Below, piece after piece: positions 1 through 64,000 of a stretch of 64,000 nt of DNA. Numbering within the stretch: position 1 is the stretch's first letter; the number at the start of each line of letters is the position of its first letter. Both the position numbers and the translations under genes were made by a program. The DNA is taken from NCBI GenBank assembly GCA_947447375.1, contig CANFJB010000007.1, positions 48,280 through 112,279 of the forward strand. Reading direction: 5' to 3'. The notes beneath the pieces were generated by a model, which was not told the origin of the DNA, made no database searches, and saw nothing but the letters and a program-made list of their open reading frames with translations. The stretch comes from Bacteroidota bacterium. GTDB taxonomy: Bacteria; Bacteroidota; Bacteroidia; Flavobacteriales; Flavobacteriaceae.

Positions 1-1127
1 GCCGTCCAAATGGGTAAAAAACCCGCTGCTTTATGGTGCAAAAGCATTGTGTTTACAATTCCGTCAATTTTTTCAGGAACAATTATTTGAAGTAATGGAA
101 ATGCACCTCTATAAATATCCCAAATCGATAGGGTAGAGTAGTATTCCTTGTTTGGCGCAACTGAAATAATATCATCTGCACCTCGATATTTTCCGTCTCT
201 ATCAGCAATATTTGAGGGTTGTAAAAGCAAATGATATAAAGAGGTATAGAAAATTTCTTTCTGTTTTTGACTTGCTTCGATGTCAATTCGGTTCAAATAT
301 TCATCCCAAATTTTTACGGCTATATTTCTAACATTATTAAAATCCCAATTAGGTATTTCTGAAGTTAAATTTAGTTTTGCGCCTTCAATACTCACAGTTG
401 ATAAAGCAATTTTGACTTGTAAGATGTTGCTTTTTGGCAATTCAAAATCTAAAATATATTTAGGTGCATTTTGCTTTTTTTCTTTTGGAAGTTCTTTTGA
501 TGCATAAAAAGGAGTTTCGAAATTAATCGTAAAGAAATACTTTTTGGTTACCCAACCTTTGGTTTTACAATAACCTGAAATGGTAGTTGGATTTTCAATT
601 TTAATATCACTTTCTAATACCAAACTGTCATTTAAAAATTGAATCCCGTGTTGAAAATCCAATAATAATTTACCTTTTGAATCAGGAAAAGTATATTTAT
701 GAAAAGCCACTCTTTCAGAACAAGTGAGTTCGACTTTTACGTCGTCTTTTTTCAATAATGAATAATAACCCACAGAAGCTGTTTCTGAGTTTTTGAAGTA
801 ACTATTTTTAAGTTTTGACTTATTTTCATTATAGGGTAATAATAGAATATTTCCCATTTCACCAATTCCAGTTCCACTAAAACGCATTTGCGAAAAGCCT
901 AGAAGAAGCGTGTCTTTAAATTGATATCCGCTGGTGTGATTCCAACCTTCCACACTATTATCAGGGCCAGGCTGAACCATTCCAAAAGGCAATGAAGGTC
1001 CAGGAAATGTATGTCCAGTCCCATCAGTTCCGATGAAAGTGTTTACAAATTTTGAATTACTTTGTGCAATAATTGGATTAAATCCAATGATAGAAAGTAC
1101 TACAATTATTATTTTCTTTATTTCCAT
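1..1127 (-). CDS. GH92 alpha-1,2-mannosidase family glycoside hydrolase (5' part; runs off the left edge)
   Basis: Not in the ORF track; translated by hand from ATG at 1127. It reads MEIKKIIIVVLSIIGFNPIIAQ (signal peptide) then FVNTFIGTDGTGHTFPGPSLPFGMVQPGPD...GYQFKD...GFSQMRFSGTG. The same frame near the left edge reads YSTLSIWDIYRGAFPLL. These are hallmark GH92 motifs. Confidence 0.9.
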   Translation of the reverse strand, partial: MEIKKIIIVVLSIIGFNPIIAQSNSKFVNTFIGTDGTGHTFPGPSLPFGMVQPGPDNSVEGWNHTSGYQFKDTLLLGFSQMRFSGTGIGEMGNILLLPYNENKSKLKNSYFKNSETASVGYYSLLKKDDVKVELTCSERVAFHKYTFPDSKGKLLLDFQHGIQFLNDSLVLESDIKIENPTTISGYCKTKGWVTKKYFFTINFETPFYASKELPKEKKQNAPKYILDFELPKSNILQVKIALSTVSIEGAKLNLTSEIPNWDFNNVRNIAVKIWDEYLNRIDIEASQKQKEIFYTSLYHLLLQPSNIADRDGKYRGADDIISVAPNKEYYSTLSIWDIYRGAFPLLQIIVPEKIDGIVNTMLLHHKAAGFLPIWT

Positions 1128-2482
1128 AATGAATCCATTTGTTCCAAACTTTTATTTTTGGTTTCTGGTACTTTTCTCCAAACAAATAGTAAAGATAGAA
1201 GACATATTATTGAAAACAAATAAAAAGGAAATGCCCCATTAAAATGTGTTTTTAACCATTGATTTTCGACTAAACTTGGAAAAACTTGAGTCACTACAAA
1301 ATTGGCAACCCATTGAATAAATACGCTAATTGCCAACGCCAAACTTCTAATTTTATTTGGAAAAATTTCTGATAATAATACCCACACAATTGGTCCCCAA
1401 GAAATACTAAATGAAGCCATGAATAGTAGTAAAAAGGGCAAAACCCAATTACCGATTGCCTCAAAATAAATAAACGATCCAACTGCAGCTAATGCAATTG
1501 TCATTCCAATTGAACCAATATAAAGCAACGGTTTTCTTCCCATTTTGTCCACAAAACGAATAGCCAACAAAGTAAAAATTAAGTTTACAACTCCTAAAAT
1601 GCTTGTTTCTAGCAAGGAAACATCTGTTGAACTTCCTAAGCTTTTAAATATCTCAGGGGCATAATATAAAATGGCATTAATACCTGTTAGTTGTTGTAAA
1701 ACAGAAAGACCAATTCCAACGAAAAGTGCTTTTTTAAACATTGGATTAACCAAATTTTTCCATTGGTTTACTTCTTTAACATTGATTGAATTTTCAATTT
1801 CTTCTTGAACTTGAAGTACTTCTTCAGGTGAATTTATTTTCTCTAATACGCCAACCGCTTCTGCAGTTTTTCCTTTTTGAAACAACCATCTAGGGCTTTC
1901 CGGAATTAGAAATATAAATATTAAAAATAGTATTGACGGGATAATTTCAGATCCAAACATCCAACGCCAACCAATATTCAAATTCCAGGCAGAATCGCCT
2001 TGAAGCGCAATAAAATAGTTTACAAAATAGACAACCACAATTCCAATAACAATTGCCAATTGATAGTTTCCTACTAAAGCTCCACGTCTTTTTGGAGGTG
2101 CAATTTCAGCGATATACATTGGGACAACCATAGATGCAATTCCCACACCAATTCCACCTATAATTCGGAATAGTACAAACATTGAAAAGGAAATGGGTAG
2201 GGCAGTACCAACGGAATTTAGAATAAATAAAATTGCTGTAATCAACATGGTGACTTTTCTTCCAAATCGATTACTATAATAATCAGAGATAAATGCACCA
2301 ATAATACAACCAACTAATGCGCTTGATATTGCCCAACCAGTTTCTATAGGTGTTAAATGAAAATACTGAGTTAAATTGCCAATTGCGCCCGAAATTACGG
2401 CTGTATCATAACCAAATAATAAACCTCCAAGTGCAGCGCTCAAAGCGATAAATAATATGTAATTCTTTTTCTTATTTTCCAT
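1118..2482 (-). CDS. Sugar porter family MFS transporter (XylE/GalP-like)
   Basis: GGLLFGYDTAVISGA, DYYSNRFGRK, PESPRWL, QQLTGIN, DKMGRK and PETK motifs; about 12 TMs. The likely start is ATG 2482 (MENKKK) rather than 2533. Confidence 0.93.
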   Translation of the reverse strand: MENKKKNYILFIALSAALGGLLFGYDTAVISGAIGNLTQYFHLTPIETGWAISSALVGCIIGAFISDYYSNRFGRKVTMLITAILFILNSVGTALPISFSMFVLFRIIGGIGVGIASMVVPMYIAEIAPPKRRGALVGNYQLAIVIGIVVVYFVNYFIALQGDSAWNLNIGWRWMFGSEIIPSILFLIFIFLIPESPRWLFQKGKTAEAVGVLEKINSPEEVLQVQEEIENSINVKEVNQWKNLVNPMFKKALFVGIGLSVLQQLTGINAILYYAPEIFKSLGSSTDVSLLETSILGVVNLIFTLLAIRFVDKMGRKPLLYIGSIGMTIALAAVGSFIYFEAIGNWVLPFLLLFMASFSISWGPIVWVLLSEIFPNKIRSLALAISVFIQWVANFVVTQVFPSLVENQWLKTHFNGAFPFYLFSIICLLSLLFVWRKVPETKNKSLEQMDSLWK

Positions 2483-2484
2483 TA

Positions 2485-3315
2485 TTATAGATTTTGTTGT
2501 AAATATTTTTTCATCTGTAGGTTGGTTTCCCATTGATTTGAAAGTGGTTTTTTAGTAAATGGTTCTTCGGGCATGTAGGGAAAAGGGCCAAATTCAGGGG
2601 TTATCGTAATTTGATTGCAATTTCTTTTTTTATGATATTCTATAATTTCTTTCCACCAATTTAAATACCTATCAAGGTAAGATTCCCATTCTGGTGCAAA
2701 TGGGTTGTTTACTTGTGGGCTTTGTTCAAACCCAATTCTGGCGTGTAGGTGTTTTATTTTAGGATAAATCTTCTTCAATAATTCTTTTTGATCCTCCAAA
2801 TTGCTTTCTGAAACTACACAGAAATGAGAAAAATCGGCTACTAAACTTAATTTTGGAAATAATTCTAAATACTGATGTAGGGTTTTCAAATGAAATGAAA
2901 ATCTCCCGCGATGAATTTCATGAACTATCGGAACATCGTATTTTTTGGATATAATTTCAGTCATTTCGATGATCTTACAGTTATCACTAAAATCATAATA
3001 ATCTTTTCCGGTATGAGAATTAATAAAATCAGGTTTTAATTTTGCTAAAAATTCTAGTCTTTCAGTAATTCTAATACTATATTCTTTTACCGACTCTGTT
3101 TTATTTGATAAAACTTGTTGGGCAATGAAAATGAAATTAGCATTAATTGTAGCTCTAATATTTTCTATTTCAGCTGTGAATTCATCAATAAATTCAGTGT
3201 TATCAGGGAAATTAATTTCAACCCCATCATAACCATTCGAAATCACATTCGATAGAAATTCTTTAGCAGATTGATTTTCGCAACCCCAAAAAGTACTTAT
3301 ATATTTGATATTCAT
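2485..3315 (-). CDS. Sugar phosphate isomerase/epimerase (xylose-isomerase-like TIM barrel)
   Basis: GYDGVEIN, HTGKD, HEIHRGR, DFSH, HLHAR and PEFG metal-ligand pattern. Confidence 0.8.
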   Translation of the reverse strand: MNIKYISTFWGCENQSAKEFLSNVISNGYDGVEINFPDNTEFIDEFTAEIENIRATINANFIFIAQQVLSNKTESVKEYSIRITERLEFLAKLKPDFINSHTGKDYYDFSDNCKIIEMTEIISKKYDVPIVHEIHRGRFSFHLKTLHQYLELFPKLSLVADFSHFCVVSESNLEDQKELLKKIYPKIKHLHARIGFEQSPQVNNPFAPEWESYLDRYLNWWKEIIEYHKKRNCNQITITPEFGPFPYMPEEPFTKKPLSNQWETNLQMKKYLQQNL

Positions 3316-3316
3316 A

Positions 3317-4144
3317 TTATTTAGAATATAAAACAGGATTAATAGGAGAGTTAATTATTTCTCCAATTTTAGCTCCAGGACACCAAGTATTCCAATCATG
3401 AATTTGGTTTTTATTATCGGGATTTTTCAAAAGCATGTCTTTGTCCATGTATATAATAGTCATCACTTTTCTCATTTCGTTAGTCACATTTGCACCAGCA
3501 CGGTGAAAAACCCAACCTGAATGAAAACTTATTTCACCTAAATCAAAGGCTTCAATTACATGTTTGAAATCAGTTACACGCAATTTCTTTTGAATAACTT
3601 CTTCACTTTCATCACCAATTTCTAATTCTCGACCTTCCACAATAGTGTGACTTCCTGCACTGAATTCCAACGGCCCCATTTCCAAAGGCGTTTCTTGAAG
3701 TGGCATCCAAGCGGTAATAGTTTTGTCTGTTTCTAATGGCCAGTAATATTGATCGGCATGCCAAGGAGTGATTCCGCCGCCGCCTTCTTTAAATAAAGCT
3801 TGGTCGTGGTACAATCGAACGCCGTTGACTTCCATTAAATCAGATGCAATTTTTGCTATTCGTTTACTGAAAATTAATTCTTTTACAATTGGATTTTCTG
3901 TCCATAAATTGAATAATTGGAGAAATGCTTTTCCGTAAGTTGTTCGGTCTTCCAATGCCGTTTGCTCTTGGTTCATTTCTTCAACTTGTTTTGAAATTGC
4001 AGCATTAAAAAACTGAATCGTTTCTGGATTTAAAACTTCTTTTAATTTTATAAATCTATTTTTTTGATAGAAGTCAATTTGTTCTTGACTTAATGAATAA
4101 GGTTTATTTAGAAATTCTGATATTGATTTAGAAAGTGTTTGCAT
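3317..4144 (-). CDS. Phytanoyl-CoA dioxygenase (PhyH) family Fe(II)/2-oxoglutarate dioxygenase
   Basis: TPWHADQYYW (HxD), distal FHRAGAN His, following Arg in MRKVMT, TAWMPL..T....GPL. Confidence 0.88.
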   Translation of the reverse strand: MQTLSKSISEFLNKPYSLSQEQIDFYQKNRFIKLKEVLNPETIQFFNAAISKQVEEMNQEQTALEDRTTYGKAFLQLFNLWTENPIVKELIFSKRIAKIASDLMEVNGVRLYHDQALFKEGGGGITPWHADQYYWPLETDKTITAWMPLQETPLEMGPLEFSAGSHTIVEGRELEIGDESEEVIQKKLRVTDFKHVIEAFDLGEISFHSGWVFHRAGANVTNEMRKVMTIIYMDKDMLLKNPDNKNQIHDWNTWCPGAKIGEIINSPINPVLYSK

Positions 4145-4285
4145 TGTTATTAATTTAAATAATAGTAATTATCAATTTCAAAATTATCGATTTGAATGAT
4201 AAACAATTAACATTAATTTGTTCAATTGTAACACTATATTGAATTATTTTATTTACTTTTCAGATTTAAAAGTTAATTTGTTGTT

Positions 4286-5128
4286 ATGAAAGCCATATTA
4301 GAAGACATTAAAACCAACCAAGGAATATCCAGTTTTCATGCATTTCGATATCAAGTTCCCTATTTTCAGTTCAAATGGCATTATCATCCAGAATTTGAAT
4401 TGACTTATATAGTTAAAGGAAATGGTTATCGAATCGTGGGTAATTCTTATGAACCTTTTGCTGAGGGTGATTTAGTTTTATTAGGTAGTAATTTACCACA
4501 TACTTGGTCTGGAAAAGCGGATGGTGATGTTAATTCAGATGCTATTGTAATTCAGTTTTCTAGTGAATTCATTTTACCATTTTTAGAATTGAATGAAAGT
4601 CTATTAATAAAGAATATGCTTGACAGTTCGCTTCGAGGTATTAATTTCGAACCTGATGAACAGTTAGTTACAAAAATTATTGAGATAACTGAGACTAATG
4701 GCGTAGAACGTATTTTGAAGTTGATTTCAATTTTAGATATTTTATCAAAAAAACAGATTAAATTGATTGCTCCAAATACTTTTCACAATATTGTTTCCAA
4801 GAAAAGTGAAGTTCGTATTAATAAAGTTTGTTTATTTATTCAAAATAATTTTCAGAATAAAATCTACTTGAAAGAGGTTGCCGACTTAATTTATTTGACT
4901 GAAAGCAACTTCTGTAAATTTTTTAAAAAAGCAACTGGGAAAACCTATTCAGATTATGTAAATGAAATACGTATAAACGAAGCCAGTCGATTGTTAATTC
5001 AGTCGGACAGAACAATTAGTCAAATTTCTTTTGAATGTGGATTTGAAACATTGAGTTACTTTAATAGAGTCTTTTTATATAAAAAAGGAATAACTCCATC
5101 GGTTTATAGGAAAAGTAGTGCTGTATGA
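4286..5128 (+). CDS. AraC family transcriptional regulator (cupin sensor + HTH)
   Basis: WHYHPEFEL cupin; C-terminal LKEVADLIYLTESNFCKFFKKATG...CGFETLSYFNRVF; divergent from the PhyH operon. Confidence 0.95.
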   Translation: MKAILEDIKTNQGISSFHAFRYQVPYFQFKWHYHPEFELTYIVKGNGYRIVGNSYEPFAEGDLVLLGSNLPHTWSGKADGDVNSDAIVIQFSSEFILPFLELNESLLIKNMLDSSLRGINFEPDEQLVTKIIEITETNGVERILKLISILDILSKKQIKLIAPNTFHNIVSKKSEVRINKVCLFIQNNFQNKIYLKEVADLIYLTESNFCKFFKKATGKTYSDYVNEIRINEASRLLIQSDRTISQISFECGFETLSYFNRVFLYKKGITPSVYRKSSAV

Positions 5129-5327
5129 AAAGTCATATTGTATTTTTAAAAAAAAATTATGATTATCAAAAATTTATTTTTTAATTTTTTTAATTTTTTT
5201 CATAAATAAATTATAAAATTTTATAAAAAATTATTAATATTGCAAAAAATTTAATCCCTCAAAGCCACCTATTTAAATTTATAGCCTATACTATTTAATT
5301 TTTTATAACTATAAATTATAATAACGT

Positions 5328-8300
5328 ATGAAAAAAAAATATCTAATTATTTGTTTTTTTATTTCCTTTTTTTCGGTTTCAGCTCAACAAATTTCATTAT
5401 TGAACTCAGATTATCCAGGTGCTAATGGGACCTACACAATAGATAATAATAGCAATGCTAATTATGTTAACTTTATCAATGATGTAGATTCCTCCTATAG
5501 CTTATCTGGTAACAATAACGGTTCAGGTAATTGGGATTGGAATTTTAATTATTATGGTGGTTATTCTACATATTTAATGGCTTATGGTTTTAGCTTCTCA
5601 TCAGACCCTTCAAATATAAATTGGATAATTTTTGAAGAATATGATTTTGATAATAATACTCAAACTAATTACACACCACCAACTGTAACTTTAACAACTC
5701 CTCTTTTAACAACAACTACAGCTAATACAATAACATGTTTTGCGGCAACTTTGGGCGGAGAAGTAACTAATGAAGGTGCTACATCTTTAACTTCTCGAGG
5801 AATTAACTGGGGACTGTCTGCTGGAAATCTAAATAACACAATACAGAATGGTTCAGGAATAGGAACTTTCGATGAAATATTATCTGGTTTAACTCCTAAT
5901 ACTACTTATTATTTTAGGGCTTTTGCTACTAATTCTAATGGCACATCTTATGGTAGTATTGAAAATTTTCAAACTTTAATAGCAATACCTGTTGTAACAA
6001 CTTCTGCAGAAAGTTCAATATCTTATAATGGTGCTACTTTGGGTGGAGAAGTGACTAGTGAAGGTGCTTCACAGGTTACTTCTCGAGGAGTAGTATGGGG
6101 ATTAACTTCAAATAATTTAAACAATACAATCCAAATAGGATCTGGTTCAGGAACATTCAGTCAATCTTTTACTGATTTAAGTCCAGGATCAACTTGTTAT
6201 TTCAGGACTTATGCCTTGAATTCCTATGGAACTGCCTATGGTGAAATACTTAGTTTTAAAACTTTACATGATAATTATGATATATTAGTAGTTTCCGGTG
6301 GTGGTAGTGGAGGAGCAGGTTATGGTGGCGGCGGCGGCGGCGGTGCGGTTAAATACTTTTTTAATCAATCTGTTTCTGGTAATACAGCAGTAACAGTTGG
6401 TGCAGGTGGGGCTGCAGTAAGAATCATTTCATCTGGTTCGGAAATTGCAAATCCAGGAGAAAGTTCCTCTTTTGGTAATTTAGTTGCTACCTCAAGTTCC
6501 GCAGCTAATGCTCCAAATCCAAATGGAGGAGGAGGAGGAGGTTCTGGAGGAGGTTCTGGAGGTTCTTTCGGAAGTGCATCAGGTGGAACTGCAGTATCAG
6601 GAATGGGATATAATGGTGGAAATTCTCAAGGGAATGGTGTAAATTTCTGGTCAGTTAATGGTGGAGGAGGTGGTGGTGCCGGTGCTTCTGGTAGCTTGGG
6701 TACAGGAGGAAATGGTGGGGCAGGTGGAGCTGGTATAGCCAATAGCATTACAGGAACTTCTGTTTATTATGGTGGTGGTGGTGGTGGTGGAGTAGTTCAT
6801 AATGCAACTAGAGGTGGAGCAGGAGGAATTGGGGGTGGTGGCGCCGGTTCAAAAGGAGATGTTTCTGCAACTAATGGAACTGCTAATACAGGCGGTGGCG
6901 GCGGTGGATTCGGAAGCATGAATGCCAGTCAGAGTAATAATCCCTCTGGTGCAGGAGGTTCAGGAATTGTTATAGTTAGATATTTAGGATCGACTATTCG
7001 AGCTACAGGAGGAACAATTACACAAGTTAATGGTTATACAATACATAAATTTACCAGTAGTGGTACTTTTTCATTATCGAATTGTACTAATCCTACTAGT
7101 GGAGGTACAATTGCCAATTCTCAAAGTGGTGCAACTCCTTTTAATCCCTCTGCTTTCACAAGTAGTGTAGCTGCAACCGGAGAGACAGGTACATTAGAAT
7201 ACAAATGGCAATCATCAACCACTAGTAACAGTAGCGGTTTTAGTGATATTGCAAGTAGTAATGCGAGTACTTATGATGCGGGTTCATTATCTCAAACTAC
7301 TTGGTTCAAAAGATTAGCTAGAGTTGATTGCCAAAGTGATTGGACTGGCGCAGCTGAAAGTAATGTATTAGAAGTTACGGTTAATTCATCGAACACTCTT
7401 GATAATTTAGGATTATCAAATAGTACTCCTGCTTCTGTGGCTTATTCTTTAAGAAAATTAAGTTCTAATTATTCTGGTCCTTTGGTTAGAATACTATTAG
7501 GCTCTTCCTATTATGATGTTTATCCAGATACGACAACCAATCAATTTTTCTCATTGAGTTCACCAGTATCTGCCTCTTATTCTAATTATAATGATGCTAA
7601 TACTGGTGCTACAGCTAATCTATTAAGTAGTTTAATAAGAGGTTCAACTTCAGCTAGTGTTGCTATTTGGTACGATCAAAGCGGAAACGGTATTGATGTA
7701 ATGACTTCATCTACAAATGGGCCAATAATTATTAACTCTGGAGCTATTCAAACTATGAATGGAAAACCAACTGTTTATTTTGCTAGTGTTAGTCAATCAA
7801 CTAGTCAACTAGTTTCATCGAATACTGTTGATTTTACTTCTCAAACAGCAGCTACAATAAATGCAGTTGTTCAAAATGTAGGTAGTATAAATTACATTTC
7901 AGGTGTAATATCAACAGGTTTAAATGGAGGTTGGGGTTTAAATTATGATCCTACTAATAGTATTAATGGTTATTGGATTGATGGATCTGGATGTACAAAT
8001 GCAAATTCTGGAGATACTAGCAATGTTAGTAAAATAGTAACTGGTATTATTGATATTGATCAAAATGCCAATACTTCTTCTATTTATGAAAATAACTCTT
8101 TGAAACAGACTAGAAATTCTATTTGTGGAATTAATCATACAACAACAGACAATATATGCATAGGTATTCGAGCAGCAAATGGTGGCGGAAGAATTTTCGA
8201 TGGATACCTATCTGAAGTAATGATATTTCCTTCCTATTTATCTAGTACAAATAGAAACTCCCTTGAGAACAATCAAAATGTTACTTATTTTTCGCCATCT

Positions 8301-8813
8301 ATTTCTATTACATCTAGCGATACAGATAACAGCATTTGCTTAGGCGATTCAGTTACCTTCACAGCATCTTCTTATAATGTAAATAACCCAACGTATCAAT
8401 GGTATTTAAATGGAAACGCAATAAATGGAGCAACTGCTTCCGCTTTTTCATCAACTACTTTAGCAAATAATGATACAATATATGTTGTTATGGATGTTTC
8501 AGGTACGCCTTTAGCAAGTAACTCTATAAGTACTACAGTTTCAAATAGTTCTTTAGTAACCTCTGCTATAAAATTATCAACTGGTGCTACAACAGTAACA
8601 TCATTAACAAGTAATTTAACATGGGCTATTGATAATACTTTAAATGATGATAATGCTTTGTTTCAAATTACTTCTGGACATGTATTGAGTTTTAGAAGTG
8701 CTAAAAATTATGTAAATGGTCAAAGTAACACTTATTCTGTATCTGCTACATCAGGTTGTACAACAAAAAATATAACGGTAACTATTAGTCCTTTTTGTGG
8801 TAATTGGAATTAA
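5328..8813 (+). CDS. Large Sec-exported mosaic protein (2x FN3-like, glycine-rich domain, Ig/PKD-like, LamG/ArabFuran-catalytic-like, partial cadherin-like)
   Basis: Signal peptide; two GGEVT.EGA...SRG..WG...L.P..T.YFR.YA.NS.GT.YG modules; poly-Gly block ending TIHKFTSSGTF; SVAYSLRKL...WYDQSGNG domain. No recognisable T9SS CTD. Confidence 0.75.
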   Translation: MKKKYLIICFFISFFSVSAQQISLLNSDYPGANGTYTIDNNSNANYVNFINDVDSSYSLSGNNNGSGNWDWNFNYYGGYSTYLMAYGFSFSSDPSNINWIIFEEYDFDNNTQTNYTPPTVTLTTPLLTTTTANTITCFAATLGGEVTNEGATSLTSRGINWGLSAGNLNNTIQNGSGIGTFDEILSGLTPNTTYYFRAFATNSNGTSYGSIENFQTLIAIPVVTTSAESSISYNGATLGGEVTSEGASQVTSRGVVWGLTSNNLNNTIQIGSGSGTFSQSFTDLSPGSTCYFRTYALNSYGTAYGEILSFKTLHDNYDILVVSGGGSGGAGYGGGGGGGAVKYFFNQSVSGNTAVTVGAGGAAVRIISSGSEIANPGESSSFGNLVATSSSAANAPNPNGGGGGGSGGGSGGSFGSASGGTAVSGMGYNGGNSQGNGVNFWSVNGGGGGGAGASGSLGTGGNGGAGGAGIANSITGTSVYYGGGGGGGVVHNATRGGAGGIGGGGAGSKGDVSATNGTANTGGGGGGFGSMNASQSNNPSGAGGSGIVIVRYLGSTIRATGGTITQVNGYTIHKFTSSGTFSLSNCTNPTSGGTIANSQSGATPFNPSAFTSSVAATGETGTLEYKWQSSTTSNSSGFSDIASSNASTYDAGSLSQTTWFKRLARVDCQSDWTGAAESNVLEVTVNSSNTLDNLGLSNSTPASVAYSLRKLSSNYSGPLVRILLGSSYYDVYPDTTTNQFFSLSSPVSASYSNYNDANTGATANLLSSLIRGSTSASVAIWYDQSGNGIDVMTSSTNGPIIINSGAIQTMNGKPTVYFASVSQSTSQLVSSNTVDFTSQTAATINAVVQNVGSINYISGVISTGLNGGWGLNYDPTNSINGYWIDGSGCTNANSGDTSNVSKIVTGIIDIDQNANTSSIYENNSLKQTRNSICGINHTTTDNICIGIRAANGGGRIFDGYLSEVMIFPSYLSSTNRNSLENNQNVTYFSPSISITSSDTDNSICLGDSVTFTASSYNVNNPTYQWYLNGNAINGATASAFSSTTLANNDTIYVVMDVSGTPLASNSISTTVSNSSLVTSAIKLSTGATTVTSLTSNLTWAIDNTLNDDNALFQITSGHVLSFRSAKNYVNGQSNTYSVSATSGCTTKNITVTISPFCGNWN
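5676..6266 (+). repeat. Tandem duplication of an FN3-like module inside the 1161-aa CDS
   Basis: The two units are similar at DNA level, e.g. actttgggcggagaagtaactaatgaaggtgct...acttctcgagga vs actttgggtggagaagtgactagtgaaggtgct...acttctcgagga; boundaries approximate. Confidence 0.8.
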
Positions 8814-8841
8814 ATTATAGTTATATTCCTTTAAATTTTAT

Positions 8842-8877
8842 AAATCCCTACTGTGAAAGCAGTAGGGATTTTTTTTT
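8842..8877 (+). terminator. Rho-independent terminator
   Basis: AAATCCCTACTG-TGAAAG-CAGTAGGGATTT followed by a T-run, just after the 1161-aa CDS. Confidence 0.85.
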
Positions 8878-8880
8878 ATC

Positions 8881-9292
8881 TCTAATTTGAGTGCTACTCA
8901 TAACAGGAATAATGTAATTCTATTGCATTTTTAATTTAGTCGGTTGTGCGAAGAAAATTCCTTTTCAAACCTCAGTTCAAGTTCCGGCAGCCAGAGGAAA
9001 TGTTACTTATTCAAAAGATAAAAACAACAATTATGAGATTAAATTAGAGATTTCCTATTTGGCTGAACCCAATAGATTGCAACCGCCAAAAGCTGCTTAT
9101 GTCGTTTGGTTGGAATCCGATCAAAGTTCCAATCCTATTAATTTAGGTCAGATTGTAGGAACCTCAAAACTTAAAATTAAGTTTGAAACCGTTTCTTCAT
9201 CAAAACCTAAAAGGATTTTTATTACCGCAGAGGACGATCCTACGATTCATTATCCAGGAAGTTATTTGGTATTGGAAACAAAAGATTTTTGA
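8881..9292 (+). pseudogene. 5'-degraded lipoprotein gene (small conserved Bacteroidota lipoprotein-like)
   Basis: The 9059 ORF frame extends upstream as ..NLVGCAKKIPFQTSVQVPAARGNVTYSKDKNNNYEIKLEISYLAEP.. (lipobox Cys at 8945) to an in-frame TAA at 8915-8917, with no ATG. Hydrophobic signal-peptide-like stretches (VLLITGI, VILL) lie in other frames. Confidence 0.6.
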
Positions 9293-9306
9293 TTTAAATT
9301 ATAAGA

Positions 9307-9334
9307 AAGGCTGCTAATTAGCAGCTTTTTTTTT
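9307..9334 (+). terminator. Rho-independent terminator
   Basis: GCTGCT-AATT-AGCAGC followed by T9. Confidence 0.7.
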
Positions 9335-9497
9335 AATAAAAATTTAATCGCTTTTTAATAGTTTCAATCGTTTTTTAGCATATTTAATTGTTAATAGAGT
9401 TTTAATTTTACATCATATTTAATCAATTTTTAGAAAACGTATTTTAAAAGTTGGAACTTTGAAATTGAATTAAATAAACCATTTAAGTTTTTATAAT

Positions 9498-9860
9498 ATG
9501 TTGATAAATAATATTTTAGTTATAGATCGGGGAGATGCTTCAAAAGGTATTTTTGAAACTAAGTACTATAATAATTTCAATATTCTGAAAATCAACAATG
9601 GGAATTCAATTGATGAAAATGAAATAGAAAAATCGGAGTTAACTTTTGTTTTTGTTTATGAAGCATCAGATTTAATTGAAGCCATACCATTTTATAATAG
9701 AAATTCTTCGTTAATTATTATTTATTCTGATCCTACTTTATCATTTGATAATTTAGAATATGCCTATTCAATAAATTTTTTAGAAGGTCTAGAAAAGACC
9801 AAAAAAGAAATTGAATCGATTATTGATTTTATAACAATTCAGGAGATTTACAAACTATAA
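9498..9860 (+). CDS. Hypothetical protein (possibly a degenerate receiver-like alpha/beta fold)
   Basis: 120-aa ORF with ATG and a downstream terminator; starts NILVID like a receiver beta-1 strand but has no clear phosphoacceptor Asp. Confidence 0.5.
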   Translation: MLINNILVIDRGDASKGIFETKYYNNFNILKINNGNSIDENEIEKSELTFVFVYEASDLIEAIPFYNRNSSLIIIYSDPTLSFDNLEYAYSINFLEGLEKTKKEIESIIDFITIQEIYKL

Positions 9861-9862
9861 AT

Positions 9863-9896
9863 AAAAAAAGACAAACTACTTAGTTTGTCTTTTTTT
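9863..9896. terminator. Bidirectional terminator between ORF 9498 and tRNA-Val
   Basis: AAAAAAAGACAAACT-ACTT-AGTTTGTCTTTTTTT. Confidence 0.85.
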
Positions 9897-9897
9897 G

Positions 9898-9972
9898 TGG
9901 GCGATGAGGGGTTCGAACCCCCGACCCCCTCGGTGTAAACGAGGTGCTCTGAACCAGCTGAGCTAATCGCCC
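9898..9972 (-). tRNA. tRNA-Val (anticodon TAC); CCA not encoded
   Basis: Reverse complement GGGCGATTAGCTCAGCTGGTTCAGAGCACCTCGTTTACACCGAGGGGGTCGGGGGTTCGAACCCCTCATCGCCCA; 7-bp acceptor stem, anticodon arm CCTCG-TTTACAC-CGAGG, TTCGAA T-loop. Confidence 0.97.
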
Positions 9973-9984
9973 TAAATTGGAGTG

Positions 9985-9992
9985 CAAATATA
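9985..9992 (-). promoter_or_regulatory. Bacteroidota sigma-A -7 box of tRNA-Val
   Basis: TATATTTG on the minus strand (TAnnTTTG consensus), 12 nt upstream of the tRNA. Confidence 0.7.
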
Positions 9993-10031
9993 CATTTAGA
10001 ATTTGTATTTGCAACTATTATTGTATAAAAA

Positions 10032-10406
10032 TTATTTTTTAATGATGTCTTTTAAAACAACTTTGTCAGGATAATTAATAAATTCTAGCGTTATTTGAAC
10101 ATTAGAAGTCGTTTGTCCCTCTACAATATAGATTTTCCCAGATTCATACTTAATGTTGCTTTTATCAAAATCAACGTCGCCATATTTCAAAGTATTTTTG
10201 ATATCTACCATGGTAACCCATTTTTCGTCCAGCTTTTTTGAAGCTTCAGGAGATAAATTAAATGGTTTAGTACTAAGATCATTCAGAACTCTAGCGTTTG
10301 GAAAATAATTACATCGAGTGTCCTTACCGCTTAATACCATTGCCACAAAAAAGCAACCCATAATTAATCCGACTAAATAATATGCAAATCGTTGGTAAAA
10401 TTTCAT
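10032..10406 (-). CDS. DUF4258-like conserved membrane-anchored protein
   Basis: N-terminal TM (RFAYYLVGLIMGC), CNYFPNARVL, LKYGDVDF.KS pattern typical of this Flavobacteriaceae family. Confidence 0.65.
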   Translation of the reverse strand: MKFYQRFAYYLVGLIMGCFFVAMVLSGKDTRCNYFPNARVLNDLSTKPFNLSPEASKKLDEKWVTMVDIKNTLKYGDVDFDKSNIKYESGKIYIVEGQTTSNVQITLEFINYPDKVVLKDIIKK

Positions 10407-10441
10407 TTTAATTTTTTTTGCAAATGTAAGGGAAAGTATGC

Positions 10442-11635
10442 TTAAAATACAATTAAATTGATGTCACTGTAATTTAAATTAAACCATTCGCCAATAGCTT
10501 TATTAGTCAATATTCCATGATAAGTATACACGCCGTGTTTTAATCCGTTGTTGTATCTAATGGCGCGTTCAATTCCGCCATCATCAGCTATTTGGAGTAG
10601 GAAAGGAGTGATGATATTACTAATAGAAAGAGATGCCGTTTTTGAATATCTAGATGGAATATTTGGAACACAATAATGAATAACTTCATGATTGATGAAA
10701 GTTGGTTTTTCATGAGTTGTTACTTCAGAAGTTTCAAAACAACCTCCAGTATCAATACTAACATCTACAATCACAGAGCCTTTTTTCATTAATTCAACCA
10801 TAGTTTCTGAAACTACAACTGGACAACGCTCTTTTCCTCTCATCGCTCCAATCGCAACATCACAACGTCTTAATGCTTTTAATAACGCCTTTTGCTGAAT
10901 TGTAGAAGTAAATATTCGTTGGTTTAAATTGTTCTGTAATCTTCTTAATTTGGTAATTGAATTATCAAACACTTTTACGCTTGCTCCCAATCCTAACGCG
11001 CTTTTAGCAGCAAATTCACCCACAGTTCCAGCACCCAAAATCACTACTTCTGTTGGTGGAACACCCGTAATATTTCCGAATAACAAACCTTTTCCAAATT
11101 GGTTGTTAATCATTAATTCTGAAGCGATTAATACCGAAGCAATTCCTGCAATTTCACTTAATGATTTTACAGCAGGGTAGGTGCCATCTTCATCTTTTAT
11201 ATATTCAAATGCTAATGCGGTTATTTTTTTCTTGGCAAGTGCCTCAAAATAATCTTTGTTTCTAGTTTTTAATTGAATAGCAGAAATTACAATCGTTTCA
11301 GGATTGACCAACTCAATTTCTTCTATTGATAAAGGAGATATTTTCAATAACATTGGGCAACTGAAAACTTTCTTTGTATCGGCAGTAATTTCTGCACCAG
11401 CATCGCTAAACTCTTGATCGGTATAACTAGCGCTTAAACCAGCTCCCGATTCTATCATCACTCGGTGACCTTCTGATACCAAAGAGTTTACGGCGTCTGG
11501 TGTCAAACAAATTCTTCGCTCCTGATAACTAGATTCTTTTGGAATACCAATAAAAAGATCACTTCGCTGCTTAGAAATTTCTAATTTTTCCTCCTGCGGA
11601 AGTAATTGCGATTTAGAAAAAGGGGTAATTGCCAT
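10442..11635 (-). CDS. ald: Alanine dehydrogenase/PNT family protein (N-terminally extended, atypical)
   Basis: IGIPKE..ERR..LTP, SEIAG, VVILGAGTVG Rossmann motif, VDVSIDTGGCFETS, HYCVPNIP. Confidence 0.8.
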   Translation of the reverse strand: MAITPFSKSQLLPQEEKLEISKQRSDLFIGIPKESSYQERRICLTPDAVNSLVSEGHRVMIESGAGLSASYTDQEFSDAGAEITADTKKVFSCPMLLKISPLSIEEIELVNPETIVISAIQLKTRNKDYFEALAKKKITALAFEYIKDEDGTYPAVKSLSEIAGIASVLIASELMINNQFGKGLLFGNITGVPPTEVVILGAGTVGEFAAKSALGLGASVKVFDNSITKLRRLQNNLNQRIFTSTIQQKALLKALRRCDVAIGAMRGKERCPVVVSETMVELMKKGSVIVDVSIDTGGCFETSEVTTHEKPTFINHEVIHYCVPNIPSRYSKTASLSISNIITPFLLQIADDGGIERAIRYNNGLKHGVYTYHGILTNKAIGEWFNLNYSDINLIVF

Positions 11636-11695
11636 TGATTATTTAATTAAAATATAAATTTATAAAAAATTATGTGAAATAATCAATTATCGAAA

Positions 11696-12103
11696 TTATT
11701 TATAAATCAATTTTCTAAATCCATTTGGTAAAATCTCAATATTTATGGTAGAACACTTTTCTGGTATCAAACTTTCTATCTTTTCAGGCCACTCAATAAA
11801 ACACCAATTTCCAGAATATAAATAGTCATCAATTCCCATGTCTAAAGCTTCGACTTCAGTTTTTAATCGATAACAATCAAAATGGTAAACTATTTGATTA
11901 TCATGTGTTTGATACTCATTAACTAAAGAAAAAGTTGGGCTACTTGTATTGCCGATTACGCCTAATTTCTGACTCAAACTTTTTATCAAAGTAGTTTTCC
12001 CAACACCCATATTTCCATTAAATAATATGACTTTATTTGGGTTTTGAGCCAATATTATTTGTGCAACATTATCAATTTCTTCCAATGAAAAAACAACTTC
12101 CAT
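11696..12103 (-). CDS. tsaE: tRNA threonylcarbamoyladenosine biosynthesis ATPase TsaE
   Basis: GNMGVGKTT P-loop, SSPTFSLVNEY, YHFDCYRL, IEWPE. Confidence 0.96.
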   Translation of the reverse strand: MEVVFSLEEIDNVAQIILAQNPNKVILFNGNMGVGKTTLIKSLSQKLGVIGNTSSPTFSLVNEYQTHDNQIVYHFDCYRLKTEVEALDMGIDDYLYSGNWCFIEWPEKIESLIPEKCSTINIEILPNGFRKLIYK

Positions 12104-12123
12104 TCTATTTAAATTATCAATTA

Positions 12124-13677
12124 TTATTTTGGATTCATTACTAAAAACGGAACAATCATCTCTTCCAATGAAATTCCTCCGTGCTGGTAAGTATTTCTGT
12201 AGTAACTCACATAGTGATTGTAATTATTTACATAAGCTAAGAAATAATCATTCTTTGCAAAAATATACGAACTACTCATATTTATCGCTGGTAATCCTAC
12301 TTTTCTAGGATCTTTAACAGCATAAACGTCTTTATCTTCGTAGGACAAACTTCTACCAGTTTTATATCTCAAGTTCAAACTCGTGTTTTTATCACCAATT
12401 ACTTTCGAAGGATTCTTTACATTTATCGTTCCGTGGTCAGTTGTAATTATCAATTTAAAACCTAGTTTTTGCGCCTGTTGAATGATTTCTAATAAAGGTG
12501 AATTCTTAAACCAACTCAGCGTTAAAGAGCGATATGCTTTGTCATCTGAAGCCAATTCTTTCACCACATCCATTTCTGTTTTCGCATGTGAAAGCATGTC
12601 CACAAAATTGTAAACCACTGTCACTAAGTCGTTATTTTTATAGGTTTTGAAATTATCAACTAATTTCTTGCCCGATGCTAAATTGGTTATTTTAAAATAA
12701 TCTTGTTTGATGTTTAACCCCAAACGTTTTAAATGTGCTGTTAAAAATTCAGCTTCATACAAGTTTTTTCCTCCTTCATCAGGATCGTTTTTCCAATATT
12801 GTGGAAATTGTTTTTCCATTTCAAGAGGCGTTAATCCTGAGAAAATGGCGTTTCTAGCATATTGAGTTGCAGTAGGTAAAATAGCATAATACGGAACTTC
12901 TTTCTCTAATTTGTAATGGTTGTTTACCACACTTTCAAAAACTTTCCATTGGTCGTAACGCAAATTGTCAATTACCACAAATAGAATTGGCTTGTCTTTT
13001 TTAGTGATTTCCGGAACTACCAATTCACGAAATAAATTATGTGACAAAACCGGTTTATCCGCTTTAGGCTCGTACCAATCTTCATAATTACGTTCTATAA
13101 ACTTTCCAAACTGCGAATTGGCTTCCACTTTTTGAGATTCCAATATCTGAATCATACTGTGATCATTGATATCTTCTAGTTCTAATTCCCAGAAAATCAA
13201 TTTTTTATACAACTCAATCCAATCTTCATAAGAATTTACCATTGCCATATCCATCGAAATTTTTCTAAATTCCTTCTGGTAATCCATCGTGGTTTTTTGA
13301 GAAATCAATCGTGAATGATCCAAGTTCTTTTTCAAACTCAATAATATCTGATTCGGATTGACTGGCTTAATCAAATAATCAGCGATTTTCGACCCAATCG
13401 CTTCCTCCATAATATATTCTTCCTCACTCTTAGTGATCATAATCATTGGTGTTGCCGACTTTTTTTCCTTCATTTCCGACAAGGTTTCCAATCCGCTCAT
13501 TCCTGGCATATTTTCATCTAGAAAAACAATGTCAAAATCGCCTTCCTCAAATATTTCAATAGCATCCCGACCATTATTACAACTCGTAACATGGTAATTC
13601 TTCATTTCCAAAAATAAAATGTGTGGCTTTAACAATTCAATTTCATCATCAACCCAAAGTATTTTGATCTTATCCAT
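12124..13677 (-). CDS. porX: PorX response regulator (receiver + PglZ phosphodiesterase domain)
   Basis: ILWVDDEI..LKPH, FLDENMPG receiver; VIDNLRYDQW, LPTATQYARNAIF, TTDHG, YQHGGISLEEM PglZ motifs; adjacent to tsaE. Confidence 0.93.
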   Translation of the reverse strand: MDKIKILWVDDEIELLKPHILFLEMKNYHVTSCNNGRDAIEIFEEGDFDIVFLDENMPGMSGLETLSEMKEKKSATPMIMITKSEEEYIMEEAIGSKIADYLIKPVNPNQILLSLKKNLDHSRLISQKTTMDYQKEFRKISMDMAMVNSYEDWIELYKKLIFWELELEDINDHSMIQILESQKVEANSQFGKFIERNYEDWYEPKADKPVLSHNLFRELVVPEITKKDKPILFVVIDNLRYDQWKVFESVVNNHYKLEKEVPYYAILPTATQYARNAIFSGLTPLEMEKQFPQYWKNDPDEGGKNLYEAEFLTAHLKRLGLNIKQDYFKITNLASGKKLVDNFKTYKNNDLVTVVYNFVDMLSHAKTEMDVVKELASDDKAYRSLTLSWFKNSPLLEIIQQAQKLGFKLIITTDHGTINVKNPSKVIGDKNTSLNLRYKTGRSLSYEDKDVYAVKDPRKVGLPAINMSSSYIFAKNDYFLAYVNNYNHYVSYYRNTYQHGGISLEEMIVPFLVMNPK

Positions 13678-13768
13678 CGCGCTTTTTTTAGTTCAATTAT
13701 CTTTTAAAAATAATGTAGCAAATTAACACTTTTTCAACGCTAACTTCTTAAATTTATTGTAATTTTTT

Positions 13769-13836
13769 GGAGCTATTTCCTGCTTTCCGTTCCACTCCTC
13801 GCTAAAAAGCGAGGGAGTTCACTGCAATCAGGGCTA
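13769..13836 (+). repeat. 68-bp structured intergenic repeat (REP/MITE-like), copy 1
   Basis: GGAGCTATTTCCTGCT...TCCTCGC-TAAAAA-GCGAGGGA...ATCAGGGCTA; a homologous 68-bp copy lies at 32727-32794 on the minus strand. Confidence 0.8.
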
Positions 13837-13930
13837 AAACCGTTTCGATTTCTATTTGATGAAAATTCAAATATTCAAATTTCCTAGTTCTATTATCAAA
13901 TTTATTTTAGCGCAAACCAATTTTAATATC

Positions 13931-13938
13931 TAAATTTG
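13931..13938 (+). promoter_or_regulatory. Sigma-A -7 box upstream of the M13 peptidase
   Basis: TAAATTTG, 28 nt before the ATG. Confidence 0.55.
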
Positions 13939-13966
13939 AAGTTCCAAAAACTAAATATTTAGAATT

Positions 13967-15994
13967 ATGAAAAACTCAAGAATACTAGTAATCCTTGTTG
14001 TAGCAAGTTTAAATTTAATAAGCTGCAATAAAAAAGAAGTTGAATTATCTGATCCATTAGTTACCAATCGTGATACTTTGGTAAATCCTGCCGACGACTT
14101 TTTTAAATATGCCAATGGCGGTTGGTTTAAAAATAATCCAATTCCGTCAACAGAGCAAAGCAACGGGATTTTCCGCACAATCGCTGACACAATAAACAAT
14201 CAAATCAAGCAAATATGTGAAAAATCAGCTCAAGATGAGTCTGCTGAAAAAGGCAGTAACAAACAAAAAATTGGAGATTTCTATGCTTCTGGAATGGATA
14301 CAATCGCTATCAATAAAGCTGGAATTTCACCTTTAAAATCGGAGTTTGATAAAATCGACGCAATTAAAGATGTACCTTCATTAGTAACATCAATCGCGCA
14401 TCTTCACACCATTGGCGCAAGCCCAGCATTTTCATTTTATTTAGGTCAAGATGATAAAATTAGTACAAAATACGCTTTATTTTTAGGTCAAGGTGGTTTA
14501 GGACTTGGAAATCGCGATTACTATTTTAACACTGATGAACAAACTGTAAAAATCAGAACAGAATATGTAAAACACCTTCAAGCAATTTTGAAATTAATTG
14601 GTCAAAACGAAGCCGGTGCTACTTCAATTATGAAATTGGAAACCGATTTGGCAAAAGCTTCAAGAAAATTAGAAGACCTTCGTGATCCAATAAAAAATTA
14701 CAACAAAATGACAGTTGCTAGTTTAGGGAAAATCACGCCAAATATCAATTGGAATTTAATTTTTCCAGTACTTGGAGTTGCTAAAGCTGACTCAGTAATT
14801 GTTGGCCAACCAGAATTCTATAAAGCTTTAAATACTTTTGTAAAAAGTTATTCTATCGAAGATTGGAAAACGTACTTGAAATGGGATTTAGTAAATTCCT
14901 ATGCAGCTTACTTAAATAGCGATATTGAAAAACAAAATTTTAAATTCTATTCCACAGTTATGAATGGTGTTTCTAAGCAAAAACCAAGATGGAAAAGGGT
15001 AGTGGGGCAAACAGATAATTATCTTGGCGAGTTAATTGGGCAGGTTTATGTTGCTGAATATTTGCCGAAAGGCTCAAAAGAGAAGTTATTGGAAATTGGC
15101 AATAATATTCGCGATGTTTATGCTGATCATATCAAAAAACTGGATTGGATGAGCGAAGCAACAAAAGTTAAAGCGCTAAAAAAGTTGAGCAAAATTGTAA
15201 TGAAAGTGGGTTATCCAGACAAATGGAAAGACATGAGCTCAATGAAAATTGATAGAAAATCGTATTGTGGCAATGTTATTCAAGCTAATATTTGGAGCTA
15301 TAAAGACATGATCAATAAATACGGAAAAGCTGTTGACAGAACGGAATGGAGCATGAATCCGCAAACCTACAACGCCTATTATAATCCAAGTAATAACGAA
15401 ATTGTAGTTCCTGCTTGTAATATTATCGTCCCAGGTTTTGAAGGAAGAATGCCTGATGATGCTATTTTATATGGGATAATAGGCGGATCGACTTTTGGAC
15501 ACGAAATTACTCATGGTTTTGATGATCAAGGAAGTCAATATGACGAAAACGGAAATTTGAACAATTGGTGGACACCAGAAGATTTGAAAAAATTCCAAGC
15601 CAAAACAAAGTTGATTGTTTTTCAGTTTAATAAATATACTGTTTTAGGCAACAAACACATTAACGGCGAAGCTACTCAAGGAGAAAATATTGCCGATTTG
15701 GGCGGTGTTGTTATGGGTTATGAAGCTTTCAAAAAAACAGCACAATATAAAAACAATCAAAAAATTAGCAATTTATCTCCCGATCAACGTTTTTTCCTTG
15801 CTTATGGTTATGCTTGGATGGTAAACACTAAAGATGAGGCGTTGGCATCACAAATTATGACCGATGTTCATGCTCCAGCGCAATTTAGAATTAATGGTCC
15901 TTTGAGTAATATTCCTGAATTTTACAAAGCATTTAATGTAAAACTGGGAAACAAAATGTACCAACCAGATTCACTTAGAGTTGTTATTTGGTAA
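13967..15994 (+). CDS. M13 family (neprilysin/PepO-like) zinc metallopeptidase, lipoprotein
   Basis: Lipobox LISC; P.DDFFKYANGGW; NAYYNP..NEI; HEITHGFDDQG (HExxH); GENIADLGG; HAPAQFRING. Confidence 0.95.
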   Translation: MKNSRILVILVVASLNLISCNKKEVELSDPLVTNRDTLVNPADDFFKYANGGWFKNNPIPSTEQSNGIFRTIADTINNQIKQICEKSAQDESAEKGSNKQKIGDFYASGMDTIAINKAGISPLKSEFDKIDAIKDVPSLVTSIAHLHTIGASPAFSFYLGQDDKISTKYALFLGQGGLGLGNRDYYFNTDEQTVKIRTEYVKHLQAILKLIGQNEAGATSIMKLETDLAKASRKLEDLRDPIKNYNKMTVASLGKITPNINWNLIFPVLGVAKADSVIVGQPEFYKALNTFVKSYSIEDWKTYLKWDLVNSYAAYLNSDIEKQNFKFYSTVMNGVSKQKPRWKRVVGQTDNYLGELIGQVYVAEYLPKGSKEKLLEIGNNIRDVYADHIKKLDWMSEATKVKALKKLSKIVMKVGYPDKWKDMSSMKIDRKSYCGNVIQANIWSYKDMINKYGKAVDRTEWSMNPQTYNAYYNPSNNEIVVPACNIIVPGFEGRMPDDAILYGIIGGSTFGHEITHGFDDQGSQYDENGNLNNWWTPEDLKKFQAKTKLIVFQFNKYTVLGNKHINGEATQGENIADLGGVVMGYEAFKKTAQYKNNQKISNLSPDQRFFLAYGYAWMVNTKDEALASQIMTDVHAPAQFRINGPLSNIPEFYKAFNVKLGNKMYQPDSLRVVIW

Positions 15995-16011
15995 ATTAAA
16001 TAGCAATTATA

Positions 16012-16041
16012 GGAGACCGTACTTAGTGCGGTCTTTTTTTT
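16012..16041 (+). terminator. Rho-independent terminator
   Basis: AGACCGTAC-TTA-GTGCGGTCT followed by a T-run. Confidence 0.8.
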
Positions 16042-16076
16042 GTTAAAATTTCAATTTAAAAAAAGTGATAATTGTT

Positions 16077-16084
16077 TATATTTG
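16077..16084 (+). promoter_or_regulatory. Sigma-A -7 box upstream of the HD gene
   Basis: TATATTTG, 21 nt before the GTG start. Confidence 0.6.
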
Positions 16085-16105
16085 CATTACAAAACCCAAT
16101 AGAAA

Positions 16106-17341
16106 GTGAATCAAATCAATAAATTAAAAATATTAAACGATCCAATTTATGGGTTTATTTCTATTCCAAATCCATTTATTTACGATTTAATTCAACACCC
16201 TTATTTTCAACGTTTGCGTAGAATTTCACAAATGGGTTTGTCTTATTTGGTTTATCCTGGGGCGCATCATACTCGTTTTCACCATGCTTTGGGCTGCATG
16301 CACATTATGCAAAAAGCAATTGAAGTACTTCGTTTCAAAGGGGTTTCTATTTCTGAAGAGGAGGAAAATGCTTTACTCGTAGCCATATTATTGCACGATA
16401 TTGGTCACGGCCCGTTTTCTCATGCAATGGAACATAGCATCGTTGAAGATGTAAATCACGAAGCTATTTCTTTGTTGTTTATGAATAAATTAAACGAAGA
16501 ATTTGAAGGGAAATTAAGCTTGGCAATACAAATATTTAAAGGCGATTATCATAGAAAATTCATGCTCCAATTAATTTCTAGTCAGCTAGATATGGATCGG
16601 ATGGATTATTTGAAAAGAGATAGTTTTTATTCGGGCGTTGCTGAAGGAAACATCAGTTCCGACCGATTAATTCAAATGATGACAGTAGTTGACGATCAAT
16701 TGGTTATTGAAGAAAAAGGAATTTATTCCGTAGAGAAATTCTTAATGGCAAGACGATTAATGTACTGGCAAGTTTATTTTCATAAAACTAGTTTAGTTGC
16801 AGAGTTAATTTTGACGAAAGTTTTAAAAAGGGCTAAAGAATTGACTCAAAAAGGTATTGTTTTAAATTGTAGTGAATCGTTACTTTATTTCATGAATAAC
16901 AAGATTGAGTTGGCCACATTTGATAATGTAACTTTGGATAAGTTTGCAAATTTGGACGATTTTGACATTATCAGTGCACTAAAATCTTGGATTAATAACG
17001 AAGATTTTATTTTAAGTAATTTGAGTAAAATGATAATTCATAGAGATTTATTGAAGATAAAATTGAACAGTGAAAAATTCTCGAAAGCGGATTTAGAATC
17101 ACTTCAACAAACTTTTTCTAAAGAAAATCAAATATCAATTCAAGATTCAAGTTACTTTATTTTTAAAGGAAAAATTAAAAATCAAGCTTACAGTGTTCAA
17201 GCAGAGCCAATTAGAATTCTTAAAAAAGACAATACGGTTGAAGATGTAGTTGAAGCTTCTGATCAACTCAATTTGAAATCGATATCAAAAGAGGTGACAA
17301 AATATTATCTATGTTATCCAAAACAACTGATAAAAAGTTAA
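16106..17341 (+). CDS. HD-domain phosphohydrolase (dNTP triphosphohydrolase-like)
   Basis: DPIYG, FQRLRRISQMG, HTRFHHALG, LLHDIGHGPFSH, DMDRMDYLKRD. Confidence 0.9.
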   Translation: MNQINKLKILNDPIYGFISIPNPFIYDLIQHPYFQRLRRISQMGLSYLVYPGAHHTRFHHALGCMHIMQKAIEVLRFKGVSISEEEENALLVAILLHDIGHGPFSHAMEHSIVEDVNHEAISLLFMNKLNEEFEGKLSLAIQIFKGDYHRKFMLQLISSQLDMDRMDYLKRDSFYSGVAEGNISSDRLIQMMTVVDDQLVIEEKGIYSVEKFLMARRLMYWQVYFHKTSLVAELILTKVLKRAKELTQKGIVLNCSESLLYFMNNKIELATFDNVTLDKFANLDDFDIISALKSWINNEDFILSNLSKMIIHRDLLKIKLNSEKFSKADLESLQQTFSKENQISIQDSSYFIFKGKIKNQAYSVQAEPIRILKKDNTVEDVVEASDQLNLKSISKEVTKYYLCYPKQLIKS

Positions 17342-17362
17342 ATAATAATTACTATTTTTTTA

Positions 17363-17370
17363 TATTTTTG
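17363..17370 (+). promoter_or_regulatory. Sigma-A -7 box upstream of lpxD
   Basis: TATTTTTG in the intergenic gap before lpxD. Confidence 0.45.
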
Positions 17371-17462
17371 TAAAGTTAAAAAAGCCAATAAATATCTAAT
17401 GATTAAAACAGCTACAAATATTCAGTTCTTTCTAAATCATCTAAACAATTAATTTGATTCAG

Positions 17463-18482
17463 ATGAAATTTACAGCAGAGCAAATAGCGGGAATTTTAGA
17501 AGGAGAGGTAGTTGGTAATCCAAATGCTGAAGTTTCTAAATTATCAAAAATTGAAGAAGGAGCTGAAGGATCTTTGACTTTTTTATCCAATAAAAAATAC
17601 AATAACTACATTTATACTACTAAGGCCACAATTACTATTGTTAACAAAACCTTTGTTCCTGAGGGAGAAATTAACACAACGCTTATTAAAGTTGACGATG
17701 CATATCTTGCTTTTTCTAAATTATTAGAATTTTACAATCAAGCTAAATCTAATAAAGTTGGCATCGAGCAACCCTCTGTAATTTCAGAAAATGTTAAGTA
17801 CGGTGATAATTTTTATTTAGGGAGTTTTGCTTACATCGGAACGAATGTTACAATGGGAGATAATGTAAAAATTTACCCAAATTGTTTTATTGGAGATAAT
17901 GTTGTGATTGGTAATAATGTTACTATTTTTGCTGGTGCAAAAGTTTTTTCAGAAACTGAAATTGGCAATAATGTAGCTGTGCATTCAGGAGCAGTTTTAG
18001 GTGGTGATGGTTTTGGTTTTGCTCCAAATCCGGATGGAAAATATAGTAAAATTCCACAAATTGGTAACTTGATTATTGAAGACAACGTGAATATTGGTGC
18101 TGGAACTACAATCGATAGAGCCACAATGGGATCAACGATTATTCGAAAAGGAGTGAAGTTGGACAATCAAATTCAAGTGGGACACAATGTAGAAATTGGT
18201 GAAAACACCGTAATTGCAGCTCAAACAGGAATTGCAGGTTCAACTAAAATCGGAAAAAACTGCATGATAGGTGGACAAGTTGGATTTGCAGGACATATAA
18301 CTGTTGGTAATAACGTCCATATTCAAGGAAAAACCGGAGTTACAAAAAGTGTGAAGGACGGTGAAATCCTTCAAGGAAATCCAGCAATGTCTTATAAAGA
18401 ATATTATAAATCATATGTTCATTTTAAAAATTTGCCTACAATAGTAGATGATTTAGAAAAATTAAAATTAAACAGTAAATAA
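17463..18482 (+). CDS. lpxD: UDP-3-O-(3-hydroxyacyl)glucosamine N-acyltransferase LpxD
   Basis: Hexapeptide repeats, [30 protein letters not shown]; ATG at 17463. Confidence 0.95.
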
Positions 18483-18490
18483 GTTATATA

Positions 18491-19882
18491 ATGACGGTTA
18501 AACAAAATACAATTGGCAAGGAAATATCTCTAAGTGGGGTTGGATTACACACTGGAAAAGAGGTGAAAATGACTTTTAAACCTGCACCAATAAACAGTGG
18601 TTTTTCATTTGTTAGAATTGATTTAGAAGGTTCTCCAGTTATTGAAGCTGATGCTAATTATGTTGTAAACACTCAAAGAGGAACAAATTTAGAAAAATTA
18701 GGTGTTAAGATTCAAACTCCAGAACACGTTTTAGCGGCTTTAATAGGTTGCGATCTTGATAATGTAACTATAGAATTAGATTCTTCAGAACTTCCTATTA
18801 TGGATGGTTCTTCAAAATATTTTGTTGAAGCACTTGAAACAGCAGGAATTGTAGAACAAGAAGCTTACAGAAATTATTATACCGTAAAAGAGATAATTTC
18901 TTTTACAGATGAAACTACAGGAAGTGAAATTATTGTAATGCCAAGTGATGAATATCAAATTACTACAATGGTAGATTTTGGTACAAAAGTATTAGGAACT
19001 CAAAATGCAACATTAAAATCAATATCCGATTTCAAAAAAGAAATATCAGATTCTAGAACTTTTAGTTTCCTTCATGAATTGGAATCATTGTTAGACAATG
19101 GTTTGATAAAAGGGGGGGATTTAAATAATGCAATTGTATATGTGGACAAAGATATTTCTGAAACCACAATGGAAAATTTAAAGAAGGCATTTGGAAAAGA
19201 AAAAATCACGGTTAAACCAAATGGTATTTTAGATAATTTGACTTTGCATTATCCAAATGAAGCGGCAAGACATAAGTTACTAGATGTTATTGGTGATTTA
19301 GCATTGATTGGTACAAGAATAAAAGGTAAAGTAATTGCTAATAAACCTGGTCATTTTGTAAATACTCAGTTTGCAAAAAAAATGGCGAAATTGATTAAAA
19401 TAGAGCAACGCAATCATGTTCCAACTTATGATTTAAATCAAGAGCCCTTAATGGATATTCATAAAATAATGAATATTTTGCCTCACCGACCTCCATTTTT
19501 ATTTTTAGACAGAATAATTGAAATGTCTGATAATCATATAGTAGGTATGAAAAATGTTACTATGAATGAAAGTTTTTTTGTAGGACATTTTCCAGGAGCT
19601 CCTGTTATGCCTGGTGTTATAATAGTGGAAGCAATGGCGCAAACAGGTGGGATTTTAGTATTGAGCACCGTTCCAGATCCTGAGAATTATTTGACATATT
19701 TTATGAAAATTGATAATGTTAAATTCAAACATAAAGTGCTTCCGGGTGACACGTTAATTTTTAAATGTGAATTAATAACTCCTATCAGAAGAGGTATTTG
19801 TCACATGCAAGCTAATGCTTATGCAAATGGAAAATTAGTTGCTGAAGCAGAATTAATGGCACAAATTGCCAAAAATCAATAA
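18491..19882 (+). CDS. lpxC: Bifunctional LpxC deacetylase / FabZ dehydratase
   Basis: GVGLHTG, TPEHVLAAL, ARHKLLDVIGDL (LpxC) fused to LPHRPPFLFLD..GHFPGAPVMPGV..EAMAQ (FabZ). Confidence 0.96.
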   Translation: MTVKQNTIGKEISLSGVGLHTGKEVKMTFKPAPINSGFSFVRIDLEGSPVIEADANYVVNTQRGTNLEKLGVKIQTPEHVLAALIGCDLDNVTIELDSSELPIMDGSSKYFVEALETAGIVEQEAYRNYYTVKEIISFTDETTGSEIIVMPSDEYQITTMVDFGTKVLGTQNATLKSISDFKKEISDSRTFSFLHELESLLDNGLIKGGDLNNAIVYVDKDISETTMENLKKAFGKEKITVKPNGILDNLTLHYPNEAARHKLLDVIGDLALIGTRIKGKVIANKPGHFVNTQFAKKMAKLIKIEQRNHVPTYDLNQEPLMDIHKIMNILPHRPPFLFLDRIIEMSDNHIVGMKNVTMNESFFVGHFPGAPVMPGVIIVEAMAQTGGILVLSTVPDPENYLTYFMKIDNVKFKHKVLPGDTLIFKCELITPIRRGICHMQANAYANGKLVAEAELMAQIAKNQ

Positions 19883-19932
19883 TTACATTAGATAAAGATC
19901 TAATAAAAAGTGAAACGAATAAATATTAAATC

Positions 19933-20718
19933 ATGAATCAACCATTAGCCTACGTTCATCCAGGAGCCAAAATAGCAAAAAATGTAGTTATAGAACCGTT
20001 TACTACCATTCATAATAATGTAGTTATAGGAGATGGTACTTGGATTGGGTCCAATGTAACTATAATGGAAGGGGCTAGAATTGGTAAAAATTGTAATATT
20101 TTTCCAGGTGCAGTAATTTCTGCAGTGCCTCAAGATTTAAAATTTGGGGGTGAAGATTCGTTAGCAATAATTGGCGATAATTGCACTATTCGTGAATGTG
20201 TTACAATTAATAGAGGGACAATTGCTTCAGGTCAGACTACACTTGGAAACAATTGTTTAGTAATGGCTACAGCTCACATCGCTCACGATTGTCATATTGG
20301 TGACAATGCTATAATTGTAAACGGTGTTGCACTTGCAGGACATGTAACTGTTGGTAATTACGCTATCATTGGAGGTTTAGCTGCAATACATCAGTTTATT
20401 AATGTAGGTGATCATGCTATGATTTCAGGAGGTTCTTTAGTTAGGAAAGATGTACCGCCTTACACTAAAGCTGCAAAAGAACCGCTTTCATATGTTGGTA
20501 TCAATTCAGTGGGTTTAAGAAGAAGAGGATTTACTACGGAGAAAATCAGAGAAATTCAAGAAATATATAGAATATTATATCAAAAAAATTACAATACTAC
20601 TCAGGCAGTTGGGATTATTGAGGCTGAAATGGAAGCGACTCCTGAAAGAGACGAAATTATCGATTTTATTAGAAATTCATCGAGAGGAATTATGAAAGGT
20701 TACTCAGGTAATTTTTAA
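19933..20718 (+). CDS. lpxA: Acyl-ACP--UDP-N-acetylglucosamine O-acyltransferase LpxA
   Basis: PQDLKF, IRECVTINRGT, AHIAHDC, IGGLAAIHQF, INSVGLRRRGF. Confidence 0.97.
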   Translation: MNQPLAYVHPGAKIAKNVVIEPFTTIHNNVVIGDGTWIGSNVTIMEGARIGKNCNIFPGAVISAVPQDLKFGGEDSLAIIGDNCTIRECVTINRGTIASGQTTLGNNCLVMATAHIAHDCHIGDNAIIVNGVALAGHVTVGNYAIIGGLAAIHQFINVGDHAMISGGSLVRKDVPPYTKAAKEPLSYVGINSVGLRRRGFTTEKIREIQEIYRILYQKNYNTTQAVGIIEAEMEATPERDEIIDFIRNSSRGIMKGYSGNF

Positions 20719-20816
20719 ATTTCATTATGCTAAATGAAATAAGCATTAATCAAAAAATACTAACTAATTAAATAGGAAACCTATATTTTAAACTCATCAA
20801 TTAAAACAAATATAAA

Positions 20817-21383
20817 ATGGCATCTACATCAGATATTAAAAACGGATTATGTATAAAATACAATAATGATATTTATAAAATCATAGAATTTTTACATGTT
20901 AAACCAGGAAAAGGACCAGCTTTCGTGAGAACTAAATTAAGAAGTTTGTCAAATGGTAAAGTACTTGACAATACTTTTTCGGCAGGTCATAAGATTGAAG
21001 AAGTGAGAGTTGAAACACATTCATTCCAATTTTTGTATGCCGAAGGAGATCAATTTCATTTTATGAATATTGAATCATATGAGCAAATTACATTAGATAA
21101 AAAGACACTTGACGCTCCAGATTTATTAAAAGAAGGAACAATTGTGATGGTTCAAATAAACACTGAAACAGATTTACCTTTATCAGTAGATATGCCGTCT
21201 TCTATAGTTCTTGAAGTAACTTATGCTGAGCCAGGAGTTAAAGGAAATACTGCAACAAATGCTACTAAACCAGCGAAAGTTGAAACTGGTGCTTCTGTAA
21301 ACGTGCCTTTATTTATAAATGAAGGTGATAAAATAAAAATTGATACTGCTACAGGATCTTACATGGAGCGTGTTAAAGAATAA
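20817..21383 (+). CDS. efp: Elongation factor P
   Basis: HVKPGKGPAFVRTKL, PGVKGNTAT, KPAKVETGA, VPLFINEG. Confidence 0.97.
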   Translation: MASTSDIKNGLCIKYNNDIYKIIEFLHVKPGKGPAFVRTKLRSLSNGKVLDNTFSAGHKIEEVRVETHSFQFLYAEGDQFHFMNIESYEQITLDKKTLDAPDLLKEGTIVMVQINTETDLPLSVDMPSSIVLEVTYAEPGVKGNTATNATKPAKVETGASVNVPLFINEGDKIKIDTATGSYMERVKE

Positions 21384-21401
21384 TATAGTTAAAAAAATTA
21401 A

Positions 21402-22331
21402 ATGAAATTTCCAAAAACGTATCAACTGCATGAAATAGCATCTATAATTGGATGTGAATTTGTTGGCGATTCTAATTTCCCTGTTCTAGGGATGAACGAA
21501 ATTCATGTTGTTGAAAACGGAGATATCGTTTTTGTAGATCATCCTAAATATTACGATAAAGCCTTACAATCTGCAGCAACAATAGTTTTAATTAATAAAA
21601 ATGTTGATTGTCCTAAAGGAAAAGCTTTATTAATTTCAGATGATCCGTTTAGAGATTTCAATAAATTAACCAATTATTTTAAGCCTTTTCAATCTTCAAA
21701 TAGTTTAATTTCTACTTCAGCTAAAATAGGAGAGGGTACTGTTATTCAGCCTAATACATTTGTTGGAAATAATGTAACCATTGGAAAAAATTGTTTGATT
21801 CATTCTAATGTTTCAATATACGATCATACCGTAATTGGTGATAATGTAATTATACATGCTGGAACTATATTAGGAGCTGATGCTTTTTATTACAAAAAAA
21901 GAGAAACTGGTTTTGATCAATTGATTTCTGGTGGTAGAGTTGTAATCGAAAATAACGTTGGAATTGGCGCCCTTTGCACCATAGATAAAGGAGTTACAGG
22001 TGATACTACAATCGGTGAAGGTACTAAAATTGATAATCAGGTGCATGTTGGCCACGATACTGTGATTGGAAAAAAATGCTTAATAGCTTCGCAAACCGGT
22101 ATTGCAGGTTGTGTAATTATTGAAGATGAAGTTACGCTTTGGGGTCAAGTAGGAACCACAAGTGGAATTACCATTGGAGCTAAAGCAGTTGTTTTAGGAC
22201 AAACGGGAGTTACAAAATCGATAGAAGGAGGTAAGAGCTATTTTGGGACACCTGTAGAAGAATCACGAGAAAAATTGAAGCAATTAGCTAATATTAAAAA
22301 AATACCGGATCTAATTCAAAAATTAAAATAG
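21402..22331 (+). CDS. Second LpxD-family N-acyltransferase
   Basis: LpxD N-terminal domain plus hexapeptide repeats, GADAFYY, IDKGVTGDT, KIDNQVHVGHDT. Confidence 0.85.
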   Translation: MKFPKTYQLHEIASIIGCEFVGDSNFPVLGMNEIHVVENGDIVFVDHPKYYDKALQSAATIVLINKNVDCPKGKALLISDDPFRDFNKLTNYFKPFQSSNSLISTSAKIGEGTVIQPNTFVGNNVTIGKNCLIHSNVSIYDHTVIGDNVIIHAGTILGADAFYYKKRETGFDQLISGGRVVIENNVGIGALCTIDKGVTGDTTIGEGTKIDNQVHVGHDTVIGKKCLIASQTGIAGCVIIEDEVTLWGQVGTTSGITIGAKAVVLGQTGVTKSIEGGKSYFGTPVEESREKLKQLANIKKIPDLIQKLK

Positions 22332-22333
22332 TT

Positions 22334-22696
22334 ATGAATTTAAAAAAGATAATTCTAGATTTTTATAAATCAGAAGCGCTAATAAATCCATCTGTTTTGG
22401 CTACCTATTTGCATGATGATATCCTTTTAGAATGGAATAGTAGCACTGGATTTATAAAAATGAATCGCGAGGATTTATTATCGTTAGCTTCTGAATTAAG
22501 CAGATCTTATATCCGATCAAAAGTTGAAATTTCGCATATTGTTAAAGATGGAGATTTAGTTTCAGTTAGATACGCTCATTCTGTAAAGACAATTGAAAAT
22601 CCACGAGAATATATTTTGTTAGCCAATTTCATGATAATTTGGGAATTGAAAGACGAAAAATTATATCGTGGTTATCAAATTAGTCAAGTAGTTTAA
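22334..22696 (+). CDS. NTF2/SnoaL-like protein
   Basis: YLHDDILLEW, ISHIVKDGDLVSVRY, IWELKDEKLYRGYQ: SnoaL fold pattern. Confidence 0.75.
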   Translation: MNLKKIILDFYKSEALINPSVLATYLHDDILLEWNSSTGFIKMNREDLLSLASELSRSYIRSKVEISHIVKDGDLVSVRYAHSVKTIENPREYILLANFMIIWELKDEKLYRGYQISQVV

Positions 22697-22746
22697 AAAT
22701 ATTTAAAAATTAGTTATAAATACTTTTCTTTAAAGTGTCAATAGCT

Positions 22747-22754
22747 TACTTTTG
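22747..22754 (+). promoter_or_regulatory. Sigma-A -7 box upstream of sucD
   Basis: TACTTTTG, 36 nt before the ATG. Confidence 0.6.
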
Positions 22755-22790
22755 CATCGTTCTAAAAAAATAAAATAAAATAATAATATC

Positions 22791-23663
22791 ATGAGTGTTT
22801 TAGTAAATAAAGATTCTAAAATAATTGTTCAAGGTTTTACAGGTAGTGAGGGTACTTTCCACGCTTCTCAAATGATTGAATACGGAACAAATGTTGTTGG
22901 TGGAGTAACTCCAGGAAAAGGAGGAACTACTCACTTAGATCGTCCTGTTTTCAATACTGTAAAAGATGCTGTTGATCAAGTTGGAGCTGATACAACTATC
23001 ATTTTTGTACCGCCTGCTTTTGCTGCTGATGCAATTATGGAAGCTGCAGATGCAGGAATTAAAGTAATTATTACCATTACTGAAGGAATTCCTGTTGCCG
23101 ATATGATTAAAGCGAATCAATATATTAAAGGTAAAGATTGTAGATTAATAGGTCCAAACTGCCCAGGAGTAATTACTCCAGGTGAAGCAAAAGTAGGTAT
23201 TATGCCTGGTTTTGTTTTCAAAAAAGGAACAGTAGGAATCGTTTCAAAATCTGGAACATTGACTTATGAAGCTGCAGACCAAGTAGTAAAACAAGGTTTA
23301 GGAATCACAACTGCTATTGGAATTGGCGGTGATCCAATTATTGGAACTACTACTAAACAAGCCGTTGAATTATTAATGAACGATCCAGAAACTAAATGCA
23401 TTGTAATGATCGGTGAAATTGGTGGTCAATTAGAAGCTGATGCTGCAAAATGGATTAAAGCTGATGGAAATCGCAAACCTGTTGTAGGTTTTATTGCTGG
23501 TGAAACAGCTCCAAAAGGAAGAACAATGGGACACGCTGGTGCAATTGTTGGCGGTGCTGATGATACTGCAGAAGCTAAAAAAAGAATCATGAGAGAATGT
23601 GGAATTCACGTGGTTGACTCTCCAGCTGAAATTGGTAAAAAAGTAAAAGAAGTATTGGGATAA
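22791..23663 (+). CDS. sucD: Succinate--CoA ligase alpha subunit
   Basis: [39 protein letters not shown] (phospho-His). Confidence 0.98.
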
Positions 23664-23682
23664 ACCAATACTCAAACAATAT

Positions 23683-23717
23683 AAAATACCTCACGGTTTT
23701 TCGTGGGGTATTTTTTT
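23683..23717 (+). terminator. Rho-independent terminator after sucD
   Basis: AAATACCTCACG-GTTTTT-CGTGGGGTATTT followed by Ts. Confidence 0.85.
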
Positions 23718-23741
23718 ATAATAATGATTATATAAATAAGT

Positions 23742-24170
23742 ATGTATAAAGAATTAAAAAGTATAAAAAATAAGAATCAATTTCAATTTGATTTGAATGA
23801 TAACCTTGAAGAAGTTTGTAATGCTCCTGATGCAGCAAGTGGTATTTTCTTAGTTTATGATATTTCAAATGAAGAAAAAGAACTTATAATGGTTGGTTCA
23901 ACAGGAACTGTTCAAAATGATGGAACTCTAAAAAGCAAAAATGGTGGTTTGTATGACAAAATTGTGAACGGACATCAATTTGCCAAAACAGGACGTAAAT
24001 ATTCTTGGCCTGCACAAATGAAAAAAGAATCAATTGATAAATTAGAAGTTTATTGGTATGAAACTTTTAATGATAAAAACAAAATCATCCCTACATTTAT
24101 TGAAGGACAAATACTTCAAAATTTCTTGACTGAGTTCAATAAATTGCCAAAATGGAATGTAGCATTCTAA
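23742..24170 (+). CDS. Hypothetical protein, distant GIY-YIG-like
   Basis: SGIFLVY...LIMVGSTG, with C-terminal IEGQIL and LPKWN resembling the GIY..YIG..E..N layout. Confidence 0.45.
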   Translation: MYKELKSIKNKNQFQFDLNDNLEEVCNAPDAASGIFLVYDISNEEKELIMVGSTGTVQNDGTLKSKNGGLYDKIVNGHQFAKTGRKYSWPAQMKKESIDKLEVYWYETFNDKNKIIPTFIEGQILQNFLTEFNKLPKWNVAF

Positions 24171-24171
24171 T

Positions 24172-24199
24172 AAAAAAAGCTCCAATTGGAGCTTTTTTT
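24172..24199. terminator. Bidirectional terminator closing the ECF/MbnP/YHYH operon
   Basis: Perfect 28-bp palindrome AAAAAAAGCTCCAATTGGAGCTTTTTTT between convergent genes. Confidence 0.9.
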
Positions 24200-25577
24200 A
24201 TTTTTTAAGAATTACTTTATATGTTTTGACATTATCTTCAGAAGCTATTTTTAAAAAATAAATTCCATTATAAATGGTATCTGTTTCAAAATAACAAATT
24301 GTACTTCCTTGGAAAAATTCTTTAGAGGCAATTATTCTTCCTTGTTCATCAACCAAATCAGCTTTTAAGTTTTCTGAAATCATTTCACTTGATTGAATAA
24401 TTATCAGTTCACCAGCTGGGTTGGGGTAGATTTTGAAATTCAATTTATCAAAATTAAAATTGGTATTTCCCATCACCGGATTATAAGTCAAAACCGTTTC
24501 TGTTATTGGGGTAACTGTTGGTGCATTCATATTTGTAGCCGATTTAACTCCATAATAATAAGGCCCTACAACATAGGGATAAACAGAATTATAATTTTGA
24601 TCTACAGTAGTAAAATAGCAATAAGTACCATTGGGATATTGTGGTGTTTTGCAAAAACGACCATTGTGAACATCTAAATATTCACTTCCAGTATTTGCTA
24701 CGTACTCATAATCTTCTCGATACCATCCTATTGGAAATGAAGTGTTTACTGGCGGACCATCAACAACATCTGTTCCGTCAGCGTAAACATTTCTTGTAGT
24801 AATATTTCGCTCTCTATAACTTGATTTCATTCTTGTAATTCCACTATTAACATCTAACGGATTGGTATATCCATACGGACCATAAATTGGATACCCATCA
24901 TATGCAAATCCTAATAATGGAGAGTGGACAGTAGGATTTATTACATACAAACCATCAGAAGCATATGGTGAACAAACAGTAGAAAGTACTACCAAATCCA
25001 TATTAAATGCAGAAGGATTTTGATGATGATGATAACGACTTTGTGCATCTGGATGTCCTTTTGAACAATCAAATCCAACACGTTCTGCTAATACTCCATT
25101 TCTATTCCAAATCCCATCACCTCCACCTGTGTTCGGAGCATCAGAAGCTGTTGAAGCTTTGTAAGAAAACCCATCGCCATAACTGTAAAGAGCAACGCCA
25201 TTAATAAATACACCAATATTTGCTGCACCTGTTGCTTGCGAAGGAACATTTCCTAATGTACTTACAACTGGGTTTAAAGGAAATTTAAATAGTGCGTTTT
25301 GAACTCCAGCAACCGTTCTGGGATTATTATAAAATGGACCAGTTACAAATGAAGGAATCCCTTGGGTACTTATGTATGCAGAAGTGGTGGAATATTGCAC
25401 TGTTTGAACATTTGCAGGAATTGCTGAATCTATCAAAATAGTGGAACTACCCGATAAATAGTGTCTTCCTGTAATACCTGTATTGTTTATTAACCACGAA
25501 GTAATTATAGGATTGGTTTGTGCAAAAGAATTTATTACAAACAAATATAATAAAAGAAAAGAGAAAATATTTTTCAT
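24198..25577 (-). CDS. YHYH-domain protein with T9SS type A sorting domain (paralog 2)
   Basis: Signal peptide; FDCSKGHPDAQSRYHHHQNP, GFAYDGYPIYGP, LDVHNGRF; CTD IYPNP...GIYFLKI...KVILKK. Confidence 0.85.
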   Translation of the reverse strand: MKNIFSFLLLYLFVINSFAQTNPIITSWLINNTGITGRHYLSGSSTILIDSAIPANVQTVQYSTTSAYISTQGIPSFVTGPFYNNPRTVAGVQNALFKFPLNPVVSTLGNVPSQATGAANIGVFINGVALYSYGDGFSYKASTASDAPNTGGGDGIWNRNGVLAERVGFDCSKGHPDAQSRYHHHQNPSAFNMDLVVLSTVCSPYASDGLYVINPTVHSPLLGFAYDGYPIYGPYGYTNPLDVNSGITRMKSSYRERNITTRNVYADGTDVVDGPPVNTSFPIGWYREDYEYVANTGSEYLDVHNGRFCKTPQYPNGTYCYFTTVDQNYNSVYPYVVGPYYYGVKSATNMNAPTVTPITETVLTYNPVMGNTNFNFDKLNFKIYPNPAGELIIIQSSEMISENLKADLVDEQGRIIASKEFFQGSTICYFETDTIYNGIYFLKIASEDNVKTYKVILKK

Positions 25578-25580
25578 AGT

Positions 25581-26930
25581 TTATTTATCAATGATTACTT
25601 TAAAAGTCTTTGATTCTTTATCATTAGAAATTTTCAAGAAATACAATCCATTGTAAATAGTAGCTATTTCAATTATACTCAATGTACTACCTTGCAGGAT
25701 TTGACTTGTTTTAACCACTTTTCCTAATTCATCAATTAATTCTACTTTCAAATTACTTTCAAGCATTTGAGATTGAATAGCAATAAAATCTTGGGCTGGG
25801 TTAGGAGCTATAGTTATATTGAAACTAGAATCGTTAAAATTGGTTGTTCCCAGAGTAGTAACAGCTTCAGTTATTGAGGTTACTTTTAAAGCTGTTTTAT
25901 TTCCATAAAATGTTGGTCCCACAACATAAGGATAAGCTGAATTATGATTGGCATCAACAGTAGCAAAATAACAGTAAATTCCATTAGGATATTCCGGAGT
26001 TATACAAAAACGTCCATTGTGTTCATCTAAATAACTTGGATCTGTAGGATGTGAAATAAATTCGTAGTCTTCTCTAAAATATCCAAGTGGATAAGTTGAA
26101 CTCACAGCAGGTCCATCCAAAACGTCTGTTCCATCAGCCCAAACGGTTCTGGTAGTTATATTTCTATATTGGTAACCTGATTTCATTCTAACTATTCCTC
26201 CAGTTCCATTAGTATTTGCATAAGCATAAGCACCGTAAATAGGAAAACCGTCATAGGCAAATCCTATTAAAGGAGAATGTTCACTTGGATTGATAACATA
26301 CAATCCATCTGAAGGATAGGTTGAACATACAGTAGAAATAACATTGATATCTAATCCAAAAGCGCTTGGATTTTGATGGTGATGGTAATTACCCATTGCA
26401 GGATGAGCTTTAGCACAGTCAAAACCTATTCGTTCCCCCACAACAGCATCTCTATTCCATTTCCCATCTCCTGTACAAGGCGGATTTATTGGGCCTCCAC
26501 AAAGCGAACTTGATGCATTTCGCCATGACACACCATCTCGATAATCAAATAATGCAACACCATTTTTAAATAATCCAATATTACCACCAGTAGTTGCTGT
26601 TGCTGTTCCTGTATTTTGAGTTGGATTTAATGGAAATTTAAATATTGCTCCAGCTTGTGTAGTTGCAAGTGATGGATTTCCATCCAAAAATGGTCCTGTA
26701 ATATAAGCTGGAATCCCATTTGTGGTAACATAAACCCAATTCGCAGAATATTGAACTGTTTGCACATTTGCTAAAACCGCATCAACAATTGGAGTTGAAT
26801 TTCCAGAAACATAATGTCTTCCAGTAATTCCAGTTGTGTTTTGCAACCATTTAGTAATTATAGGGTTGGTTTGCCCTAATAGTGTGCATCCAAATAATAA
26901 CATCCCAAAAAGAGTAATTTTTTGTTTCAT
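25581..26930 (-). CDS. YHYH-domain protein with T9SS type A sorting domain (paralog 1)
   Basis: Signal peptide; FDCAKAHPAMGNYHHHQNP, GFAYDGFPIYG, LDEHNGRF; CTD APNP...GLYFLKI...KVIIDK. Confidence 0.85.
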   Translation of the reverse strand: MKQKITLFGMLLFGCTLLGQTNPIITKWLQNTTGITGRHYVSGNSTPIVDAVLANVQTVQYSANWVYVTTNGIPAYITGPFLDGNPSLATTQAGAIFKFPLNPTQNTGTATATTGGNIGLFKNGVALFDYRDGVSWRNASSSLCGGPINPPCTGDGKWNRDAVVGERIGFDCAKAHPAMGNYHHHQNPSAFGLDINVISTVCSTYPSDGLYVINPSEHSPLIGFAYDGFPIYGAYAYANTNGTGGIVRMKSGYQYRNITTRTVWADGTDVLDGPAVSSTYPLGYFREDYEFISHPTDPSYLDEHNGRFCITPEYPNGIYCYFATVDANHNSAYPYVVGPTFYGNKTALKVTSITEAVTTLGTTNFNDSSFNITIAPNPAQDFIAIQSQMLESNLKVELIDELGKVVKTSQILQGSTLSIIEIATIYNGLYFLKISNDKESKTFKVIIDK

Positions 26931-26950
26931 AATTTGATGGTATATTTTAT

Positions 26951-27574
26951 TTATTTCATTTTGTCGATAATTCCTCTATAAAAAATCCGGCAACCAAATG
27001 GCTCTGAATTTTTTATAAAAACCTCATTACCTTTTAATAATTGATCAACAGCATTAGTTAAAAAATGATTTTTCACATTTTGATAATCTCCCGCATTATC
27101 ATCTATAGAACCTTCATATTTGACAATATATTTATTGTTTTGTTTCCAAATAACGAAAGCTTGTGGAGTAACAGAAGCTTTGAAATTCTTTCCAACCACT
27201 TGCTTTTTATCTTGTAAATAAGGAAAATTCAATTTATCAGTTTTAACTTTATTTTGCATTTTTTTAAATGATTCTTCAGCATAAGCCAAAGTATCCATTG
27301 AATTAATTGCAATTAAAGGAATACCTACAGTTTTATATTTATCACTCATTTGATTCAAACGCTGAGAATAAAATTTTGCCATTGGGCATTTATTACACGT
27401 AAATATAATAATAAAACCTTTAGCGTTTTTATAATCAGACAAAGAAACCCAATGATTTGTTTTGGCGCATTTTAATTTGAAATCAGAAACCTGTTTTTCC
27501 TTTACAATTAAATTAAAACTGCAAAGAACAAAAAGAATACTGATAAATAATAATTGGAAAAATTGCTTTTTCAT
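26951..27574 (-). CDS. Exported redoxin (AhpC/TSA-like thioredoxin fold)
   Basis: Signal peptide; IFTCNKCP (CxxC); FPYLQD, ASVTPQAF, YEGSIDD, GCRI. Confidence 0.85.
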   Translation of the reverse strand: MKKQFFQLLFISILFVLCSFNLIVKEKQVSDFKLKCAKTNHWVSLSDYKNAKGFIIIFTCNKCPMAKFYSQRLNQMSDKYKTVGIPLIAINSMDTLAYAEESFKKMQNKVKTDKLNFPYLQDKKQVVGKNFKASVTPQAFVIWKQNNKYIVKYEGSIDDNAGDYQNVKNHFLTNAVDQLLKGNEVFIKNSEPFGCRIFYRGIIDKMK

Positions 27575-27576
27575 AG

Positions 27577-29292
27577 TTATTTTTTGATAAACTTTCTTGT
27601 AGTAAGGCTTTTCGTTTGTTTATCCATCATTTGAAAGGTATAAACTCCTGATTCTAATGAAGAAATATCGATTCCGTTTTGCCATTCTGGTTGTGGTAAC
27701 ATCATTACAACTCTTCCTGTAATTGTTGAAATAGTTACATAATAGATCTCAGTATTGTCATCTTTTAAATTAACATATAAAAGGTTACTTGATGGATTTG
27801 GATACAAACTAAAACTAGTATTTGTTTCACTTTGATTAGTTCCTAAAGCACCTGAAACAATAAATTGTCCCATCATACCACCATCTTCATGACCACCAAA
27901 ATGGCAGTGGTACATATAGGGATGGGTTACATCGGAATCAGCGAAATCGTCAAATTTTGCAACGAAAGTTACAGACTCATTTCTTGGTAAATAAAAGGTG
28001 TCTTTCCAGCCACTTTCGTGTGAACCAACGGCAGTAGCAATTCCATTTCTTGCCACTATTTTAAACTCAACATCATGTAAATGAAATGAATGTCCAAATA
28101 CAGCGTTATTAGTTACAGTCCATTTTTCGATATCATTTAAATTAACTACTTTAGGAGTCATCGTCAATGAATAGGTGACATTATCAAAATTAAAAGGAAC
28201 ACTTGCAGGACCTGGATTTCCATTTGTTACAGCTATAGCTCTTGTAACAGTAGCATCTGCTGCTGTCCAATAAGTATTTGATATCAAAGTTGAAGGAAGA
28301 GCTGTTATTGGAGTTGTTGCTGTGGTAGTTGCGGCAACATTTATATGTAATACATTAAAATCTATATTATTTAATAAACTTCCAAAATCACCAGATGTAT
28401 TAGGTTCACCACCAGGGAAACCTAATGTTTGTCCTGAATTATACGCTTTTAAATCTATACTACTACCAACAGTGTCTCCGCCTAAATTCACCATTATTTC
28501 TATTCTCTCACCAACTAATAATTTTACTCTGGTTACAGCAACTGGTGCATTTAATAGGCCTCCATCATTACCAATAATGTAAAAAGTTCGATTATCACTA
28601 AATCCTAAATTATAGGCTCTTTCAATTTCAGCATTTAAAATTCTCATCCTTACATATTGTTTTGGTAAACTAATTTGTGCATTTGGTGTTCCATTAGACA
28701 ACATATAATCTCCATATACACGTGTAGTACTAACAAAAGTATTAGTAGTAGGTGTATAACTTCTACTGGTTAATGCTAAAACAATATCATCAACTCCATA
28801 AGTTCTTGGCAATGCCAATGCCGCTTCTTGAGGGTCTTTAACAATTATAAATCCTCCAATACCTTTAGTCATTTGCGCTTGAGTAGTAGTATGCAAATGA
28901 GGATGATACCATAAAGTAGTGGCTTGGTTTTTTACTGTCCAATACGGTTGCCAAAGAGTTCCAGCAGGTATAACTTGATGTGGACCTCCATCCATTACTG
29001 CAGGCAAATGCATTCCATGCCAGTGAACAGTTGTAGATTCATTTAAATTGTTGGTTACATTCATATGAACCAAATCACCTTTATTAATAAATAATGTTGG
29101 CCCCCAAAAAGTCTCATTATTGATCGAACCTGTAATAGTTTGATTTCCTGTAACTAATTGTTTAGTAGATTCATGAATATTCAAATTGAAAGTAGTTCCA
29201 TACAACGCTTCAGGCATTGTCATATTTGAATATTGAGCATTTATTACTGTAGATGTTAATGCTATAATTGAGGCTAGAATTATTTTTTTCAT
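27577..29292 (-). CDS. Multicopper oxidase with T9SS type A sorting domain
   Basis: All four Cu motifs present: HWHG, WYHPH, HSFHLH, HCHFGGHEDGGM (T1 ligands H-C-H-M); CTD LYPNP...GVYTFQM...RKFIKK. Confidence 0.93.
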   Translation of the reverse strand: MKKIILASIIALTSTVINAQYSNMTMPEALYGTTFNLNIHESTKQLVTGNQTITGSINNETFWGPTLFINKGDLVHMNVTNNLNESTTVHWHGMHLPAVMDGGPHQVIPAGTLWQPYWTVKNQATTLWYHPHLHTTTQAQMTKGIGGFIIVKDPQEAALALPRTYGVDDIVLALTSRSYTPTTNTFVSTTRVYGDYMLSNGTPNAQISLPKQYVRMRILNAEIERAYNLGFSDNRTFYIIGNDGGLLNAPVAVTRVKLLVGERIEIMVNLGGDTVGSSIDLKAYNSGQTLGFPGGEPNTSGDFGSLLNNIDFNVLHINVAATTTATTPITALPSTLISNTYWTAADATVTRAIAVTNGNPGPASVPFNFDNVTYSLTMTPKVVNLNDIEKWTVTNNAVFGHSFHLHDVEFKIVARNGIATAVGSHESGWKDTFYLPRNESVTFVAKFDDFADSDVTHPYMYHCHFGGHEDGGMMGQFIVSGALGTNQSETNTSFSLYPNPSSNLLYVNLKDDNTEIYYVTISTITGRVVMMLPQPEWQNGIDISSLESGVYTFQMMDKQTKSLTTRKFIKK

Positions 29293-29308
29293 AGTATTTG
29301 GATTTATT

Positions 29309-29340
29309 TTATTTAGACGAATTTATTATCAAATTCTTGC
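29309..29340 (-). promoter_or_regulatory. Putative ECF sigma promoter upstream of the multicopper oxidase
   Basis: Minus strand GCAAG-AATTTGATAATAAATT(16)-CGTCTAAATAA; same elements and spacing as 32055-32086. Confidence 0.75.
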
Positions 29341-29354
29341 ATTTTTTTTATAAT

Positions 29355-30374
29355 TTATCTTGGATAGGAAAAGCGTTTATCAAATAAAAATTCAGTATCA
29401 GTCAAAGTTAATAAGAAAGCAACTAAATCAACTCGTTGATTATCAGTTAAATTCATTGGCTTTTGAAGCTGTTTTGGTAGGTTTTTATTATTTCCAAGTG
29501 AATTGTAATGCTTGATAACTTCTGTTAGTTTTTTAAATCTACCATCGTGCATATAGGGATTTGTAAATTGGATATTTCGCAACGTAGGAACTTTAAATTT
29601 AAGATAATCTTCTGATTTTTCAGTAATTCTTTGTCTTCCAATATCGTTTAAAGTAGTATCTAACGGAATGCCATTATTTTCATATTTTCCATTTGTAAAT
29701 AAGGGTTCTGTATGACAAGAAGCACAATTATTTTTAAACAATTGATATCCATTTTGCTCTTGATTAGTGAAAACGGCTTCTTTCCGCATTACTTTATCGT
29801 ATTTTGAATTGGCGCTTATCAATAGTAATTCAAACTGAGAGAGAGCTTTTAAAACCCGCTGGCCTGTAATATTTTCATCTCCAAAGGCAGCGAAGAATAA
29901 CGATTTGTATTTGTCGCTTTTTTGAAGTTTATTAACCACATTAGCCAAAGTTTCATTCATTTCTACCGGACTTGTAATAGGATTTAAGGGCTGTACATCT
30001 AAATGATTCACTCCGCCATCCCACATAAAAGTTTTTGACCAAGCTAAATTCATCATTGTCATTGAATTTCTTGTTCCTATTTTACCATCTATTCCATGAC
30101 TTAAAGAATGATCAACATGGGTAAATCCGGTTGCTTGCAAATGACAGCTTGCACAAGATATTGTCGAATCTTTCGATAAAATCGGATCGTAAAATAATTG
30201 TCTCCCCAATTGAAATCCTTCTTCTGTAAGTGGATTTTTAGAAAAATCATAATTGGGTTTTTGCCAACCTTTTGGAATTTGAAAATATAGAGGAGTAGGA
30301 TTTAATAATGAAAATGCAAGCGAAAAAAACAATACGCTAACTATTAATATACTATAGGTGTATTTAGTTTTCAT
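29355..30374 (-). CDS. Di-heme cytochrome c peroxidase family (MbnH/MauG-like)
   Basis: Two CxxCH (SCASCH, NCASCH), LGRQLFYDPILS, WDG, FKVPTLRN, YMHDGRF; likely start ATG 30374 (MKTKY). Confidence 0.9.
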   Translation of the reverse strand: MKTKYTYSILIVSVLFFSLAFSLLNPTPLYFQIPKGWQKPNYDFSKNPLTEEGFQLGRQLFYDPILSKDSTISCASCHLQATGFTHVDHSLSHGIDGKIGTRNSMTMMNLAWSKTFMWDGGVNHLDVQPLNPITSPVEMNETLANVVNKLQKSDKYKSLFFAAFGDENITGQRVLKALSQFELLLISANSKYDKVMRKEAVFTNQEQNGYQLFKNNCASCHTEPLFTNGKYENNGIPLDTTLNDIGRQRITEKSEDYLKFKVPTLRNIQFTNPYMHDGRFKKLTEVIKHYNSLGNNKNLPKQLQKPMNLTDNQRVDLVAFLLTLTDTEFLFDKRFSYPR

Positions 30375-31074
30375 TTGGCAAAAATTCTGAAATTGAGAAC
30401 ATTGATTTGGCTTTATCTGCAAGATCCATGGCTTTTGATCCTGGAATCATAATACTATTTGTTTCAGATAATTTAATTTGATTGAATAATCGAGAAAGAT
30501 CAACATTTATTTCAAAATTTGAAATTCTAGGTTCTAATTCAATTGTTCTAATTGCATAATATGGTTTTAAATAACCGCCAACGTGAAATTGAAATGCATT
30601 ATTTCTTGTTTTGCAACTTGAACTTTTTCCCTCAATTTTAAAGTTGATGTAACCGCTTTGCCATGCCCAATACATTCCTTTGGTTGGATCTAAATCGCCA
30701 GATAATGCTCCTGAAACACTTGAAGTACTGTCTATTCCAACAGAAAAAACAACTTTTTTAATTTCTAAATTCGATTTTTTAGGTAAGTAAATTAGTTGAG
30801 AATTGGGTTCTTCTAAATCTATTAGGTGATAGCTATTATCTTCTGATATTACTGAATTATCTTTTAGAATCAGTTTAATATTTGATACATAAAACCGAAA
30901 AGATTCAATTTGCAAAGTGTCTTTTGTTGACGAAATGTATTTTTTATTTTGAATAAGCGATTCGTTTTCATATTTAATAGTAAATCGCAATGGAAAATTA
31001 TCTTTTTTTTCTTGTGAATAAATCAAATGAAAAAAAAGAGTGAAAACAAAAACATATTGTAATTTACTTCTCAT
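30364..31074 (-). CDS. mbnP: MbnP family copper-binding protein
   Basis: Signal peptide; FRFYVSNI, GDLDPTKGMYWAWQSGYINFKIEG (WxW motif), FHVGGY; overlaps the MbnH-like peroxidase gene. Confidence 0.8.
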   Translation of the reverse strand: MRSKLQYVFVFTLFFHLIYSQEKKDNFPLRFTIKYENESLIQNKKYISSTKDTLQIESFRFYVSNIKLILKDNSVISEDNSYHLIDLEEPNSQLIYLPKKSNLEIKKVVFSVGIDSTSSVSGALSGDLDPTKGMYWAWQSGYINFKIEGKSSSCKTRNNAFQFHVGGYLKPYYAIRTIELEPRISNFEINVDLSRLFNQIKLSETNSIMIPGSKAMDLADKAKSMFSISEFLPNEN

Positions 31075-31783
31075 CTAAATCTCTTGGTGGAGGTGGAGGA
31101 CGATTTTCATCACCAGGTCTTCCCGGTCTATCTTCACCCAAGTGAGGTGGCGGAGGTCTATTTCCCTCTCTCGGTCCTCGTGGATGATCTCCATCTCTAG
31201 GCGGTGGTGGAGGTCGGCGCTCATCCATAGGTGGAGGAGGCGGAGGAGTAAAATTTGATCCGTCCTTATTTTCTTTATTGTTATTATCAAAATCAGGTCT
31301 TGGAGGATGTCTAAATTCAGTACGAGGTCTTCGGTTTTGATTTGAAAATAATTTTTCTAATTCCTCTGTTAATGAATTATAAGCTTCAAGTTGTGATTTA
31401 GTACATAGGATTTTAATATCTTGGAAATGCTTGAAATTAGCTTCTTCAATTCTTTTTTGGTTTACCAATGTCAATTGGATTAAACTATCTTTAGCTTTAT
31501 TATTTACAATTGGCTGTTTCAATTGTGTGTATAAAACGGCTTTTATTTCTCTGCTATTATTATTTAATGAATCTATTGTATTTCTATATACCTTAATAAT
31601 ATCCTCATATTTCTGAATTTGGTTGGCATCAAAATGCAACTTTTCAATGATAATATCTTTGGGCTTTTTGCCTAAATCATGAGGGTAGTCATTTGGTCTT
31701 GATATATATAGAAAACCAATTATTCCTATATTTAATAGTACAAGCCCGATAACTGAATAGGTTAATAATTTTATCTTATCCAT
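31064..31783 (-). CDS. Membrane-anchored periplasmic helical protein (Spy/CpxP or CnrX-like) with Pro/Arg/Asp-rich tail
   Basis: N-terminal TM, IIEKLHFDANQ...HFQDIK.LCT..Q helical domain, about 90-aa PPPPP-rich C-terminus. Confidence 0.7.
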   Translation of the reverse strand: MDKIKLLTYSVIGLVLLNIGIIGFLYISRPNDYPHDLGKKPKDIIIEKLHFDANQIQKYEDIIKVYRNTIDSLNNNSREIKAVLYTQLKQPIVNNKAKDSLIQLTLVNQKRIEEANFKHFQDIKILCTKSQLEAYNSLTEELEKLFSNQNRRPRTEFRHPPRPDFDNNNKENKDGSNFTPPPPPPMDERRPPPPPRDGDHPRGPREGNRPPPPHLGEDRPGRPGDENRPPPPPRDLDEK

Positions 31784-31785
31784 TT

Positions 31786-32052
31786 TTAGTACAATTGATT
31801 CGTATTTGAAATAGTTGAAATAACTGTTTCTGTTTGCGTATTAGTTTTAGCTAAATTTGATTTTAATAAATTAATATTAATTGAAATTAAAAGAGCAAAA
31901 GTAGCTGCAGCAACAAAAATCCATTTATTTGAAACTTTATTTTCTAAATTGATTTTGTTTTGAATTTTATCGAAAAGCAATTTATTCGGAAGAACTTTAA
32001 CCATTCCGTTGGTGCTTTCCATTATTTCGAGGGTCCAATTTTCAGCTTTCAT
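31786..32052 (-). CDS. Small single-TM putative anti-sigma factor
   Basis: 88 aa; cytoplasmic N-terminus, one TM (WIFVAAATFALLISINI); directly downstream of the ECF sigma. Confidence 0.65.
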   Translation of the reverse strand: MKAENWTLEIMESTNGMVKVLPNKLLFDKIQNKINLENKVSNKWIFVAAATFALLISININLLKSNLAKTNTQTETVISTISNTNQLY

Positions 32053-32054
32053 AA

Positions 32055-32086
32055 TTATTTAGACGAATATTAATTTTTATTCTTGC
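32055..32086 (-). promoter_or_regulatory. Putative ECF sigma promoter upstream of the anti-sigma gene (overlaps the sigma 3' end)
   Basis: Minus strand GCAAG-AATAAAAATTAATATT(16)-CGTCTAAATAA; same elements and spacing as 29309-29340. Confidence 0.75.
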
Positions 32087-32621
32087 GATATTCTTCAAAT
32101 TTGTTTGAAATTTTTTCTTTTAGGGTTGTTTTTGCTCTAAAAACTAAGGATTCTACAGATGAAATACTCAAATTCATAATTTCAGCAATTTCAGGATTAC
32201 TCAATCCATCGACTTTTGAAAGCAGAAAAGCTGTTTTTTGATTTTCACCTAATTGATTGATAATTTCAAAAAGTACTTTTGCTTTTTCTTTGTTCTCCAA
32301 TAAAACTCCGGGATGTTCAAAATTGGATACATTTAAAATCTCTAATTCATTTTGACTTTTTTTACCGAAAATAAAAAATCTTTTTTGGCTGTTTTTATGT
32401 TTGATAAAATCAAGGCATTTGTTGATTGTGATTCGGTAAATCCATGTTTTTAGTGATGATTTTTCTTGAAACGTACTCAATGAATTATTTATTTGAATGA
32501 ATACGTCTTGAGTAATTTCTTCAGCATCTTCAACGTTTTGCAGATAATTGAGCGCTAAATTATAAACCAATACACTGTATTGATTGTATAATTTTTCGAA
32601 GTCTCTATTATCTAATGCCAT
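32070..32621 (-). CDS. ECF RNA polymerase sigma factor
   Basis: DAEEITQDVF, SSLKTWIYRITINKCLD (region 2); LSNPEIAEIMNLSISSVESLVFRAK (region 4). Confidence 0.95.
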   Translation of the reverse strand: MALDNRDFEKLYNQYSVLVYNLALNYLQNVEDAEEITQDVFIQINNSLSTFQEKSSLKTWIYRITINKCLDFIKHKNSQKRFFIFGKKSQNELEILNVSNFEHPGVLLENKEKAKVLFEIINQLGENQKTAFLLSKVDGLSNPEIAEIMNLSISSVESLVFRAKTTLKEKISNKFEEYRKNKN

Positions 32622-32704
32622 ATTGCAATAGTATGAAAATTAATTGTTTATTAATAGTATGCTTTGAATTTTGGTTTGAATTTTTTTTAAAATAGGAATT
32701 GTTA

Positions 32705-32712
32705 TATATTTG
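32705..32712 (+). promoter_or_regulatory. Sigma-A -7 box upstream of fabG
   Basis: TATATTTG; places repeat copy 2 inside the predicted fabG 5' UTR. Confidence 0.5.
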
Positions 32713-32726
32713 AACGAAATATTTTT

Positions 32727-32794
32727 TAGCCCTGATGGAAGGGAAAATCCCTCGCTTTTTTGCGAGGATTGGAATGACAGCAGGAAATAGCTTC
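32727..32794 (-). repeat. 68-bp structured intergenic repeat (REP/MITE-like), copy 2
   Basis: Reverse complement GAAGCTATTTCCTGCT...TCCTCGC-AAAAAA-GCGAGGGA...ATCAGGGCTA; homologous to 13769-13836. Confidence 0.8.
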
Positions 32795-32815
32795 AAAAAG
32801 AAATAAATTTATTAT

Positions 32816-33562
32816 ATGAAATTATTACAAGGAAAAACTGCCATTATCACAGGTGCTAGCCGTGGAATTGGTAAAGGAATTGCGGAGATTTTCGCTAAAA
32901 ACGGTGCAAATATAGCTTTCACTTATAGTTCGTCTGTAGAATCGGCATTGGCTTTGGAAAAAGAACTTAATGAAATGGGCGTGAAAGCAAAAGGATATCA
33001 ATCGGATGCTTCCGATTTTAATGAAGCCCAAGCTTTTGTAGATGCAGTTTTAGAAGATTTTGAAACTGTTGATGTGTTGATAAATAATGCGGGAATTACT
33101 AAAGATAACCTTTTGATGCGTATGACTGAGGAAGATTTTGACAAAGTAATCGATGTTAATTTAAAGTCGGTTTTTAATATGACTAAGGCGATTCAAAAAA
33201 CATTTTTGAAACAACGTTCAGGTTCAATTATAAACATGAGTAGTGTTGTTGGAGTTAAAGGAAACGCTGGCCAAACCAATTATTCAGCTTCAAAAGCGGG
33301 TGTTATTGGATTTTCAAAATCGGTTGCACTAGAGTTAGGATCACGAAATATTCGTTGTAATGTTATCGCTCCTGGTTTTATTGAAACTGAAATGACAGCG
33401 AAATTAAATGAAGATGTAGTTAAGGGTTGGAGAGACGGAATTCCTTTGAAACGTGGCGGTTCTACTGAAGATGTTGCGAATGCTTGTTTGTTTTTTGCAT
33501 CAGATATGAGCTCATTTGTAACGGGGCAAGTATTGAATGTTTGTGGCGGAATGCTAACTTAA
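32816..33562 (+). CDS. fabG: 3-oxoacyl-ACP reductase FabG
   Basis: ITGASRGIG, NNAGITKDNL, SSVVG, YSASK, NVIAPGFIET. Confidence 0.96.
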   Translation: MKLLQGKTAIITGASRGIGKGIAEIFAKNGANIAFTYSSSVESALALEKELNEMGVKAKGYQSDASDFNEAQAFVDAVLEDFETVDVLINNAGITKDNLLMRMTEEDFDKVIDVNLKSVFNMTKAIQKTFLKQRSGSIINMSSVVGVKGNAGQTNYSASKAGVIGFSKSVALELGSRNIRCNVIAPGFIETEMTAKLNEDVVKGWRDGIPLKRGGSTEDVANACLFFASDMSSFVTGQVLNVCGGMLT

Positions 33563-33623
33563 TAAGATTTAAATATTCTAAAATTTATAGATTTTTAATT
33601 CCTAATTTTTTCAAGAAATATAA

Positions 33624-35651
33624 ATGACTACAAACACCGTTCTGTTAATTTTTTTATCCCTATTAATAGCTGGTGCGTATTCCTATTATAACTATTATTA
33701 CAAAGCTAAGATCAAATTGAAAATACATTTGGTTTTAGCTTTTTTACGTTTTGTAACCGTTTTTAGTATTTTACTATTATTGATAAACCCAATTATATCT
33801 AATAAAACTCTTGAAATTGTAAAAACTCCTTTGGTAATTGCAGTTGATAATTCTAGTTCTATTTCAAATTTAAAAGCGACAAAAACGACAACCGATTTAT
33901 TCGAAAAATTGACTTCGAATGCAGATTTAAAAGAAAAATTTGATATTCAAACGTATCGTTTTGATTCTGATTTTGAAAGTTCAGATAATTTTGACTTTAA
34001 AGGATCGCAAACAAATATTGATGCAGTTGCTAAAAACAGTAAAAGCATCAATAAAAATGTTGTTTTTCCAACAGTATTAATAACGGATGGGAATCAAACT
34101 TCTGGAAATGATTTTGTATTTTCATTTGACCCTAATAATAAGGTTTACCCAATAGCGGTAGGAGATACAACCACTTATTTAGATTTAAGAGTAAGTCAGT
34201 TGAATGCAAATAAGTATGCTTTTCACAAAAATAAATTTCCAGTTGAGATATTTTTAAATTATTCAGGTACAAAAGCGATAACTTCCAATTTTTCAATTTC
34301 TCAAGGAAATTCTGTATTAAATTCTCAAGTAGTTTCTTTTTCTCCTTCAAAGAAATCGGTTGTGATTTCAGCTCTTTTACCAGCGGATAAAGTAGGATTA
34401 CAAGTTTATAAAGCGACTATTACTTCCAAAGAAAAAGAGAAAAATACTTACAATAATTCATATAATTTTGCTGTTGAAGTAATCGATCAAAGGACTGAAA
34501 TTGCATTAATTTCATCATTTAATCATCCAGATCTTGGCGCTTTGAAACGAGCAATTGAAAGTAATGCTCAACGTAAAGTAACACTTCTTAAACCTAAAGA
34601 AATCAATGATTTAAGCAAGTACAATATTGTTATTTTGTACCAGCCAACAATTGAATTTAAATCCTTTTTTGAAAAAAATACCGATTTGGGATTGAACACC
34701 TTTATTATTACCGGAACAAAAACTGATTTTAACTATTTGAACCAACAACAAAAGGACTTGGTTTTTAAGATGAGTTCCCAATCTGAAAATTATATTGCAG
34801 AGTATCAAGATAATTTTAATTTATTCGATATAGAAGACATTGGCTTTAGCCAATTTCCACCATTGGAAAATCCATTTGGGGTAATTACAACAGCTGCAAA
34901 TTTGGATGTATTATTAGGTTCTTCAATTAGAAATATAAATACCAATTCACCATTATTAGCCTTTTCAGAAAATCAAGGTAAAAGAACTGCCTATTTATTA
35001 GGTGAAAATAGTTGGAAGTGGCGTTTGCAAAGCCATGTCGACACAAAATCTTATGAAAAATACGATACTTTTATTGATAAAACGATTCAATATTTAGCAA
35101 CAAATGCGTCGAAGAAATCACTAGTTGTTAACCACGATGGTTTTTATAATTCAGGTGATGCTATTGAAATTTCAGCGCAGTACTTCAATAAAAACTATGA
35201 GTTTGATGACAAAGCCAATTTGAATATTACTGTTGTAAATAGAAAAACAAAGGCTAAAAAATCGTATGATTTATTGAAATCCAACACTGATTATAAAGTC
35301 AATTTAGACGGATTAGAAGTGGGTAAATACGATTTTGTGGTTAAGGAACTAAACTCAAATTCAGTTTACAATGGTTATTTTGAAATATTAGATTTTGATA
35401 TTGAAAAGCAATTTGTAAATCCAGATTTAGCAAAATTAACCCAATTGGCAAATCAAACTAAAGGCCAATTACTATTCCCAGATAAAGTTGATTTATTGAT
35501 AAAATCGCTATTAGAAAACGAAGAATATAAATCGGTACAAAAATCAATTATTAAGAAAATCCCTTTAATAGATTGGGTTTGGCTTCTAATTATCTTGGTG
35601 CTTTCTCTAGCTTCTGAATGGTTTATACGAAAATACAACGGAATGTTGTAA
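33624..35651 (+). CDS. VWA-domain membrane protein
   Basis: N-terminal TMs, AVDNSSS MIDAS-like motif, LITDG, C-terminal TM ending EWFIRKYNGML. Confidence 0.75.
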   Translation: MTTNTVLLIFLSLLIAGAYSYYNYYYKAKIKLKIHLVLAFLRFVTVFSILLLLINPIISNKTLEIVKTPLVIAVDNSSSISNLKATKTTTDLFEKLTSNADLKEKFDIQTYRFDSDFESSDNFDFKGSQTNIDAVAKNSKSINKNVVFPTVLITDGNQTSGNDFVFSFDPNNKVYPIAVGDTTTYLDLRVSQLNANKYAFHKNKFPVEIFLNYSGTKAITSNFSISQGNSVLNSQVVSFSPSKKSVVISALLPADKVGLQVYKATITSKEKEKNTYNNSYNFAVEVIDQRTEIALISSFNHPDLGALKRAIESNAQRKVTLLKPKEINDLSKYNIVILYQPTIEFKSFFEKNTDLGLNTFIITGTKTDFNYLNQQQKDLVFKMSSQSENYIAEYQDNFNLFDIEDIGFSQFPPLENPFGVITTAANLDVLLGSSIRNINTNSPLLAFSENQGKRTAYLLGENSWKWRLQSHVDTKSYEKYDTFIDKTIQYLATNASKKSLVVNHDGFYNSGDAIEISAQYFNKNYEFDDKANLNITVVNRKTKAKKSYDLLKSNTDYKVNLDGLEVGKYDFVVKELNSNSVYNGYFEILDFDIEKQFVNPDLAKLTQLANQTKGQLLFPDKVDLLIKSLLENEEYKSVQKSIIKKIPLIDWVWLLIILVLSLASEWFIRKYNGML

Positions 35652-35652
35652 A

Positions 35653-37746
35653 CTATTTTTGATACTTTTTATTCTTAAGCATTTCTGAAGCCGTTTGATA
35701 GTAGGAAATGGTTTCGTTTTCTAAATCTTTTCTCGGAACTGCAATTGGTTTTTGGTCATAAAATAACTGGAATTCAATCGCAACTTTTGGATTTGGAATC
35801 AAAGATAATTGCAACTGTTTCACTTCTTGTTTTGGCGAAATTATAGTTAGAACATTATCTTTAATCAAACCTAAATTTTGATAGGTTGCTATTAAAGCTC
35901 TTGGTTTGTAATCTGCTTTTAATACATCTTGACCGTAAAATTTACTTTTATAGTTAAAATTAAGCATTCCAAAAACGGTTGGCATTATATCTATTTGAGA
36001 CATCAAAGTATTAAAATGAGTTGGTTGTACAAATCCAGGACTATAAATCATTGCAGGAATTCTATATTTATCTACAGGAAGTTCTGTTTTTCCTGCACTT
36101 GAGGCACAGTGATCAGCAATAATTACAAAAACTGTGTTGGAAAACCATGGTTGTTTTTCGGCTAATTTAAAGAATTTTCTAATTGCAAAATCGGTATATT
36201 TCACACCGCCTTCACGGGATTTAGAATCTCCAGGAATATCTATTTTACCATTTGGATAGGTAAATGGTCGGTGATTGCTTACCGTCATTATATGATTAAA
36301 AAAGGGCTTGTTTTGTTTGAATTCAGAATCCATTACTTTTATTGCCTTATTGTACATGTCTTCATCACACACGCCCCAAATATTATCAAAGGTGATTTCA
36401 TTTGGTTTAAATGTTTTCTTATCTACAATGTCGTATCCATTGCCACCAAAAAAATCTTGCATATTATCAAAAAACGCATCACCTCCATAAAGATATTTAA
36501 CAGTATATCCTTTTTGCTTGAATACACTTCCGGTAGAAAATTTGTTTTTATTATCTTCACGTTTTACCACACTTTCACCAGCAGTAGGAGGGATGCACAA
36601 AGTTACTGCTTCAAGACCACGAACAGTTCTATTTCCAACGGCATATAAATTGGAAAACACCATACTTTTAGTCGCTAAACTATCTAAAAACGGAGTAATT
36701 TTTTGTTCGTTTCCATACATTGCCATGAACTCAGCGCTATAACTTTCTATGGTAATGAGAACCACATTTTTACGGATTTCAGGTGAATTACTATTAATAA
36801 TCCTTTCGGTAGATTCGTTTTGTGCACCAGGAATTTGATTGTGAATTAAAGAATAAGCCTGATCACTTGGAATAGTTTTATAAAATTTAAAATAATCCAA
36901 TTCGCTATTCATGAATGCTAAATAGAATTTGTAGATACCATTTGCTTGTAATTCATTAGCAAAAATATTATCTGAATTTTCTTTATTAGAAAGTAGGGGA
37001 ATTGCTACTAGTGAAGCACCAAATAATACAAAATAAAAACCAGAAATCTTTAATTTTTCAGAAAGTGTTGGAATTTCTTCAATGTAATTTTTTGATTTTT
37101 TCACAATAAAAAAAGTGACAATTCCAGCAACGGAATAGAGCACAGAAAACAATGGAATTACTGGATAAGATTGCATAATATTACCGATAACTTCATTGGT
37201 ATAAACCAAATAATCAACTGCGATAAAATTAAACCGAACACCGAATTCATTCCAAAAAAAGTACTCACTAATTGAAATTTGAAGTAAAATGGCAACAAAA
37301 AGAAAAATCACAAAGCTGAATAACCAAAATCTAATTTTAGAACGGTATTTAGGAAGAAATAACAACAACCCAAATAAAACAGTTTTAATTGCTACAAATG
37401 CAAAACCAATTTCTGGTAAAACTCCACCGTATTCGTTGAGAATGGTATTAAAAAACTTTATGTATATTAACAATGAAACAAATAGCCCAAAGAGAATGTA
37501 TCCGTAGGGTTTCAGGTATTTAGAATTAGAAATAAATATAAGATACAACCACAAAAATACGCTTGCAATTAAAAAAATAAATAAATCAGAAAGGAAACCT
37601 AAAGTAAATATTTTGATAGTTTCAAGAAATGAAAAGGAAGCTTGCGTTATTGGGTGAAAGATTAAAATTGCGCGCAAAATAAAGCTTACAACTACATAAA
37701 ACAAAGCAAGAGTATAAAAAGGAGTGGTTTTTCTTAAAAAAGTCAT
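35653..37746 (-). CDS. LTA synthase family / sulfatase-fold membrane transferase
   Basis: About 5 N-terminal TMs; LITIES, RTVRGLEA (catalytic Thr), FFDNM, MTVSNHRPF, IADH. Confidence 0.9.
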   Translation of the reverse strand: MTFLRKTTPFYTLALFYVVVSFILRAILIFHPITQASFSFLETIKIFTLGFLSDLFIFLIASVFLWLYLIFISNSKYLKPYGYILFGLFVSLLIYIKFFNTILNEYGGVLPEIGFAFVAIKTVLFGLLLFLPKYRSKIRFWLFSFVIFLFVAILLQISISEYFFWNEFGVRFNFIAVDYLVYTNEVIGNIMQSYPVIPLFSVLYSVAGIVTFFIVKKSKNYIEEIPTLSEKLKISGFYFVLFGASLVAIPLLSNKENSDNIFANELQANGIYKFYLAFMNSELDYFKFYKTIPSDQAYSLIHNQIPGAQNESTERIINSNSPEIRKNVVLITIESYSAEFMAMYGNEQKITPFLDSLATKSMVFSNLYAVGNRTVRGLEAVTLCIPPTAGESVVKREDNKNKFSTGSVFKQKGYTVKYLYGGDAFFDNMQDFFGGNGYDIVDKKTFKPNEITFDNIWGVCDEDMYNKAIKVMDSEFKQNKPFFNHIMTVSNHRPFTYPNGKIDIPGDSKSREGGVKYTDFAIRKFFKLAEKQPWFSNTVFVIIADHCASSAGKTELPVDKYRIPAMIYSPGFVQPTHFNTLMSQIDIMPTVFGMLNFNYKSKFYGQDVLKADYKPRALIATYQNLGLIKDNVLTIISPKQEVKQLQLSLIPNPKVAIEFQLFYDQKPIAVPRKDLENETISYYQTASEMLKNKKYQK

Positions 37747-37760
37747 AATAGTAATTTTTA

Positions 37761-37860
37761 CAAAAATAACAATTTGAAAATAGATAATTTGATTATGAGT
37801 TTAAAATTCTTAAATTACGCTTAAGAGTTGATTTTTAAGAAACTATTAAAAATATATTTG
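37761..37860. promoter_or_regulatory. Divergent promoter region with 11-bp-spaced TTAA(G/A) repeats
   Basis: -7 boxes TATTTTTG (minus, 37761-37768) and TATATTTG (plus, 37853-37860); TTAA-started repeats at 37810/37821 and 37835/37846. Confidence 0.45.
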
Positions 37861-37894
37861 AGTTAATTTTATAAAATATATAAATTAAAATAAA

Positions 37895-38314
37895 ATGACT
37901 AGAAAAGAATTTTTTGCAAGCGTAGGAATTGGAGCAGCAGCAATTATAATACCTGCATGTATTGGAGGAATTGCTACAAGCTGTTCTAAAGATGATAATG
38001 GATCAAATGCACCAACAAATGTTGATTTCACACTCGATATTTCAACAGGAACTTTAGCCTATAATGGAGGTCATTTAGTTCATGGTGGGGTATTAGTTGC
38101 TAGAACAATGTCTGGGACATTTATTGCTGTTTCTGCTGGTTGTACCCACCAAGGAACCACTGTTAATTTCAGTTCTGCCGGAAATAATTTTATATGTCCA
38201 AATCATGGAGCAGTATTTAATAGTAGCGGAGTGGTTACTCAAGGACCTGCCTCAAGTAACTTAGCTCAATACAATACTACTTTAAACGGAAATTCTCTTA
38301 GAGTTTTTTCTTAG
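37895..38314 (+). CDS. Rieske (2Fe-2S) lipoprotein
   Basis: Tat-like MTRKEF, lipobox ATSC followed by SKDD, CTHQG and CPNHG cluster motifs. Confidence 0.9.
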   Translation: MTRKEFFASVGIGAAAIIIPACIGGIATSCSKDDNGSNAPTNVDFTLDISTGTLAYNGGHLVHGGVLVARTMSGTFIAVSAGCTHQGTTVNFSSAGNNFICPNHGAVFNSSGVVTQGPASSNLAQYNTTLNGNSLRVFS

Positions 38315-38404
38315 TTAATAAATAGTAAATAAGTTATTGATAAACGAGTTTAAATATGAAGTTAGTTTACTATTTTTATACTGTACATTAAATATTTAGA
38401 ATTA

Positions 38405-39070
38405 ATGAAAATTTTAATTGTTGAAGATGAAGCTGGAATTGTCCAATTTTTAAAACAAGGATTGGAAGAGGAGGGTTACCAAGTTAGCGCTGCATTAGAC
38501 GGTCTAAGCGGTCTTGAACTGTATAAAAAATCAATTTTTGACTTGGTACTACTCGATTGGATGTTGCCAAAAATGAATGGATTAGAACTTTGTAAAGCAA
38601 TCCGATCAAAAGATAATGAAACTCCAATTATATTTTTATCTGCAAAAGATACCATCCAAGAAACGATTGAAGGATTAAAATCAGGAGCTAACGATTATAT
38701 TAAAAAACCATTCAGTTTTGACGAATTATTAGAACGCATTAAAATTCATTTTAGAAACAAAAATCAAAATGAAATTTTAACTCTTGGAAATATTGAAATT
38801 AACAATTCACTTCATCAGGTTACAGTTGATGGAATTATAGCCTCACTGACTCATCGTGAATTTGAATTATTAAGTTACTTGTTTAAAAACAAAGGTAAAG
38901 TATGTACTAGAACTCAGATTATTCAAGATGTTTGGGATATTCATTTTGATTATGATACCGGAGTTATTGATGTATTTATGAACTCCATTCGTAAAAAATT
39001 AAACATAAAAAAGGAAGATGACATTATTAAAACAATTCGTGGAATAGGTTATATTGCTAACGAAATTTAA
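38405..39070 (+). CDS. OmpR/PhoB family response regulator
   Basis: ILIVEDE, LLDWMLPK, GANDYIKKPF, LTHREFELL, IKTIRGIGY. Confidence 0.96.
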   Translation: MKILIVEDEAGIVQFLKQGLEEEGYQVSAALDGLSGLELYKKSIFDLVLLDWMLPKMNGLELCKAIRSKDNETPIIFLSAKDTIQETIEGLKSGANDYIKKPFSFDELLERIKIHFRNKNQNEILTLGNIEINNSLHQVTVDGIIASLTHREFELLSYLFKNKGKVCTRTQIIQDVWDIHFDYDTGVIDVFMNSIRKKLNIKKEDDIIKTIRGIGYIANEI

Positions 39071-39078
39071 TATTGATC

Positions 39079-40458
39079 ATGAATTCATTATCACTTAAAA
39101 ATAGAATTGCATTTCATTATATTATATCAACAGCTTTGTTGGTTTTTGTTGTATTTATAATAATTTACTCAATAGTATCATTTACCGTTTATAAAAATGT
39201 AAATGAAAATATCAATTTCGAAGCAGCTGAATACCAAGAAAAAATCCATTTTGTAAACGATCAACCCAAGTTACTTGATAAAAGTGAATGGATTAAACAA
39301 GAGCACAACGAAGTAGCGGTAAATCCAGTATTTTTAGTTTTATCTGATTCAAAAGGAAAAATAATTGAAAAATCAGAAAATCTTAAGAATGAAAATCTTA
39401 AAATTGAAACCAACTCCAATTCAATTATTACAACAGATGTCTTAATGTCTGGAAAAATGTTACGACAAAAACAAGTTCCATTGTATAGCAATAAAAAGAT
39501 AAAAGGGTATTTGTTAGTAGCAGTTTCTCAACAAGAGGCAATTACAATTTTGAATAATCTGTTTAATATTTTGTCGTTATCCTATCCCATAACACTAATT
39601 CTTCTGTTTTTTGTTGCTAGAATTATCACTGCAAGAAGTATTAAACCAATTTTAAATATTATTGAAACTACTGGAAAAATATCTCAAGAAGATTTAAATT
39701 TCAGGATCGAATTGCCTAAGAAAAAAGATGAATTACAATTGCTTTCGCAAACAATTAATGAATTATTAGATAGAATTCAAAATGCAGTTGAAAGAGAAAA
39801 GCAATTAACTTCTGATGCTTCTCATGAGCTTCGAACCCCTTTAGCTGTTATAAAAGGAACCTTAGAAGTACTAATTCGAAAACCCAGAAATCAAACAGAA
39901 TATTTAGAAAAAATTGATTTTTGCATTAAAGAGGTTGATAGATTGAATAATTTGGTTTCAGAGTTATTATTATTGGCTCGATTTGAAAATCAAAAGCAAA
40001 ACATTCAACGTGAAGATATTTCTTTGAACGCAATAATCTTAGATGAATTATCTCGTTATTCGGATAAAATAAAAAACAAGCAAATTGTTGTAAAACATAA
40101 TTTTACCAAAGATTATATAATAAAATCGGATCAATATTTAATATCTATAATATTTGGTAATTTAATTTCAAATGCGTTGAAATATTCCAATCAAAAAGGT
40201 GAAATTAGTATCAATTTACATAATGAAAATTCATTAGTAATTGTATCTATTATCGATAATGGTATTGGTATAATGAAAGACAATATTAACAAGGTTTTTG
40301 ATCCATTTTTCAGGTCATTTCCCAACAATCATCCTGAAATAAAGGGAACTGGACTTGGATTATCTATAGTTAAAAGGGTTTGCATCTTATTGGATATAAA
40401 TGTTATAATTGAAAGTGAAGAAAATATTGGAACTAAAGTAATTTTAAAAATAAAATAA
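39079..40458 (+). CDS. HAMP-domain sensor histidine kinase
   Basis: Two TMs, HAMP, SDASHELRTPL H-box, NLISNALKY, DNGIG, GTGLGL; ATG at 39079 (TTG 39073 possible). Confidence 0.95.
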   Translation: MNSLSLKNRIAFHYIISTALLVFVVFIIIYSIVSFTVYKNVNENINFEAAEYQEKIHFVNDQPKLLDKSEWIKQEHNEVAVNPVFLVLSDSKGKIIEKSENLKNENLKIETNSNSIITTDVLMSGKMLRQKQVPLYSNKKIKGYLLVAVSQQEAITILNNLFNILSLSYPITLILLFFVARIITARSIKPILNIIETTGKISQEDLNFRIELPKKKDELQLLSQTINELLDRIQNAVEREKQLTSDASHELRTPLAVIKGTLEVLIRKPRNQTEYLEKIDFCIKEVDRLNNLVSELLLLARFENQKQNIQREDISLNAIILDELSRYSDKIKNKQIVVKHNFTKDYIIKSDQYLISIIFGNLISNALKYSNQKGEISINLHNENSLVIVSIIDNGIGIMKDNINKVFDPFFRSFPNNHPEIKGTGLGLSIVKRVCILLDINVIIESEENIGTKVILKIK

Positions 40459-40459
40459 A

Positions 40460-41578
40460 ATGGATATAAACAAACTAAAATCACAATTACAAACTGAGGT
40501 AGACACCGCTTTTCTCTATAACAGTATCGCTTCAATTCAATCAGATGAAAACTTAAGTCGTGTATTGAATAGTTTGGCTGAAATTGAAAATGGGCATGCC
40601 AATCATATGTTGAAAAAAGTTAATGAGCTGGATTCAAGTTTTGAAATGCCACCACCATCATCTAGAGCAAAATTCCAATTGAGAGTTGGAAAATTATTTG
40701 GCTACAGCTCAATAATTAGTAGTTTGTCAAGTATCGAAAAACAATTTGCAGTTAATGCAATAAAAAATAAAATTGAAAGTGGTGAAAAACTCAGTGGTTT
40801 TGAGCACAATCATTTGAATATTATTGAAGCAGTAAATAATAACAAAGCCCTAAATGTTTCGGGAGGTTTGTTATCAAAGTTTGAAAGCCGACATAAATCG
40901 GTGGGTGGAAACGCACTTCGAGCAGCAGTTTTAGGATCTAATGACGGATTGGTTTCTAATATGAGTTTGGTGATGGGTGTTGCAGGTGCCGCTGTTTCGA
41001 ACAATACCATTTTATTAACTGGAATTGCTGGTTTAATGGCAGGATCAATTTCAATGGCATTAGGTGAATGGTTGTCGGTTCAAAGTTCCAGGGAATTGAA
41101 CCAACGACAAATTGACTTAGAAATGGAAGAATTAGAAGCATCGCCGGAAGAAGAAAAAAAGGAATTGGTGTTGCTTTATCAAGCAAAAGGAATGAGTATT
41201 GAAGAAGCTAGAAAATTAGCCGATAAAGCATTTGAATCACAAGAAACTGCAATAGATGCAATCATCAAAGAGGAATTGGGAATCGATAAAGAAGACCTAG
41301 GAGGTTCAGCATGGGAAGCGGCAATTGCCTCTTTCTTATTATTTTCAATCGGTGCAATTATTCCACTTTACCCATTTATGATATTAGATGGACAAAACGC
41401 AATTATTTTAAGTATTATTAGCAGTATTATTGGATTATTTGGAATTGGAGCGGCAATTACTTTATTGACAGGCAAAAGCATTTTATTCTCTGGCTTTAGA
41501 CAAGTAGCATTTGGATTAGCAGCTGCAGCAGTTACCTACGCAATTGGAACCTTAATAGGAATTTCATTAGCAGGCTAA
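40460..41578 (+). CDS. Ferritin/rubrerythrin-like domain fused to a VIT1/CCC1 transporter (MbfA-like architecture)
   Basis: N-terminal E..D / AEIENGH / FEHNH di-iron-type motifs; C-terminal LRAAVLGSNDGLVS, SMALGEWLS VIT1 motifs. Confidence 0.85.
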   Translation: MDINKLKSQLQTEVDTAFLYNSIASIQSDENLSRVLNSLAEIENGHANHMLKKVNELDSSFEMPPPSSRAKFQLRVGKLFGYSSIISSLSSIEKQFAVNAIKNKIESGEKLSGFEHNHLNIIEAVNNNKALNVSGGLLSKFESRHKSVGGNALRAAVLGSNDGLVSNMSLVMGVAGAAVSNNTILLTGIAGLMAGSISMALGEWLSVQSSRELNQRQIDLEMEELEASPEEEKKELVLLYQAKGMSIEEARKLADKAFESQETAIDAIIKEELGIDKEDLGGSAWEAAIASFLLFSIGAIIPLYPFMILDGQNAIILSIISSIIGLFGIGAAITLLTGKSILFSGFRQVAFGLAAAAVTYAIGTLIGISLAG

Positions 41579-41658
41579 AAATCAAATAATTATATAAATA
41601 ATCAAAATTAAATACAAACAATCAAAGCTATATTTACAAATAATAAAACAAAATAATT

Positions 41659-42159
41659 ATGAACGACGCACACTTACATTTATTAGTAAATCATTTTCCA
41701 ATTATAGGAACAATTTTCGGTTTGGGAATATTGACAACAGGAATGCTATTAAAGAACAATTCTGTAAAAAACACTGCCTATATTTTATTTACAGTAGCTG
41801 CAATATTTTCAGCCTTCAGCATGGGAACAGGAGAGGGGGCAGAAGAATTAGTTGAAGGACTACCTTCTGTTGGAAAACAAATAATTCACGAACACGAAGA
41901 AATTGCTGAAAAATTTGCAATCATCATGTATGTAACCGGATTTTTAGGTTTACTTTCACTATACACTTCAATTAAGAATCATAAGTTAGCTAAAACTTTT
42001 TCATTTATTACATTAGCTTTGGCGTTACTGGCAGCTGTTTTTGCGAAAAGTGTTGGAACAACTGGTGGTGAAATTCGTCATGCAGAAATTAGAGCCAATT
42101 CTACTACAAATGCGAATGAAACCGCTCCTGGTTTGCAAAATGATAAAGACGAAGATTAA
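41659..42159 (+). CDS. DUF2231-like membrane protein
   Basis: HLHLLVNHFPI, TGE.AEE, HEHEE.A, GGEIRH; 4 TMs with conserved His. Confidence 0.65.
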   Translation: MNDAHLHLLVNHFPIIGTIFGLGILTTGMLLKNNSVKNTAYILFTVAAIFSAFSMGTGEGAEELVEGLPSVGKQIIHEHEEIAEKFAIIMYVTGFLGLLSLYTSIKNHKLAKTFSFITLALALLAAVFAKSVGTTGGEIRHAEIRANSTTNANETAPGLQNDKDED

Positions 42160-42160
42160 A

Positions 42161-42565
42161 TTAGAAATTTCCAAGTTCATCCAATAATTGGACTTGGGAT
42201 TTTAATCTTTCAATTAGCATTGTAATTATTCTTTTATTCAATGCAGATGTATTTTTTGAGTACAATTTATATTCCGCAATTTGCAATAATCCAATTGCTG
42301 TGCCGATAAGTAAATTTCTAAACTTATTATCGTTAAGTATTGAAATTTCTATGTAATCTAACTTTTTTTCTACCGTAAATTGGCTAAATTGAGCTTTATT
42401 TTTTACAATGTAATTTTTAAATTGCTCAATGAACAATTCATTTTGTAATTTCAAAATTGGTCGTAAAATTTGATTTTGAAATAACTCTTCTTCAGAAGTC
42501 TGAGAATTAATTTCTCCTAAAGTTTCACCTCGTAAAGTAGATATAAAATGGTCTCTATTGTTCAT
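42161..42565 (-). CDS. Conserved hypothetical protein
   Basis: Helical ORF with FQN.ILRPILKLQN and LNKRI..MLIERL; no catalytic motif recognised. Confidence 0.65.
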   Translation of the reverse strand: MNNRDHFISTLRGETLGEINSQTSEEELFQNQILRPILKLQNELFIEQFKNYIVKNKAQFSQFTVEKKLDYIEISILNDNKFRNLLIGTAIGLLQIAEYKLYSKNTSALNKRIITMLIERLKSQVQLLDELGNF

Positions 42566-42656
42566 GATTTATATTAATTTAACAGCAATCTAATTTATGA
42601 AATCTAAGTTTATTATCATGTAAATTTATGTTGTATTTTTGTAAAAAATAAATGCA

Positions 42657-43043
42657 ATGAGATTTCACACACGTAAATGGGTAAAACCAGAAGATTTAAA
42701 TCCTAACGGAACTTTATTTGGAGGTAAATTATTAGCTTGGATTGATGAAGAATTAGCTCTTTATTCAATTATCCAATTAGAAAATAGCCGTGTTGTTACC
42801 AAATACATGTCGGAAATCAATTTCAGAAGTTCTGCCAAACAAGGTGATATTATAGAAATAGGAATTGATGTTGTAAAGTTTGGAAACTCCTCATTAACAC
42901 TAAAATGTGAGGCCAGAAACATGATGACTAGGGAGACAATTATCACTATAGATTCAACTACAATGGTGAGTTTAGGAGATGATGGAAAACCAAAACCACA
43001 CGGGAAAACTCAAATCGAGTATGTAGCTGATCGTTTGAAATAA
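42657..43043 (+). CDS. Acyl-CoA thioesterase (HotDog fold, YciA-like)
   Basis: DLNPNGTLFGGKLLAWIDE; TATTTTTG -7 box at 42634-42641. Confidence 0.9.
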   Translation: MRFHTRKWVKPEDLNPNGTLFGGKLLAWIDEELALYSIIQLENSRVVTKYMSEINFRSSAKQGDIIEIGIDVVKFGNSSLTLKCEARNMMTRETIITIDSTTMVSLGDDGKPKPHGKTQIEYVADRLK

Positions 43044-43045
43044 TA

Positions 43046-44302
43046 CTATTTATTTACATCAATTGTATTGGTCATTTCATAAATTTCTAAATCAAAATAC
43101 TTGATTGAAGCGAATATATGGTCAAAAATATCTGCCATTATGTATTCGTAATTCTCAAACTTTTTATCATTTGAAAAAGCATAAATTTCTAATGGAATTC
43201 CATTTTGTGTTGGCTGTAATTGTCGGCACAGCAAAATCATATCTTTATTAAGTCCCGGATGATTGTGTAAATATTGAGTAATATATTTTCTAAACAAGCC
43301 GAAATTGGTCATATTCCTACCATTAATAGCAATAGTTTTATCAACATTATGATTCGAATTATACTTTGTAATTTCATCTTGACGGTGCTGAATATAGGAC
43401 GTTAGCAATTGGATTCTCTTTAAGTTTTCAATTTCTTGATCTTTCATGAATCGGATGCTGCTGGCTTTAATAAGTACGTATCTCTTAATTCTTCTGCCGT
43501 CAGAATCCAACATTCCACGCCAATTTCTGAAAGAATCTGAAATCATACTATAAGTTGGAATTGTAGTGGTTGTATTGTCAAAATTTCTAACTTTTACAGT
43601 TGCTAAATTGATTTCTGTGACATCTCCATCGGCTCCAAATTTATCGAAAGTAATCCAGTCGCCAATTCGAACCATATCATTTAACGAAACCTGAACACTC
43701 GCAACAAAACCAAGAATTGTATCTCTAAAAATCAAAATTATTACAGCTGAAACAGTACCTAATATCGCTAAAAGATTTTTTGTGTCGATGTCAAAAATTT
43801 CAGAAACAATGATGATAATTCCAAAAATCCAAAGCACAATCATAATTACCTGAATGTAACTGTCTATTGGTTTGTCACTAAATTTAGGGTCTTGTTTTAA
43901 ATAATCTCTTATAGCATTAAAAATCGTTCTAATGATCCAAAGTACTAGAAGCACAATATAAACTCCTACAAGTTTTCCAAAAACCGATTCCCAGTAAACG
44001 AAGTCGTTTAGAATAATTGGTACCGATTTATAAATAAATAATAGTGGAATTAAATGCGCAATATATTTTGCAGTTTTGTTTGATACTAATAAATCATCAA
44101 ATTTTGTTTTGGTTTTTTTGGCAATAAATATCATGGCAGTTACCAAAATGATTCTAAAAACAATATAGATAGAATAGGCTAAAACACATAATAATGCTGT
44201 ATTTATTACAATACTAATATAGGAAGCTAAGGAAGAATTTAGACCTATTTTAAGTAGTAAGGTATTGCACCATCCGAATATTGATTCTATTATTTTAATC
44301 AT
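43046..44302 (-). CDS. MscS-family mechanosensitive channel (YbdG-like)
   Basis: FRDTILGFVAS, VRIGDWI, GDV.EINLATVKVRNFD, SFRNWRGM, GRRIKR. Confidence 0.92.
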   Translation of the reverse strand: MIKIIESIFGWCNTLLLKIGLNSSLASYISIVINTALLCVLAYSIYIVFRIILVTAMIFIAKKTKTKFDDLLVSNKTAKYIAHLIPLLFIYKSVPIILNDFVYWESVFGKLVGVYIVLLVLWIIRTIFNAIRDYLKQDPKFSDKPIDSYIQVIMIVLWIFGIIIIVSEIFDIDTKNLLAILGTVSAVIILIFRDTILGFVASVQVSLNDMVRIGDWITFDKFGADGDVTEINLATVKVRNFDNTTTTIPTYSMISDSFRNWRGMLDSDGRRIKRYVLIKASSIRFMKDQEIENLKRIQLLTSYIQHRQDEITKYNSNHNVDKTIAINGRNMTNFGLFRKYITQYLHNHPGLNKDMILLCRQLQPTQNGIPLEIYAFSNDKKFENYEYIMADIFDHIFASIKYFDLEIYEMTNTIDVNK

Positions 44303-44579
44303 TTTTTACATATTTTCGTTCAACAAAAAAAGTTGCAAATGGTAGGAGGGAAGCCAATAATACAATTCCTAATTTAATAATATCCCATTTTTGAGATTTT
44401 GTTATTACAAATGCTAAAACTATATATCCAATAAAAAGTAAACCATGTGACATCCCTATCGGATACAATAATTGATGATACAAATCAGGATTATTTGGTT
44501 TAACTAATAACATATTGGTAAATAATGCCAGATATGAAATTCCCTCTAAAATTGCGACAGTTTTAAAAATTTTGACCAT
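44295..44579 (-). CDS. DUF3817-like small membrane protein
   Basis: FKTVAILEGISYL, GMSHGLLFIGY, ASLLPFATFFVE. Confidence 0.8.
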   Translation of the reverse strand: MVKIFKTVAILEGISYLALFTNMLLVKPNNPDLYHQLLYPIGMSHGLLFIGYIVLAFVITKSQKWDIIKLGIVLLASLLPFATFFVERKYVKND

Positions 44580-44677
44580 TTTATTTTATTATAATAATTA
44601 CAAATTTAATTAATATCACGCATTAATTTACATAGATTGAAAAAGTAATTTACATTTGTGACAACATATATTTCAAA

Positions 44678-45193
44678 ATGAGTAAACGAGATTTAAAGAA
44701 ATACCTTAACGAACTCAATAAAGAGCAATTGGAGGAACAAATTATCAATTTATATGATAAATTTCCAGCTGTTAAAACCTATTACGATTTTGTTTTTAAA
44801 CCAAATGAAAGACAATTGTTACAGGATTTCAAATTGAAAGTTTCCAATGAGTATTTTCCTGTGAAAAGCAAAAAAGCAAAAGCCAGAAGATCGGTAGCTC
44901 AAAAAATGATTAAACACTTTATTTCACTTGGTGTAGATCCTTTTGTAATTGTTGATGCAATGTTATATTCGATTGAAATTGCTCAAACTTATTCTTCAGA
45001 GAAAATTATTAAACAAGAATTATTTTTCAAAAGTATGCTAAATTCCTTTGAACAAGCAATCAGTTTTATGATTGAAAATGGAATTTTATATGATTTTAAA
45101 AATAGGGTGGAAGCGATAAGAGCGGAAGCCGAAAATCAAGAATGGTTCAATGTATTTGAATTTAATTCGATTATTGAAAAATTCGATTATTAA
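44678..45193 (+). CDS. Conserved hypothetical protein (DUF6155-like)
   Basis: MSKRDLKKYL.EL.KEQLEEQI..LY pattern; TACATTTG -7 box at 44651-44658. Confidence 0.65.
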   Translation: MSKRDLKKYLNELNKEQLEEQIINLYDKFPAVKTYYDFVFKPNERQLLQDFKLKVSNEYFPVKSKKAKARRSVAQKMIKHFISLGVDPFVIVDAMLYSIEIAQTYSSEKIIKQELFFKSMLNSFEQAISFMIENGILYDFKNRVEAIRAEAENQEWFNVFEFNSIIEKFDY

Positions 45194-45271
45194 AAAAAGT
45201 TAAAATATAACTTCAATATGCTCAAATAACCCTTTTTTAAACGTATTTTTGCAAAAATTACAACTTTAAAA

Positions 45272-46801
45272 ATGCCGCACAAAGAGTTAGATACTGAAAT
45301 TGAAGATAAAAAAGAACTTTATGGTTATCAGCAATCTGATATTGACGTCATTTTTGAACGTTTAGATAACGCCCCCAGCAATCATCATTTGTTGTACCAA
45401 TTACCAACAGGAGGAGGGAAGACGGTAATTTTTTCTGAAATTGTTAGACAGTATATTGCTAAACACGATAAGAAAGTTGTGGTATTAACACACCGAATTG
45501 AATTGTGTAAGCAAACCTCAAAAATGCTGAAAGGTTTTGATGTTAAAAACAAAATAATCAACAGTAATATCAAGGAATTACCTGATCAAAATGATTATTC
45601 TTGTTTTGTGGCAATGGTTGAAACCCTGAAAAACCGAATTAATGATGAAAAGTTGCATTTGGATAATATTGGTTTGGTTATTATTGATGAAGCCCATTAC
45701 AACTCGTTTCGAAAATTACTAAGTTCTTTTAAAAACTCCTTTATTCTTGGGGTAACAGCAACTCCTTTAAGTTCGAATGTTAAATTACCAATGAATGAAA
45801 ATTACGACGAATTGATTGTTGGTGATACAATTGCTTCTTTGATAGACAAAGGATTTTTAGCAAAAGCGATTACTTATAGTTATGATGTGGGTTTAACCTC
45901 ATTGAAAGTTGGAATTAATGGTGACTATACCGTAAAATCATCCGATGATTTGTATTCTAATATGGTAATGCAAGAGAAATTATTGCACGCTTATACTGAG
46001 AAATCATTAGGAAAAAAGACACTTATTTTTAATAATGGAATAAATACTTCGTTATTTGTATATGAAACTTTTAGAGAAGCTGGATTTGAAATTCGTCATT
46101 TAGATAATACATGTAGTACTGAAGAACGAAAAGAAATATTGAGTTGGTTTAAGAAAAAACCGGATGCAATTTTAACCTCTGTTGGAATTTTAACTACCGG
46201 ATTTGACGAACCTACAGTGGAAACTATAATACTGAATAGAGCTACAAAATCATTGACTTTGTATTACCAAATGATAGGTCGTGGTTCAAGAAAATTACCT
46301 AATAAAGAAACGTTTACTGTTATTGATTTAGGTAATAATGCCGCTAGATTCGGACTTTGGAGCGAACCAATTGATTGGCAACATATTTTCAGATCGCCTG
46401 AATATTACCTTGAGAATCTTCGTGATGACATTGAAATTGAAAGGTATTTCAAGTACCAAATGCCACCTGAATTAAGACTGAAGTTTAAAAACTCTCCAGA
46501 AGTAACCTTTGATATTGTTGAAGAGCATAAGAAAATTATTGCTGCTAATTTACGTTCAAAAATCGTTTTAGAACGTTCACTAGAACAACACGCTTTAATG
46601 TGTGTGGATAATTCAGAGGATTTGCGAGAAGCTAAAATACTTGCTCGTGAACTTCATGACGATATTGAATGTAGAATGAAAAGATACGCTTCTTGTTTGA
46701 GCCATTGTTCAAAAAATTATCGTGAATGGTTAGTTGAAGATTATAAAGTTAAATTAAACCTTCTAATTGGTAAGAAAATCCGAGAATCATTATTCGATTA
46801 A
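45272..46801 (+). CDS. SF2 DEAH helicase (Res III/RadD-like)
   Basis: LPTGGGKT, IIDEAH, GVTATP, ILTTGFDEP, QMIGRGSR; TATTTTTG -7 box at 45244-45251. Confidence 0.9.
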   Translation: MPHKELDTEIEDKKELYGYQQSDIDVIFERLDNAPSNHHLLYQLPTGGGKTVIFSEIVRQYIAKHDKKVVVLTHRIELCKQTSKMLKGFDVKNKIINSNIKELPDQNDYSCFVAMVETLKNRINDEKLHLDNIGLVIIDEAHYNSFRKLLSSFKNSFILGVTATPLSSNVKLPMNENYDELIVGDTIASLIDKGFLAKAITYSYDVGLTSLKVGINGDYTVKSSDDLYSNMVMQEKLLHAYTEKSLGKKTLIFNNGINTSLFVYETFREAGFEIRHLDNTCSTEERKEILSWFKKKPDAILTSVGILTTGFDEPTVETIILNRATKSLTLYYQMIGRGSRKLPNKETFTVIDLGNNAARFGLWSEPIDWQHIFRSPEYYLENLRDDIEIERYFKYQMPPELRLKFKNSPEVTFDIVEEHKKIIAANLRSKIVLERSLEQHALMCVDNSEDLREAKILARELHDDIECRMKRYASCLSHCSKNYREWLVEDYKVKLNLLIGKKIRESLFD

Positions 46802-46873
46802 ATATATAATTTTATTATTTATATAAATAATTATAATATATTGATTTTTAATATTTTAAATAATTAAATAATT

Positions 46874-48169
46874 ATGTCAAAACAGTTTGCAGATCTTGGA
46901 ATTTCAAAAGAAATAGTAAAAGCTCTTACCGATATTAATATTGAAAATCCAACCGAAATTCAATCGAAAGCAATTCCAATAATTCTTAATGAAACACATG
47001 ATTTTGTAGGTTTGGCTAAAACAGGGACAGGGAAGACGGCCGCTTTTGGATTGCCATTACTACAATTATTAGATTTAAAATCAAATGCCATTCAAGTGGT
47101 GATTTTAGTCCCAACACGTGAATTAGGCCAACAAATACTTAGTAATTTCAAACAATTTTCAAAATATTTACCAGAAATCACTATTACATCCGTTTGTGGC
47201 GGAACTCCCATAAAACCTCAAATAGAGCAATTAAAAGACGTAAATCACATTGTAATTGCAACTCCAGGTAGATTAATTGATTTGATTCAAAGAAAAGCGA
47301 TCAATATCAAGGAAACCAACTATTTAGTTCTTGATGAAGCTGATGAAATGGTTACAGTTTTGAAAGAAGGTCTAGACGAAATTGTATCGGAATTGCCTAA
47401 AAAAAGAAGAACTTTGTTGTTTTCAGCAACAATGCCAGGGCCAATCAAGCAGCTGATTCAGAATTACATGTCCAAACAAGTAACTCAAGTTAGCGCCAAT
47501 ATGGAAACTATTGGTAATCAAGGAATAGAACATCAATATATAGTTGTAGAACCTATAGAAAAATTAGATATTCTAATGCATTTTCTTAATTCAAAAGAAG
47601 GTGAACGTGGTATTATTTTTTGTAAAACAAAAGCTGCAGTCAATAAACTTGCCAAAAACCTTGCTATCAATAGATTTTCATCTGGAGCAATTCATGGTAG
47701 TTTAACACAACCAATACGCGATAGAATCATGGGACAATTTCGTGAAGGTCACATTAATATATTGGTAGCTACAGACTTAGCAGCGCGTGGAATTGACGTT
47801 CAGGAAATTAGTTATGTAGTTAATTATCATTTACCGGATACATTTGAAACCTATGTCCACAGAAGCGGAAGAACTGCTAGAGCTGGCGCAAAAGGATTGT
47901 CTTTAACCGTTATTCAAAATGAAGAAGTTAGCGAGATTCCGTTATTTGAAAAAGAATTGGGAATTAAATTCAATTTAATGAACAAGCCAAATGCAAATAG
48001 TATTGAAGAAAACAATACATTGTTATGGGCAAAACAGATTTTTAAAACCAAACCAAACCACGAATTAGATCCTGAGTTTAAGAATAAAATTAAAACTGTT
48101 TTCCATCATTTGACTAAAGAGGAATTGATTGAAAAGTTATTGGCTAATTATTTACTTCAAAATAAATAA
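46874..48169 (+). CDS. DEAD-box RNA helicase
   Basis: Q motif PTEIQ, AKTGTGKT, PTREL, TPGR, DEAD, SAT, TDLAARGID, HRSGRTAR. Confidence 0.96.
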   Translation: MSKQFADLGISKEIVKALTDINIENPTEIQSKAIPIILNETHDFVGLAKTGTGKTAAFGLPLLQLLDLKSNAIQVVILVPTRELGQQILSNFKQFSKYLPEITITSVCGGTPIKPQIEQLKDVNHIVIATPGRLIDLIQRKAINIKETNYLVLDEADEMVTVLKEGLDEIVSELPKKRRTLLFSATMPGPIKQLIQNYMSKQVTQVSANMETIGNQGIEHQYIVVEPIEKLDILMHFLNSKEGERGIIFCKTKAAVNKLAKNLAINRFSSGAIHGSLTQPIRDRIMGQFREGHINILVATDLAARGIDVQEISYVVNYHLPDTFETYVHRSGRTARAGAKGLSLTVIQNEEVSEIPLFEKELGIKFNLMNKPNANSIEENNTLLWAKQIFKTKPNHELDPEFKNKIKTVFHHLTKEELIEKLLANYLLQNK

Positions 48170-48347
48170 TCACCTAATAACAACTAAAATACTCGTAAAT
48201 ACAAGACTTTCCACTATTTATTGCATATTACATTTTACACTATAATTTATATTATGTAAAATAGTATATTTAATAAATACCACTACTATTGTGTGATATA
48301 ATAATTAAGTTTAAATTTACACATCTATTTAATATTCCAATTCAATA

Positions 48348-50261
48348 ATGAATACAATCGTCTCTCGCGTTGCTTACTTTTTAAAACAATATCCACCGTT
48401 TAATAATCTAACAATTGAAGAATTGTCGATTGTTGCTATGAGTATCAAAATTATTAATCTTGAAAAAAATAAAGATTTATTTCAAATTAATGATACTTTA
48501 CACGATAGCTTTTATATGGTTGATTCTGGAGTTGTGAATTTATTTGTGATTTCTGATTCTGAAGAAACATTATTAAATAAATGTGTTTCTGGTGACGTTT
48601 TCGGTTTGCGCCCTTTCTTTGCCAAAAATAATTACATGATGACCGCAAGAGCTCGTGAAGAATCCATAATATATGCTATTCCTATTGCGACTTTCAGACC
48701 CTTTGTAGCACAAAATTCAGAAGTATTGAATTTCCTATTGGAAAGTTTTGCTAACAATACCAGTAATCCCTCTGATATTGAAAATAAAGGAAAATTATTA
48801 TCTGACAATATTGCTTTTTCTTCTAAACCTACTGAAATTCAGTACTTTCAGACTTTGTCTTACAACAGGTCTCCATTAAAAATAACTCCAAATGCACTAA
48901 TTAAGGATGTTGCACAATTGATGACGGATAATTTAGTGGATAACGCCATAATTTCTGAATTGAATATACCTGTTGGAATTGTAACAGATACAGATATGAG
49001 GATTAAAGTAGCCTCAGGACGAGTCGATATCAATATGCCAATAAATAAAATTATGTCCTCACCTGTTATTACTGTTCCGGAAAACGTTTCATTAGCGGAA
49101 GCACAATTATTATTATTAAAAAATAACGTGAGTCATTTATGTGTAACTGTTGATGGATCAGACCAAACCGATATTAAAGGTGTAATTTCTGAGCATGATT
49201 TAATTGTTTCTCAAGCGAGTAATCCTGGTGTTTTTATTAAAGAAATTAAGCGCTCACATTCTGCAAATGAACTAAAAAATGTTCGTTCAAAAGTAACCGA
49301 CTTAATTTACACTTCATTATCGAAAAACATACCTTTAGCTCATATTACCAATATTGCCAATGAAATAAATATTGCAATCATAAAAAGAGCTGTAGAATTA
49401 GCAATTTTAGATATTGGCTCCCCTCCTGCACGTTTTGCATGGCTGAGCATCGGAAGTCAAGGTCGTAAAGAGCAATTGTTATTTACCGATCAAGACAGTA
49501 TTTTAGTTTTTGAAGATGTTGCTGTAGAAAAATACCGTGATGTTAAGAATTATTTTTTACGATTAGCTAAGAAAACGGTATCAAATCTTGAAATTGTAGG
49601 ATACCCTACTTGTCCAAATGGTCATACTGCAAGTAATATGATTTGGTGTAAATCGATGACGGAATGGATGAAGCAATACAGTAATTGGATGAAAATTCCT
49701 GGTGAGATCAACAATGATATTAGCAGTATTTTCTTTGATTATGAAATAGCTTTTGGAGAACAAAAGATTGAAGATGCGATTACCGATATCATATTTGTAA
49801 ATACAAGAAAAAACAAATTATTCTTTGATTATTTAGGTAATGATGCCTTAAGAAAACCACCGGCTTTAAGTTTTTTCAAGAAAATAAATGTTGAAGAAAC
49901 CGGTCCAAACAAAGGAAAATTTGATATTAAAAATAGAGCTTTACTTCCGTTGATTGATGGTGCGAGGTTATTTATCATCAGTTATAATATTCGTGGTATA
50001 AATAACACTTACATGAGATTTAAACATCTTGCAATGGTTGATTTGAAAAATTCTGAAATCTATTTGAATTGTGCTGAAGCCTATCAATCACTGACTAAAA
50101 TAAAAACTACTGAAGGTTTAAGATACGATAACTCAGGACAATTCATCAACTTAGAAGATTTAAATAAAGTAGATAAAGAGAATTTGAAGAATGCTTTAAA
50201 TACCATTAAAGATTTAGAAGAACTAATTAAAGATAGTTTTCAACTTACACAGTTTTCATAA
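48348..50261 (+). CDS. cNMP-binding + CBS pair + DUF294 nucleotidyltransferase-like protein
   Basis: N-terminal cNMP fold (GDVFG); CBS pair (GIVTDTD, GVISEHD); GSQGRKEQLLFTDQDS (GS..DxD) NTase motif; FDIK...L.P. Confidence 0.9.
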   Translation: MNTIVSRVAYFLKQYPPFNNLTIEELSIVAMSIKIINLEKNKDLFQINDTLHDSFYMVDSGVVNLFVISDSEETLLNKCVSGDVFGLRPFFAKNNYMMTARAREESIIYAIPIATFRPFVAQNSEVLNFLLESFANNTSNPSDIENKGKLLSDNIAFSSKPTEIQYFQTLSYNRSPLKITPNALIKDVAQLMTDNLVDNAIISELNIPVGIVTDTDMRIKVASGRVDINMPINKIMSSPVITVPENVSLAEAQLLLLKNNVSHLCVTVDGSDQTDIKGVISEHDLIVSQASNPGVFIKEIKRSHSANELKNVRSKVTDLIYTSLSKNIPLAHITNIANEINIAIIKRAVELAILDIGSPPARFAWLSIGSQGRKEQLLFTDQDSILVFEDVAVEKYRDVKNYFLRLAKKTVSNLEIVGYPTCPNGHTASNMIWCKSMTEWMKQYSNWMKIPGEINNDISSIFFDYEIAFGEQKIEDAITDIIFVNTRKNKLFFDYLGNDALRKPPALSFFKKINVEETGPNKGKFDIKNRALLPLIDGARLFIISYNIRGINNTYMRFKHLAMVDLKNSEIYLNCAEAYQSLTKIKTTEGLRYDNSGQFINLEDLNKVDKENLKNALNTIKDLEELIKDSFQLTQFS

Positions 50262-50263
50262 TT

Positions 50264-50860
50264 ATGATAGATTGGATTAAAAATATTAACAAAGATTATC
50301 CTGAATTTTGGAGGAATTATCTTACAAAATTTGAAACTCGACCACAAAGATACGTTGCCTTAAGTATTGATTATTCTGGAGCTAACCCTCAAAAAGACGT
50401 GATTTTAGCTTTTGGTGCGGTTGGAATTGAAAATGATAAAATAAATATTGGTGATTTCTTTGAAGTTGTTTTACTACAATACGTTTATTTACATGAAAAT
50501 GGTCTTTCAAATGAAGCTATTATTGAAAGTAAACAACCAAAATTAGGAGAACGAGAAGCAATACAAGCTTTTATCGAGTTTTTAGGAAATGCTGTTTTGG
50601 TCGGTCATAAAATTAATTTATCGATTGATTTAATTAATGCTGCTCTTGAAAAAATGAATTGTGGCCGATTAAAAAACGATGCGATTGATATTGAAATAAT
50701 GTTTAAAAAATACAAAGACACTTCTGATAAATCCTACTCTATAGACGATTTATGTAATGAATTTAAGTTGCCTATAATTGAAGAAACCGCAATTCCAGAT
50801 TTATCATACACCGTTTCTCTTTTGTTTTTGAAACTAAAAAGCAGATTAGGTTTAAAATAA
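50264..50860 (+). CDS. DEDDh 3'-5' exonuclease-fold protein with degenerate catalytic motifs
   Basis: Fold cues ILAFGAV, AVLVGH and ..CGRLKN.AID remain, but ExoI reads LSIDYSG and ExoII reads HKINLSI. Confidence 0.7.
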   Translation: MIDWIKNINKDYPEFWRNYLTKFETRPQRYVALSIDYSGANPQKDVILAFGAVGIENDKINIGDFFEVVLLQYVYLHENGLSNEAIIESKQPKLGEREAIQAFIEFLGNAVLVGHKINLSIDLINAALEKMNCGRLKNDAIDIEIMFKKYKDTSDKSYSIDDLCNEFKLPIIEETAIPDLSYTVSLLFLKLKSRLGLK

Positions 50861-50889
50861 AAAAGGCTGCCAATTTAGGCAGCCTTTTT
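50860..50889. terminator. Bidirectional terminator
   Basis: AAAAAGGCTGCC-AATTTA-GGCAGCCTTTTT between convergent genes. Confidence 0.9.
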
Positions 50890-50903
50890 ATAATTATAAG
50901 AAA

Positions 50904-52811
50904 TTACAATTTTCCATTTTTAATTTCATCAACTATTTCAGGATTTAACAAAGTAGTCGTATCACCGAAATTTGAGAAATCACCTTCAGCAATTTTACGC
51001 AATATTCTTCGCATAATTTTACCAGATCTTGTTTTTGGTAATCCTGATACAAATTGGATTTTATCCAATTTAGCGATTGGTCCAATTTGGTCTGAAATTA
51101 ACTGATTGATTTCAATTTTTAGATTTTCATGGTTTCTGTTTTCACCAATCTCTTTTAAAATCACATAACCATATAATGCGTTCCCTTTGATATCATGCGG
51201 GAAACCTACAATTGCACTTTCCGCAACTGCTGGATGTTCATTAATTGCATCTTCTATTGGTGCAGTTCCTAGATTATGACCAGAAACAATAATGACATCA
51301 TCTACTCGACCTGTAATTCTGTAGTAGCCAGTTTCATCTCTCAATGCTCCATCTCCGGTGAAATATTTGCCTGGAAAGGCGGTAAAATAGGTTTCTTTAT
51401 AGCGTTTATGATCCCCCCAAATAGTTCTTGCTATTCCTGGCCAAGGAAATTTGATACATAAATTACCAGTCACCTGATTTCCTTCAATTTCATTTCGCTT
51501 TTCATTCATCAAAACAGGTTGAACTCCTGGTAAGGGTAAAGAAGCGTAGGTTGGTTTGGTTGGTGTAACAAATGCCAAAGGTGATATCATAATTCCTCCT
51601 GTTTCTGTTTGCCACCAAGTATCAACCACAGGACATCGCTTCCCTCCTACGTGTGCATTATACCAATGCCAGGCCTCTTCATTAATAGGTTCTCCAACAG
51701 ATCCAATTACTTTTAATGATTTTAATGGAAAACGTTGAACATAATCCAAACTCTCTTTAGCTAAAGCTCTAATAGCAGTTGGTGCCGTATAAAATTGCGT
51801 TACTTTATGTTTTTCGATAACTTCCCAAAAACGACTAAAATCCGGATATGAAGGAACTCCTTCAAAAATAACTGTAGTAGCTCCATTCAATAATGGACCA
51901 TATAATATGTAGGAATGTCCTGTTATCCAACCAATATCAGCGGTACACCAAAACACATCGTTTTCAACGTAATTGAATACATTTTTAAAAGTATAAGCGG
52001 AATAAACCATGTAACCAGCTGTTGTATGTACCATTCCTTTAGGTTTTCCAGTTGATCCTGAAGTATAAAGTATGAATAATGGATCTTCAGCATCCATAAT
52101 TTCAGCTACATTATTATCTGAGGCATCGTCTAAAAGCGGTTGAAGCCATTGGTCACGACCCGTTTTCATAGAAATTTCAGAATTGGTTCGTTTTGCAACT
52201 AATACTTTTTCTACACATGGACAATTTTCCAGGGCATCATCAATAATTCCTTTTAAATCAATAGTTTTGTTTCCTCGATAACCTCCGTCAGATGTAATTA
52301 CCATTTTACATTCACTATCGTTAATTCTCGCCGCTACTGCAGATGCTGAAAATCCTGCAAAAACAACCGAATGGATTGCTCCAATTCTAGCACAGGCTAA
52401 TGTGGCTATTGCCAATTCAGGAATCATTGGTAAATAAATACAAACACGATCACCTTTTCCAATTCCTTGGTCTCTTAGAACATTGGAAAATTTTGAAACT
52501 CGCTCATGCAATTCATTGTAAGAAATATGTTGTGCTTCTTCAGTTGGATCGTTTGGTTCAAAAATAATGGCTGTTTTTTCCCCTTTCCTTGCTAAATGGC
52601 GGTCAATACAGTTTTTTACAATATTCACTTTGGCACCAACAAACCATTCAATTTTTGCTTCAGCCATATCAAATTCAATTACCTTTTCCCATTCTTGGTA
52701 CCAAGTGAAATTCTCAGAGGCTACTTTACCCCAAAACTTCCTCGGTTCACGAATAGATTTATTATAGTGCTTGAAATATTGCTCTAAATTGTCTATTTTA
52801 TAGTAACTCAT
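50904..52811 (-). CDS. acs: Acetate--CoA ligase
   Basis: YTSGSTGKPKG, DTWWQTETGG, GRVDDV, LPKTRSGKIMRRILR (acetylatable Lys); start ATG 52811 (MSYYKI). Confidence 0.97.
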   Translation of the reverse strand: MSYYKIDNLEQYFKHYNKSIREPRKFWGKVASENFTWYQEWEKVIEFDMAEAKIEWFVGAKVNIVKNCIDRHLARKGEKTAIIFEPNDPTEEAQHISYNELHERVSKFSNVLRDQGIGKGDRVCIYLPMIPELAIATLACARIGAIHSVVFAGFSASAVAARINDSECKMVITSDGGYRGNKTIDLKGIIDDALENCPCVEKVLVAKRTNSEISMKTGRDQWLQPLLDDASDNNVAEIMDAEDPLFILYTSGSTGKPKGMVHTTAGYMVYSAYTFKNVFNYVENDVFWCTADIGWITGHSYILYGPLLNGATTVIFEGVPSYPDFSRFWEVIEKHKVTQFYTAPTAIRALAKESLDYVQRFPLKSLKVIGSVGEPINEEAWHWYNAHVGGKRCPVVDTWWQTETGGIMISPLAFVTPTKPTYASLPLPGVQPVLMNEKRNEIEGNQVTGNLCIKFPWPGIARTIWGDHKRYKETYFTAFPGKYFTGDGALRDETGYYRITGRVDDVIIVSGHNLGTAPIEDAINEHPAVAESAIVGFPHDIKGNALYGYVILKEIGENRNHENLKIEINQLISDQIGPIAKLDKIQFVSGLPKTRSGKIMRRILRKIAEGDFSNFGDTTTLLNPEIVDEIKNGKL

Positions 52812-52978
52812 ATTATTTGTATTTAACCTATTTATTACTATCAAAGATAAAAAATAGTTGCGCATAATAAATGCTATTTTTTATCTTTTGTGAATTTGTA
52901 ATTAATAATATTAATAAAAATCATTTTCATTACAATTTGTTACCTTTTTTTATTTAATTTGTAATTAAATAATTCGCA

Positions 52979-53581
52979 ATGCAATTCAATCCACAAGATT
53001 TAGAACAAACCGCTATTTACAAATTATTGACTGGAATCGTTATTCCTAGACCAATAGGTTGGATTTCAACAATTAGCGAAGACGGAATCAATAATTTAGC
53101 TCCATTTTCCTACTTTAATGCGGTTGGTGATGATCCGCCTCACGTAATGTTTTCAACAGTTCATTCCAATAATTCGAATAAAGACACGCTAAATAATGTT
53201 TTAGCAACCAAGCAATTTGTTGTAAATATGGTTACAGAAGATTTAGTGGAACAAATGAATAGGACTTCACAAGCTATTCCTGCAAACGAAAGTGAATTTG
53301 AATTGGCAGGCCTCACTCCTATTGCGTCTTCATTGGTTTTACCACCACGTGTGAAAGAATGTAAAATCACTATGGAATGCGAAATGGTTCATCATTATCA
53401 ATTGGAAAATTCAAAAACGGGCGGAGCAACAATTGTAATTGGAAAAATTGTTTTGTTTCATATTGATGAAAGTGTTTTATTAGACAATTATAAAATTAAT
53501 TTAGAAACCTACAAACCAATTGCGCGTTTGGCTGGTTCTAATTACTCAAAATTAGGAGATATTTTTTCAATAAAAAGATAA
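52979..53581 (+). CDS. Flavin reductase-like FMN-binding protein
   Basis: VIPRPIGWIST, NLAPFSYFN, KDTLNN...FVVN, PIARLAGSNY. Confidence 0.85.
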   Translation: MQFNPQDLEQTAIYKLLTGIVIPRPIGWISTISEDGINNLAPFSYFNAVGDDPPHVMFSTVHSNNSNKDTLNNVLATKQFVVNMVTEDLVEQMNRTSQAIPANESEFELAGLTPIASSLVLPPRVKECKITMECEMVHHYQLENSKTGGATIVIGKIVLFHIDESVLLDNYKINLETYKPIARLAGSNYSKLGDIFSIKR

Positions 53582-53582
53582 C

Positions 53583-55889
53583 ATGAAAATAACTGTAATT
53601 GGTGGCGGTCCTGGTGGTTTGTATTTTTCAATTTTATTGAAGAAGGCAATTCCAAATTGTCAAATTGATATTTATGAACGCAATAAAGCAGATGATAGTT
53701 TTGGATTTGGTGTTGTTTTTTCAGATGAAACTTTAAGTGAATTCTTAACCCGAGATCCTAAATCATATGAATTAATCCGAAGTAAATTTGCCTATTGGGA
53801 CGATTTAGATGTTGCTCGTGATGGTGAAATTGTACGAATTTCAGGTAATGGATTTTGTGGTTGTTCAAGAAAAACATTATTGCAATTACTACAACAAAGA
53901 TGCATCGAAGAAGGTGTAAATCTTCACTTTGAACAAAATGTGGATGACCTAAAAAAATACAGTGATTCAGATGTTATTGTGGCTTGTGACGGAATTGGTA
54001 GTCAAATTAGAACGAAATTTTCTAAGGAATTTGGAACTAAAATTGAATTAAAGAAAAATCGATTTGTTTGGCTAGGTTCAACAAAACCCTTGGATGCGTT
54101 TACCTATTTCTTCAGAAATACTCCTTACGGAATGATTGTGGCTCACTCCTACCAATATGAAAAAGGAATGAGTACTTGGATTTTCGAATGCTCGGATGCA
54201 ACATGGAAAAATGCCGGTTTTGAAGTAGAAAATGAACAAGATACAATTGAAAAAATATCAAATTTATTTAAAGAGGAATTGGACGGACATCCTTTAATTT
54301 CAAATAAATCACACTGGCGTAAATTTCCTGCAATTACTAACGAAAAATGGCATTTCGATACTATTGTTTTACTTGGCGATGCTAAAGCTACAGCTCATTA
54401 TTCTATTGGTTCAGGAACAAAATTAGCCATGGAATGCGCAATTGGTTTAGCGGATGCTTTAATTGAATTTCCGAACGATATTCCACAAGCATTTGATAAA
54501 TATGAAAAATCAAGACGAAATAGAGTCGAAATGATTCAATATGCTGCTAATGTTTCTTTGGATTGGTTTGAAAATATGGATCGAAATGCGAAACATGATT
54601 TTCAGCAATTTGCATTTGGATGCATGACGCGATCAAAAAAAGTAACTTTTGAGAATTTAGCGATTCGTGACGCTTCCTTCCCAGAAAAAGTTTTAGCAGA
54701 ATTCAATTTAAAACAAGGAATTTCTGACTTAAAAACTCCCGCTGCTTTTACACCATTCTATTTAAGAAAAATGAAATTAGAAAACAGAATTGTGATGTCT
54801 CCAATGGGACAATATTCTGCTGAAAACGGGTTGGTCAACAATTGGCATTTAGTTCATTACGGAGCCAGAGCTACCGGCGGTGTAGGTTTAATATTAACCG
54901 AAATGACAGCTATTTCTGAAACAGGACGTATTACTTTAGGTTGTGCTGGTATTTGGAATGAAAATCAAGTAGTTGAGTGGAAAAAAATAACTGATTTTAT
55001 TCATCAAAATAGTAAATCTAAAATCGGAATTCAATTAGGACATTCTGGCCGAAAAGGGGCGCTAAATCTTCCGTCTGTTGGTAACAATATTCCTTTAGAA
55101 AAAGACAATTGGGATTTGATTTCAGCTTCTCCAATCGCCTTTTCATCTAAAAATGCTGTTCCAAAAGAAATGACAATTGATTATATGAATCAAATTGTTT
55201 CTGAATTTACCCAAGCAACAATAAACGCTGATAATGCCGGTTTTGATATGATTGAATTACAGGCGCATCATGGGTTTTTATTGGCTTCTTTCCTTTCTCC
55301 ACTTACCAATATTCGTAAAGATGAATTTGGCGGAAGCATAGAAAACAGATTAAAATTTCCTATAAAAGTTTTTACAGAAATGAGAAAGGCTTTCAATCCA
55401 GAAAAACCAATGTCGGTAAGAATTTCTGCTATTGATTGGGCTGAAAACGGTATTTCCGAAGAGGATGTTTTAGAAATAGCAAAAGCTTTTCAAGATGCTG
55501 GTGCTGATATAATCAACGTATCAACAGGAAATACTGTCGAAAACCAGAAGCCATTAATTGGTAGAATGTGGCAAACCCCCTATTCTGATGCGATTAGAAA
55601 TACTGTTGGTATTCCAACAATAACAACAGGATTCATTCAAGATATTGATCAAATAAATACTATTTTATTAAACGGTCGATCCGATTTAGTAGCGCTTGGA
55701 AGTCCTTTATTATTGGATGCTAATTTTGTTAGAAATGCAGAAGCCTATGAACAATATAAAACGACTTCAATTCCAAATCAATATTTGCCAGGAATTTCTC
55801 ATTTATATCCTTACAAAGCAGCCGAAAGAAATGCCCTGGAGAGCATGAAAAAAGCATTAAAACCTGAAAGTCATAGTCCTAAAAAATAG
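53583..55889 (+). CDS. Bifunctional anthraniloyl-CoA / salicylyl-CoA monooxygenase-oxidoreductase (AbmA/SdgC-like)
   Basis: N-terminal GGGPGGL, FGFGVVFSD, GDAKATAHYSIGSGTKLAME flavin monooxygenase; C-terminal OYE-like barrel RIVMSPM.QYSA, FLSPLTN.R.DEFGGS.ENR. Confidence 0.9.
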   Translation: MKITVIGGGPGGLYFSILLKKAIPNCQIDIYERNKADDSFGFGVVFSDETLSEFLTRDPKSYELIRSKFAYWDDLDVARDGEIVRISGNGFCGCSRKTLLQLLQQRCIEEGVNLHFEQNVDDLKKYSDSDVIVACDGIGSQIRTKFSKEFGTKIELKKNRFVWLGSTKPLDAFTYFFRNTPYGMIVAHSYQYEKGMSTWIFECSDATWKNAGFEVENEQDTIEKISNLFKEELDGHPLISNKSHWRKFPAITNEKWHFDTIVLLGDAKATAHYSIGSGTKLAMECAIGLADALIEFPNDIPQAFDKYEKSRRNRVEMIQYAANVSLDWFENMDRNAKHDFQQFAFGCMTRSKKVTFENLAIRDASFPEKVLAEFNLKQGISDLKTPAAFTPFYLRKMKLENRIVMSPMGQYSAENGLVNNWHLVHYGARATGGVGLILTEMTAISETGRITLGCAGIWNENQVVEWKKITDFIHQNSKSKIGIQLGHSGRKGALNLPSVGNNIPLEKDNWDLISASPIAFSSKNAVPKEMTIDYMNQIVSEFTQATINADNAGFDMIELQAHHGFLLASFLSPLTNIRKDEFGGSIENRLKFPIKVFTEMRKAFNPEKPMSVRISAIDWAENGISEEDVLEIAKAFQDAGADIINVSTGNTVENQKPLIGRMWQTPYSDAIRNTVGIPTITTGFIQDIDQINTILLNGRSDLVALGSPLLLDANFVRNAEAYEQYKTTSIPNQYLPGISHLYPYKAAERNALESMKKALKPESHSPKK

Positions 55890-55916
55890 ATTGTAGAAAG
55901 TAAAAATTCCTAATTT

Positions 55917-57518
55917 ATGAAGAAGTACCAAGACCAATTTGCCCACATTCATTTGCCTGACAAACAATTTCAGCCAGATTACATTTACAATAATCCGAAT
56001 TTCGAATTGGAACCTAGTTTAAATTGCGTTGAACGTCTTTTAGACAATCATATTAAGGAAGGTAGAGGGAATTCTGGGGCAATACGAACTTTTAATGAAA
56101 CTTGGACTTATCAAGATTTATATGATAAATCAAATCAAATTGCTCACGTATTAGTAGATGAATTAGGATTAGTTTCAGGAAACCGCGTTTTGATTCGTTC
56201 TGCAAACAATCCAATGTTTGTAGCTTGTTGGTTTGCAATTCTAAAAGCCGGTGGAATTGTCGTCGCAACCATGCCTTTACTTCGAGAAAAAGAATTGGAA
56301 ACCATAGTTGATTGTGCTGAAATATCCCATGCTTTTTGCGATTTACGATTGGAAGAAGCGTTATCATTAGTAAAATCGCCTTATTTAAAATCGGTTTGTA
56401 CATTTGATGGATCGAATGAAAAAAAATCGGAATTAGAAGTTTTAATGGCTTCAAAACCAACCGAATTTTCAAACTTTCCCACATTTGCGGAAGCGGTTTC
56501 GATTATAGGATTCACATCAGGAACAACGGGTTTGCCAAAAATGACCGCCCATTATAACAAAGATATTTTATTGATTTGTGAAGCCTTTCCAAAATATGCT
56601 TTACAACCAAAAGCAGACGATATTTTCACAGGAAGTCCACCATTAGGATTTACATTCGGCTTGGGTGGCTTGGTTTTATTTCCATTTTATTATGGAGCTT
56701 CCACCTTTTTAATTGAAAAACCATCCCCAGATATATTACTTGAAGCGATTCAAGATTTTAAAATCACTATTTGCTTTACAGCGCCAACGGCTTGGAGAAT
56801 GATTACTCAAAAAGTTACTGATTTCGATATTTCCAGCTTACGCAAATGTGTTTCAGCTGGTGAGAATCTTCCTTTAAAAGTTTGGGAAGATTGGCACAAA
56901 GCCACGGGACTTAAGATTATTGATGGTATTGGATCAACCGAATTACTTCATATTTTTATATCTTCGAATGAAGAAAATATGAAGCCTGGAGCCACTGGAT
57001 TAGCTATTTACGGTTACGAAGCTAAAATTGTAGACGATAATGGAAATGAAGTTGGCAATAATGAAATTGGTAAATTAGCTGTCCGAGGAATTACAGGTTG
57101 CAAGTACTTGAATCGACTTGAAAAACAAGAGGAATACGTACAAAACAAATGGAATTTAACCGGTGATATTTTCAAAAAAGATGAAGATGGCTATTTCTGG
57201 TTCATTGCCCGTGGCGACGATATGATTATTTCTTCGGGGTATAATATTGCGGCAATTGAAGTAGAAAGCGTACTTTTGACTCACGATGAAATTCTAGAAT
57301 GTGCCGTTGTAGGTATTCCTGATGAAAATCGTGGAATGCTAGTTTGTGCAAATATAGTATTGAAAAATCCAGCTTCCGCAAATGAAGATTTGGCGAAATC
57401 AATACAAGATTGGTTCAAACAAGTAGCTGCTCCATACAAATATCCAAGGATTATTAAATTTCATGACGTTTTACCAAAAACAGAAACAGGAAAGATACAA
57501 CGATTTAAATTGAAATAA
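55917..57518 (+). CDS. Aromatic acid--CoA ligase (2-aminobenzoate-CoA ligase AbmG-like)
   Basis: FTSGTTGLPK, SPPLGFTFGLGG, SAGE.LP, DGIGSTELLHIF, LPKTETGKIQRF. Confidence 0.88.
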   Translation: MKKYQDQFAHIHLPDKQFQPDYIYNNPNFELEPSLNCVERLLDNHIKEGRGNSGAIRTFNETWTYQDLYDKSNQIAHVLVDELGLVSGNRVLIRSANNPMFVACWFAILKAGGIVVATMPLLREKELETIVDCAEISHAFCDLRLEEALSLVKSPYLKSVCTFDGSNEKKSELEVLMASKPTEFSNFPTFAEAVSIIGFTSGTTGLPKMTAHYNKDILLICEAFPKYALQPKADDIFTGSPPLGFTFGLGGLVLFPFYYGASTFLIEKPSPDILLEAIQDFKITICFTAPTAWRMITQKVTDFDISSLRKCVSAGENLPLKVWEDWHKATGLKIIDGIGSTELLHIFISSNEENMKPGATGLAIYGYEAKIVDDNGNEVGNNEIGKLAVRGITGCKYLNRLEKQEEYVQNKWNLTGDIFKKDEDGYFWFIARGDDMIISSGYNIAAIEVESVLLTHDEILECAVVGIPDENRGMLVCANIVLKNPASANEDLAKSIQDWFKQVAAPYKYPRIIKFHDVLPKTETGKIQRFKLK

Positions 57519-57519
57519 T

Positions 57520-57945
57520 ATGAATCAACCATTTATTAAAGAAGAACAAATTCGATTCCAACATGTAGATTACGCTGGTATCGTTTTTTATCCCCGTTAT
57601 TTCGAAATGCTAAATTGCATTGTTGAAGATTTTTATGATGAAGCACTAGGTTTGCCTTTTAATAAAATGCATGAAACTGGAGGAATTCCAACGGTTGATT
57701 TAAAAGTTAAATTTATGAAACCTGCACGTTTGGGTGAAGTACTAACCAAGTATTTTTGGATAAAAAATATCGGTGGTTCTTCACTTCTATGTGGATTCAA
57801 ATTTGAAAATAGTCAAAAAGCGATTTGCCTTGAAGGCGAAGTTACACTGGTGAATGTTGCTTTTGCTGAAAATAGAAGTTCTATCAAAGCGGCACCCTTT
57901 TCTGATTTAATTAAAAGTAAATTGCAAAAATATTTAATCCATTAA
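57520..57945 (+). CDS. Acyl-CoA thioesterase (4-HBA-CoA/YbgC-like)
   Basis: RFQHVDYAGIVFYPRYF motif. Confidence 0.88.
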   Translation: MNQPFIKEEQIRFQHVDYAGIVFYPRYFEMLNCIVEDFYDEALGLPFNKMHETGGIPTVDLKVKFMKPARLGEVLTKYFWIKNIGGSSLLCGFKFENSQKAICLEGEVTLVNVAFAENRSSIKAAPFSDLIKSKLQKYLIH

Positions 57946-57948
57946 ATC

Positions 57949-58929
57949 ATGACTTTCAATAAATTCAAAGCTGCAGCAGTTCAAACTTCCCCAGTTTTTC
58001 TAAATGCTGACAAAACGATTGATAAAGCTATTACTTTTATAAAGGAAGCAGCTGAAAATGGTGCGCAATTGATTGCTTTTCCAGAGGTGTTTGTATCTGG
58101 TTATCCTTATTGGAATTGGATTATGACACCCGTTCAAGGAAGTAAATGGTATGAAAAATTATACAAAAGTGCTATAACTGCTGATGGTTCGGAAGTAAAA
58201 CGAATTTGTAATGCTGCCAAAGAATTCAATATACATATAGTTATTGGAATCAATGAAAAAGGAACAAGTTTTGGTGAGATTTACAACACCAATTTGATTA
58301 TTGATAATAATGGAAATCTTATTGGTAAACATAGAAAATTAGTACCCACTTGGGCTGAAAAACTCACTTGGACTTCTGGTGATGGCTCTTCATTAAAAGT
58401 ATATAAAACAGAAATTGGTCCAATTGGAACTTTAGCATGTGGAGAAAACACCAATACTTTAGCAAGATTTGCATTGCTCGCTCAAGGCGAATTAATTCAC
58501 GTTGCTAATTATATTTCGTTGCCAGTTGCACCTCCCGATTATGATATGGCAGAAGCAATAAAAATTCGTGCAGCCGCGCATTCATTTGAAGGAAAACTAT
58601 TTACAATTGTTTCATGCTCGACTATTTCTGAAGAAATTAAAGATGCACTTAGAGAAGATGTTCCGAATGTAGATGAATTATTAACACGTAAAAACTCTGC
58701 TTTTTCAGGATTTATAGGTCCTAATGGTGCAGCAATTGGAACGCCATTAATCGATGAAGAAGGAATTGTTTATGCTGATATCGATTTGGAAAAATGTATT
58801 CAGCCGAAACAAATGCACGATATTTTAGGACATTACAACCGATTTGACATTTTTGATTTGCGAGTAAATACAGCGCCAACAAGAAATATCACTTTTATAG
58901 ACAATCACGACCAGTTTAATAAACAATAA
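57949..58929 (+). CDS. Nitrilase-superfamily C-N hydrolase
   Basis: E-K-C triad: FPEVF, HRKLVPT..E, LACGEN; C-terminal DILGHYNRFD. Confidence 0.92.
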   Translation: MTFNKFKAAAVQTSPVFLNADKTIDKAITFIKEAAENGAQLIAFPEVFVSGYPYWNWIMTPVQGSKWYEKLYKSAITADGSEVKRICNAAKEFNIHIVIGINEKGTSFGEIYNTNLIIDNNGNLIGKHRKLVPTWAEKLTWTSGDGSSLKVYKTEIGPIGTLACGENTNTLARFALLAQGELIHVANYISLPVAPPDYDMAEAIKIRAAAHSFEGKLFTIVSCSTISEEIKDALREDVPNVDELLTRKNSAFSGFIGPNGAAIGTPLIDEEGIVYADIDLEKCIQPKQMHDILGHYNRFDIFDLRVNTAPTRNITFIDNHDQFNKQ

Positions 58930-58932
58930 ACT

Positions 58933-60042
58933 ATGGAAGCAAAACATTCAGACGACCAATTAGGAAGAGCTAGAGTTCAAGACACACCTGAATTAGAAGC
59001 TTATTATAATGAATTAGAACAATTAGGTGCTGGTGCTTTATGGACCGTTGCTAATGATATTGAACCTTGGGAACCTCGCTCCTCCTCTGTTCCGATGTTA
59101 TGGAAATATGACGATTTACGCGAATTGGTTTTGAAATCATCGGAATTGGTTACTCCAGAACAAGCAGGACGTCGAGTGGTTTATTTAGTAAATGACAATC
59201 GTAAAGATGTCAGCGCTGCTGTGGGTTGGTTATACACTGGAATCCAAGTGACACGTCCTGGAGAAAGTACATCTGCTCACAAACACAAAGCTTCTGCGCT
59301 CCGTTTTATTATGGAAGGCGAAGGTGGTTACACGGTAGTTGATGGAAACAAAATCACTTTCGAAGTCAATGATTTCGTTATTACTCCTAATTCTACTTGG
59401 CACGAACATGGCGTTGATGAAAATGGGAAAACGTGTATTTGGCAAGATGGTTTGGATATTCCGTTAGTAAACGCTTTGGAAGCAAATGATTATGCCGTTT
59501 ATGATGGTAAACAACCGTTGACTAAACCGGTAAATAATTCCCCAATTACTTTTGGTTGTGCTGGCTTAATTCCTGCAGATCAAACTTGGGATAAACCTTA
59601 TTCGCCATTATTTAAATATTCATGGAAAAACGTATATCCAGCTTTAATTGAAACTTCAATAGTGAATGAAGTTAATCCTTTTGACGGAATTTTGATGCAC
59701 TATACCAATCCGTTAACTGGTGGACACGTGATGCAAACAATGGGAGCAGCAATGCAATTATTACCTGCAGGATTCAAAGGAAAAGCGCACAAACATACCG
59801 GTTCATTTGTATACCAATGTGCTAAAGGTCGTGGTTATTCAATTATTAATGGAAAACGTTTCGATTGGGCAGCAAGAGATATTTTCTGTGTTCCAAGTTG
59901 GGCTTGGCATGAACATGTGAATCTTTCTGAAACCGAAGATGCTTGTCTTTTTTCATTTAACGATTTACCGGTCATTGAAAGTTTAGGGTTGTTTCAATCT
60001 CGAGAATTGGAAGAAAATGGTGGGTTTCAAGAAGTTCAATAA
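58933..60042 (+). CDS. Gentisate 1,2-dioxygenase-family bicupin ring-cleavage dioxygenase
   Basis: RRVVYLVN, AHKHKASALRFIMEG..GYTVVDG, ITPNSTWHEH, WQDGLDIPLV, second cupin HKHTGS..VPSWAWHEH. Confidence 0.88.
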   Translation: MEAKHSDDQLGRARVQDTPELEAYYNELEQLGAGALWTVANDIEPWEPRSSSVPMLWKYDDLRELVLKSSELVTPEQAGRRVVYLVNDNRKDVSAAVGWLYTGIQVTRPGESTSAHKHKASALRFIMEGEGGYTVVDGNKITFEVNDFVITPNSTWHEHGVDENGKTCIWQDGLDIPLVNALEANDYAVYDGKQPLTKPVNNSPITFGCAGLIPADQTWDKPYSPLFKYSWKNVYPALIETSIVNEVNPFDGILMHYTNPLTGGHVMQTMGAAMQLLPAGFKGKAHKHTGSFVYQCAKGRGYSIINGKRFDWAARDIFCVPSWAWHEHVNLSETEDACLFSFNDLPVIESLGLFQSRELEENGGFQEVQ

Positions 60043-60090
60043 CAATAGCAATTTCAATGGCAATGGCAATGTCAATGAAAATATCAAAAT
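60037..60090 (+). repeat. Degenerate CAATNN hexamer tandem repeat (about 9 units)
   Basis: caataa caatag caattt caatgg caatgg caatgt caatga aaatat caaaat. Confidence 0.75.
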
Positions 60091-60117
60091 AATAAACTTT
60101 GCGGTTAAACAATAATT

Positions 60118-61026
60118 ATGAAATTACTTACTTACAAAACACAAATATCAGAATCCAGATTGGGATTTATTCATAACAATCAGGTGGTTGATATGGAAGA
60201 TTTCGGGGATATTTCTAATTTTCCTTTACCATATTCTATGTTAGAATTAATAGATATGGGAATTGAAGTTATTGAAGAAATCAATTCTTTAGTTGAAGAT
60301 GCTAATCCTGCAGAACTGGCCGAAATCAGTTATTCATTTGACGAAATTACGATTCTTGCTCCTATCGAAAAACCAAGAAAAAACATTATCGGTATTGGGT
60401 TAAATTATACCGAACACGTTGCCGAAAGCGCTAGAACATTAGATACCACAGGGAAATTACCTCAAAAACCTATTATATTTTCAAAACCTCCAACAACAGT
60501 TACAGGTACCAATACCGAAATTATAAAAAATACCAAACTTACCGAGCAATTGGATTGGGAAGTAGAATTGGCTGTGATCATTGGTAAAAAAGGAAAATAT
60601 GTACCTAAAGAAACTGCGATGGATTGTATTTTTGGATACACCGTTATTAATGATATTTCGGCACGTGATTGCCGTCGTGAAGGACAATGGATTGTTTCGA
60701 AAGGTCAAGATACATTTGCTCCAATGGGTCCGTATTTAGTTACAAAAGACGAAATTGAAAATCCACATAATTTAAATTTGTCTTTAACTGTTAATGGCAT
60801 TGAAAAACAAAACTCCAACACCCAATTTCTATTATTCAATATCAATGATTTGATTAATGATTTGAGTACGGTTTTCACTTTAGAACCTGGAGATATTATT
60901 GCCACAGGAACACCTTCTGGAGTTGGTGCTGGAAGAAGTCCACAGGAATGGTTGTATGATGGAGACGTTGTAGAATGCACCGTTGAAGGAATTGGAACGA
61001 TAAGAAATACAATAAAAGAAATATAA
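60118..61026 (+). CDS. Fumarylacetoacetate hydrolase family protein
   Basis: IIGIGLNY.EH, IFSKP, DWEVELAV, NDISARD, KGQDTFAPMG, PGDIIATGTP.GVG. Confidence 0.93.
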   Translation: MKLLTYKTQISESRLGFIHNNQVVDMEDFGDISNFPLPYSMLELIDMGIEVIEEINSLVEDANPAELAEISYSFDEITILAPIEKPRKNIIGIGLNYTEHVAESARTLDTTGKLPQKPIIFSKPPTTVTGTNTEIIKNTKLTEQLDWEVELAVIIGKKGKYVPKETAMDCIFGYTVINDISARDCRREGQWIVSKGQDTFAPMGPYLVTKDEIENPHNLNLSLTVNGIEKQNSNTQFLLFNINDLINDLSTVFTLEPGDIIATGTPSGVGAGRSPQEWLYDGDVVECTVEGIGTIRNTIKEI

Positions 61027-61028
61027 TT

Positions 61029-61490
61029 ATGAAATTCAAAATAACATTAATTACTTTCATTTTTATTTGTTTAAACACCTATTCACAAAATACCATTATT
61101 AAAAAAGTGAATTATGCTAACATTGAAATTCAAGTTCCTGCAAATTATATTGCTAATTCAGAATACGAAATTGAAAATGATAATTTTTCGGCTCAGTGGT
61201 TATATCTTTCAAAAGAGATGTTTGATCAAAATGTACAATATCAATTAATAAAACAATTTGAAGATCAAACTAAAGCAAAAGAAATCTCAGAAATCAGTTT
61301 TTTATCTAATGGATCAATATTTAAAGGGAAAATTTATAAAATAAAAAACACCAATTTAAAATATAAAGTATTGGCTTCTGGAATAGTTAATAATCAACCA
61401 TTAATACTTAATTTAAGTTTTAAAAATGAACCTAAATCAAACACAGATTTTGATCAATTAATGCAAAACTTTATCAAATTAAAAGATTAA
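61029..61490 (+). CDS. Secreted hypothetical protein inserted in the catabolic operon
   Basis: Signal peptide MKFKITLITFIFICLNTYSQ; visibly more AT-rich than its neighbours; no catalytic motif. Confidence 0.65.
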   Translation: MKFKITLITFIFICLNTYSQNTIIKKVNYANIEIQVPANYIANSEYEIENDNFSAQWLYLSKEMFDQNVQYQLIKQFEDQTKAKEISEISFLSNGSIFKGKIYKIKNTNLKYKVLASGIVNNQPLILNLSFKNEPKSNTDFDQLMQNFIKLKD

Positions 61491-61514
61491 AAATTTGCGG
61501 TTAAATAAAAAATC

Positions 61515-62264
61515 ATGAAAAAATACAGAATAGGACAAATAGTTCCGTCTTCCAATGTGACGATGGAAACTGAAATACCAGCTATTTTTCGATCTCGTGA
61601 AACGATTTTACCCGAGCGATTTACTTTTCACAGCAGTAGAATGCGAATGAAAAAAGTAACTAAAGAAGAACTCGAAGCCATGGATGCCATGAGTTTAAAA
61701 TGTGCACAAGAACTTTCTGATGCTCATGTTGACGTAATGGGTTATGCTTGTTTGGTAGCCATTATGAGTATGGGTCGCGGTTATCACTGTGTGTCGGAAG
61801 TGAATTTACATCAGGAAACTATCGCCAACGACTTCCCTACTCCAATTGTAACTTCTGCTGGTGCGCTAATTAATGGATTGAAAGTTTTAGGTGCCAAAAA
61901 AGTGGCTGTAATTACACCATATATGCGACCGTTAACCGATATGGTAGTTGATTACATCGAACACCAAGGTTTTGAAGTAGTCGATTCCATTGCATTGGAA
62001 ATACCGGACAATTTAGAAGTTGCCGCACAAGATCCAATGAATTTACTGGAAATTTATAAGCGTTTGAACCTGGAAGGAGTTGATGTATTAGTAGCTTCTG
62101 CCTGTGTGCAAATGCCGTCTTTAGAAGCAATTGATTTAATCCAGAAAGAAATCGGAATTCCGGTAACTTCTGCAGCAGTTTGTACTACCTATGAAATGAT
62201 GAAAAAACTCGGAATCGAAGCCAAATCAGCTATTGGTGGTGAGTTATTGAGTGGAAAATATTAA
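61515..62264 (+). CDS. maiA: Maleate cis-trans isomerase (Asp/Glu racemase family, NicE/MaiA-like)
   Basis: IGQIVPSSN.TMETE, ERFTFHSSRMRM, GYACLVA and SACVQM (two catalytic Cys), closely matching the NicE/MaiA pattern. Confidence 0.93.
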   Translation: MKKYRIGQIVPSSNVTMETEIPAIFRSRETILPERFTFHSSRMRMKKVTKEELEAMDAMSLKCAQELSDAHVDVMGYACLVAIMSMGRGYHCVSEVNLHQETIANDFPTPIVTSAGALINGLKVLGAKKVAVITPYMRPLTDMVVDYIEHQGFEVVDSIALEIPDNLEVAAQDPMNLLEIYKRLNLEGVDVLVASACVQMPSLEAIDLIQKEIGIPVTSAAVCTTYEMMKKLGIEAKSAIGGELLSGKY

Positions 62265-62312
62265 GAGGACATAAATAGATTATTGATTAATTACAACATT
62301 TTATTTATAACT

Positions 62313-62345
62313 AAAAAAGAGCAACTATCAAGCTGCTCTTTTTTT
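62313..62345. terminator. Bidirectional terminator ending the aromatic operon
   Basis: AAAAAAGAGCA-ACTATCAAGC-TGCTCTTTTTT. Confidence 0.7.
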
Positions 62346-62366
62346 ATACTAATAGAATTGAAATAA

Positions 62367-63680
62367 TTATTTAGAATCATCATTCCACATTTCTCTGATA
62401 GTAACAAATTTACCATTTACATTTTTCCAAACGGTCATGTATTTACCGGTACTTTTTACTTTTCCAGAAGCATCTTTTTTAGTTGTGGTGCCAATTTCAG
62501 TAACAGTATTCTCATCGCCAAAAACATCTATAGTTTCGCTTGTGCTAGATATTCCTTTTTTCTTATTTGCCACAAGTTCTACTTCCATAGCTTTTCTAAT
62601 AGCCTCTTTTCCTGAAATAATTGTTTGATTATTAGGTAATCTAACAGCGTTTTCTGCATAAAGATCAGACAAGCTGTTTAAATCACCTGAATTATAATAA
62701 GTGTCCCAGTTTTTTTCTAATGCAATAATTTCTTGTTTTATTTTGGCCATTTTATCCTTTTCAGAAATTGGATTTACATCTTTACCAAAACTGTTTACAC
62801 TTGTAATCTTACCATTTAAATCATATGAATATTGAAGCATTTGATTTCTATTACTTGTAGAACCATCTTTCATCACATATTTCATATTTGAATTAACAAT
62901 TATTGCTGAAACTGGGTCAGTATCCGAAATTTTAATAGGAACAATTCCATTTATTTTCCAGGTAGCAGACTTCATTTTATTAATGTATCCTACCCAATCT
63001 TTTCTTGATATTTTTTCAACACTACCATTTGAATGATAGTATTTTAAAGAATCAGCAAAAAAACTAGAATAGGTTTCACCGTCCAATTTATTGAATGAAG
63101 CTGCCATCTTTTCGATTGTTTCTACTTCACCTCTATTTGTAAATGTAAAGGTTGCTGTACTGTCTTTCATGAAAAATTTTCCTCCATCGGTTAAACCAAA
63201 TTCATTGGTGCTTGGTAGGTTTTGAAATTGTTTGAAATCGGTGATTTTTCCTGATTTGTTTACAGTATATAACTCAAAAAGATATAATTTTTGCTTAGAT
63301 CCATTTTTCCATAAACGATCTTCTTGAGAAATTGCAAAAACAACATCCTCCTTAGAACCTTTTACCTTTAGCGGAACTAAAGCGATAGGTTGTTGGTTTA
63401 ATGATTTCATAGATTTATGCCATTTAGCATTAAAATCGCTAATTTCTTTAACCATTTTTTCTGAGTAAAAAGCCAACTCTTTTTTGGTGTCATTTGAATT
63501 GTAGGCTTTCATACTTTCTAAAACAATATTCATAGATTTATCGCTACCTAGTATATATTGTTTTCCTTTATCTTTTCCTTCGCTGAAAATTTTACCAGCA
63601 GAACTTGGATTTTGTGCAAATGTTATTGATGAAAAAGCAATTACAAAAGCTGAGCAAATTAATTTTAAATTTAATTTCAT
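62367..63680 (-). CDS. Secreted protein with three NTF2/SnoaL-like domains (C-terminal DUF4440-like)
   Basis: Signal peptide; repeated helix + YS..M/FADS..YY + G.KI..F/V patterns; last domain LYAENA..GK..I...GKYMTVWK..NGKF. Confidence 0.65.
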   Translation of the reverse strand: MKLNLKLICSAFVIAFSSITFAQNPSSAGKIFSEGKDKGKQYILGSDKSMNIVLESMKAYNSNDTKKELAFYSEKMVKEISDFNAKWHKSMKSLNQQPIALVPLKVKGSKEDVVFAISQEDRLWKNGSKQKLYLFELYTVNKSGKITDFKQFQNLPSTNEFGLTDGGKFFMKDSTATFTFTNRGEVETIEKMAASFNKLDGETYSSFFADSLKYYHSNGSVEKISRKDWVGYINKMKSATWKINGIVPIKISDTDPVSAIIVNSNMKYVMKDGSTSNRNQMLQYSYDLNGKITSVNSFGKDVNPISEKDKMAKIKQEIIALEKNWDTYYNSGDLNSLSDLYAENAVRLPNNQTIISGKEAIRKAMEVELVANKKKGISSTSETIDVFGDENTVTEIGTTTKKDASGKVKSTGKYMTVWKNVNGKFVTIREMWNDDSK

Positions 63681-63697
63681 AATCTTTTATTTTAAAA

Positions 63698-64000
63698 TTA
63701 TTTGCTAGTTAAATACATCATAACAGCAGTAATATCTCCATATGATTGTTCGTATAAAATTTTACCATCTGCATCAAAATCATACGACTGGTACAATTTA
63801 AATTTAGCAGTTTTCGCTTCAGTAGAATCTGTTTTTTCAGTACTGATTTCCCAAGTGGAATAATTACGAACCGATCCATCAGGCATTTTTGTTTGTGAAT
63901 TTACTCCTGGTAAAAATATTGGTTCACCACCAATTAATTTAAAATTAAATTTAGCTAACATCATTTTATCACCTTCCTTAAATTCTTCTAAAGAAATGGT
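63698..64000 (-). CDS. NTF2/SnoaL-like protein, 3' part (runs off the right edge)
   Basis: The frame is open to the window end (..TISLEEFKEGDKMMLA..); ends SYDFDADGKILYEQSYGD, similar to the domains of 62367-63680. Confidence 0.6.
   Translation of the reverse strand, partial: TISLEEFKEGDKMMLAKFNFKLIGGEPIFLPGVNSQTKMPDGSVRNYSTWEISTEKTDSTEAKTAKFKLYQSYDFDADGKILYEQSYGDITAVMMYLTSK

Follow-up and report, generated by a model that had tools for sequence, protein, structure and literature searches.

In kanamycin biosynthesis, the PhyH-family dioxygenase KanJ carries out an oxidative deamination to a ketone, which is then reduced by KanK. The PF05721 proteins FJS and PHYHD1 demethylate 2'-O-methyl nucleosides, releasing formaldehyde (PMC12709175). 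In Formosa agariphila and Zobellia galactanivorans, a cytochrome P450 whose substrate is 6-O-methyl-galactose (PMC10033563) is encoded in a cluster with a ferredoxin, a ferredoxin reductase, the alcohol dehydrogenase FoADH or ZoADH (structures 8H2A and 8H2B; PMC10033563) and an esterase (PMC10033563, PMC9400963). FoADH and ZoADH chiefly reduce aldehydes, with a preference for aromatic ones, and normal growth on 6-O-methyl-galactose is lost when the dehydrogenase is knocked out (PMC10033563).

Here we describe an operon from a small freshwater Flavobacterium with a genome of 2.39 Mb, found at the left end of the 64,000-nucleotide stretch of DNA that was analysed (the window). We suggest, with moderate confidence, that it serves an AraC-controlled, SusC/D-less salvage of a hexose that carries a modification, most likely O-methylation, by way of a cytoplasmic methoxy-sugar demethylase. 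Gene content and order, localisation signals, catalytic motifs, conservation and an operator were all observed, as was a PhyH dioxygenase in the slot otherwise held by the P450.

Operon structure and encoded proteins

The minus-strand operon runs in the order PhyH dioxygenase, TIM barrel, sugar porter, GH92 and GH127-like protein, with an AraC-family gene (4286–5128, plus strand) divergent from it. The PhyH-family Fe(II)/2-oxoglutarate dioxygenase (275 aa; 3317–4144, minus; PF05721, E = 5e-20) ends 1 nt before the start of a divergent xylose-isomerase-like TIM barrel (276 aa; 2485–3315, minus; PF01261, 32 bits, barely over the cut-off), whose stop codon lies 2 nt before the probable start of the XylE-like sugar-porter family MFS transporter (1118–2533, minus), at Met18 of its longest open reading frame (position 2482). 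The porter gene overlaps that of GH92 by 10 nt. Only the N-terminal 375 aa of GH92 (Glyco_hydro_92N and Glyco_hydro_92, Pfam) fall within the window (1–1127, minus; ORF 3–1127), and the genome to the left of it supplies the rest of a 717-aa protein (G000:C7:47253–49406). A GH127-like gene (639 aa) follows 8 nt after GH92 and closes the operon beyond the left edge; an HxlR-like gene lies 171 nt further on, and the gene after that is convergent. As the same order was found again in other genomes, it is not a matter of chance.

The tight PhyH–TIM–porter–GH92 arrangement with a divergent AraC gene, perceived earlier in a sequence-only reading, is thus borne out, but where that reading had placed a possible SusC/D pair beyond the left edge there is instead the GH127-like glycosidase. 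A SusC/SusD pair is missing both from the 18 kb to the window's left and from up to 12 kb inside it, which rules out a polysaccharide utilisation locus in the strict sense. N-terminal signal peptides are present in GH92 and the GH127-like protein and absent from PhyH and TIM. The AraC-linked sugar operon suspected earlier comprises exported glycosidases, an inner-membrane porter of monosaccharide type and two cytoplasmic enzymes. The porter scores 432 bits against TIGR00879 (cut-off 238); as a XylE D-xylose transporter proper (equivalog NF007484) it was rejected, its 540 bits falling below the 608 cut-off.

The N-terminal and catalytic domains of the full-length GH92 score 513 and 194 bits, and its nearest solved relative is the alpha-1,3-mannosidase B035DRAFT_03340 (7ZGM, E = 1.7e-194); another close one is the alpha-1,3-mannosidase 6F8Z, named BT3130 (PMC9522356). 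The GH127-like protein matches PF07944 at 68 bits, and in alignment with 4QJY and 6EX6 its E-Y-C and C-C motifs fall on E-T-C and C-C, although similarity is low (E = 4e-8). It is thus predicted to resemble the Cys/Zn beta-L-arabinofuranosidases (DUF1680), as a member of GH127 or of a sister CAZy family.

The dioxygenase covers the whole PF05721 profile (73 bits against a 22-bit cut-off). Among 50 homologues at 29–53% identity, H129 is invariant, and conservation reaches at least 90% at D131, H208, H214 and R225; judged from this alignment, the Fe/2OG triad (H129-x-D131 with H208 or H214 as the distal histidine) and the 2OG arginine R225 are intact. Its nearest solved relatives are SnoK (E = 1e-13), SnoN, MysH and EvdO2. 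PHYHD1 (2OPW) gives a marginal match (E = 0.011, 18.6 bits), below these four and EctD, so close kinship to PHYHD1/FJS was discarded, and KanJ is not among the solved relatives at E values up to 1. The protein is part of a Bacteroidota subfamily that stands apart and is tightly conserved, and we propose that it acts as a cytoplasmic sugar O-demethylase.

The TIM barrel found no sequence match in the PDB, even by profile search. Its AF2 model, built with an alignment (pLDDT 92, pTM 0.91), matches many superfamily members equally well (Foldseek probability 1.00; VIA Z 16–20, all tied) and places the protein in the (beta/alpha)8 fold of the xylose-isomerase-like superfamily. With YcjR, D-tagatose/psicose 3-epimerases, DgpB/C, CarB/C, IolE/IolI and AsbF it shares the fold (rmsd about 3 Å over 230–245 residues), although identity to the superfamily is 9–18% and no subfamily stands out. 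Four residues invariant in 31 sequences (E133, D161, H191 and E241) lie, in the model, at the ends of strands 5–8 and would resemble the E-D-H-E metal site of the superfamily. The structural neighbours (the 3-keto-glucoside epimerase YcjR, ketose 3-epimerases, C-glycoside deglycosidases, a 3-keto-glycoside lyase and hydratase, and IolE/IolI) all act beside a carbonyl. The family itself is small, with 1381 proteins at E ≤ 1e-5 among 5.8 billion.

Conservation and regulation

Relatives of the AraC–PhyH core occur across Bacteroidota, in at least 594 species genomes at 64–98% identity. Neighbours were counted around 78 PhyH loci, and 56 of these carry a recognised glycan gene; the other 22 have none nearby, many of them on short contigs. 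AraC (48 loci, divergent in 46–48) is joined by GH13 (35), the TIM gene directly after PhyH (28–29), the GH127-like gene (24), SusC/D (about 12), GH92 (11) and the porter (7), and some of the GH13-bearing loci sit inside SusC/D/E starch-type loci. The PhyH/TIM pair is therefore conserved with sugar genes, the point on which the earlier proposal was to stand or fall, but GH92 is not the usual partner, and the variety of glycosidases (GH13, GH92, GH127-like) implies no single glycan.

The regulator (cupin/AraC_binding domain and HTH_18, Pfam) scores 71 bits for HTH_18 and exceeds the cut-offs of AraC_binding and Cupin_2. It clusters with the AraC proteins of P450 demethylase clusters, apart from two control AraCs, and in the tree the regulators of the PhyH and P450 kinds of cluster interleave. 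Upstream of PhyH lies a conserved operator core, CAATATAGTG, within a predicted AraC operator, ATTCAATATAGTGTTA (4229–4244, minus), which lies in the intergenic region between the divergent genes, 85 nt ahead of the start codon of PhyH and 42 nt ahead of that of AraC. A Bacteroidetes-type –7 box, TAATTTTG (4179–4186, minus), stands 35 nt ahead of the start codon of PhyH and fits TAnnTTTG, the –7 consensus of Bacteroidetes promoters. The columns of both the operator block and the –7 box are invariant in an alignment of nine intergenic regions. Matches to the operator at 13 or more of its 16 positions were found in 22 loci, every one AraC-bearing, against 3 of 390 background windows, and the copy at 4229–4244 is the only perfect one in the genome. 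We infer that AraC is an activator of the operon.

An oxygenase swap with the P450 cluster

In seven related loci, PhyH is followed not by TIM but by a zinc alcohol dehydrogenase, matching FoADH (E = 1e-177) and ZoADH (E = 1e-161), and an esterase whose nearest solved relatives are feruloyl esterases. These dehydrogenases are 64–69% identical, and the esterases 44–53%, to their counterparts in P450-type clusters, where 10 of 11 Flavobacteriaceae loci are ordered AraC, P450, ferredoxin, reductase, ADH and esterase. The P450 of F. agariphila and Z. galactanivorans is probably classed as CYP236A. Since the ADH–esterase pair otherwise occurs in P450 demethylation clusters, PhyH occupies the slot of the P450; the argument is one by association, as the functions of the ADH and esterase are themselves not known (PMC10033563). 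The ADH-linked PhyHs form a separate clade nested within the orthologues of the window's protein, at 65–72% identity. TIM and the ADH–esterase pair follow PhyH in 29 and 7 loci, respectively, and no locus has both; the pair is absent from the Flavobacterium genome.

The two systems further share a divergent AraC of the same broad clade, the oxygenase as first gene, a glycoside hydrolase/sulfatase setting and a step that acts in the cytoplasm, on a monosaccharide taken up from outside. Unlike the P450 with its two redox partners, the PhyH protein stands alone and, as an Fe/2OG enzyme, would use 2-oxoglutarate rather than NADH. The operon has TIM in place of ADH and esterase, together with its own porter, GH92 and GH127-like genes, and its freshwater host is not expected to meet porphyran, unlike the hosts of the P450 cluster. 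No P450 with ferredoxin and ferredoxin reductase was found in its genome (tblastn) or in the 78 loci, and the operon was accordingly rejected as a P450-type 6-O-methyl-galactose cluster. We suggest by analogy that PhyH probably does the job that the cytochrome P450 does in seaweed-eating relatives.

In the scheme that we favour, GH92 (of the alpha-1,3-mannosidase clade) and the Cys/Zn GH127-like protein would act as periplasmic exo-glycosidases that release a sugar from an oligosaccharide, and the XylE-like proton symporter would take up the monosaccharide. Cytoplasmic PhyH would then hydroxylate the methoxy carbon, giving a hemiacetal that breaks into free sugar and formaldehyde, and the presumably metal-dependent TIM may isomerise or epimerise this product, or another carbonyl intermediate, for entry into central metabolism. 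When the sugar is present, AraC would turn the operon on from the operator at 4229–4244. In this scheme the chemistry of demethylation, the kind of sugar and the TIM reaction are inferred. FJS and PHYHD1 share the Pfam family and the same proposed chemistry of methoxy hydroxylation and formaldehyde release, but act on nucleosides, with no glycosidase or porter context described (PMC12709175). Of the methylated or amino-substituted hexose first envisaged, the methylated form is favoured by this precedent and by the P450 slot, whereas nothing favours the KanJ-like amino option.

Alternative explanations

Several observations count against the demethylase. Hexulose-phosphate synthase of the RuMP route, class III ADH and S-formylglutathione hydrolase all failed to score above cut-off in the Flavobacterium genome, the window's operator is absent from the AraC loci of the ADH-linked PhyHs, and plain demethylation needs no TIM, yet PhyH–TIM pairs recur. 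The pairing has arisen independently with a different, EvdO2-like PhyH, a hint that the product of the dioxygenase may be a carbonyl sugar. As several genomes with PhyH lack TIM, the isomerisation of the product, assigned to TIM earlier, is just one of its possible roles.

We regard a keto-sugar route of KanJ/KanK or AtsK logic as possible but unlikely. PhyH would hydroxylate the ring or C6 carbon bearing the substituent, leaving a keto- or aldehydo-sugar for TIM or, elsewhere among the loci, the zinc ADH to turn into an ordinary sugar. The substituent leaving in such a route could be O-methyl, amino or a sulfate ester, with TIM as epimerase or isomerase and the ADH as reductase. The mutual exclusion of TIM and ADH–esterase, the carbonyl chemistry of the TIM neighbours, the independent PhyH–TIM pairing, the aldehyde reduction by FoADH/ZoADH, the lack of a formaldehyde detoxification system in the genome and the presence of sulfatases in a few loci are all consistent with it. 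Both experimental precedents (the P450 and FJS/PHYHD1), however, give formaldehyde and not methanol, and several PhyH genomes manage without TIM. As in the KanJ/KanK pair, a PhyH-family dioxygenase would act on a sugar and a second enzyme process the product, but that system is biosynthetic and includes a reductase step, whereas no reductase is present in the operon or in other TIM-type loci to complete the route.

It appears improbable that PhyH is instead a radical epimerase or hydroxylase, like SnoN/SnoK, of an unmodified rare sugar, with TIM finishing an epimerisation cascade: the sugar-acting SnoK, SnoN and EvdO2 are the nearest solved proteins by sequence, but they are remote and act on glycosylated antibiotics in biosynthesis rather than catabolism, and the replacement of the P450 is left unexplained. 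We are equally doubtful that PhyH acts on 2'-O-methyl nucleosides, methoxylated aromatics or an aglycone and is only co-regulated with the glycosidases. Nucleoside demethylases in PF05721, the aromatic aldehydes favoured by FoADH/ZoADH (PMC10033563), the feruloyl esterase relatives and the 22 loci without a recognised glycan gene, many on short contigs, would fit such a substrate; against it are the marginal PHYHD1 match, the translational packing of PhyH with porter and glycosidases in the window and four close relatives (L020, L021, L022, which is Flavobacterium macrobrachii an-8, and L024), and the activity of the P450 counterpart on 6-O-methyl-galactose (PMC10033563).

The anhydro-alditols 1,5-anhydro-mannitol and 1,5-anhydro-glucitol derive from alpha-glucan lyase products. 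Least probable of all is hydroxylation of their C1 to mannose or glucose, with TIM handling 1,5-anhydro-fructose: the ether C–H chemistry is identical to the methoxy case, no partner is commoner than the GH13 alpha-glucan genes and an oxygenase that turns 1,5-anhydro-mannitol into mannose has reportedly been proposed in Sinorhizobium, but alpha-glucan lyase (GH31) and anhydrofructose reductase were not seen in the loci, the operon carries GH92 and GH127-like genes without GH13, and the link to the ADH–esterase pair, known from a proven methyl-sugar cluster, is unaccounted for.

A bolder extension of the demethylase reading, to which we give little credence at present, is that Bacteroidota possess, in the PhyH subfamily, a widespread methoxy-sugar demethylase that does without P450, with TIM and ADH–esterase as interchangeable means of disposing of the same reactive by-product, formaldehyde or an aldehyde. 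If this is true, the TIM family would add a new type of enzyme for the handling of formaldehyde or aldehydes, and the puzzling phenotype of the Zobellia ADH knockout would be accounted for.

Operon structure and predicted localisation

The window corresponds to G000:C7:48280-112279 in a genome (G000) of 2.39 Mb with a GC content of roughly 32%. Its first 5.1 kb carry five genes, and freshwater Flavobacterium genomes are the closest named relatives at the AraC-PhyH locus. An AraC-family regulator (4286-5128, plus strand; gene call and domain search) is divergent from four minus-strand genes, which encode an Fe/2OG dioxygenase of the PhyH family (PhyH; 3317-4144, domain search), a xylose-isomerase-like TIM barrel of 276 aa (TIM; 2485-3315, barely over the Pfam threshold), a sugar-porter MFS transporter (1118-2533, family profile search) and, at the left edge of the window, a GH92 enzyme whose initial 375 residues lie in the window and whose full 717 aa were read from the left flank in the genome. 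PhyH and TIM are 1 nt apart, TIM and the porter 2 nt apart when Met18 of the longest ORF is taken as the likely porter start, and the porter and GH92 genes overlap by 10 nt, which bears out the sequence-only reading of a tightly coupled operon in both gene content and order. Its suggestion that SusC and SusD could lie past the left edge was not borne out: neither was found across 18 kb left of the window, and a gene for a 639-aa GH127-like protein instead sits 8 nt past GH92. GH92 and the GH127-like protein have typical N-terminal signal peptides, while PhyH and TIM have none, a layout that predicts two periplasmic glycosidases, one inner-membrane importer, which by its sequence appears to be of the monosaccharide type, and two cytoplasmic enzymes.

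Other genes in the surroundings were also inspected. A small gene for an HxlR-family regulator (L003:14678-15154 in the fetched stretch that includes the left flank, which is G000:C7:44677-45153; minus strand) follows the GH127-like gene on its strand after a gap of 171 nt, with a convergent gene next; it is kept in the closest relative (L020) and not visible in L021 or L024. HxlR proper is a formaldehyde-responsive activator in Bacillus. A second and unrelated 2OG oxygenase (DIOX_N and 2OG-FeII_Oxy domains; L003:10536-11486, minus strand) is found about 7 kb beyond the left edge, beside SUI1 and polysaccharide deacetylase genes. Directly after AraC, a 1161-aa ORF (5328-8813, plus strand) contains a Gly_rich_2 domain, besides an Ig_3 match too weak for the Pfam cut-off, and belongs to a stretch with a GC content of 0.44 against about 0.30 and a strongly positive GC skew; this glycine-rich gene was rejected as an operon neighbour, being not conserved there, with a weak repeat-level match in L034 only. 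On a separate contig (G000:C3:131000-147400), an apparent starch-type locus holds SusC/SusD, a neopullulanase-like GH13 and a 310-aa PF00756 esterase, and no PhyH.

Conservation of the locus

Orthologues of PhyH, at 64-98% identity, occur in at least 594 species-level genomes of the Flavobacteriales, Chitinophagales, Cytophagales, Saprospiraceae and Sphingobacteriales; homologues at 40-55% identity lie in other phyla. Their distribution is patchy: a sample of 200 genera from the window's family gave PhyH in 8, with identities of 64-76% in seven and 31% in the eighth, and none in the single other congener that it included, and the TIM family was found in none of 15 congeners.

Related loci were searched for with a 13-sequence PhyH alignment, a 50-sequence set being too divergent for this, and neighbours were counted from gene -6 to gene +7 around PhyH in 78 loci. 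AraC is present in 48 (directly upstream and divergent in 46), GH13 alpha-glucan enzymes of three kinds in 35, TIM in 29 (in 28 as the very next gene after PhyH), the GH127-like gene in 24, SusC in 12, GH92 in 11 and the sugar porter in 7; at least one recognised glycan gene accompanies PhyH in 56. AraC plus PhyH is the constant unit of the loci. The full arrangement of the window recurs in L020, L021, L022 (from the cultured Flavobacterium macrobrachii an-8, with all six genes and a PhyH 88% identical to that of the window) and L024, so that the PhyH-TIM pair does keep company with sugar genes, as the sequence-only reading required. Three genomes that carry PhyH, 88-99% complete, gave no member of the TIM family. 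Typical Bacteroidota-like PhyH operons were also seen in MAGs labelled Erythrobacter (L056) and Bifidobacteriaceae (L096), labels that probably reflect mis-binning rather than transfer.

A dioxygenase in the position of a P450 system

Seven loci have, after PhyH and in place of TIM, a 368-aa Zn-dependent alcohol dehydrogenase (ADH) and an esterase of roughly 264 aa. This ADH matches the solved structures 8H2A (E = 1e-177) and 8H2B (E = 1e-161), class III ADHs scoring only about 1e-55, and the two structures were checked to be FoADH and ZoADH, the Zn-ADHs of Formosa agariphila and Zobellia galactanivorans. Both belong to the cluster for demethylation of 6-O-methyl-D-galactose, in company with a P450, the two redox partners of the P450 and an esterase; knocking out ZoADH impairs growth on this sugar and leaves growth on galactose normal (PMC10033563). 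Among loci fetched around FoADH-type ADHs and P450s from the window's family and phylum, 10 of the 11 that contain a P450 combine AraC, P450, 2Fe-2S ferredoxin, ferredoxin reductase, ADH and esterase in varying order; the PhyH counterpart reads AraC, PhyH, ADH, esterase. Between the two cluster types the ADHs are 64-69% and the esterases 44-53% identical, and the AraCs interleave in a FastTree tree, far from two unrelated AraCs that were its only controls. No PhyH locus contains a P450 and no P450 locus contains TIM. The ADH-linked PhyHs, 65-72% identical to that of the window, form one supported clade nested among its orthologues in a quick tree, left unrooted because the outgroups were too long-branched. 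This comparison places PhyH in the P450 slot of a cluster that removes an O-methyl group from a free hexose: judged by gene content, one predicted Fe/2OG protein sits exactly where a three-protein P450 system otherwise does. G000 itself lacks a P450, an FoADH-type ADH and a matching esterase by genome search.

A test of P450 and PhyH co-occurrence in genomes had no power, since 0 cases were seen among 200 genera with only 0.35 expected. The idea that the Zn-ADH is a glutathione- or mycothiol-dependent formaldehyde dehydrogenase was dropped for want of an equivalog match, as was an fghA-like esterase (no match at E <= 1e-10). Three FoADH-type ADH-esterase pairs (L107, L109, L111) have no adjacent P450 or PhyH; one has a GH2 between ADH and esterase, and in one a peptidase S41 gene separates the pair from an FAD-binding monooxygenase-like gene two genes away. 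As the ADH-esterase pair accompanies oxygenases of different cosubstrates, a role in recycling NADH for the P450 seems unlikely.

A candidate AraC operator

Alignment of nine AraC-PhyH intergenic regions revealed an invariant block, ATTCAATATAGTGTTA, at window positions 4229-4244, and an invariant TAnnTTTG box at 4179-4186, which fits the -7 promoter element of Bacteroidetes and precedes the PhyH start by 35 nt. Copies of the block that agree in at least 13 of its 16 positions were found in 22 loci, spread over several orders and each with AraC upstream, against a background of 3 in 390 windows, and the copy here is the sole perfect one in G000. We read it as the predicted AraC operator of a one-operon regulon. 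An exact search found the motif in none of the ADH-type or P450-type loci, so a shared operator could not serve to link them. A scan for sigma-70 promoters and terminators gave nothing above shuffled sequences, the sigma-70 model being ill-suited to Bacteroidota.

Properties of the individual proteins

In the homologue alignment, PhyH shows an intact HxD...H iron triad and an intact arginine for 2OG binding (H129, D131, H208/H214 and R225). Its nearest solved relatives, SnoK (E = 1e-13), SnoN, EvdO2 and MysH, are distant by sequence, and the first three are sugar-modifying enzymes. GH92 is closest among solved structures to B035DRAFT_03340 (7ZGM, E = 1.7e-194), an alpha-1,3-mannosidase that accepts the xylose decoration of plant N-glycans, and next to BT3130. 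The GH127-like protein is remote from solved GH127s (E = 4e-8) and retains the Glu-x-Cys and Cys-Cys motifs; neither it nor TIM has a match in NCBIfam.

No PDB sequence relative of TIM was found by sequence or family-profile search. Single-sequence AF2 gave an unusable model (pLDDT 45), and the alignment-based AlphaFold model, which is confident (pLDDT 92), was used instead. In structure comparison it is about tied between many xylose-isomerase-like enzymes (Z 16-20), including C-glycoside deglycosidases, ketose 3-epimerases, YcjR, IolE/IolI, AsbF and a 3-keto-glycoside lyase and hydratase. Alignment and predicted model put the invariant residues E133, D161, H191 and E241 at the tips of the four final strands, the position at which the metal would sit in this superfamily. 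The matched enzymes are known for proton abstraction next to a carbonyl, and such chemistry for TIM may serve as a lead, short of a functional assignment.

Proposed pathway and its main rival

In 2025 FJS, a bacterial enzyme of PF05721, was reported together with human PHYHD1 and several related enzymes to demethylate 2'-O-methyl nucleosides with release of formaldehyde; the authors describe the activity as widespread across the family (PMC12709175). There is thus established chemistry by which PhyH-type enzymes O-demethylate a methoxy group on a sugar. The PhyH of the window, against which PHYHD1 scores only E = 0.011, falls outside the FJS/PHYHD1 subfamily. PhyH-type demethylation of methyl-ribose, like oxidative demethylation of methoxy sugars by a P450, is already known; a literature search of incomplete coverage turned up no description of free O-methyl hexoses being demethylated by a 2OG enzyme. 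What appears to be new, from the comparison of loci, is a distinct, tightly conserved Bacteroidota PhyH subfamily in glycan loci that may take the place of the P450, the pairing of this PhyH with a TIM family not characterised before, and the candidate operator.

We suggest that the exported GH92 and GH127-like enzymes would free an O-methylated hexose, which the porter would bring into the cytoplasm; PhyH would then hydroxylate the methyl group to yield free sugar and formaldehyde, TIM would convert this product or a carbonyl intermediate, and AraC would sense the sugar. We give this full scheme an even chance, and hold it highly probable that the operon serves, more broadly, the catabolism of a modified sugar with a cytoplasmic oxygenase step. 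As speculation, the substrate could be methyl-mannose from decorated mannose glycans, which would fit the GH92 clade and the habitat; green-algal N-glycans bear O-methyl mannose. The partners in other lineages are mostly GH13, so several methyl hexoses may be substrates of the PhyH family, or the glycans that it serves may differ.

Points against demethylation include that it would not, in its simple form, need TIM, and that no recognisable formaldehyde route was seen in G000, where RuMP synthase, class III ADH and formylglutathione hydrolase were not found above cut-off; that result is no proof of absence and lends the scheme no support. The main rival is that the dioxygenase attacks the substituent-bearing sugar carbon itself, giving a keto or aldehydo sugar that TIM isomerises or that, elsewhere, an aldehyde-reducing ADH reduces. 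The mutual exclusion of TIM and ADH-esterase (29 against 7 loci, none with both) is compatible with either account alike. The keto-sugar route is favoured by TIM paralogues: of 400 genomes sampled, 22 carry more distant ones at 30-38% identity, and two of these paralogues are directly coupled to a different, EvdO2-like PhyH, so that the dioxygenase-TIM pairing arose at least twice. In these two loci (L115:782-2301, plus strand; L138:1462-3044, minus strand) a shorter PhyH of 236-246 aa, nearest among solved proteins to EvdO2 (E = 3e-24), directly adjoins the paralogue, the two genes overlapping by 4 nt in L115, and the 1.5 kb around either pair is free of sugar genes. About ten paralogues are flanked by DUF1501 and PSCyt1-type genes. 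This triad of DUF1501, TIM paralogue (often N-terminally extended) and PSCyt1/DUF2231/LRR membrane protein, seen in 9-11 of 25 loci (among them L116, L119, L121, L123, L129, L130, L132, L133 and L137), is a separate conserved unit.

O-methylated sugars are thought to hinder the degradation of algal, plant and bacterial glycans, and the literature searched describes a single route by which a methylated monosaccharide is freed, the marine P450 system for 6-O-methyl-galactose. The analysis defines a small, uncharacterised TIM-barrel family and a candidate AraC operator, both open to testing. Demethylation by PhyH, if true, would offer glycan analysis and biocatalysis a simpler demethylase without redox partners, and would open a way to understanding the FoADH/ZoADH-esterase pair, so far unexplained. 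As a one-protein Fe/2OG route, it would also widen the range of oxidative sugar demethylation to Bacteroidota of fresh water, soil and sea, across at least 594 species genomes.

Follow-up and report, generated by a model that had tools for sequence, protein, structure and literature searches.

A candidate metal-handling ECF sigma factor module joins MbnP/MbnH to T9SS-secreted YHYH proteins in Bacteroidota

We identified a cluster of nine close-set minus-strand genes (24198-32621, Table 1) in a 64-kb stretch of freshwater Flavobacterium DNA (the window). Its conserved core consists of an ECF sigma factor, an 88-aa putative anti-sigma factor, a CnrX/Spy-like membrane-anchored protein, MbnP, MbnH and a T9SS-secreted YHYH protein. 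We assign a probability of roughly one half to the reading that the cluster is a self-regulating ECF sigma module which handles extracytoplasmic metal, most probably copper, and metallates secreted proteins. A first-pass annotation had proposed a copper module built around a secreted oxidase; its ECF control, regulatory trio, MbnP/MbnH pair and conserved neighbourhood stood up, whereas the central place of the oxidase, a His-rich YHYH and, probably, transcription as one operon did not. We found no paper linking MbnP/MbnH with T9SS-secreted YHYH, and the cluster provides a first testable context for YHYH protein function.

All nine reading frames of that annotation were present with the domains it named. 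Gaps between neighbouring genes were 17 nt (sigma/anti-sigma), 2 nt (anti-sigma/third gene), 62 nt (MbnH/oxidase), 2 nt (oxidase/redoxin), 20 nt (redoxin/YHYH_a) and 3 nt (YHYH_a/YHYH_b). The third gene overlapped the MbnP gene by 11 nt, as did the latter the MbnH gene when counted from the ATG at 30374 (the longest MbnH reading frame begins at a TTG, 30422). The palindrome described earlier as a perfect terminator was confirmed as common to the cluster; it runs into the YHYH_b stop codon (24198-24200), sharing its final two bases, and lies between convergent genes, and may therefore be a bidirectional terminator, although it was not among the sites listed by an automatic terminator scan. N-terminal hydrophobic segments compatible with export were found in MbnP, MbnH, the oxidase, the redoxin and both YHYH proteins, consistent with the export previously proposed for MbnP, the MbnH peroxidase and the redoxin, and the three products thought to be T9SS substrates all scored above the cutoff of TIGR04183 (T9SS type A sorting domain). 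Lake metatranscriptome contigs spanned the YHYH_a/redoxin and redoxin/oxidase junctions at low depth, with one run (X26) possibly including DNA; cluster coverage was low, and transcript starts are not readable from such contigs. No metal transporter gene was encoded within the nine-gene cluster, which counts against a metal-handling reading.

Table 1. Genes and sequence elements of the cluster (positions in the window)
Feature	Position	Strand	Basis
Palindrome AAAAAAAGCTCCAATTGGAGCTTTTTTT, perfect, A7-GCTCCAATTGGAGC-T7; intrinsic-terminator-like hairpin	24172..24199	.	read from sequence
YHYH_b, 459 aa, architecture as YHYH_a	24198..25577	-	PF14240 E 7e-52, Por_Secre_tail
YHYH_a, YHYH domain + T9SS type A C-terminal domain, 449 aa	25581..26930	-	PF14240 E 1.1e-55, Por_Secre_tail
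Exported thioredoxin-fold redoxin, CNKC motif, 207 aa	26951..27574	-	AhpC-TSA E 5e-15, Redoxin E 5e-10
CueO-like three-domain multicopper oxidase, 571 aa	27577..29292	-	Cu-oxidase_3, Cu-oxidase_2, Por_Secre_tail
P2, ECF-type promoter motif CAAGAATTTGATAATAAATTCGTCTA	29314..29339	-	exact motif match
MbnH/MauG-like di-haem enzyme, 339 aa from ATG, two CASCH haem motifs	29355..30374	-	CCP_MauG E 8.7e-57
MbnP-family periplasmic protein, 236 aa	30364..31074	-	PF20243 E 8e-47
Membrane-anchored periplasmic helical protein, 239 aa, putative sensor	31064..31783	-	Metal_resist/LTXXQ (CnrX/ZraP/Spy-like) kind
Putative anti-sigma factor, 88 aa	31786..32052	-	hydrophobic segment, composition, conserved place beside sigma
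P1, ECF-type promoter motif CAAGAATAAAAATTAATATTCGTCTA	32060..32085	-	exact motif match
ECF-type sigma factor, 183 aa, only regions 2 + 4	32070..32621	-	profile matches
Candidate housekeeping-type -7 box TACTATTG for the sigma gene	32626..32633	-	cf. Bacteroidota TAnnTTTG

The sigma factor matched Sigma70_r2 (E 5.6e-17), Sigma70_r4_2 (E 3.2e-15) and TIGR02937, sigma70-ECF (102 bits, cutoff 42.9). The putative anti-sigma gene lies beside it, an arrangement conserved in related loci. Its product has one transmembrane segment (about residues 44-64) and neither His nor Cys, and gave no match in profile searches of domain families; the C-terminal NQLY was conserved among the 60 orthologues compared. 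The putative sensor has a Pro-rich C-terminal tail specific to the clade. It gave no Pfam match with E<=0.01 and stayed below every Pfam threshold, and positional orthologues 47-48% identical to it passed PF13801 (30.0 and 42.1 bits, cutoff 29.2). Across 86 orthologues, conservation reached 90% or more at Q109, E113, H119 and C127 and 70% or more at H50.

Both the architecture and the orthologues passing the Metal_resist cutoff bear out the earlier comparison with CnrH/CnrY/CnrX. CnrYXH of Cupriavidus metallidurans, a nickel/cobalt-sensing ECF system, likewise sets an ECF sigma factor gene beside those for a very small single-pass anti-sigma factor that lacks a zinc-binding motif and for a helical periplasmic Metal_resist protein anchored in the membrane. 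However, the genes run sigma, anti-sigma, sensor here instead of cnrY-cnrX-cnrH, the window sensor differs in its sub-threshold Pfam score, its Pro-rich tail and the presence of a Cys among the conserved candidate ligands, and its output consists of MbnPH together with T9SS cargo in place of an RND efflux pump. The sensor's family also includes the general envelope-stress chaperones Spy and CpxP, which counts against a metal reading. An alternative, which we consider unlikely, is that the cluster is no metal system and serves a general response to envelope, secretion or oxidative stress, in which the Spy/CpxP-like protein would act as a chaperone or would detect misfolded cargo in the periplasm or oxidants. 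The di-haem peroxidases, the redoxin and the oxidase would then clear peroxide or repair oxidised thiols, and YHYH would be a stress-induced surface protein. The Metal_resist/LTXXQ clan, with Spy, CpxP and ZraP, is in line with this, as is a Chondrinema protein in the matching position, which is homologous to the window sensor (hhalign 96.8%) and has a weak LTXXQ match.

A bipartite ECF-type motif, CAAGAA-N14-CGTCTAA, had exactly two matches in the window compared to 0.01 expected, both lying on the coding strand within the cluster. The -35 part of P1 lies over the last sigma codons and its -10 part in the spacer that follows, 7 nt before the anti-sigma ATG, whereas P2 is located between the MbnH and oxidase genes, with 21 nt separating it from the oxidase ATG. 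With at most one mismatch, the motif occurred at the P1 position in 58 of 71 related loci, and none of the random control segments came within two mismatches. The strict motif was present in 44 of 90 distinct MbnH-to-cargo gaps, whether the next gene coded for YHYH, the oxidase or CotH, and its spacer was 14 nt in 42 of these 44. Across 1.8 Mb of sequence from related loci, we detected 104 matches, of which 43 (exact) preceded anti-sigma genes, 34 YHYH, 14 the oxidase and 2 CotH. No fewer than 94 of the 104, and probably about 100, were at the P1 or P2 position. This concentration suggests that the cluster is probably split into two sigma-dependent units, neither of which includes the sigma gene, located ahead of both promoters; such a split is likelier than the single co-transcribed operon first assumed. 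The restriction of the motif to these two copies in the window and its conserved position across related loci constitute the sequence evidence for the proposed ECF control, and the motif would be that of the cluster's own sigma factor. It was absent upstream of the sigma gene in the window. Since the ECF-type promoter is placed after that gene, the sigma factor would not be autoregulated in this lineage, unlike that of CnrYXH. Directly upstream of the sigma ATG, a TA(G/C)TATTG element was conserved in the window's clade, and the -7 box at this place may, very tentatively, be a housekeeping-type promoter of the sigma gene. Related motifs were also found on a Cytophagia plasmid, before a small-protein gene (GAAGGAA-N14-TGTCTAA) and before a YHYH gene; the plasmid carried genes for a sigma factor, the small protein, a homologue of the sensor, a distantly related YHYH and a TlpA-like redoxin, without MbnPH.

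Conservation of the neighbourhood had been set beforehand as a check, and the core was kept across about 160 related loci, comprising 80 genome loci anchored on YHYH and, reciprocally, 80 metagenome loci anchored on MbnP. In the YHYH-anchored survey, counted over the 47 loci whose upstream sequence reached 5.5 kb or more, MbnP and MbnH were upstream on the same strand in 42, the orthologous sigma factor in 35, the sensor in 29 and the oxidase in 7. In the MbnP-anchored survey, YHYH was downstream in 33/36 loci, the sigma factor upstream in 34/40 and the oxidase present in 9/36. Many of the surveyed loci are orthologous Flavobacterium loci, and the conservation therefore partly reflects shared descent. 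MbnP-MbnH-YHYH was kept in 22 long loci lacking the Flavobacterium fabG/sucD flanks, whose records were labelled Crocinitomicaceae, Sphingobacteriales, Sediminibacterium, Winogradskyella and others. YHYH, previously viewed as a co-exported extra, followed MbnPH in about 90% of loci and is thus a conserved partner and no add-on.

The assignment of MbnP and MbnH stands. A structural model of MbnP (AF2, pLDDT 78.8, with the WxW loop as its low-confidence part) matched a single PDB structure, the MbnP 7L6G (E 2.4e-8, TM 0.56; next best E 0.16), and residues M134, W136, W138 and H164 were invariant among 13 diverse orthologues, W136 and W138 being the only two Trp residues of the protein. The best solved relative of MbnH was 6E1C (E 4.9e-41, full length), the Methylosinus MbnH, and its best NCBIfam match was TIGR04039 (MbnH family, 226 bits, under the 363 cutoff). 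MbnP and MbnH both fell below NCBIfam equivalog cutoffs and thus form a divergent Bacteroidota subfamily; these low scores and the weakly modelled WxW loop count against the metal-handling reading. The structural matches and the invariant Met/WxW/His set argue against a pure stress response, as does the thioredoxin-type CxxC of the redoxin; on the other hand, the presence of peroxidase-fold and peroxiredoxin-fold proteins, a second MauG/MbnH-like enzyme after YHYH in many loci and the heterogeneous cargo are compatible with it. MbnH is known to place kynurenine in MbnP, giving a Cu site, and the residues conserved here are those expected from the solved site (PMC11951088).

Several known systems resemble parts of the cluster. 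The methanobactin operon of Methylosinus trichosporium OB3b (7L6G, 6E1C) has the same adjacent genes, MbnP before MbnH, and the window proteins share with it the WxW, the conserved Met and His, the MbnP fold and the nearest di-haem enzyme. In contrast, the cluster has no methanobactin precursor, biosynthesis genes or TonB-dependent transporter, and the constant partner is a T9SS-secreted YHYH protein. Another example involves MopE/CorA of methanotrophs, a surface or secreted copper-binding protein with kynurenine in its Cu site and a MauG-like di-haem enzyme (PMC3621798, PMC11951088), which offers an analogy for a surface-exposed metal protein served by a periplasmic maturase; however, the folds are different, T9SS secretion is absent and MopE/CorA expression is copper-repressed. 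In Proteobacteria, copper-homeostasis operons headed by CruR (DUF2946) join MbnPH-like genes with AhpC/TSA-type redoxins (AhpC_TSA) and copper-handling proteins, and the characterised Bordetella operon is copper-repressed (PMC9426467). Those operons rely on a copper-sensing upstream ORF with Rho termination and usually contain a TonB-dependent transporter, whereas the cluster has an ECF trio and T9SS-secreted cargo.

The oxidase contained all the copper-ligand motifs (HWHG, HPHLH, HSFHLH and HCHFGGHEDGGM), and its best solved relatives were CueO/copper efflux oxidases (E 2.7e-71 to 1.6e-60), although its score against NCBIfam CueO was 308, under the 525 cutoff. Like E. coli CueO, which is a periplasmic cuprous oxidase, it has three cupredoxin domains, but it carries a Sec-type signal in place of the Tat signal of CueO and ends in a T9SS type A domain, and its destination is therefore the cell surface or medium. 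According to the original model, MbnH matures MbnP, which then captures Cu, and the module loads copper into this surface-secreted oxidase, with YHYH proteins exported alongside as partners or His-rich scaffolds. The four ligand motifs, implying a requirement for four Cu atoms, the Sec/T9SS route, on which Cu would be acquired outside the cytoplasm, and the place of the oxidase directly behind P2 agree with this model. Nevertheless, we regard it as very improbable. The oxidase was missing from most orthologous loci (present in roughly 15-25%), in which MbnPH and YHYH persist, so it is not the centre of the system, and in some loci a CotH protein fills its slot between MbnH and YHYH. In addition, YHYH lacks His enrichment, and in two loci (L003 and L168) it retained the sigma trio while MbnPH and oxidase were both absent. 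The oxidase and redoxin are an optional cassette, i.e., accessory cargo; the redoxin was immediately after the oxidase in 18/21 loci and after YHYH in the remainder. Alternative cargo in some loci (CotH kinase-like protein, arylsulfotransferase) had no obvious copper link, a further point against the metal-handling reading.

The two YHYH proteins of the window are paralogues with 55% identity and the same invariant His and Asp positions; a second copy was present in only some related loci. Instead of the His-rich composition first suggested (His content was just 2.0% and 1.5%), there is a discrete invariant His/His/His/Asp set: W158, H176, H183, H185, S219 and D227 were invariant among 55 diverse family members. 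These three His and one Asp may form a candidate site tying YHYH to metal. The only published prediction of the YHYH metal is that of a Zn-dependent hydrolase with three His and Asp as its site, a role deduced from versions fused to phage tail proteins and to lectins (Iyer et al. 2021, PMC7824862). If so, YHYH could be a secreted metal-dependent hydrolase attacking extracellular polymer or competitors, as predicted for the phage tail versions, with MbnPH and the regulators tied to it solely via shared regulation or cofactor supply, and the module would serve degradation and not metal homeostasis. Foldseek recovered the YHYH fold from giant viruses and from structural and baseplate proteins of cyanophages, and the optional cargo nearby includes enzymes such as arylsulfotransferase and sulfatase, in keeping with such a role. 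However, neither a hydrolase fold nor a hydrolase motif was detected in YHYH, its model (YHYH_a, AF2, pLDDT 94.7, pTM 0.93) had no similar solved fold in the PDB, and the YHYH-MbnPH link is tight and reciprocal across both surveys; we judge the hydrolase reading quite improbable.

In the metal-handling module that we prefer, the switch is most likely metal-responsive and probably copper-responsive. The sigma gene would be transcribed alone from the housekeeping-type promoter and its product held by the 88-aa anti-sigma factor. If CnrYXH is a guide, the helical periplasmic protein would sense the signal via its conserved His, Glu, His and Cys and act on the anti-sigma factor's short periplasmic tail, which ends in NQLY, thereby freeing sigma to use both promoters. 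P1 would drive anti-sigma, sensor, MbnP and MbnH, providing negative feedback and a periplasmic copper-binding pair, and P2 the secreted cargo, which in the window is the oxidase, redoxin, YHYH_a and YHYH_b. As in Methylosinus, MbnH may oxidise one WxW Trp of MbnP to kynurenine, which together with Met134 and His164 would form the Cu site. MbnP would then give periplasmic copper to Sec-exported apo-proteins (YHYH always, the oxidase where present), which would fold in the periplasm before T9SS moves them to the cell surface, while the redoxin may maintain the redox state of relevant thiols. We prefer a logic in which secreted metalloproteins are made when metal is available; an acquisition role induced by limitation is nearly as likely.

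YHYH proteins outside such clusters also bear on these readings. Stand-alone YHYH genes of Crocinitomicaceae adjoin a gene for an exported Fe/Mn superoxide dismutase, in favour of the stress response. In four non-Bacteroidota genomes (Proteobacteria and Deinococcota, including Deinococcus and Hydrogenophaga), YHYH flanks HupE_UreJ_2 permeases and two-component systems in YHYH-HupE_UreJ_2(-YHYH) sets, a typical metal-handling pattern that argues against both the stress and the hydrolase alternatives. We know of no description of this association. Similar to the window, these sets place an exported YHYH beside an envelope-sensing regulator and a metal-related partner, but their YHYH is a short form of about 320 aa that lacks a T9SS domain, a membrane permease-like protein serves as partner, and the regulator consists of a histidine kinase and a response regulator.

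Reading of the ORFs together with domain matches confirmed the nine minus-strand genes that the first-pass annotation had proposed for this cluster: an ECF sigma factor, a putative anti-sigma factor of 88 aa, a putative membrane-anchored helical sensor of 239 aa, MbnP, MbnH, a multicopper oxidase, a redoxin and two YHYH proteins (YHYH_a and YHYH_b). The perfect palindromic terminator that it had placed at the cluster end was also present, and is shared with a convergent gene; the automatic terminator scan did not list this palindrome. The cluster is flanked by the housekeeping genes fabG and sucD. G+C content of the window is ~31%, its nearest protein relatives are from Flavobacterium, and matching DNA occurs in lake-water metagenomes.

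Several other elements were found around the cluster. The convergent neighbor, which is conserved and shares the terminator in many Flavobacterium loci, encodes a 142-aa protein that had no family match and is well transcribed in lake metatranscriptomes (depth up to ~60). The Flavo-1 RNA motif (RF01705, gathering cutoff 42 bits) has two copies in the window, and the copy in the divergent fabG/sigma intergenic region contains a terminator-like hairpin and is kept in the closest related loci. On the strand opposite to sigma, ~100 nt upstream of its ATG, there is a TAnnTTTG-type box that most related loci conserve; it probably serves fabG as the -7 promoter element.

Coordinates of features in the window and in related loci (L handles denote surveyed loci, with coordinates counted within each locus)
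Feature	Position	Strand	Remark
sucD	22791-23663		housekeeping flank
142-aa protein	23742-24170	plus	convergent neighbor
Cluster, nine genes	24198-32621	minus	neighbors overlap by 11 nt or stand 2-62 nt apart
Terminator palindrome	end of cluster		A7-GCTCCAATTGGAGC-T7
Motif P2	29314-29339	minus	21 nt before oxidase ATG
Sensor gene	31064-31783	minus
Sensor C-terminal tail	31064-31330	minus	residues ~150-239
Motif P1	32060-32085	minus	overlaps last sigma codons, ends 7 nt before anti-sigma ATG
TAnnTTTG-type box	32700-32712 region	plus	CAAATATA on minus strand, TATATTTG on plus strand
Flavo-1 copy	32724-32791	plus	49.6 bits
Terminator-like hairpin	32749-32768		within Flavo-1 copy
fabG	32816-33562	plus	housekeeping flank
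Flavo-1 copy	13772-13839	minus	56.3 bits
CotH in cargo slot	L018 7732-9996
CotH in cargo slot	L057 7706-9985
CotH in cargo slot	L080 7731-9995
CotH in cargo slot	L132, L162, L101
YHYH/HupE_UreJ_2	L166 5779-7855
YHYH/HupE_UreJ_2	L169/L170
YHYH/HupE_UreJ_2	L171 5001-6825
YHYH/HupE_UreJ_2	L172 2912-5978
Stand-alone YHYH	L027 9998-12430
Stand-alone YHYH	L042 9998-12429

Related loci were collected from two directions. Scanning a single genome for each species with a YHYH alignment gave 80 Bacteroidota loci, which were annotated by BLASTP with the window proteins; counts were limited to the 47 loci in which the upstream sequence reached 5.5 kb or more. Cultured species that carry the cluster include Flavobacterium paronense, F. 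cheonanense JCM 17069, F. stagni WWJ-16, F. pedocola and F. mekongense. On the same strand upstream of YHYH, MbnP and MbnH were present in 42 of these 47 loci, the ECF sigma factor in 35, the sensor in 29 and the multicopper oxidase in 7. The reciprocal survey, anchored on MbnP in metagenome contigs, found YHYH downstream of MbnP in 33/36 loci, sigma upstream in 34/40 and the oxidase in 9/36. In 22 long loci (labeled Crocinitomicaceae, Sphingobacteriales, Sediminibacterium, Winogradskyella and others) MbnP-MbnH-YHYH was kept without the Flavobacterium flanking genes, and the linkage is therefore more than inherited synteny. The slot separating MbnH from YHYH was empty in some loci; in others it was filled by the oxidase and redoxin, or by a CotH-LTD protein that has a T9SS domain. 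In some loci YHYH was followed by another MbnH/MauG-like enzyme, by a T9SS arylsulfotransferase or by another YHYH. Thus, the conserved core consists of sigma, anti-sigma, sensor, MbnP, MbnH and YHYH, and the oxidase is accessory. The CotH kinase-like protein (754 aa, with lamin-tail and T9SS sorting domains) replaces the oxidase-redoxin pair behind P2 in the loci listed above. In one Flavobacterium paronense contig (JAUFQN010000007.1, L001) part of the cluster was duplicated in inverted orientation and the MbnP and MbnH genes were fragmented, which suggests either an artefact of assembly or a rearrangement of recent date; the large contig of the same genome (L002) had one intact copy.

These surveys bear on the earlier interpretation of the locus as a copper module centered on the secreted multicopper oxidase, with His-rich YHYH proteins as its partners. 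Conservation of the neighborhood, which had been suggested as a check, held for sigma, MbnPH and YHYH but not for the oxidase, whose low frequency in both surveys argues against such a central role. Nor are the YHYH proteins His-rich, as their His content is only 2.0% and 1.5%. The oxidase itself has a three-domain cupredoxin architecture (Cu-oxidase_3 and Cu-oxidase_2), and all four copper-ligand motifs could be read in its translation (HWHG, HPHLH, HSFHLH and HCHFGGHEDGGM). Its closest solved relatives are CueO structures, but it missed the NCBIfam CueO equivalog cutoff (308 vs 525). The three T9SS sorting domains claimed by the first-pass annotation were borne out: TIGR04183 (T9SS type A, cutoff 23) matched the oxidase and both YHYH proteins, the three scores being 40.4, 48.1 and 40.7 bits, and with their visible hydrophobic N-termini all three are predicted type A cargo. 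The exported redoxin, a candidate TlpA/ResA-like thiol-disulfide oxidoreductase, had AhpC-TSA and Redoxin Pfam matches over cutoff and a CNKC (CxxC) motif, and was far under the cutoffs of the NCBIfam ResA and StoA models; it directly followed the oxidase in 18 of 21 loci and otherwise followed YHYH.

In the gap after MbnH we found a strongly conserved two-block sequence, whichever gene comes next. The strict form of this motif, CAAG[AT][AT]-N14-CGTCTA, occurred exactly twice in the 64-kb window (0.01 expected from shuffles), at the minus-strand sites designated P1 and P2. The AAG-N16-CGTC arrangement within it resembles the form typical of ECF promoters (AAC-N16-CGT type). A search of 1.8 Mb of related loci gave 104 exact matches, including 43 before anti-sigma genes, 34 before YHYH, 14 before the oxidase, 2 before CotH and 1 before MbnP; most of the remaining 10 were at the same two positions, with the neighboring gene missed by annotation. 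Around the sigma stop codon the motif was present with at most one mismatch in 58/71 loci, and zero random control segments came within two mismatches. Upstream of sigma, the motif was absent in the window and was found within two mismatches in just 7/71 loci; classical sigma autoregulation was therefore rejected for this lineage. From the positions of P1 and P2 and their ECF-like shape, we read the cluster as two putatively sigma-dependent units: P1 would drive anti-sigma, sensor, MbnP and MbnH, and P2 would drive oxidase, redoxin, YHYH_a and YHYH_b. Expression of sigma would be independent of both units, with a TACTATTG box beside its ATG as a possible promoter element, and feedback would then run via the anti-sigma only. 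A generic sigma-70 promoter scan was uninformative, with 44 sites in the window and 53 in shuffles. P1 and P2 provide two defined sequences that can be used as reporters or mutation targets.

In lake metatranscriptome contigs the depth over the cluster was low, ~1-10 compared with 46-465 for sucD. Contigs spanned the YHYH_a/redoxin and redoxin/oxidase junctions, a kind of evidence that can neither place transcript starts nor prove operon structure. One RNA contig of run X28 (depth 200) joined 24269 to 29133 across a skip of 4863 nt, one side contributing only 21 nt, and is probably chimeric or a chance join.

The sigma factor is of the ECF type, having only regions 2 and 4 (Sigma70_r2 and Sigma70_r4_2; TIGR02937, 102 bits vs a cutoff of 42.9). 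The adjacent 88-aa product had no family match in domain scans. It has a single hydrophobic segment (~residues 44-64) and contains neither His nor Cys. Conservation among its orthologs covers the cytoplasmic N-terminal region and the NQLY at the C terminus, on either side of the one transmembrane helix. These features correspond to the predicted architecture of a CnrY-like anti-sigma factor, a resemblance of architecture only. An ECF sigma factor adjoining a very small single-pass anti-sigma that lacks a zinc-binding motif is a feature shared with CnrYXH, whose CnrX family comprises membrane-anchored periplasmic Metal_resist (PF13801) sensors. The comparison with CnrH/CnrY/CnrX drawn in the first-pass annotation was thus upheld for the sigma factor and the small one-TM anti-sigma, and the sensor is a candidate member of the CnrX family: the window sensor had no Pfam match at E≤0.01 and no PF13801 match in a relaxed scan (E up to 10), whereas positional orthologs 47-48% identical to it scored 30.0 and 42.1 bits against PF13801 (cutoff 29.2). 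Across 86 orthologs, Gln109, Glu113, His119 and Cys127 were at least 90% conserved; H50 was also conserved, and H50, E113, H119 and C127 are candidate counterparts of the CnrX metal ligands. The signaling architecture is predicted to work like that of CnrYXH. The sensor also has a C-terminal tail of 90 residues, rich in Pro/Arg/Asp with repeated PPPPP runs, which is found in the window's clade and missing from orthologs such as those of L002 and L003, which end at ~residue 160.

MbnP matched PF20243 (E 8e-47, 160 bits vs a cutoff of 27). MbnH is a MauG-like di-haem enzyme with two CASCH (CxxCH) motifs, and its best solved relative over the full length was 6E1C (E 4.9e-41), which we take to be Methylosinus MbnH. 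Both proteins fell under NCBIfam equivalog cutoffs (MbnP, TIGR04052, 42 vs 140; MbnH, TIGR04039, 226 bits vs 363), which points to a true but divergent MbnPH pair or subfamily. PDB searches with the sequences of YHYH_a, the sensor and MbnP and with an MbnP profile returned nothing useful, and the kinship of MbnP with 7L6G (Methylosinus MbnP) surfaced by fold comparison only. Among PDB entries, the AF2 model of MbnP, which is of moderate quality (pLDDT 78.8, with a low-confidence WxW loop), significantly matched 7L6G only, through its six chains (E 2.4e-8 to 1.7e-7, TM 0.54-0.57; next match, E 0.16). M134, W136, W138 and H164 were invariant in 13 diverse orthologs, and W136 and W138 (WxW) are the only Trp residues of the protein. 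Judged by this motif, M134, WxW and H164 may be equivalents of the 7L6G Cu-site ligands. Methylosinus MbnP holds copper through His and Met, a solvent ligand and kynurenine formed from WxW by MbnH, and the function of MbnP/MbnH proteins was considered in a review to need further work (PMC11951088). The locus makes their role outside methanobactin producers testable.

YHYH_a and YHYH_b scored 189 and 177 bits against PF14240 (cutoff 25) and contain a YHHH motif. The family comprises 2096 clusters at 50% identity, with members in bacteria, diatoms, cyanophage tails and giant viruses, and Trp158, His176, His183, His185, Ser219 and Asp227 (YHYH_a numbering) were invariant across 55 diverse members. 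The AF2 model is mostly beta (pLDDT 94.7, pTM 0.93); Foldseek matched it to no solved structure (best E 0.87, TM 0.13), and its matches in a viral library were cyanophage and giant-virus proteins that carry a YHYH annotation. In Deinococcus, Hydrogenophaga and two more genomes, all outside Bacteroidota, short-form YHYH genes lie directly beside the gene of a HupE_UreJ_2 membrane protein, often in the order YHYH-permease-YHYH and adjoining an OmpR-type two-component system; one locus adds an AhpC/TSA redoxin. We know of no description of this association. The domain has been called enigmatic, and the only functional prediction, a Zn-dependent hydrolase in phage tails (PMC7824862), would make YHYH a secreted hydrolase here. 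However, because of the discrete His/Asp set, the dedicated envelope-sensing regulator and the metal-related partner (MbnP or a HupE/UreJ-like permease), we favor a role in handling extracytoplasmic metal. For this large family, the locus supplies a constant genetic partner and a candidate sensor.

A plasmid of Chondrinema litorale (Cytophagia) carries sigma, a 105-aa protein, a sensor homolog (hhalign 96.8%), a distant 313-aa YHYH and a TlpA-like redoxin, without MbnPH. A related motif stands before the 105-aa gene (GAAGGAA-N14-TGTCTAA), and another before that for YHYH (GAAGGG...GGTCTAA). Thus, YHYH is probably the oldest constant target of the sigma/anti-sigma/sensor trio. A 214-aa protein after the Chondrinema YHYH was considered as an MbnP relative and had no detectable relationship.

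What was observed is the gene content, the protein families, the conserved core and the motif pair; on this basis we propose a mechanism in which the dependence on sigma, the nature of the signal and of the metal, the direction of metal flow and every protein-protein step are hypothetical. The CnrX-like sensor would read a periplasmic signal, probably copper status, and pass it to the anti-sigma, and the freed sigma would fire P1 and P2. MbnH would mature MbnP into a copper-binding protein, which would supply apo-YHYH, and the oxidase in loci that have it, with copper while these Sec-exported proteins fold in the periplasm; T9SS would export the metallated proteins afterwards. We assign a probability of about 0.8 to the regulatory and compositional part, and give copper metallation slightly less than an even chance. 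Rival views are the oxidase-centered model of the first-pass annotation, YHYH acting as a secreted hydrolase, and a locus that serves a general envelope or oxidative stress response. A more far-reaching version of the metallation proposal, which we offer tentatively and consider rather unlikely to hold in full, is that YHYH forms a new class of extracytoplasmic metalloproteins, whose fold differs from those of solved structures and which, in Bacteroidota, probably bind copper. MbnP/MbnH would then be its dedicated periplasmic metallation/maturation system, acting either by MbnP-to-YHYH copper handover before T9SS export or by MauG-like enzymes (MbnH and, in many loci, the second di-haem enzyme) oxidizing a conserved YHYH residue such as W158, under an ECF switch whose promoter lies behind the sigma gene and feeds back only the anti-sigma.

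No paper in the literature searched ties YHYH to MbnPH or describes the association seen in this cluster, and the constant coupling of MbnPH to T9SS-secreted YHYH, the ECF-type promoter placed behind a sigma gene and the modular cargo slot behind P2 all appear to be undescribed there. One small self-regulated locus makes the functions of YHYH and of MbnPH testable together, and raises the wider question of how metal-cofactor T9SS cargo is metallated in the periplasm.

A stand-alone YHYH ortholog with neither MbnPH nor sigma was also detected in MAGs labeled Crocinitomicaceae/Lishizhenia (L027 and L042); the convergent gene there encodes a 338-aa Fe/Mn superoxide dismutase with a signal-like segment at its N terminus and an extension at its C terminus.

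Follow-up and report, generated by a model that had tools for sequence, protein, structure and literature searches.

In C. glutamicum the adjacent genes sigH and rshA are transcribed together, from promoters located 5' of sigH, and an extra SigH-type promoter before rshA drives the anti-sigma gene alone, an arrangement for which rapid shut-off without positive feedback has been proposed (Busche et al. 2012, PMC3489674). In the CnrYXH system of Cupriavidus metallidurans (ECF20/ECF291), a sigma factor is combined with a small single-pass anti-sigma factor of about 45 cytoplasmic residues and a periplasmic metal sensor anchored in the membrane, and CnrH promoters are found before the regulatory genes (cnrYp) and before the effector genes (cnrCp) (PMC6851896). 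The passages on ECF281 and ECF290 in Casas-Pastor et al. (2021, PMC7826278) describe a further arrangement, with a 'heavy-metal resistance protein at +2'. With sigH-rshA and CnrYXH as experimental precedents, the principle of the circuit presented here is not new, but it occurs in an unstudied, phylum-wide system. The respective sigma family is found in Flavobacteriia, Chitinophagia, Cytophagia, Saprospiria and relatives, and no experimental work on it was found in the searchable literature.

We have analyzed a stretch of 64 kb, in the following termed the window, that contains two such promoter candidates, sites 1 and 2, within a single Flavobacterium operon. Judged by sequence and conservation, both very probably serve as promoters for the ECF sigma factor whose gene is located at 32621-32070, and this factor would induce its inhibitor, sensor and effectors, but not itself. 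As in sigH-rshA, the sigma factor's own promoter type is predicted in silico before the presumed anti-sigma gene and not before the sigma gene, with an element at the sigma gene end in 67 of 80 loci. Transcription in C. glutamicum starts 62-66 nt upstream of rshA, whereas in the window a gap of 6 nt precedes the presumed anti-sigma gene and the -35 box lies in the last sigma codons. The C. glutamicum regulon comprises 83 genes; here, the internal transcript would also carry the sensor and MbnP/MbnH. As in CnrYXH, we find a three-part module in which the regulatory genes and the effectors are each preceded by an ECF promoter, here a predicted one. The cnr genes are arranged in the order Y-X-H with the anti-sigma gene at -2, and CnrH consequently autoregulates, while the order in the window is sigma factor, small protein, sensor. 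The effectors also differ, an RND efflux pump in the case of cnr, but MbnP/MbnH, a multicopper oxidase, a redoxin and YHYH proteins secreted by the type IX system (T9SS) in the present case. With ECF281 and ECF290, as described in those passages of PMC7826278, the locus shares the succession of sigma factor, anti-sigma factor at +1 and PF13801 protein at +2; the anti-sigma factors there are of the zinc-finger or RskA-like type, unlike the protein found here, and the same passages mention neither a promoter motif nor an internal position.

Nine genes are tightly packed on the minus strand between 32621 and 24198, where they abut or overlap, and no terminator-like hairpins were found between them. 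By this arrangement they probably form one transcription unit with basal expression from upstream of the sigma gene. The first gene (32070..32621) encodes an ECF sigma factor of 183 aa with Sigma70_r2 (5.6e-17) and Sigma70_r4_2 (3.2e-15) domains and 3028 homologues. It scores above the cut-off of TIGR02937 (sigma70-ECF), its other NCBIfam matches are generic, and it remains below the cut-off of the 'GFO_1088 family' model. The nearest solved structures are RpoE (1e-19) and SigW, followed by CnrH (6e-14), so that in this respect the protein is closer to the former two than to CnrH.

The second gene (31786..32052, minus strand) encodes a single-pass membrane protein of 88 aa. In an alignment of 40 homologues this protein has approximately 40 cytoplasmic residues with a VEPxPxLFxRI motif and crosses the membrane with one helix; its periplasmic tail is short and conserved, with NQLY at the end. 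In the related loci its gene is always found immediately 3' of the sigma gene. As it has no match in Pfam, NCBIfam or the PDB and no known anti-sigma domain, we presume its anti-sigma role from position and architecture. The latter resembles CnrY in the length of the cytoplasmic part and the single helix, a likeness of architecture only, with no detectable sequence similarity between the two. The anti-sigma factor of C. glutamicum, in contrast, is located in the cytoplasm and senses the redox state.

In nearly all loci the small protein is followed by a membrane-anchored periplasmic protein of the Metal_resist/Spy/CpxP type, the presumed sensor (31064..31783, minus strand, 239 aa). The protein in the window is itself below the Pfam thresholds and was assigned to the family, like CnrX under the Metal_resist label, via its homologues: 27 of 47 match PF13801 Metal_resist (best 2.8e-11) and 13 match LTXXQ. 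Residues H119, Q55 and Q131 are invariant and H66 and C127 nearly so, and the window protein has a proline-rich C-terminal extension that is absent from most homologues. A profile of the sensor matched Spy with an E value of 0.0019, the only significant hit when the YHYH protein, the sensor and the 88-aa protein were compared to solved structures. The analogy to CnrH that had been drawn in the initial annotation is thus strengthened by a third gene of the Metal_resist/Spy/CnrX type and by the CnrY-like architecture of the 88-aa protein.

The next two genes encode an MbnP-family protein (30364..31074, minus strand; PF20243, 8e-47) and an MbnH/MauG-like di-haem cytochrome c peroxidase (29355..30374, minus strand; CCP_MauG, 8.7e-57), whose start codon (ATG, 30374) lies within the 3' end of the MbnP gene. 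The former contains the WxW motif as WAW in MYWAWQ, a motif for which the literature covers kynurenine and a copper site. The pair resembles the copper-binding MbnP/MbnH of methanotrophs in that an MbnP fold with WxW stands beside a MauG-like di-haem enzyme, but there is no methanobactin operon here and both genes belong to an ECF operon. Both proteins are below the NCBIfam equivalog cut-offs, for the MbnH-like protein with 226 bits in TIGR04039 against a cut-off of 363. They are followed by a multicopper oxidase of the CueO type that carries a T9SS sorting domain (27577..29292), the first gene after site 2, a thioredoxin-fold redoxin of the AhpC/TSA, ResA-like type (26951..27574) and two YHYH-family (PF14240) proteins in tandem, both also bearing a T9SS sorting domain (24198..26930, with the individual genes at 25581-26930 and 24198-25577), all assigned by domain matches and all on the minus strand. 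MbnP with its WxW motif, the MbnH-like enzyme and the CueO-like oxidase link the operon to copper. An AlphaFold2 model of the YHYH domain, based on 32 sequences of 76-94% identity and a paralogue, had a mean pLDDT of 36 and was unusable.

In an exact-pattern search GCAAG-N16-CGTCTAA was found precisely twice in 64 kb, both times on the minus strand, at 32086-32059 and 29340-29313. The initial annotation had reported a repeated 14-mer, ATTCGTCTAAATAA (29309-29322 and 32055-32068, minus strand), with GCAAGAAT upstream of both copies and exactly 16 nt between GCAAG and CGTCTAA each time, and all of these positions were reproduced by the sequence search. The coordinates likewise bear out that one copy precedes the anti-sigma gene, with its -35 box in the last codons of the sigma gene and 6 nt to the ATG, and that the other one is found before the oxidase-redoxin-YHYH block. 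Only three gaps in the operon exceed 15 nt, and two of them hold an exact match to the bipartite element. Site 1 (32059..32087, minus strand) is predicted to be an ECF-type promoter from its sequence, matrix score, conservation, codon choice and start-site geometry. Its -35 box CGCAAGAA (32087-32080) coincides with the Arg-Lys-Asn codons CGC-AAG-AAT shortly before the sigma stop codon (TAA, 32072-32070), the spacer of 14 nt runs across this stop codon to the -10 box CGTCTAA at 32065-32059, and 6 nt (ATAATT) separate the latter from the ATG of the 88-aa gene at 32052. Transcription is predicted to start at 32053/32052, 0-1 nt before this ATG. Site 2 (29313..29341, minus strand), likewise a predicted ECF-type promoter by its sequence, a matrix score of 21.9 bits and its equivalents in relatives, is located in the 62-nt gap between the stop codon of the MbnH-like gene (29355) and the ATG of the oxidase gene (29292). 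The -35 box TGCAAGAA (29341-29334), a 14-nt spacer and the -10 box CGTCTAA (29319-29313) are followed by 20 nt to the oxidase ATG, and a predicted start near 29307 would result in a 5' untranslated region of some 14-15 nt. Both sites show the bipartite -35/-10 structure, the CGT(C) in the -10 box and the rigid spacer of ECF promoters, and both lack the 'AAC' core that is usual in the -35 box of many of these. For comparison, the Mtb SigH promoter has GGAAYA at -34 to -29, followed by G-11, T-10 and T-9.

The exact bipartite pattern did not occur in 100 dinucleotide shuffles as opposed to the two copies observed, a test that was made post hoc. An independent test was provided by a weight matrix trained only on the sigma gene ends of 58 other genomes. 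This matrix scored site 1 at 28.1 bits in addition to the value given for site 2, and no other position of the 64 kb window on either strand reached even 8 bits; the best score across 20 shuffles was 17.0 bits. Note that the 58 training sites were chosen by a loose regular expression in which the spacer length was not imposed, and for this reason we put weight on the tests across sites rather than on the logo.

In 80 related Bacteroidota loci (1.1 Mb) searched with a cut-off of 14 bits, the conserved motif a-CG[C/A]A[A/G]GAA-N14-CGTC[T/A]AA was found at the 3' end of the sigma gene in 67. G, T and C of the -10 CGTC are invariant in 58 orthologous sites, all in the same register. Two conserved blocks, the second with the CGTC -10 box, flank a spacer that varies in sequence but not in length. 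The element at the sigma gene end is retained irrespective of what it encodes, Arg-Lys-Lys or, in another frame, Glu-Gly; it is entirely in coding sequence in loci L043, L053 and L070, and past the stop codon in L035, L045, L060 and L075. Matches of at least 14 bits amount to 125, of which 123 are on the sigma strand and 117 belong to four classes, with 67 at the 3' end of the sigma gene, 30 at about +2.4-2.8 kb, 11 before the sigma gene and 9 at +0.6-1.8 kb. In a junction test, for which we trained on site 1 and scored the 200 nt upstream of each gene with a threshold of 14 bits, such sites preceded the anti-sigma gene in 29 of 31 cases and the gene of the first secreted effector (a YHYH protein or the multicopper oxidase) in 31 of 48, while random windows contained a site in 1 of 562. 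None were present upstream of the sensor (0/73), MbnP (0/41), MbnH (0/43) or redoxin (0/7) genes. Of the 17 of 48 loci without a strong site directly before the first YHYH or oxidase gene, some begin with a different gene or have a weaker site (10-13 bits). In 19 of 27 relatives site 2 is first followed by a gene for a YHYH protein, the commonest effector class there, and sites at +800-1000 are in all seven cases followed by a short YHYH protein. The initial proposal that a CGT-type -10 box with a spacer of about 16 nt marks ECF promoters gains from this same geometry at orthologous junctions across the phylum, and the near-leaderless mRNA that had been suggested is in line with the gap between CGTCTAA and ATG, which among 27 Flavobacterium-like loci measures 6 nt in 15 and 5 nt in a further 3. 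A gap of 5-6 nt fits an mRNA that is leaderless or has a leader of 1 nt, but 9 of the 27 loci have 41-61 nt, so that a leaderless mRNA is not universal.

Two further observations connect the elements to the adjacent sigma factor. The -35 variant, GCAAG or GAAGG, is concordant within a locus, with 19 GAAGG/GAAGG pairs, 17 GCAAG/GCAAG pairs and no mixed ones, and it tracks residues 154, 155 and 161 of the region 4.2 helix, a match that is correlative and partly phylogenetic. S154-S155...F161 corresponds to GCAAG, K-A (or G-A) with Q, S, H or others at 161 to GAAGG, and distant sigma factors with 48-57% identity (L031, L048, L055, L060) also combine an SS/PS..F helix with a GCAAG-type box. The Arg-Lys pair beneath the -35 box is encoded as CGC-AAG in 25 of 25 genes, counts that like the covariation are not phylogenetically independent, while elsewhere in the same genes CGC accounts for 26% of the arginine and AAG for 15% of the lysine codons. 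This supports the view that the site 1 copy inside the sigma gene is maintained by the choice of synonymous codons.

What remains to be weighed is whether the internal promoters are real and the sigma factor is nevertheless autoregulated, through a weak or divergent upstream copy or by another route. A window promoter that drives the sigma gene was not found, and 11 of 79 relatives do have a motif copy upstream of the sigma gene, so that the family is able to autoregulate. The initial statement that no such motif precedes the sigma gene consequently holds for the window, by matrix and by pattern search, but not for the family as a whole. Nevertheless we consider autoregulation unlikely here, as nothing in the window besides sites 1 and 2 reaches 8 bits, the median best score upstream of sigma across loci is -8.2 bits and thereby equal to background, and the close relatives L001 and L002 have the same motif-free upstream region. 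At 95% identity, these two were too similar to be informative for footprinting of this region. No housekeeping promoter of the Bacteroidota type was found upstream of sigma in the window; a scan with the sigma-70 consensus, which is unsuited to Bacteroidota promoters, returned fewer matches than shuffled sequences.

Cross-regulation by another ECF sigma factor of the same genome would require that both sites are genuine promoters with a different reader. Bacteroidota carry some 22 ECF sigma factors per genome, and the generic CGT-type motif of F. psychrophilum is not assignable to a single one, but the motif considered here travels with this sigma gene throughout the phylum, its -35 variant switches with the three residues of the adjacent protein even in distant branches, and the 11 upstream copies occupy the classical autoregulatory position of the very same gene, all of which makes another reader quite improbable. 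Still less probable is a function other than that of a promoter, be it the binding site of a DNA-binding regulator or a signal at the RNA level, such as for processing or translational coupling. In its favor, both elements are at gene junctions within the operon and are crossed by read-through contigs. The bipartite conservation with CGTC and a fixed-length spacer of variable sequence, the strict strand bias, the covariation with the DNA-recognition helix of the sigma factor, the occurrence of the element before the first gene of the unit in some genomes and the lack of a match to any Rfam family at the elements argue against it. A chance likeness of two AT-rich stretches has a vanishingly small probability and is already refuted by the conservation data, along with the shuffles, matrix scores, sites across loci, junction test and CGC-AAG codons, even though a single repeated 14-mer is expected and unremarkable in 64 kb of AT-rich DNA and the pattern with two mismatches is no more common in the window than in shuffles.

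We thus return to a sigma factor that reads both internal sites. The presence of the motif, its geometry, conservation and covariation, and the gene content have been observed, while sigma dependence, start sites, translation without a leader, the anti-sigma function and the kind of signal belong to a circuit that we infer. In its resting state, the 88-aa membrane protein would hold the sigma factor as part of a complex that includes the periplasmic protein of the Metal_resist type. Release would follow an extracytoplasmic signal, for which copper, or a redox state linked to it, is the most likely candidate, and the free sigma factor could then initiate at sites 1 and 2. The transcript from site 1 would encode the anti-sigma protein, the sensor, MbnP and MbnH, and with a start on the AUG or 1 nt before, it would be leaderless or nearly so. 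Transcription probably continues into the genes for the sensor, MbnP and MbnH, which would make the 'inhibitor' transcript a unit of four genes or longer. Site 2 would provide the secreted effectors, i.e. the multicopper oxidase, the redoxin and the two YHYH proteins. As site 1 is downstream of the sigma coding sequence, induction would raise the levels of inhibitor, sensor and effectors, but not of sigma, and the net effect would be negative feedback without positive autoregulation. The earlier suggestion that the sigma factor induces its own inhibitor and sensor together with the effectors agrees with the conservation at both junctions and the covariation with region 4.2.

We judge the system to be real and coherent. 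Beyond the window, we tentatively suggest that it may represent an unrecognised unit found throughout the Bacteroidota, in which an ECF sigma factor is combined with a mini anti-sigma factor resembling CnrY and a CnrX/Spy-like sensor whose His/His/Cys residues are conserved, with YHYH proteins as T9SS-exported output, frequently accompanied by MbnP/MbnH and an oxidase, with a promoter in the sigma 3' end and a leaderless anti-sigma mRNA, and with lineages that vary in a third copy of the promoter. The combination of YHYH output, MbnP/MbnH and multicopper oxidase would point to extracellular copper handling. If this holds true, the lineage differences in the third, upstream copy constitute a natural experiment in feedback topology. 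Natural variants that differ in this copy, or in a leader of 6 nt versus 41-61 nt, lend themselves as matched sets to the study of feedback design and of leaderless translation in Bacteroidota. For this ECF sigma family the analysis provides a promoter consensus that can be tested and a predicted regulon of compact size, and it ties the uncharacterised YHYH family (PF14240) to a signalling module of the metal-sensor type and to copper proteins. As the predicted main promoter is located within the 3' end of the sigma gene, the group would escape motif discovery by a search upstream of sigma, and approaches that assume autoregulation would miss it.

Public RNA data carrying this sequence consist of lake metatranscriptomes only, in the form of assembled contigs. 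The contig ends coincide with strain variation and gene junctions and are therefore unusable as 5' ends, but the operon is expressed, and some contigs run across both sites. The exact-pattern search that the initial annotation had envisaged for defining the regulon was carried out on metagenome contigs. It recovered the known contexts, but no new target class among the matches listed: 103 of the 122 listed were unconnected with the system, and as 76 of these are inside long open frames, many in high-GC contigs, they are taken to be chance matches. The 19 connected ones among those listed are at the sigma gene end or upstream of YHYH, oxidase, MbnP or sigma genes, and an extra match, in L132, precedes a short YHYH-like protein.

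The two candidate promoters lie within a run of nine minus-strand genes arranged head to tail from 32621 to 24198, in low-GC DNA of a freshwater Flavobacterium-like organism. Lake-water metagenome contigs are near-identical to this DNA, and among 3028 homologues of the sigma protein (E <= 1e-20) the named ones are from Flavobacterium. An ECF sigma factor (183 aa) is followed by a single-pass membrane protein of 88 aa, a membrane-anchored protein of 239 aa, an MbnP-family protein, an MbnH/MauG-like di-haem peroxidase, a CueO-like multicopper oxidase with a type IX secretion (T9SS) sorting domain, a thioredoxin-fold redoxin and two YHYH-family proteins, each again with a T9SS sorting domain. The genes overlap or are 2-3 nt apart, save at three wider gaps between sigma factor and small protein (17 nt), MbnH and oxidase (62 nt), and redoxin and YHYH (20 nt), and a pattern scan of the minus strand found no terminator-like hairpin inside the operon. 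As evidenced by assembled metatranscriptome contigs, which carry no 5'-end information, the operon is expressed in lakes; some of these contigs span both sites, as read-through or DNA carry-over would give. Among the public RNA data searched, no run of raw reads matched this sequence.

The initial annotation proposed two identically spaced internal ECF promoters, and all that it described in the sequence was found again: the repeated 14-mer, the GCAAGAAT box and the 16-nt spacing in both copies, and at site 1 (32059-32087, minus strand) a -35 box that overlaps the last sigma codons, with 6 nt between CGTCTAA and the next ATG. Site 2 (29313-29341, minus strand) precedes the oxidase gene. The exact pattern GCAAG-N16-CGTCTAA occurs twice in the window and in none of 100 shuffles, a post hoc test, and with mismatches allowed its frequency in the window was no higher than expected by chance from the shuffles. 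For a non-circular test, a weight matrix was derived from 58 other genomes, using the ends of their sigma genes. This matrix assigned 28.1 bits to site 1 and 21.9 bits to site 2, found no third position at 8 bits or above on either strand of the 64 kb, and reached a top score of 17.0 on 20 shuffles.

We further compared 80 loci from across the Bacteroidota that encode relatives of the sigma factor with 94-44% identity. Cultured carriers among them are Flavobacterium swingsii DSM 21789 (L005), F. cheonanense JCM 17069 (L009), F. lotistagni (L007) and Chryseobacterium taihuense (L039). In nearly all of them the 3' end of the sigma gene holds a-C-G-[C/A]-A-[A/G]-G-A-A, 14 nt and C-G-T-C-[T/A]-A-A in a fixed register, retained as Tyr-Arg-Lys-Lys codons in Flavobacterium and as Asn-Glu-Gly-Lys codons in other classes. 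The element can lie wholly within the coding sequence (loci L043, L053 and L070) or 24-42 nt beyond the stop codon (L035, L045, L060 and L075). In Flavobacterium-like genes the codons for the Arg-Lys pair beneath the box are CGC-AAG in every case (25/25), although CGC makes up 26% of the arginine and AAG 15% of the lysine codons in the rest of those genes (4% and 9%, respectively, in the window operon), which argues for selection on the DNA rather than on the protein.

A matrix scan of all related loci (1.1 Mb, both strands, threshold of at least 14 bits) returned 125 matches, of which 123 lie on the sigma strand and 2 on the opposite one. On the sigma strand, 67 matches mark the 3' end of the sigma gene, 30 lie 2.4-2.8 kb past the sigma stop, 9 are 0.6-1.8 kb downstream, 11 fall within the 120 nt before the sigma start and 6 are elsewhere. 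Counted by junction, a site of at least 14 bits was present within 200 nt upstream of the small protein gene, the presumed anti-sigma gene, in 29 of 31 loci, of the first effector gene in 31 of 48 and of the sigma gene in 11 of 79, and it was absent before the third gene, which would encode the sensor (0/73), MbnP (0/41), MbnH (0/43) and redoxin (0/7); random windows gave 1/562. Comparison of the related loci supports both sites as functional DNA elements.

The -35 box occurs in two main forms, GCAAG and GAAGG, and all sites of a locus share the same one, with 19 concordant GAAGG pairs, 17 concordant GCAAG pairs and no mixed pair. GCAAG goes with the sequence S154-S155-VESL-x-F161-RAK in the recognition helix of sigma region 4.2, GAAGG with K-A (or G-A)-VESL-x-Q/S/H-RAK. 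These counts are uncorrected for kinship, but as four distant sigma factors (those of loci L031, L048, L055 and L060, 48-57% identical to the window protein) combine an SS/PS..F helix with GCAAG-type boxes, the link appears to be more than a marker of the Flavobacterium clade. In 11 relatives a copy of the motif is found 24-73 nt upstream of the sigma start (L021, L028, L029, L036, L039, L040, L056, L057, L058, L063 and L077), the classical autoregulatory position, which argues that this is the neighbouring sigma factor's own motif. The statement in the initial annotation that no such motif precedes the sigma gene is therefore correct for the window and does not extend to these relatives. Note that L021 and L040 possess all three sites, the downstream one of L040 (an uncultured Chryseobacterium MAG) preceding YHYH, and that L028 and L029 have the upstream copy without a strong copy at the sigma gene end. 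As judged from these sites, the placement of the predicted promoters, and hence the feedback topology, differs within the sigma family. Several independent lines of comparison support the reading of both sites as predicted ECF promoters served by the neighbouring sigma factor.

In promoters of Mtb SigH, the hexamer GGAAYA forms the -35 element at -34 to -29, and G-11 T-10 T-9 form the -10 core. If the G of CGTC is set at -11 by analogy, +1 falls on the sixth nucleotide downstream of CGTCTAA, so that the predicted start for site 1 would be 32053, 1 nt before the ATG at 32052 or, with one nucleotide of slack, the A of the ATG itself; for site 2, a 5' UTR of about 14-15 nt is predicted. Among 27 Flavobacterium-like loci the gap between CGTCTAA and the anti-sigma ATG is 6 nt in 15, 5 nt in three and 41-61 nt in the other nine (L011, L013, L017, L019, L020, L021, L023, L025 and L032); other classes have gaps of 4-28 nt. 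Such a bimodal spread, sharply peaked at 6 nt, is the pattern expected if the start is leaderless. Most flavobacterial mRNAs have a leader, and in F. psychrophilum about 5.5% lack one. The anti-sigma mRNA is probably leaderless.

We propose that basal transcription from a promoter upstream of the sigma gene would supply the sigma factor and its partners, and that a signal would free the sigma factor to fire at both sites. The transcript from site 1 would encode the small protein, the sensor, MbnP and MbnH, with the remaining genes reached by read-through, and that from site 2 the oxidase, the redoxin and the two YHYH proteins. With both sites placed downstream of the sigma gene, the sigma mRNA would not be raised and the loop would be negative only; in relatives that have a third copy before the sigma gene, positive feedback would be added. 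This anti-sigma-only topology resembles that of sigH-rshA in C. glutamicum, where experiments showed that both genes are transcribed from housekeeping promoters and a promoter of the SigH type serves only rshA, its transcripts starting 62-66 nt upstream of that gene (PMC3489674).

Proteins of the 88-aa family, the presumed anti-sigma factors (31786-32052, minus strand, in the window), combine a conserved cytoplasmic N-terminus of some 40 residues with the motif VEPxPxLFxRI, a single transmembrane helix and a short tail in the periplasm with NQLY at its end; the family had no match in Pfam, NCBIfam or PDB. Members of the third-gene family (31064-31783, minus strand, in the window) are about 150 aa long in most genomes, with an N-terminal membrane anchor. 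Homologues matched Pfam Metal_resist (PF13801) in 27 of 47 cases and LTXXQ in 13 of 47, and against solved structures the family profile matched Spy, a chaperone of the periplasm (E 0.0019), and more weakly ZraP. Three residues (H119, Q55 and Q131) are invariant and two (H66 and C127) nearly invariant. The window protein carries a proline-rich C-terminal extension of ~90 aa (PPPPPP and RPPPPP repeats; 31064-31330, minus strand) that is shared with the close relative L002 only and is absent from most homologues.

A sigma factor, a small single-pass protein and a periplasmic sensor also make up CnrH/CnrY/CnrX, in which a 45-residue cytoplasmic peptide of CnrY binds the sigma factor and its periplasmic end docks in CnrX (PMC6851896). 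Unlike in CnrYXH, the sigma gene comes first here and the targets differ, and in a comparison with solved structures RpoE and SigW were at least as close to the window sigma factor as CnrH. By analogy, the module would work like CnrH/CnrY/CnrX, while not being a member of that system. Groups ECF281 and ECF290 are described with a 'heavy-metal resistance protein at +2' (PMC7826278), a likeness in description to the gene order of the window. Three components tie the system to copper, namely MbnP with its WxW motif, which in MbnP is the precursor of the kynurenine and copper site, the MbnH-like enzyme and the CueO-like oxidase; the signal would be of a copper type. The system is an uncharacterised, phylum-wide one of known kinds of parts: two ECF promoters, a feedback loop through the anti-sigma only and a sensing module that resembles CnrYX. 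Particular to it are the -35 box within the last codons of the sigma gene, the probably leaderless anti-sigma mRNA and the YHYH family as conserved output.

The order sigma factor, small protein, third gene, MbnP, MbnH, YHYH is widely kept, and where MbnP and MbnH are missing, YHYH directly follows the third gene and the second site shifts along with it. In 27 of 27 cases the gene that comes first behind the downstream site has a T9SS sorting domain, the products being YHYH proteins in 19, multicopper oxidases in five and CotH plus LTD proteins in three; after sites at +0.8-1.0 kb, short YHYH proteins come next in 7/7. A metagenome-wide scan for the exact pattern gave mostly chance matches, with no target class beyond the known ones among the matches listed. 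For the YHYH family we found no solved relative in a search of solved structures and no functional study in the searchable literature, and prediction of the domain gave no usable model (pLDDT 36). The YHYH proteins of the window (PF14240; 24198-26930, minus strand) and their relatives have many invariant His, Cys and Tyr residues, e.g. in HPAMGNYHHHQNP and GIYCYF. The CotH, LTD and T9SS-tail proteins of L014, L028 and L029 have 753-754 aa and stand about 2.5 kb from the sigma stop.

In a contig from metatranscriptome run X27, 26874 is joined to 29237, with the 2362 nt of the oxidase and redoxin genes missing, which suggests a co-occurring strain with a YHYH gene directly after site 2, like most related loci. 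The only Flavo-1 RNA motif of the window (Rfam RF01705; 32724-32791, plus strand; full length, 49.6 bits, gathering score 42, E 1.6e-08) lies between the sigma gene and a divergently oriented short-chain dehydrogenase gene (32816-33562, plus strand). It is on the dehydrogenase strand, 25 nt before the ATG, and its hairpin had scored as terminator-like in the pattern scan.
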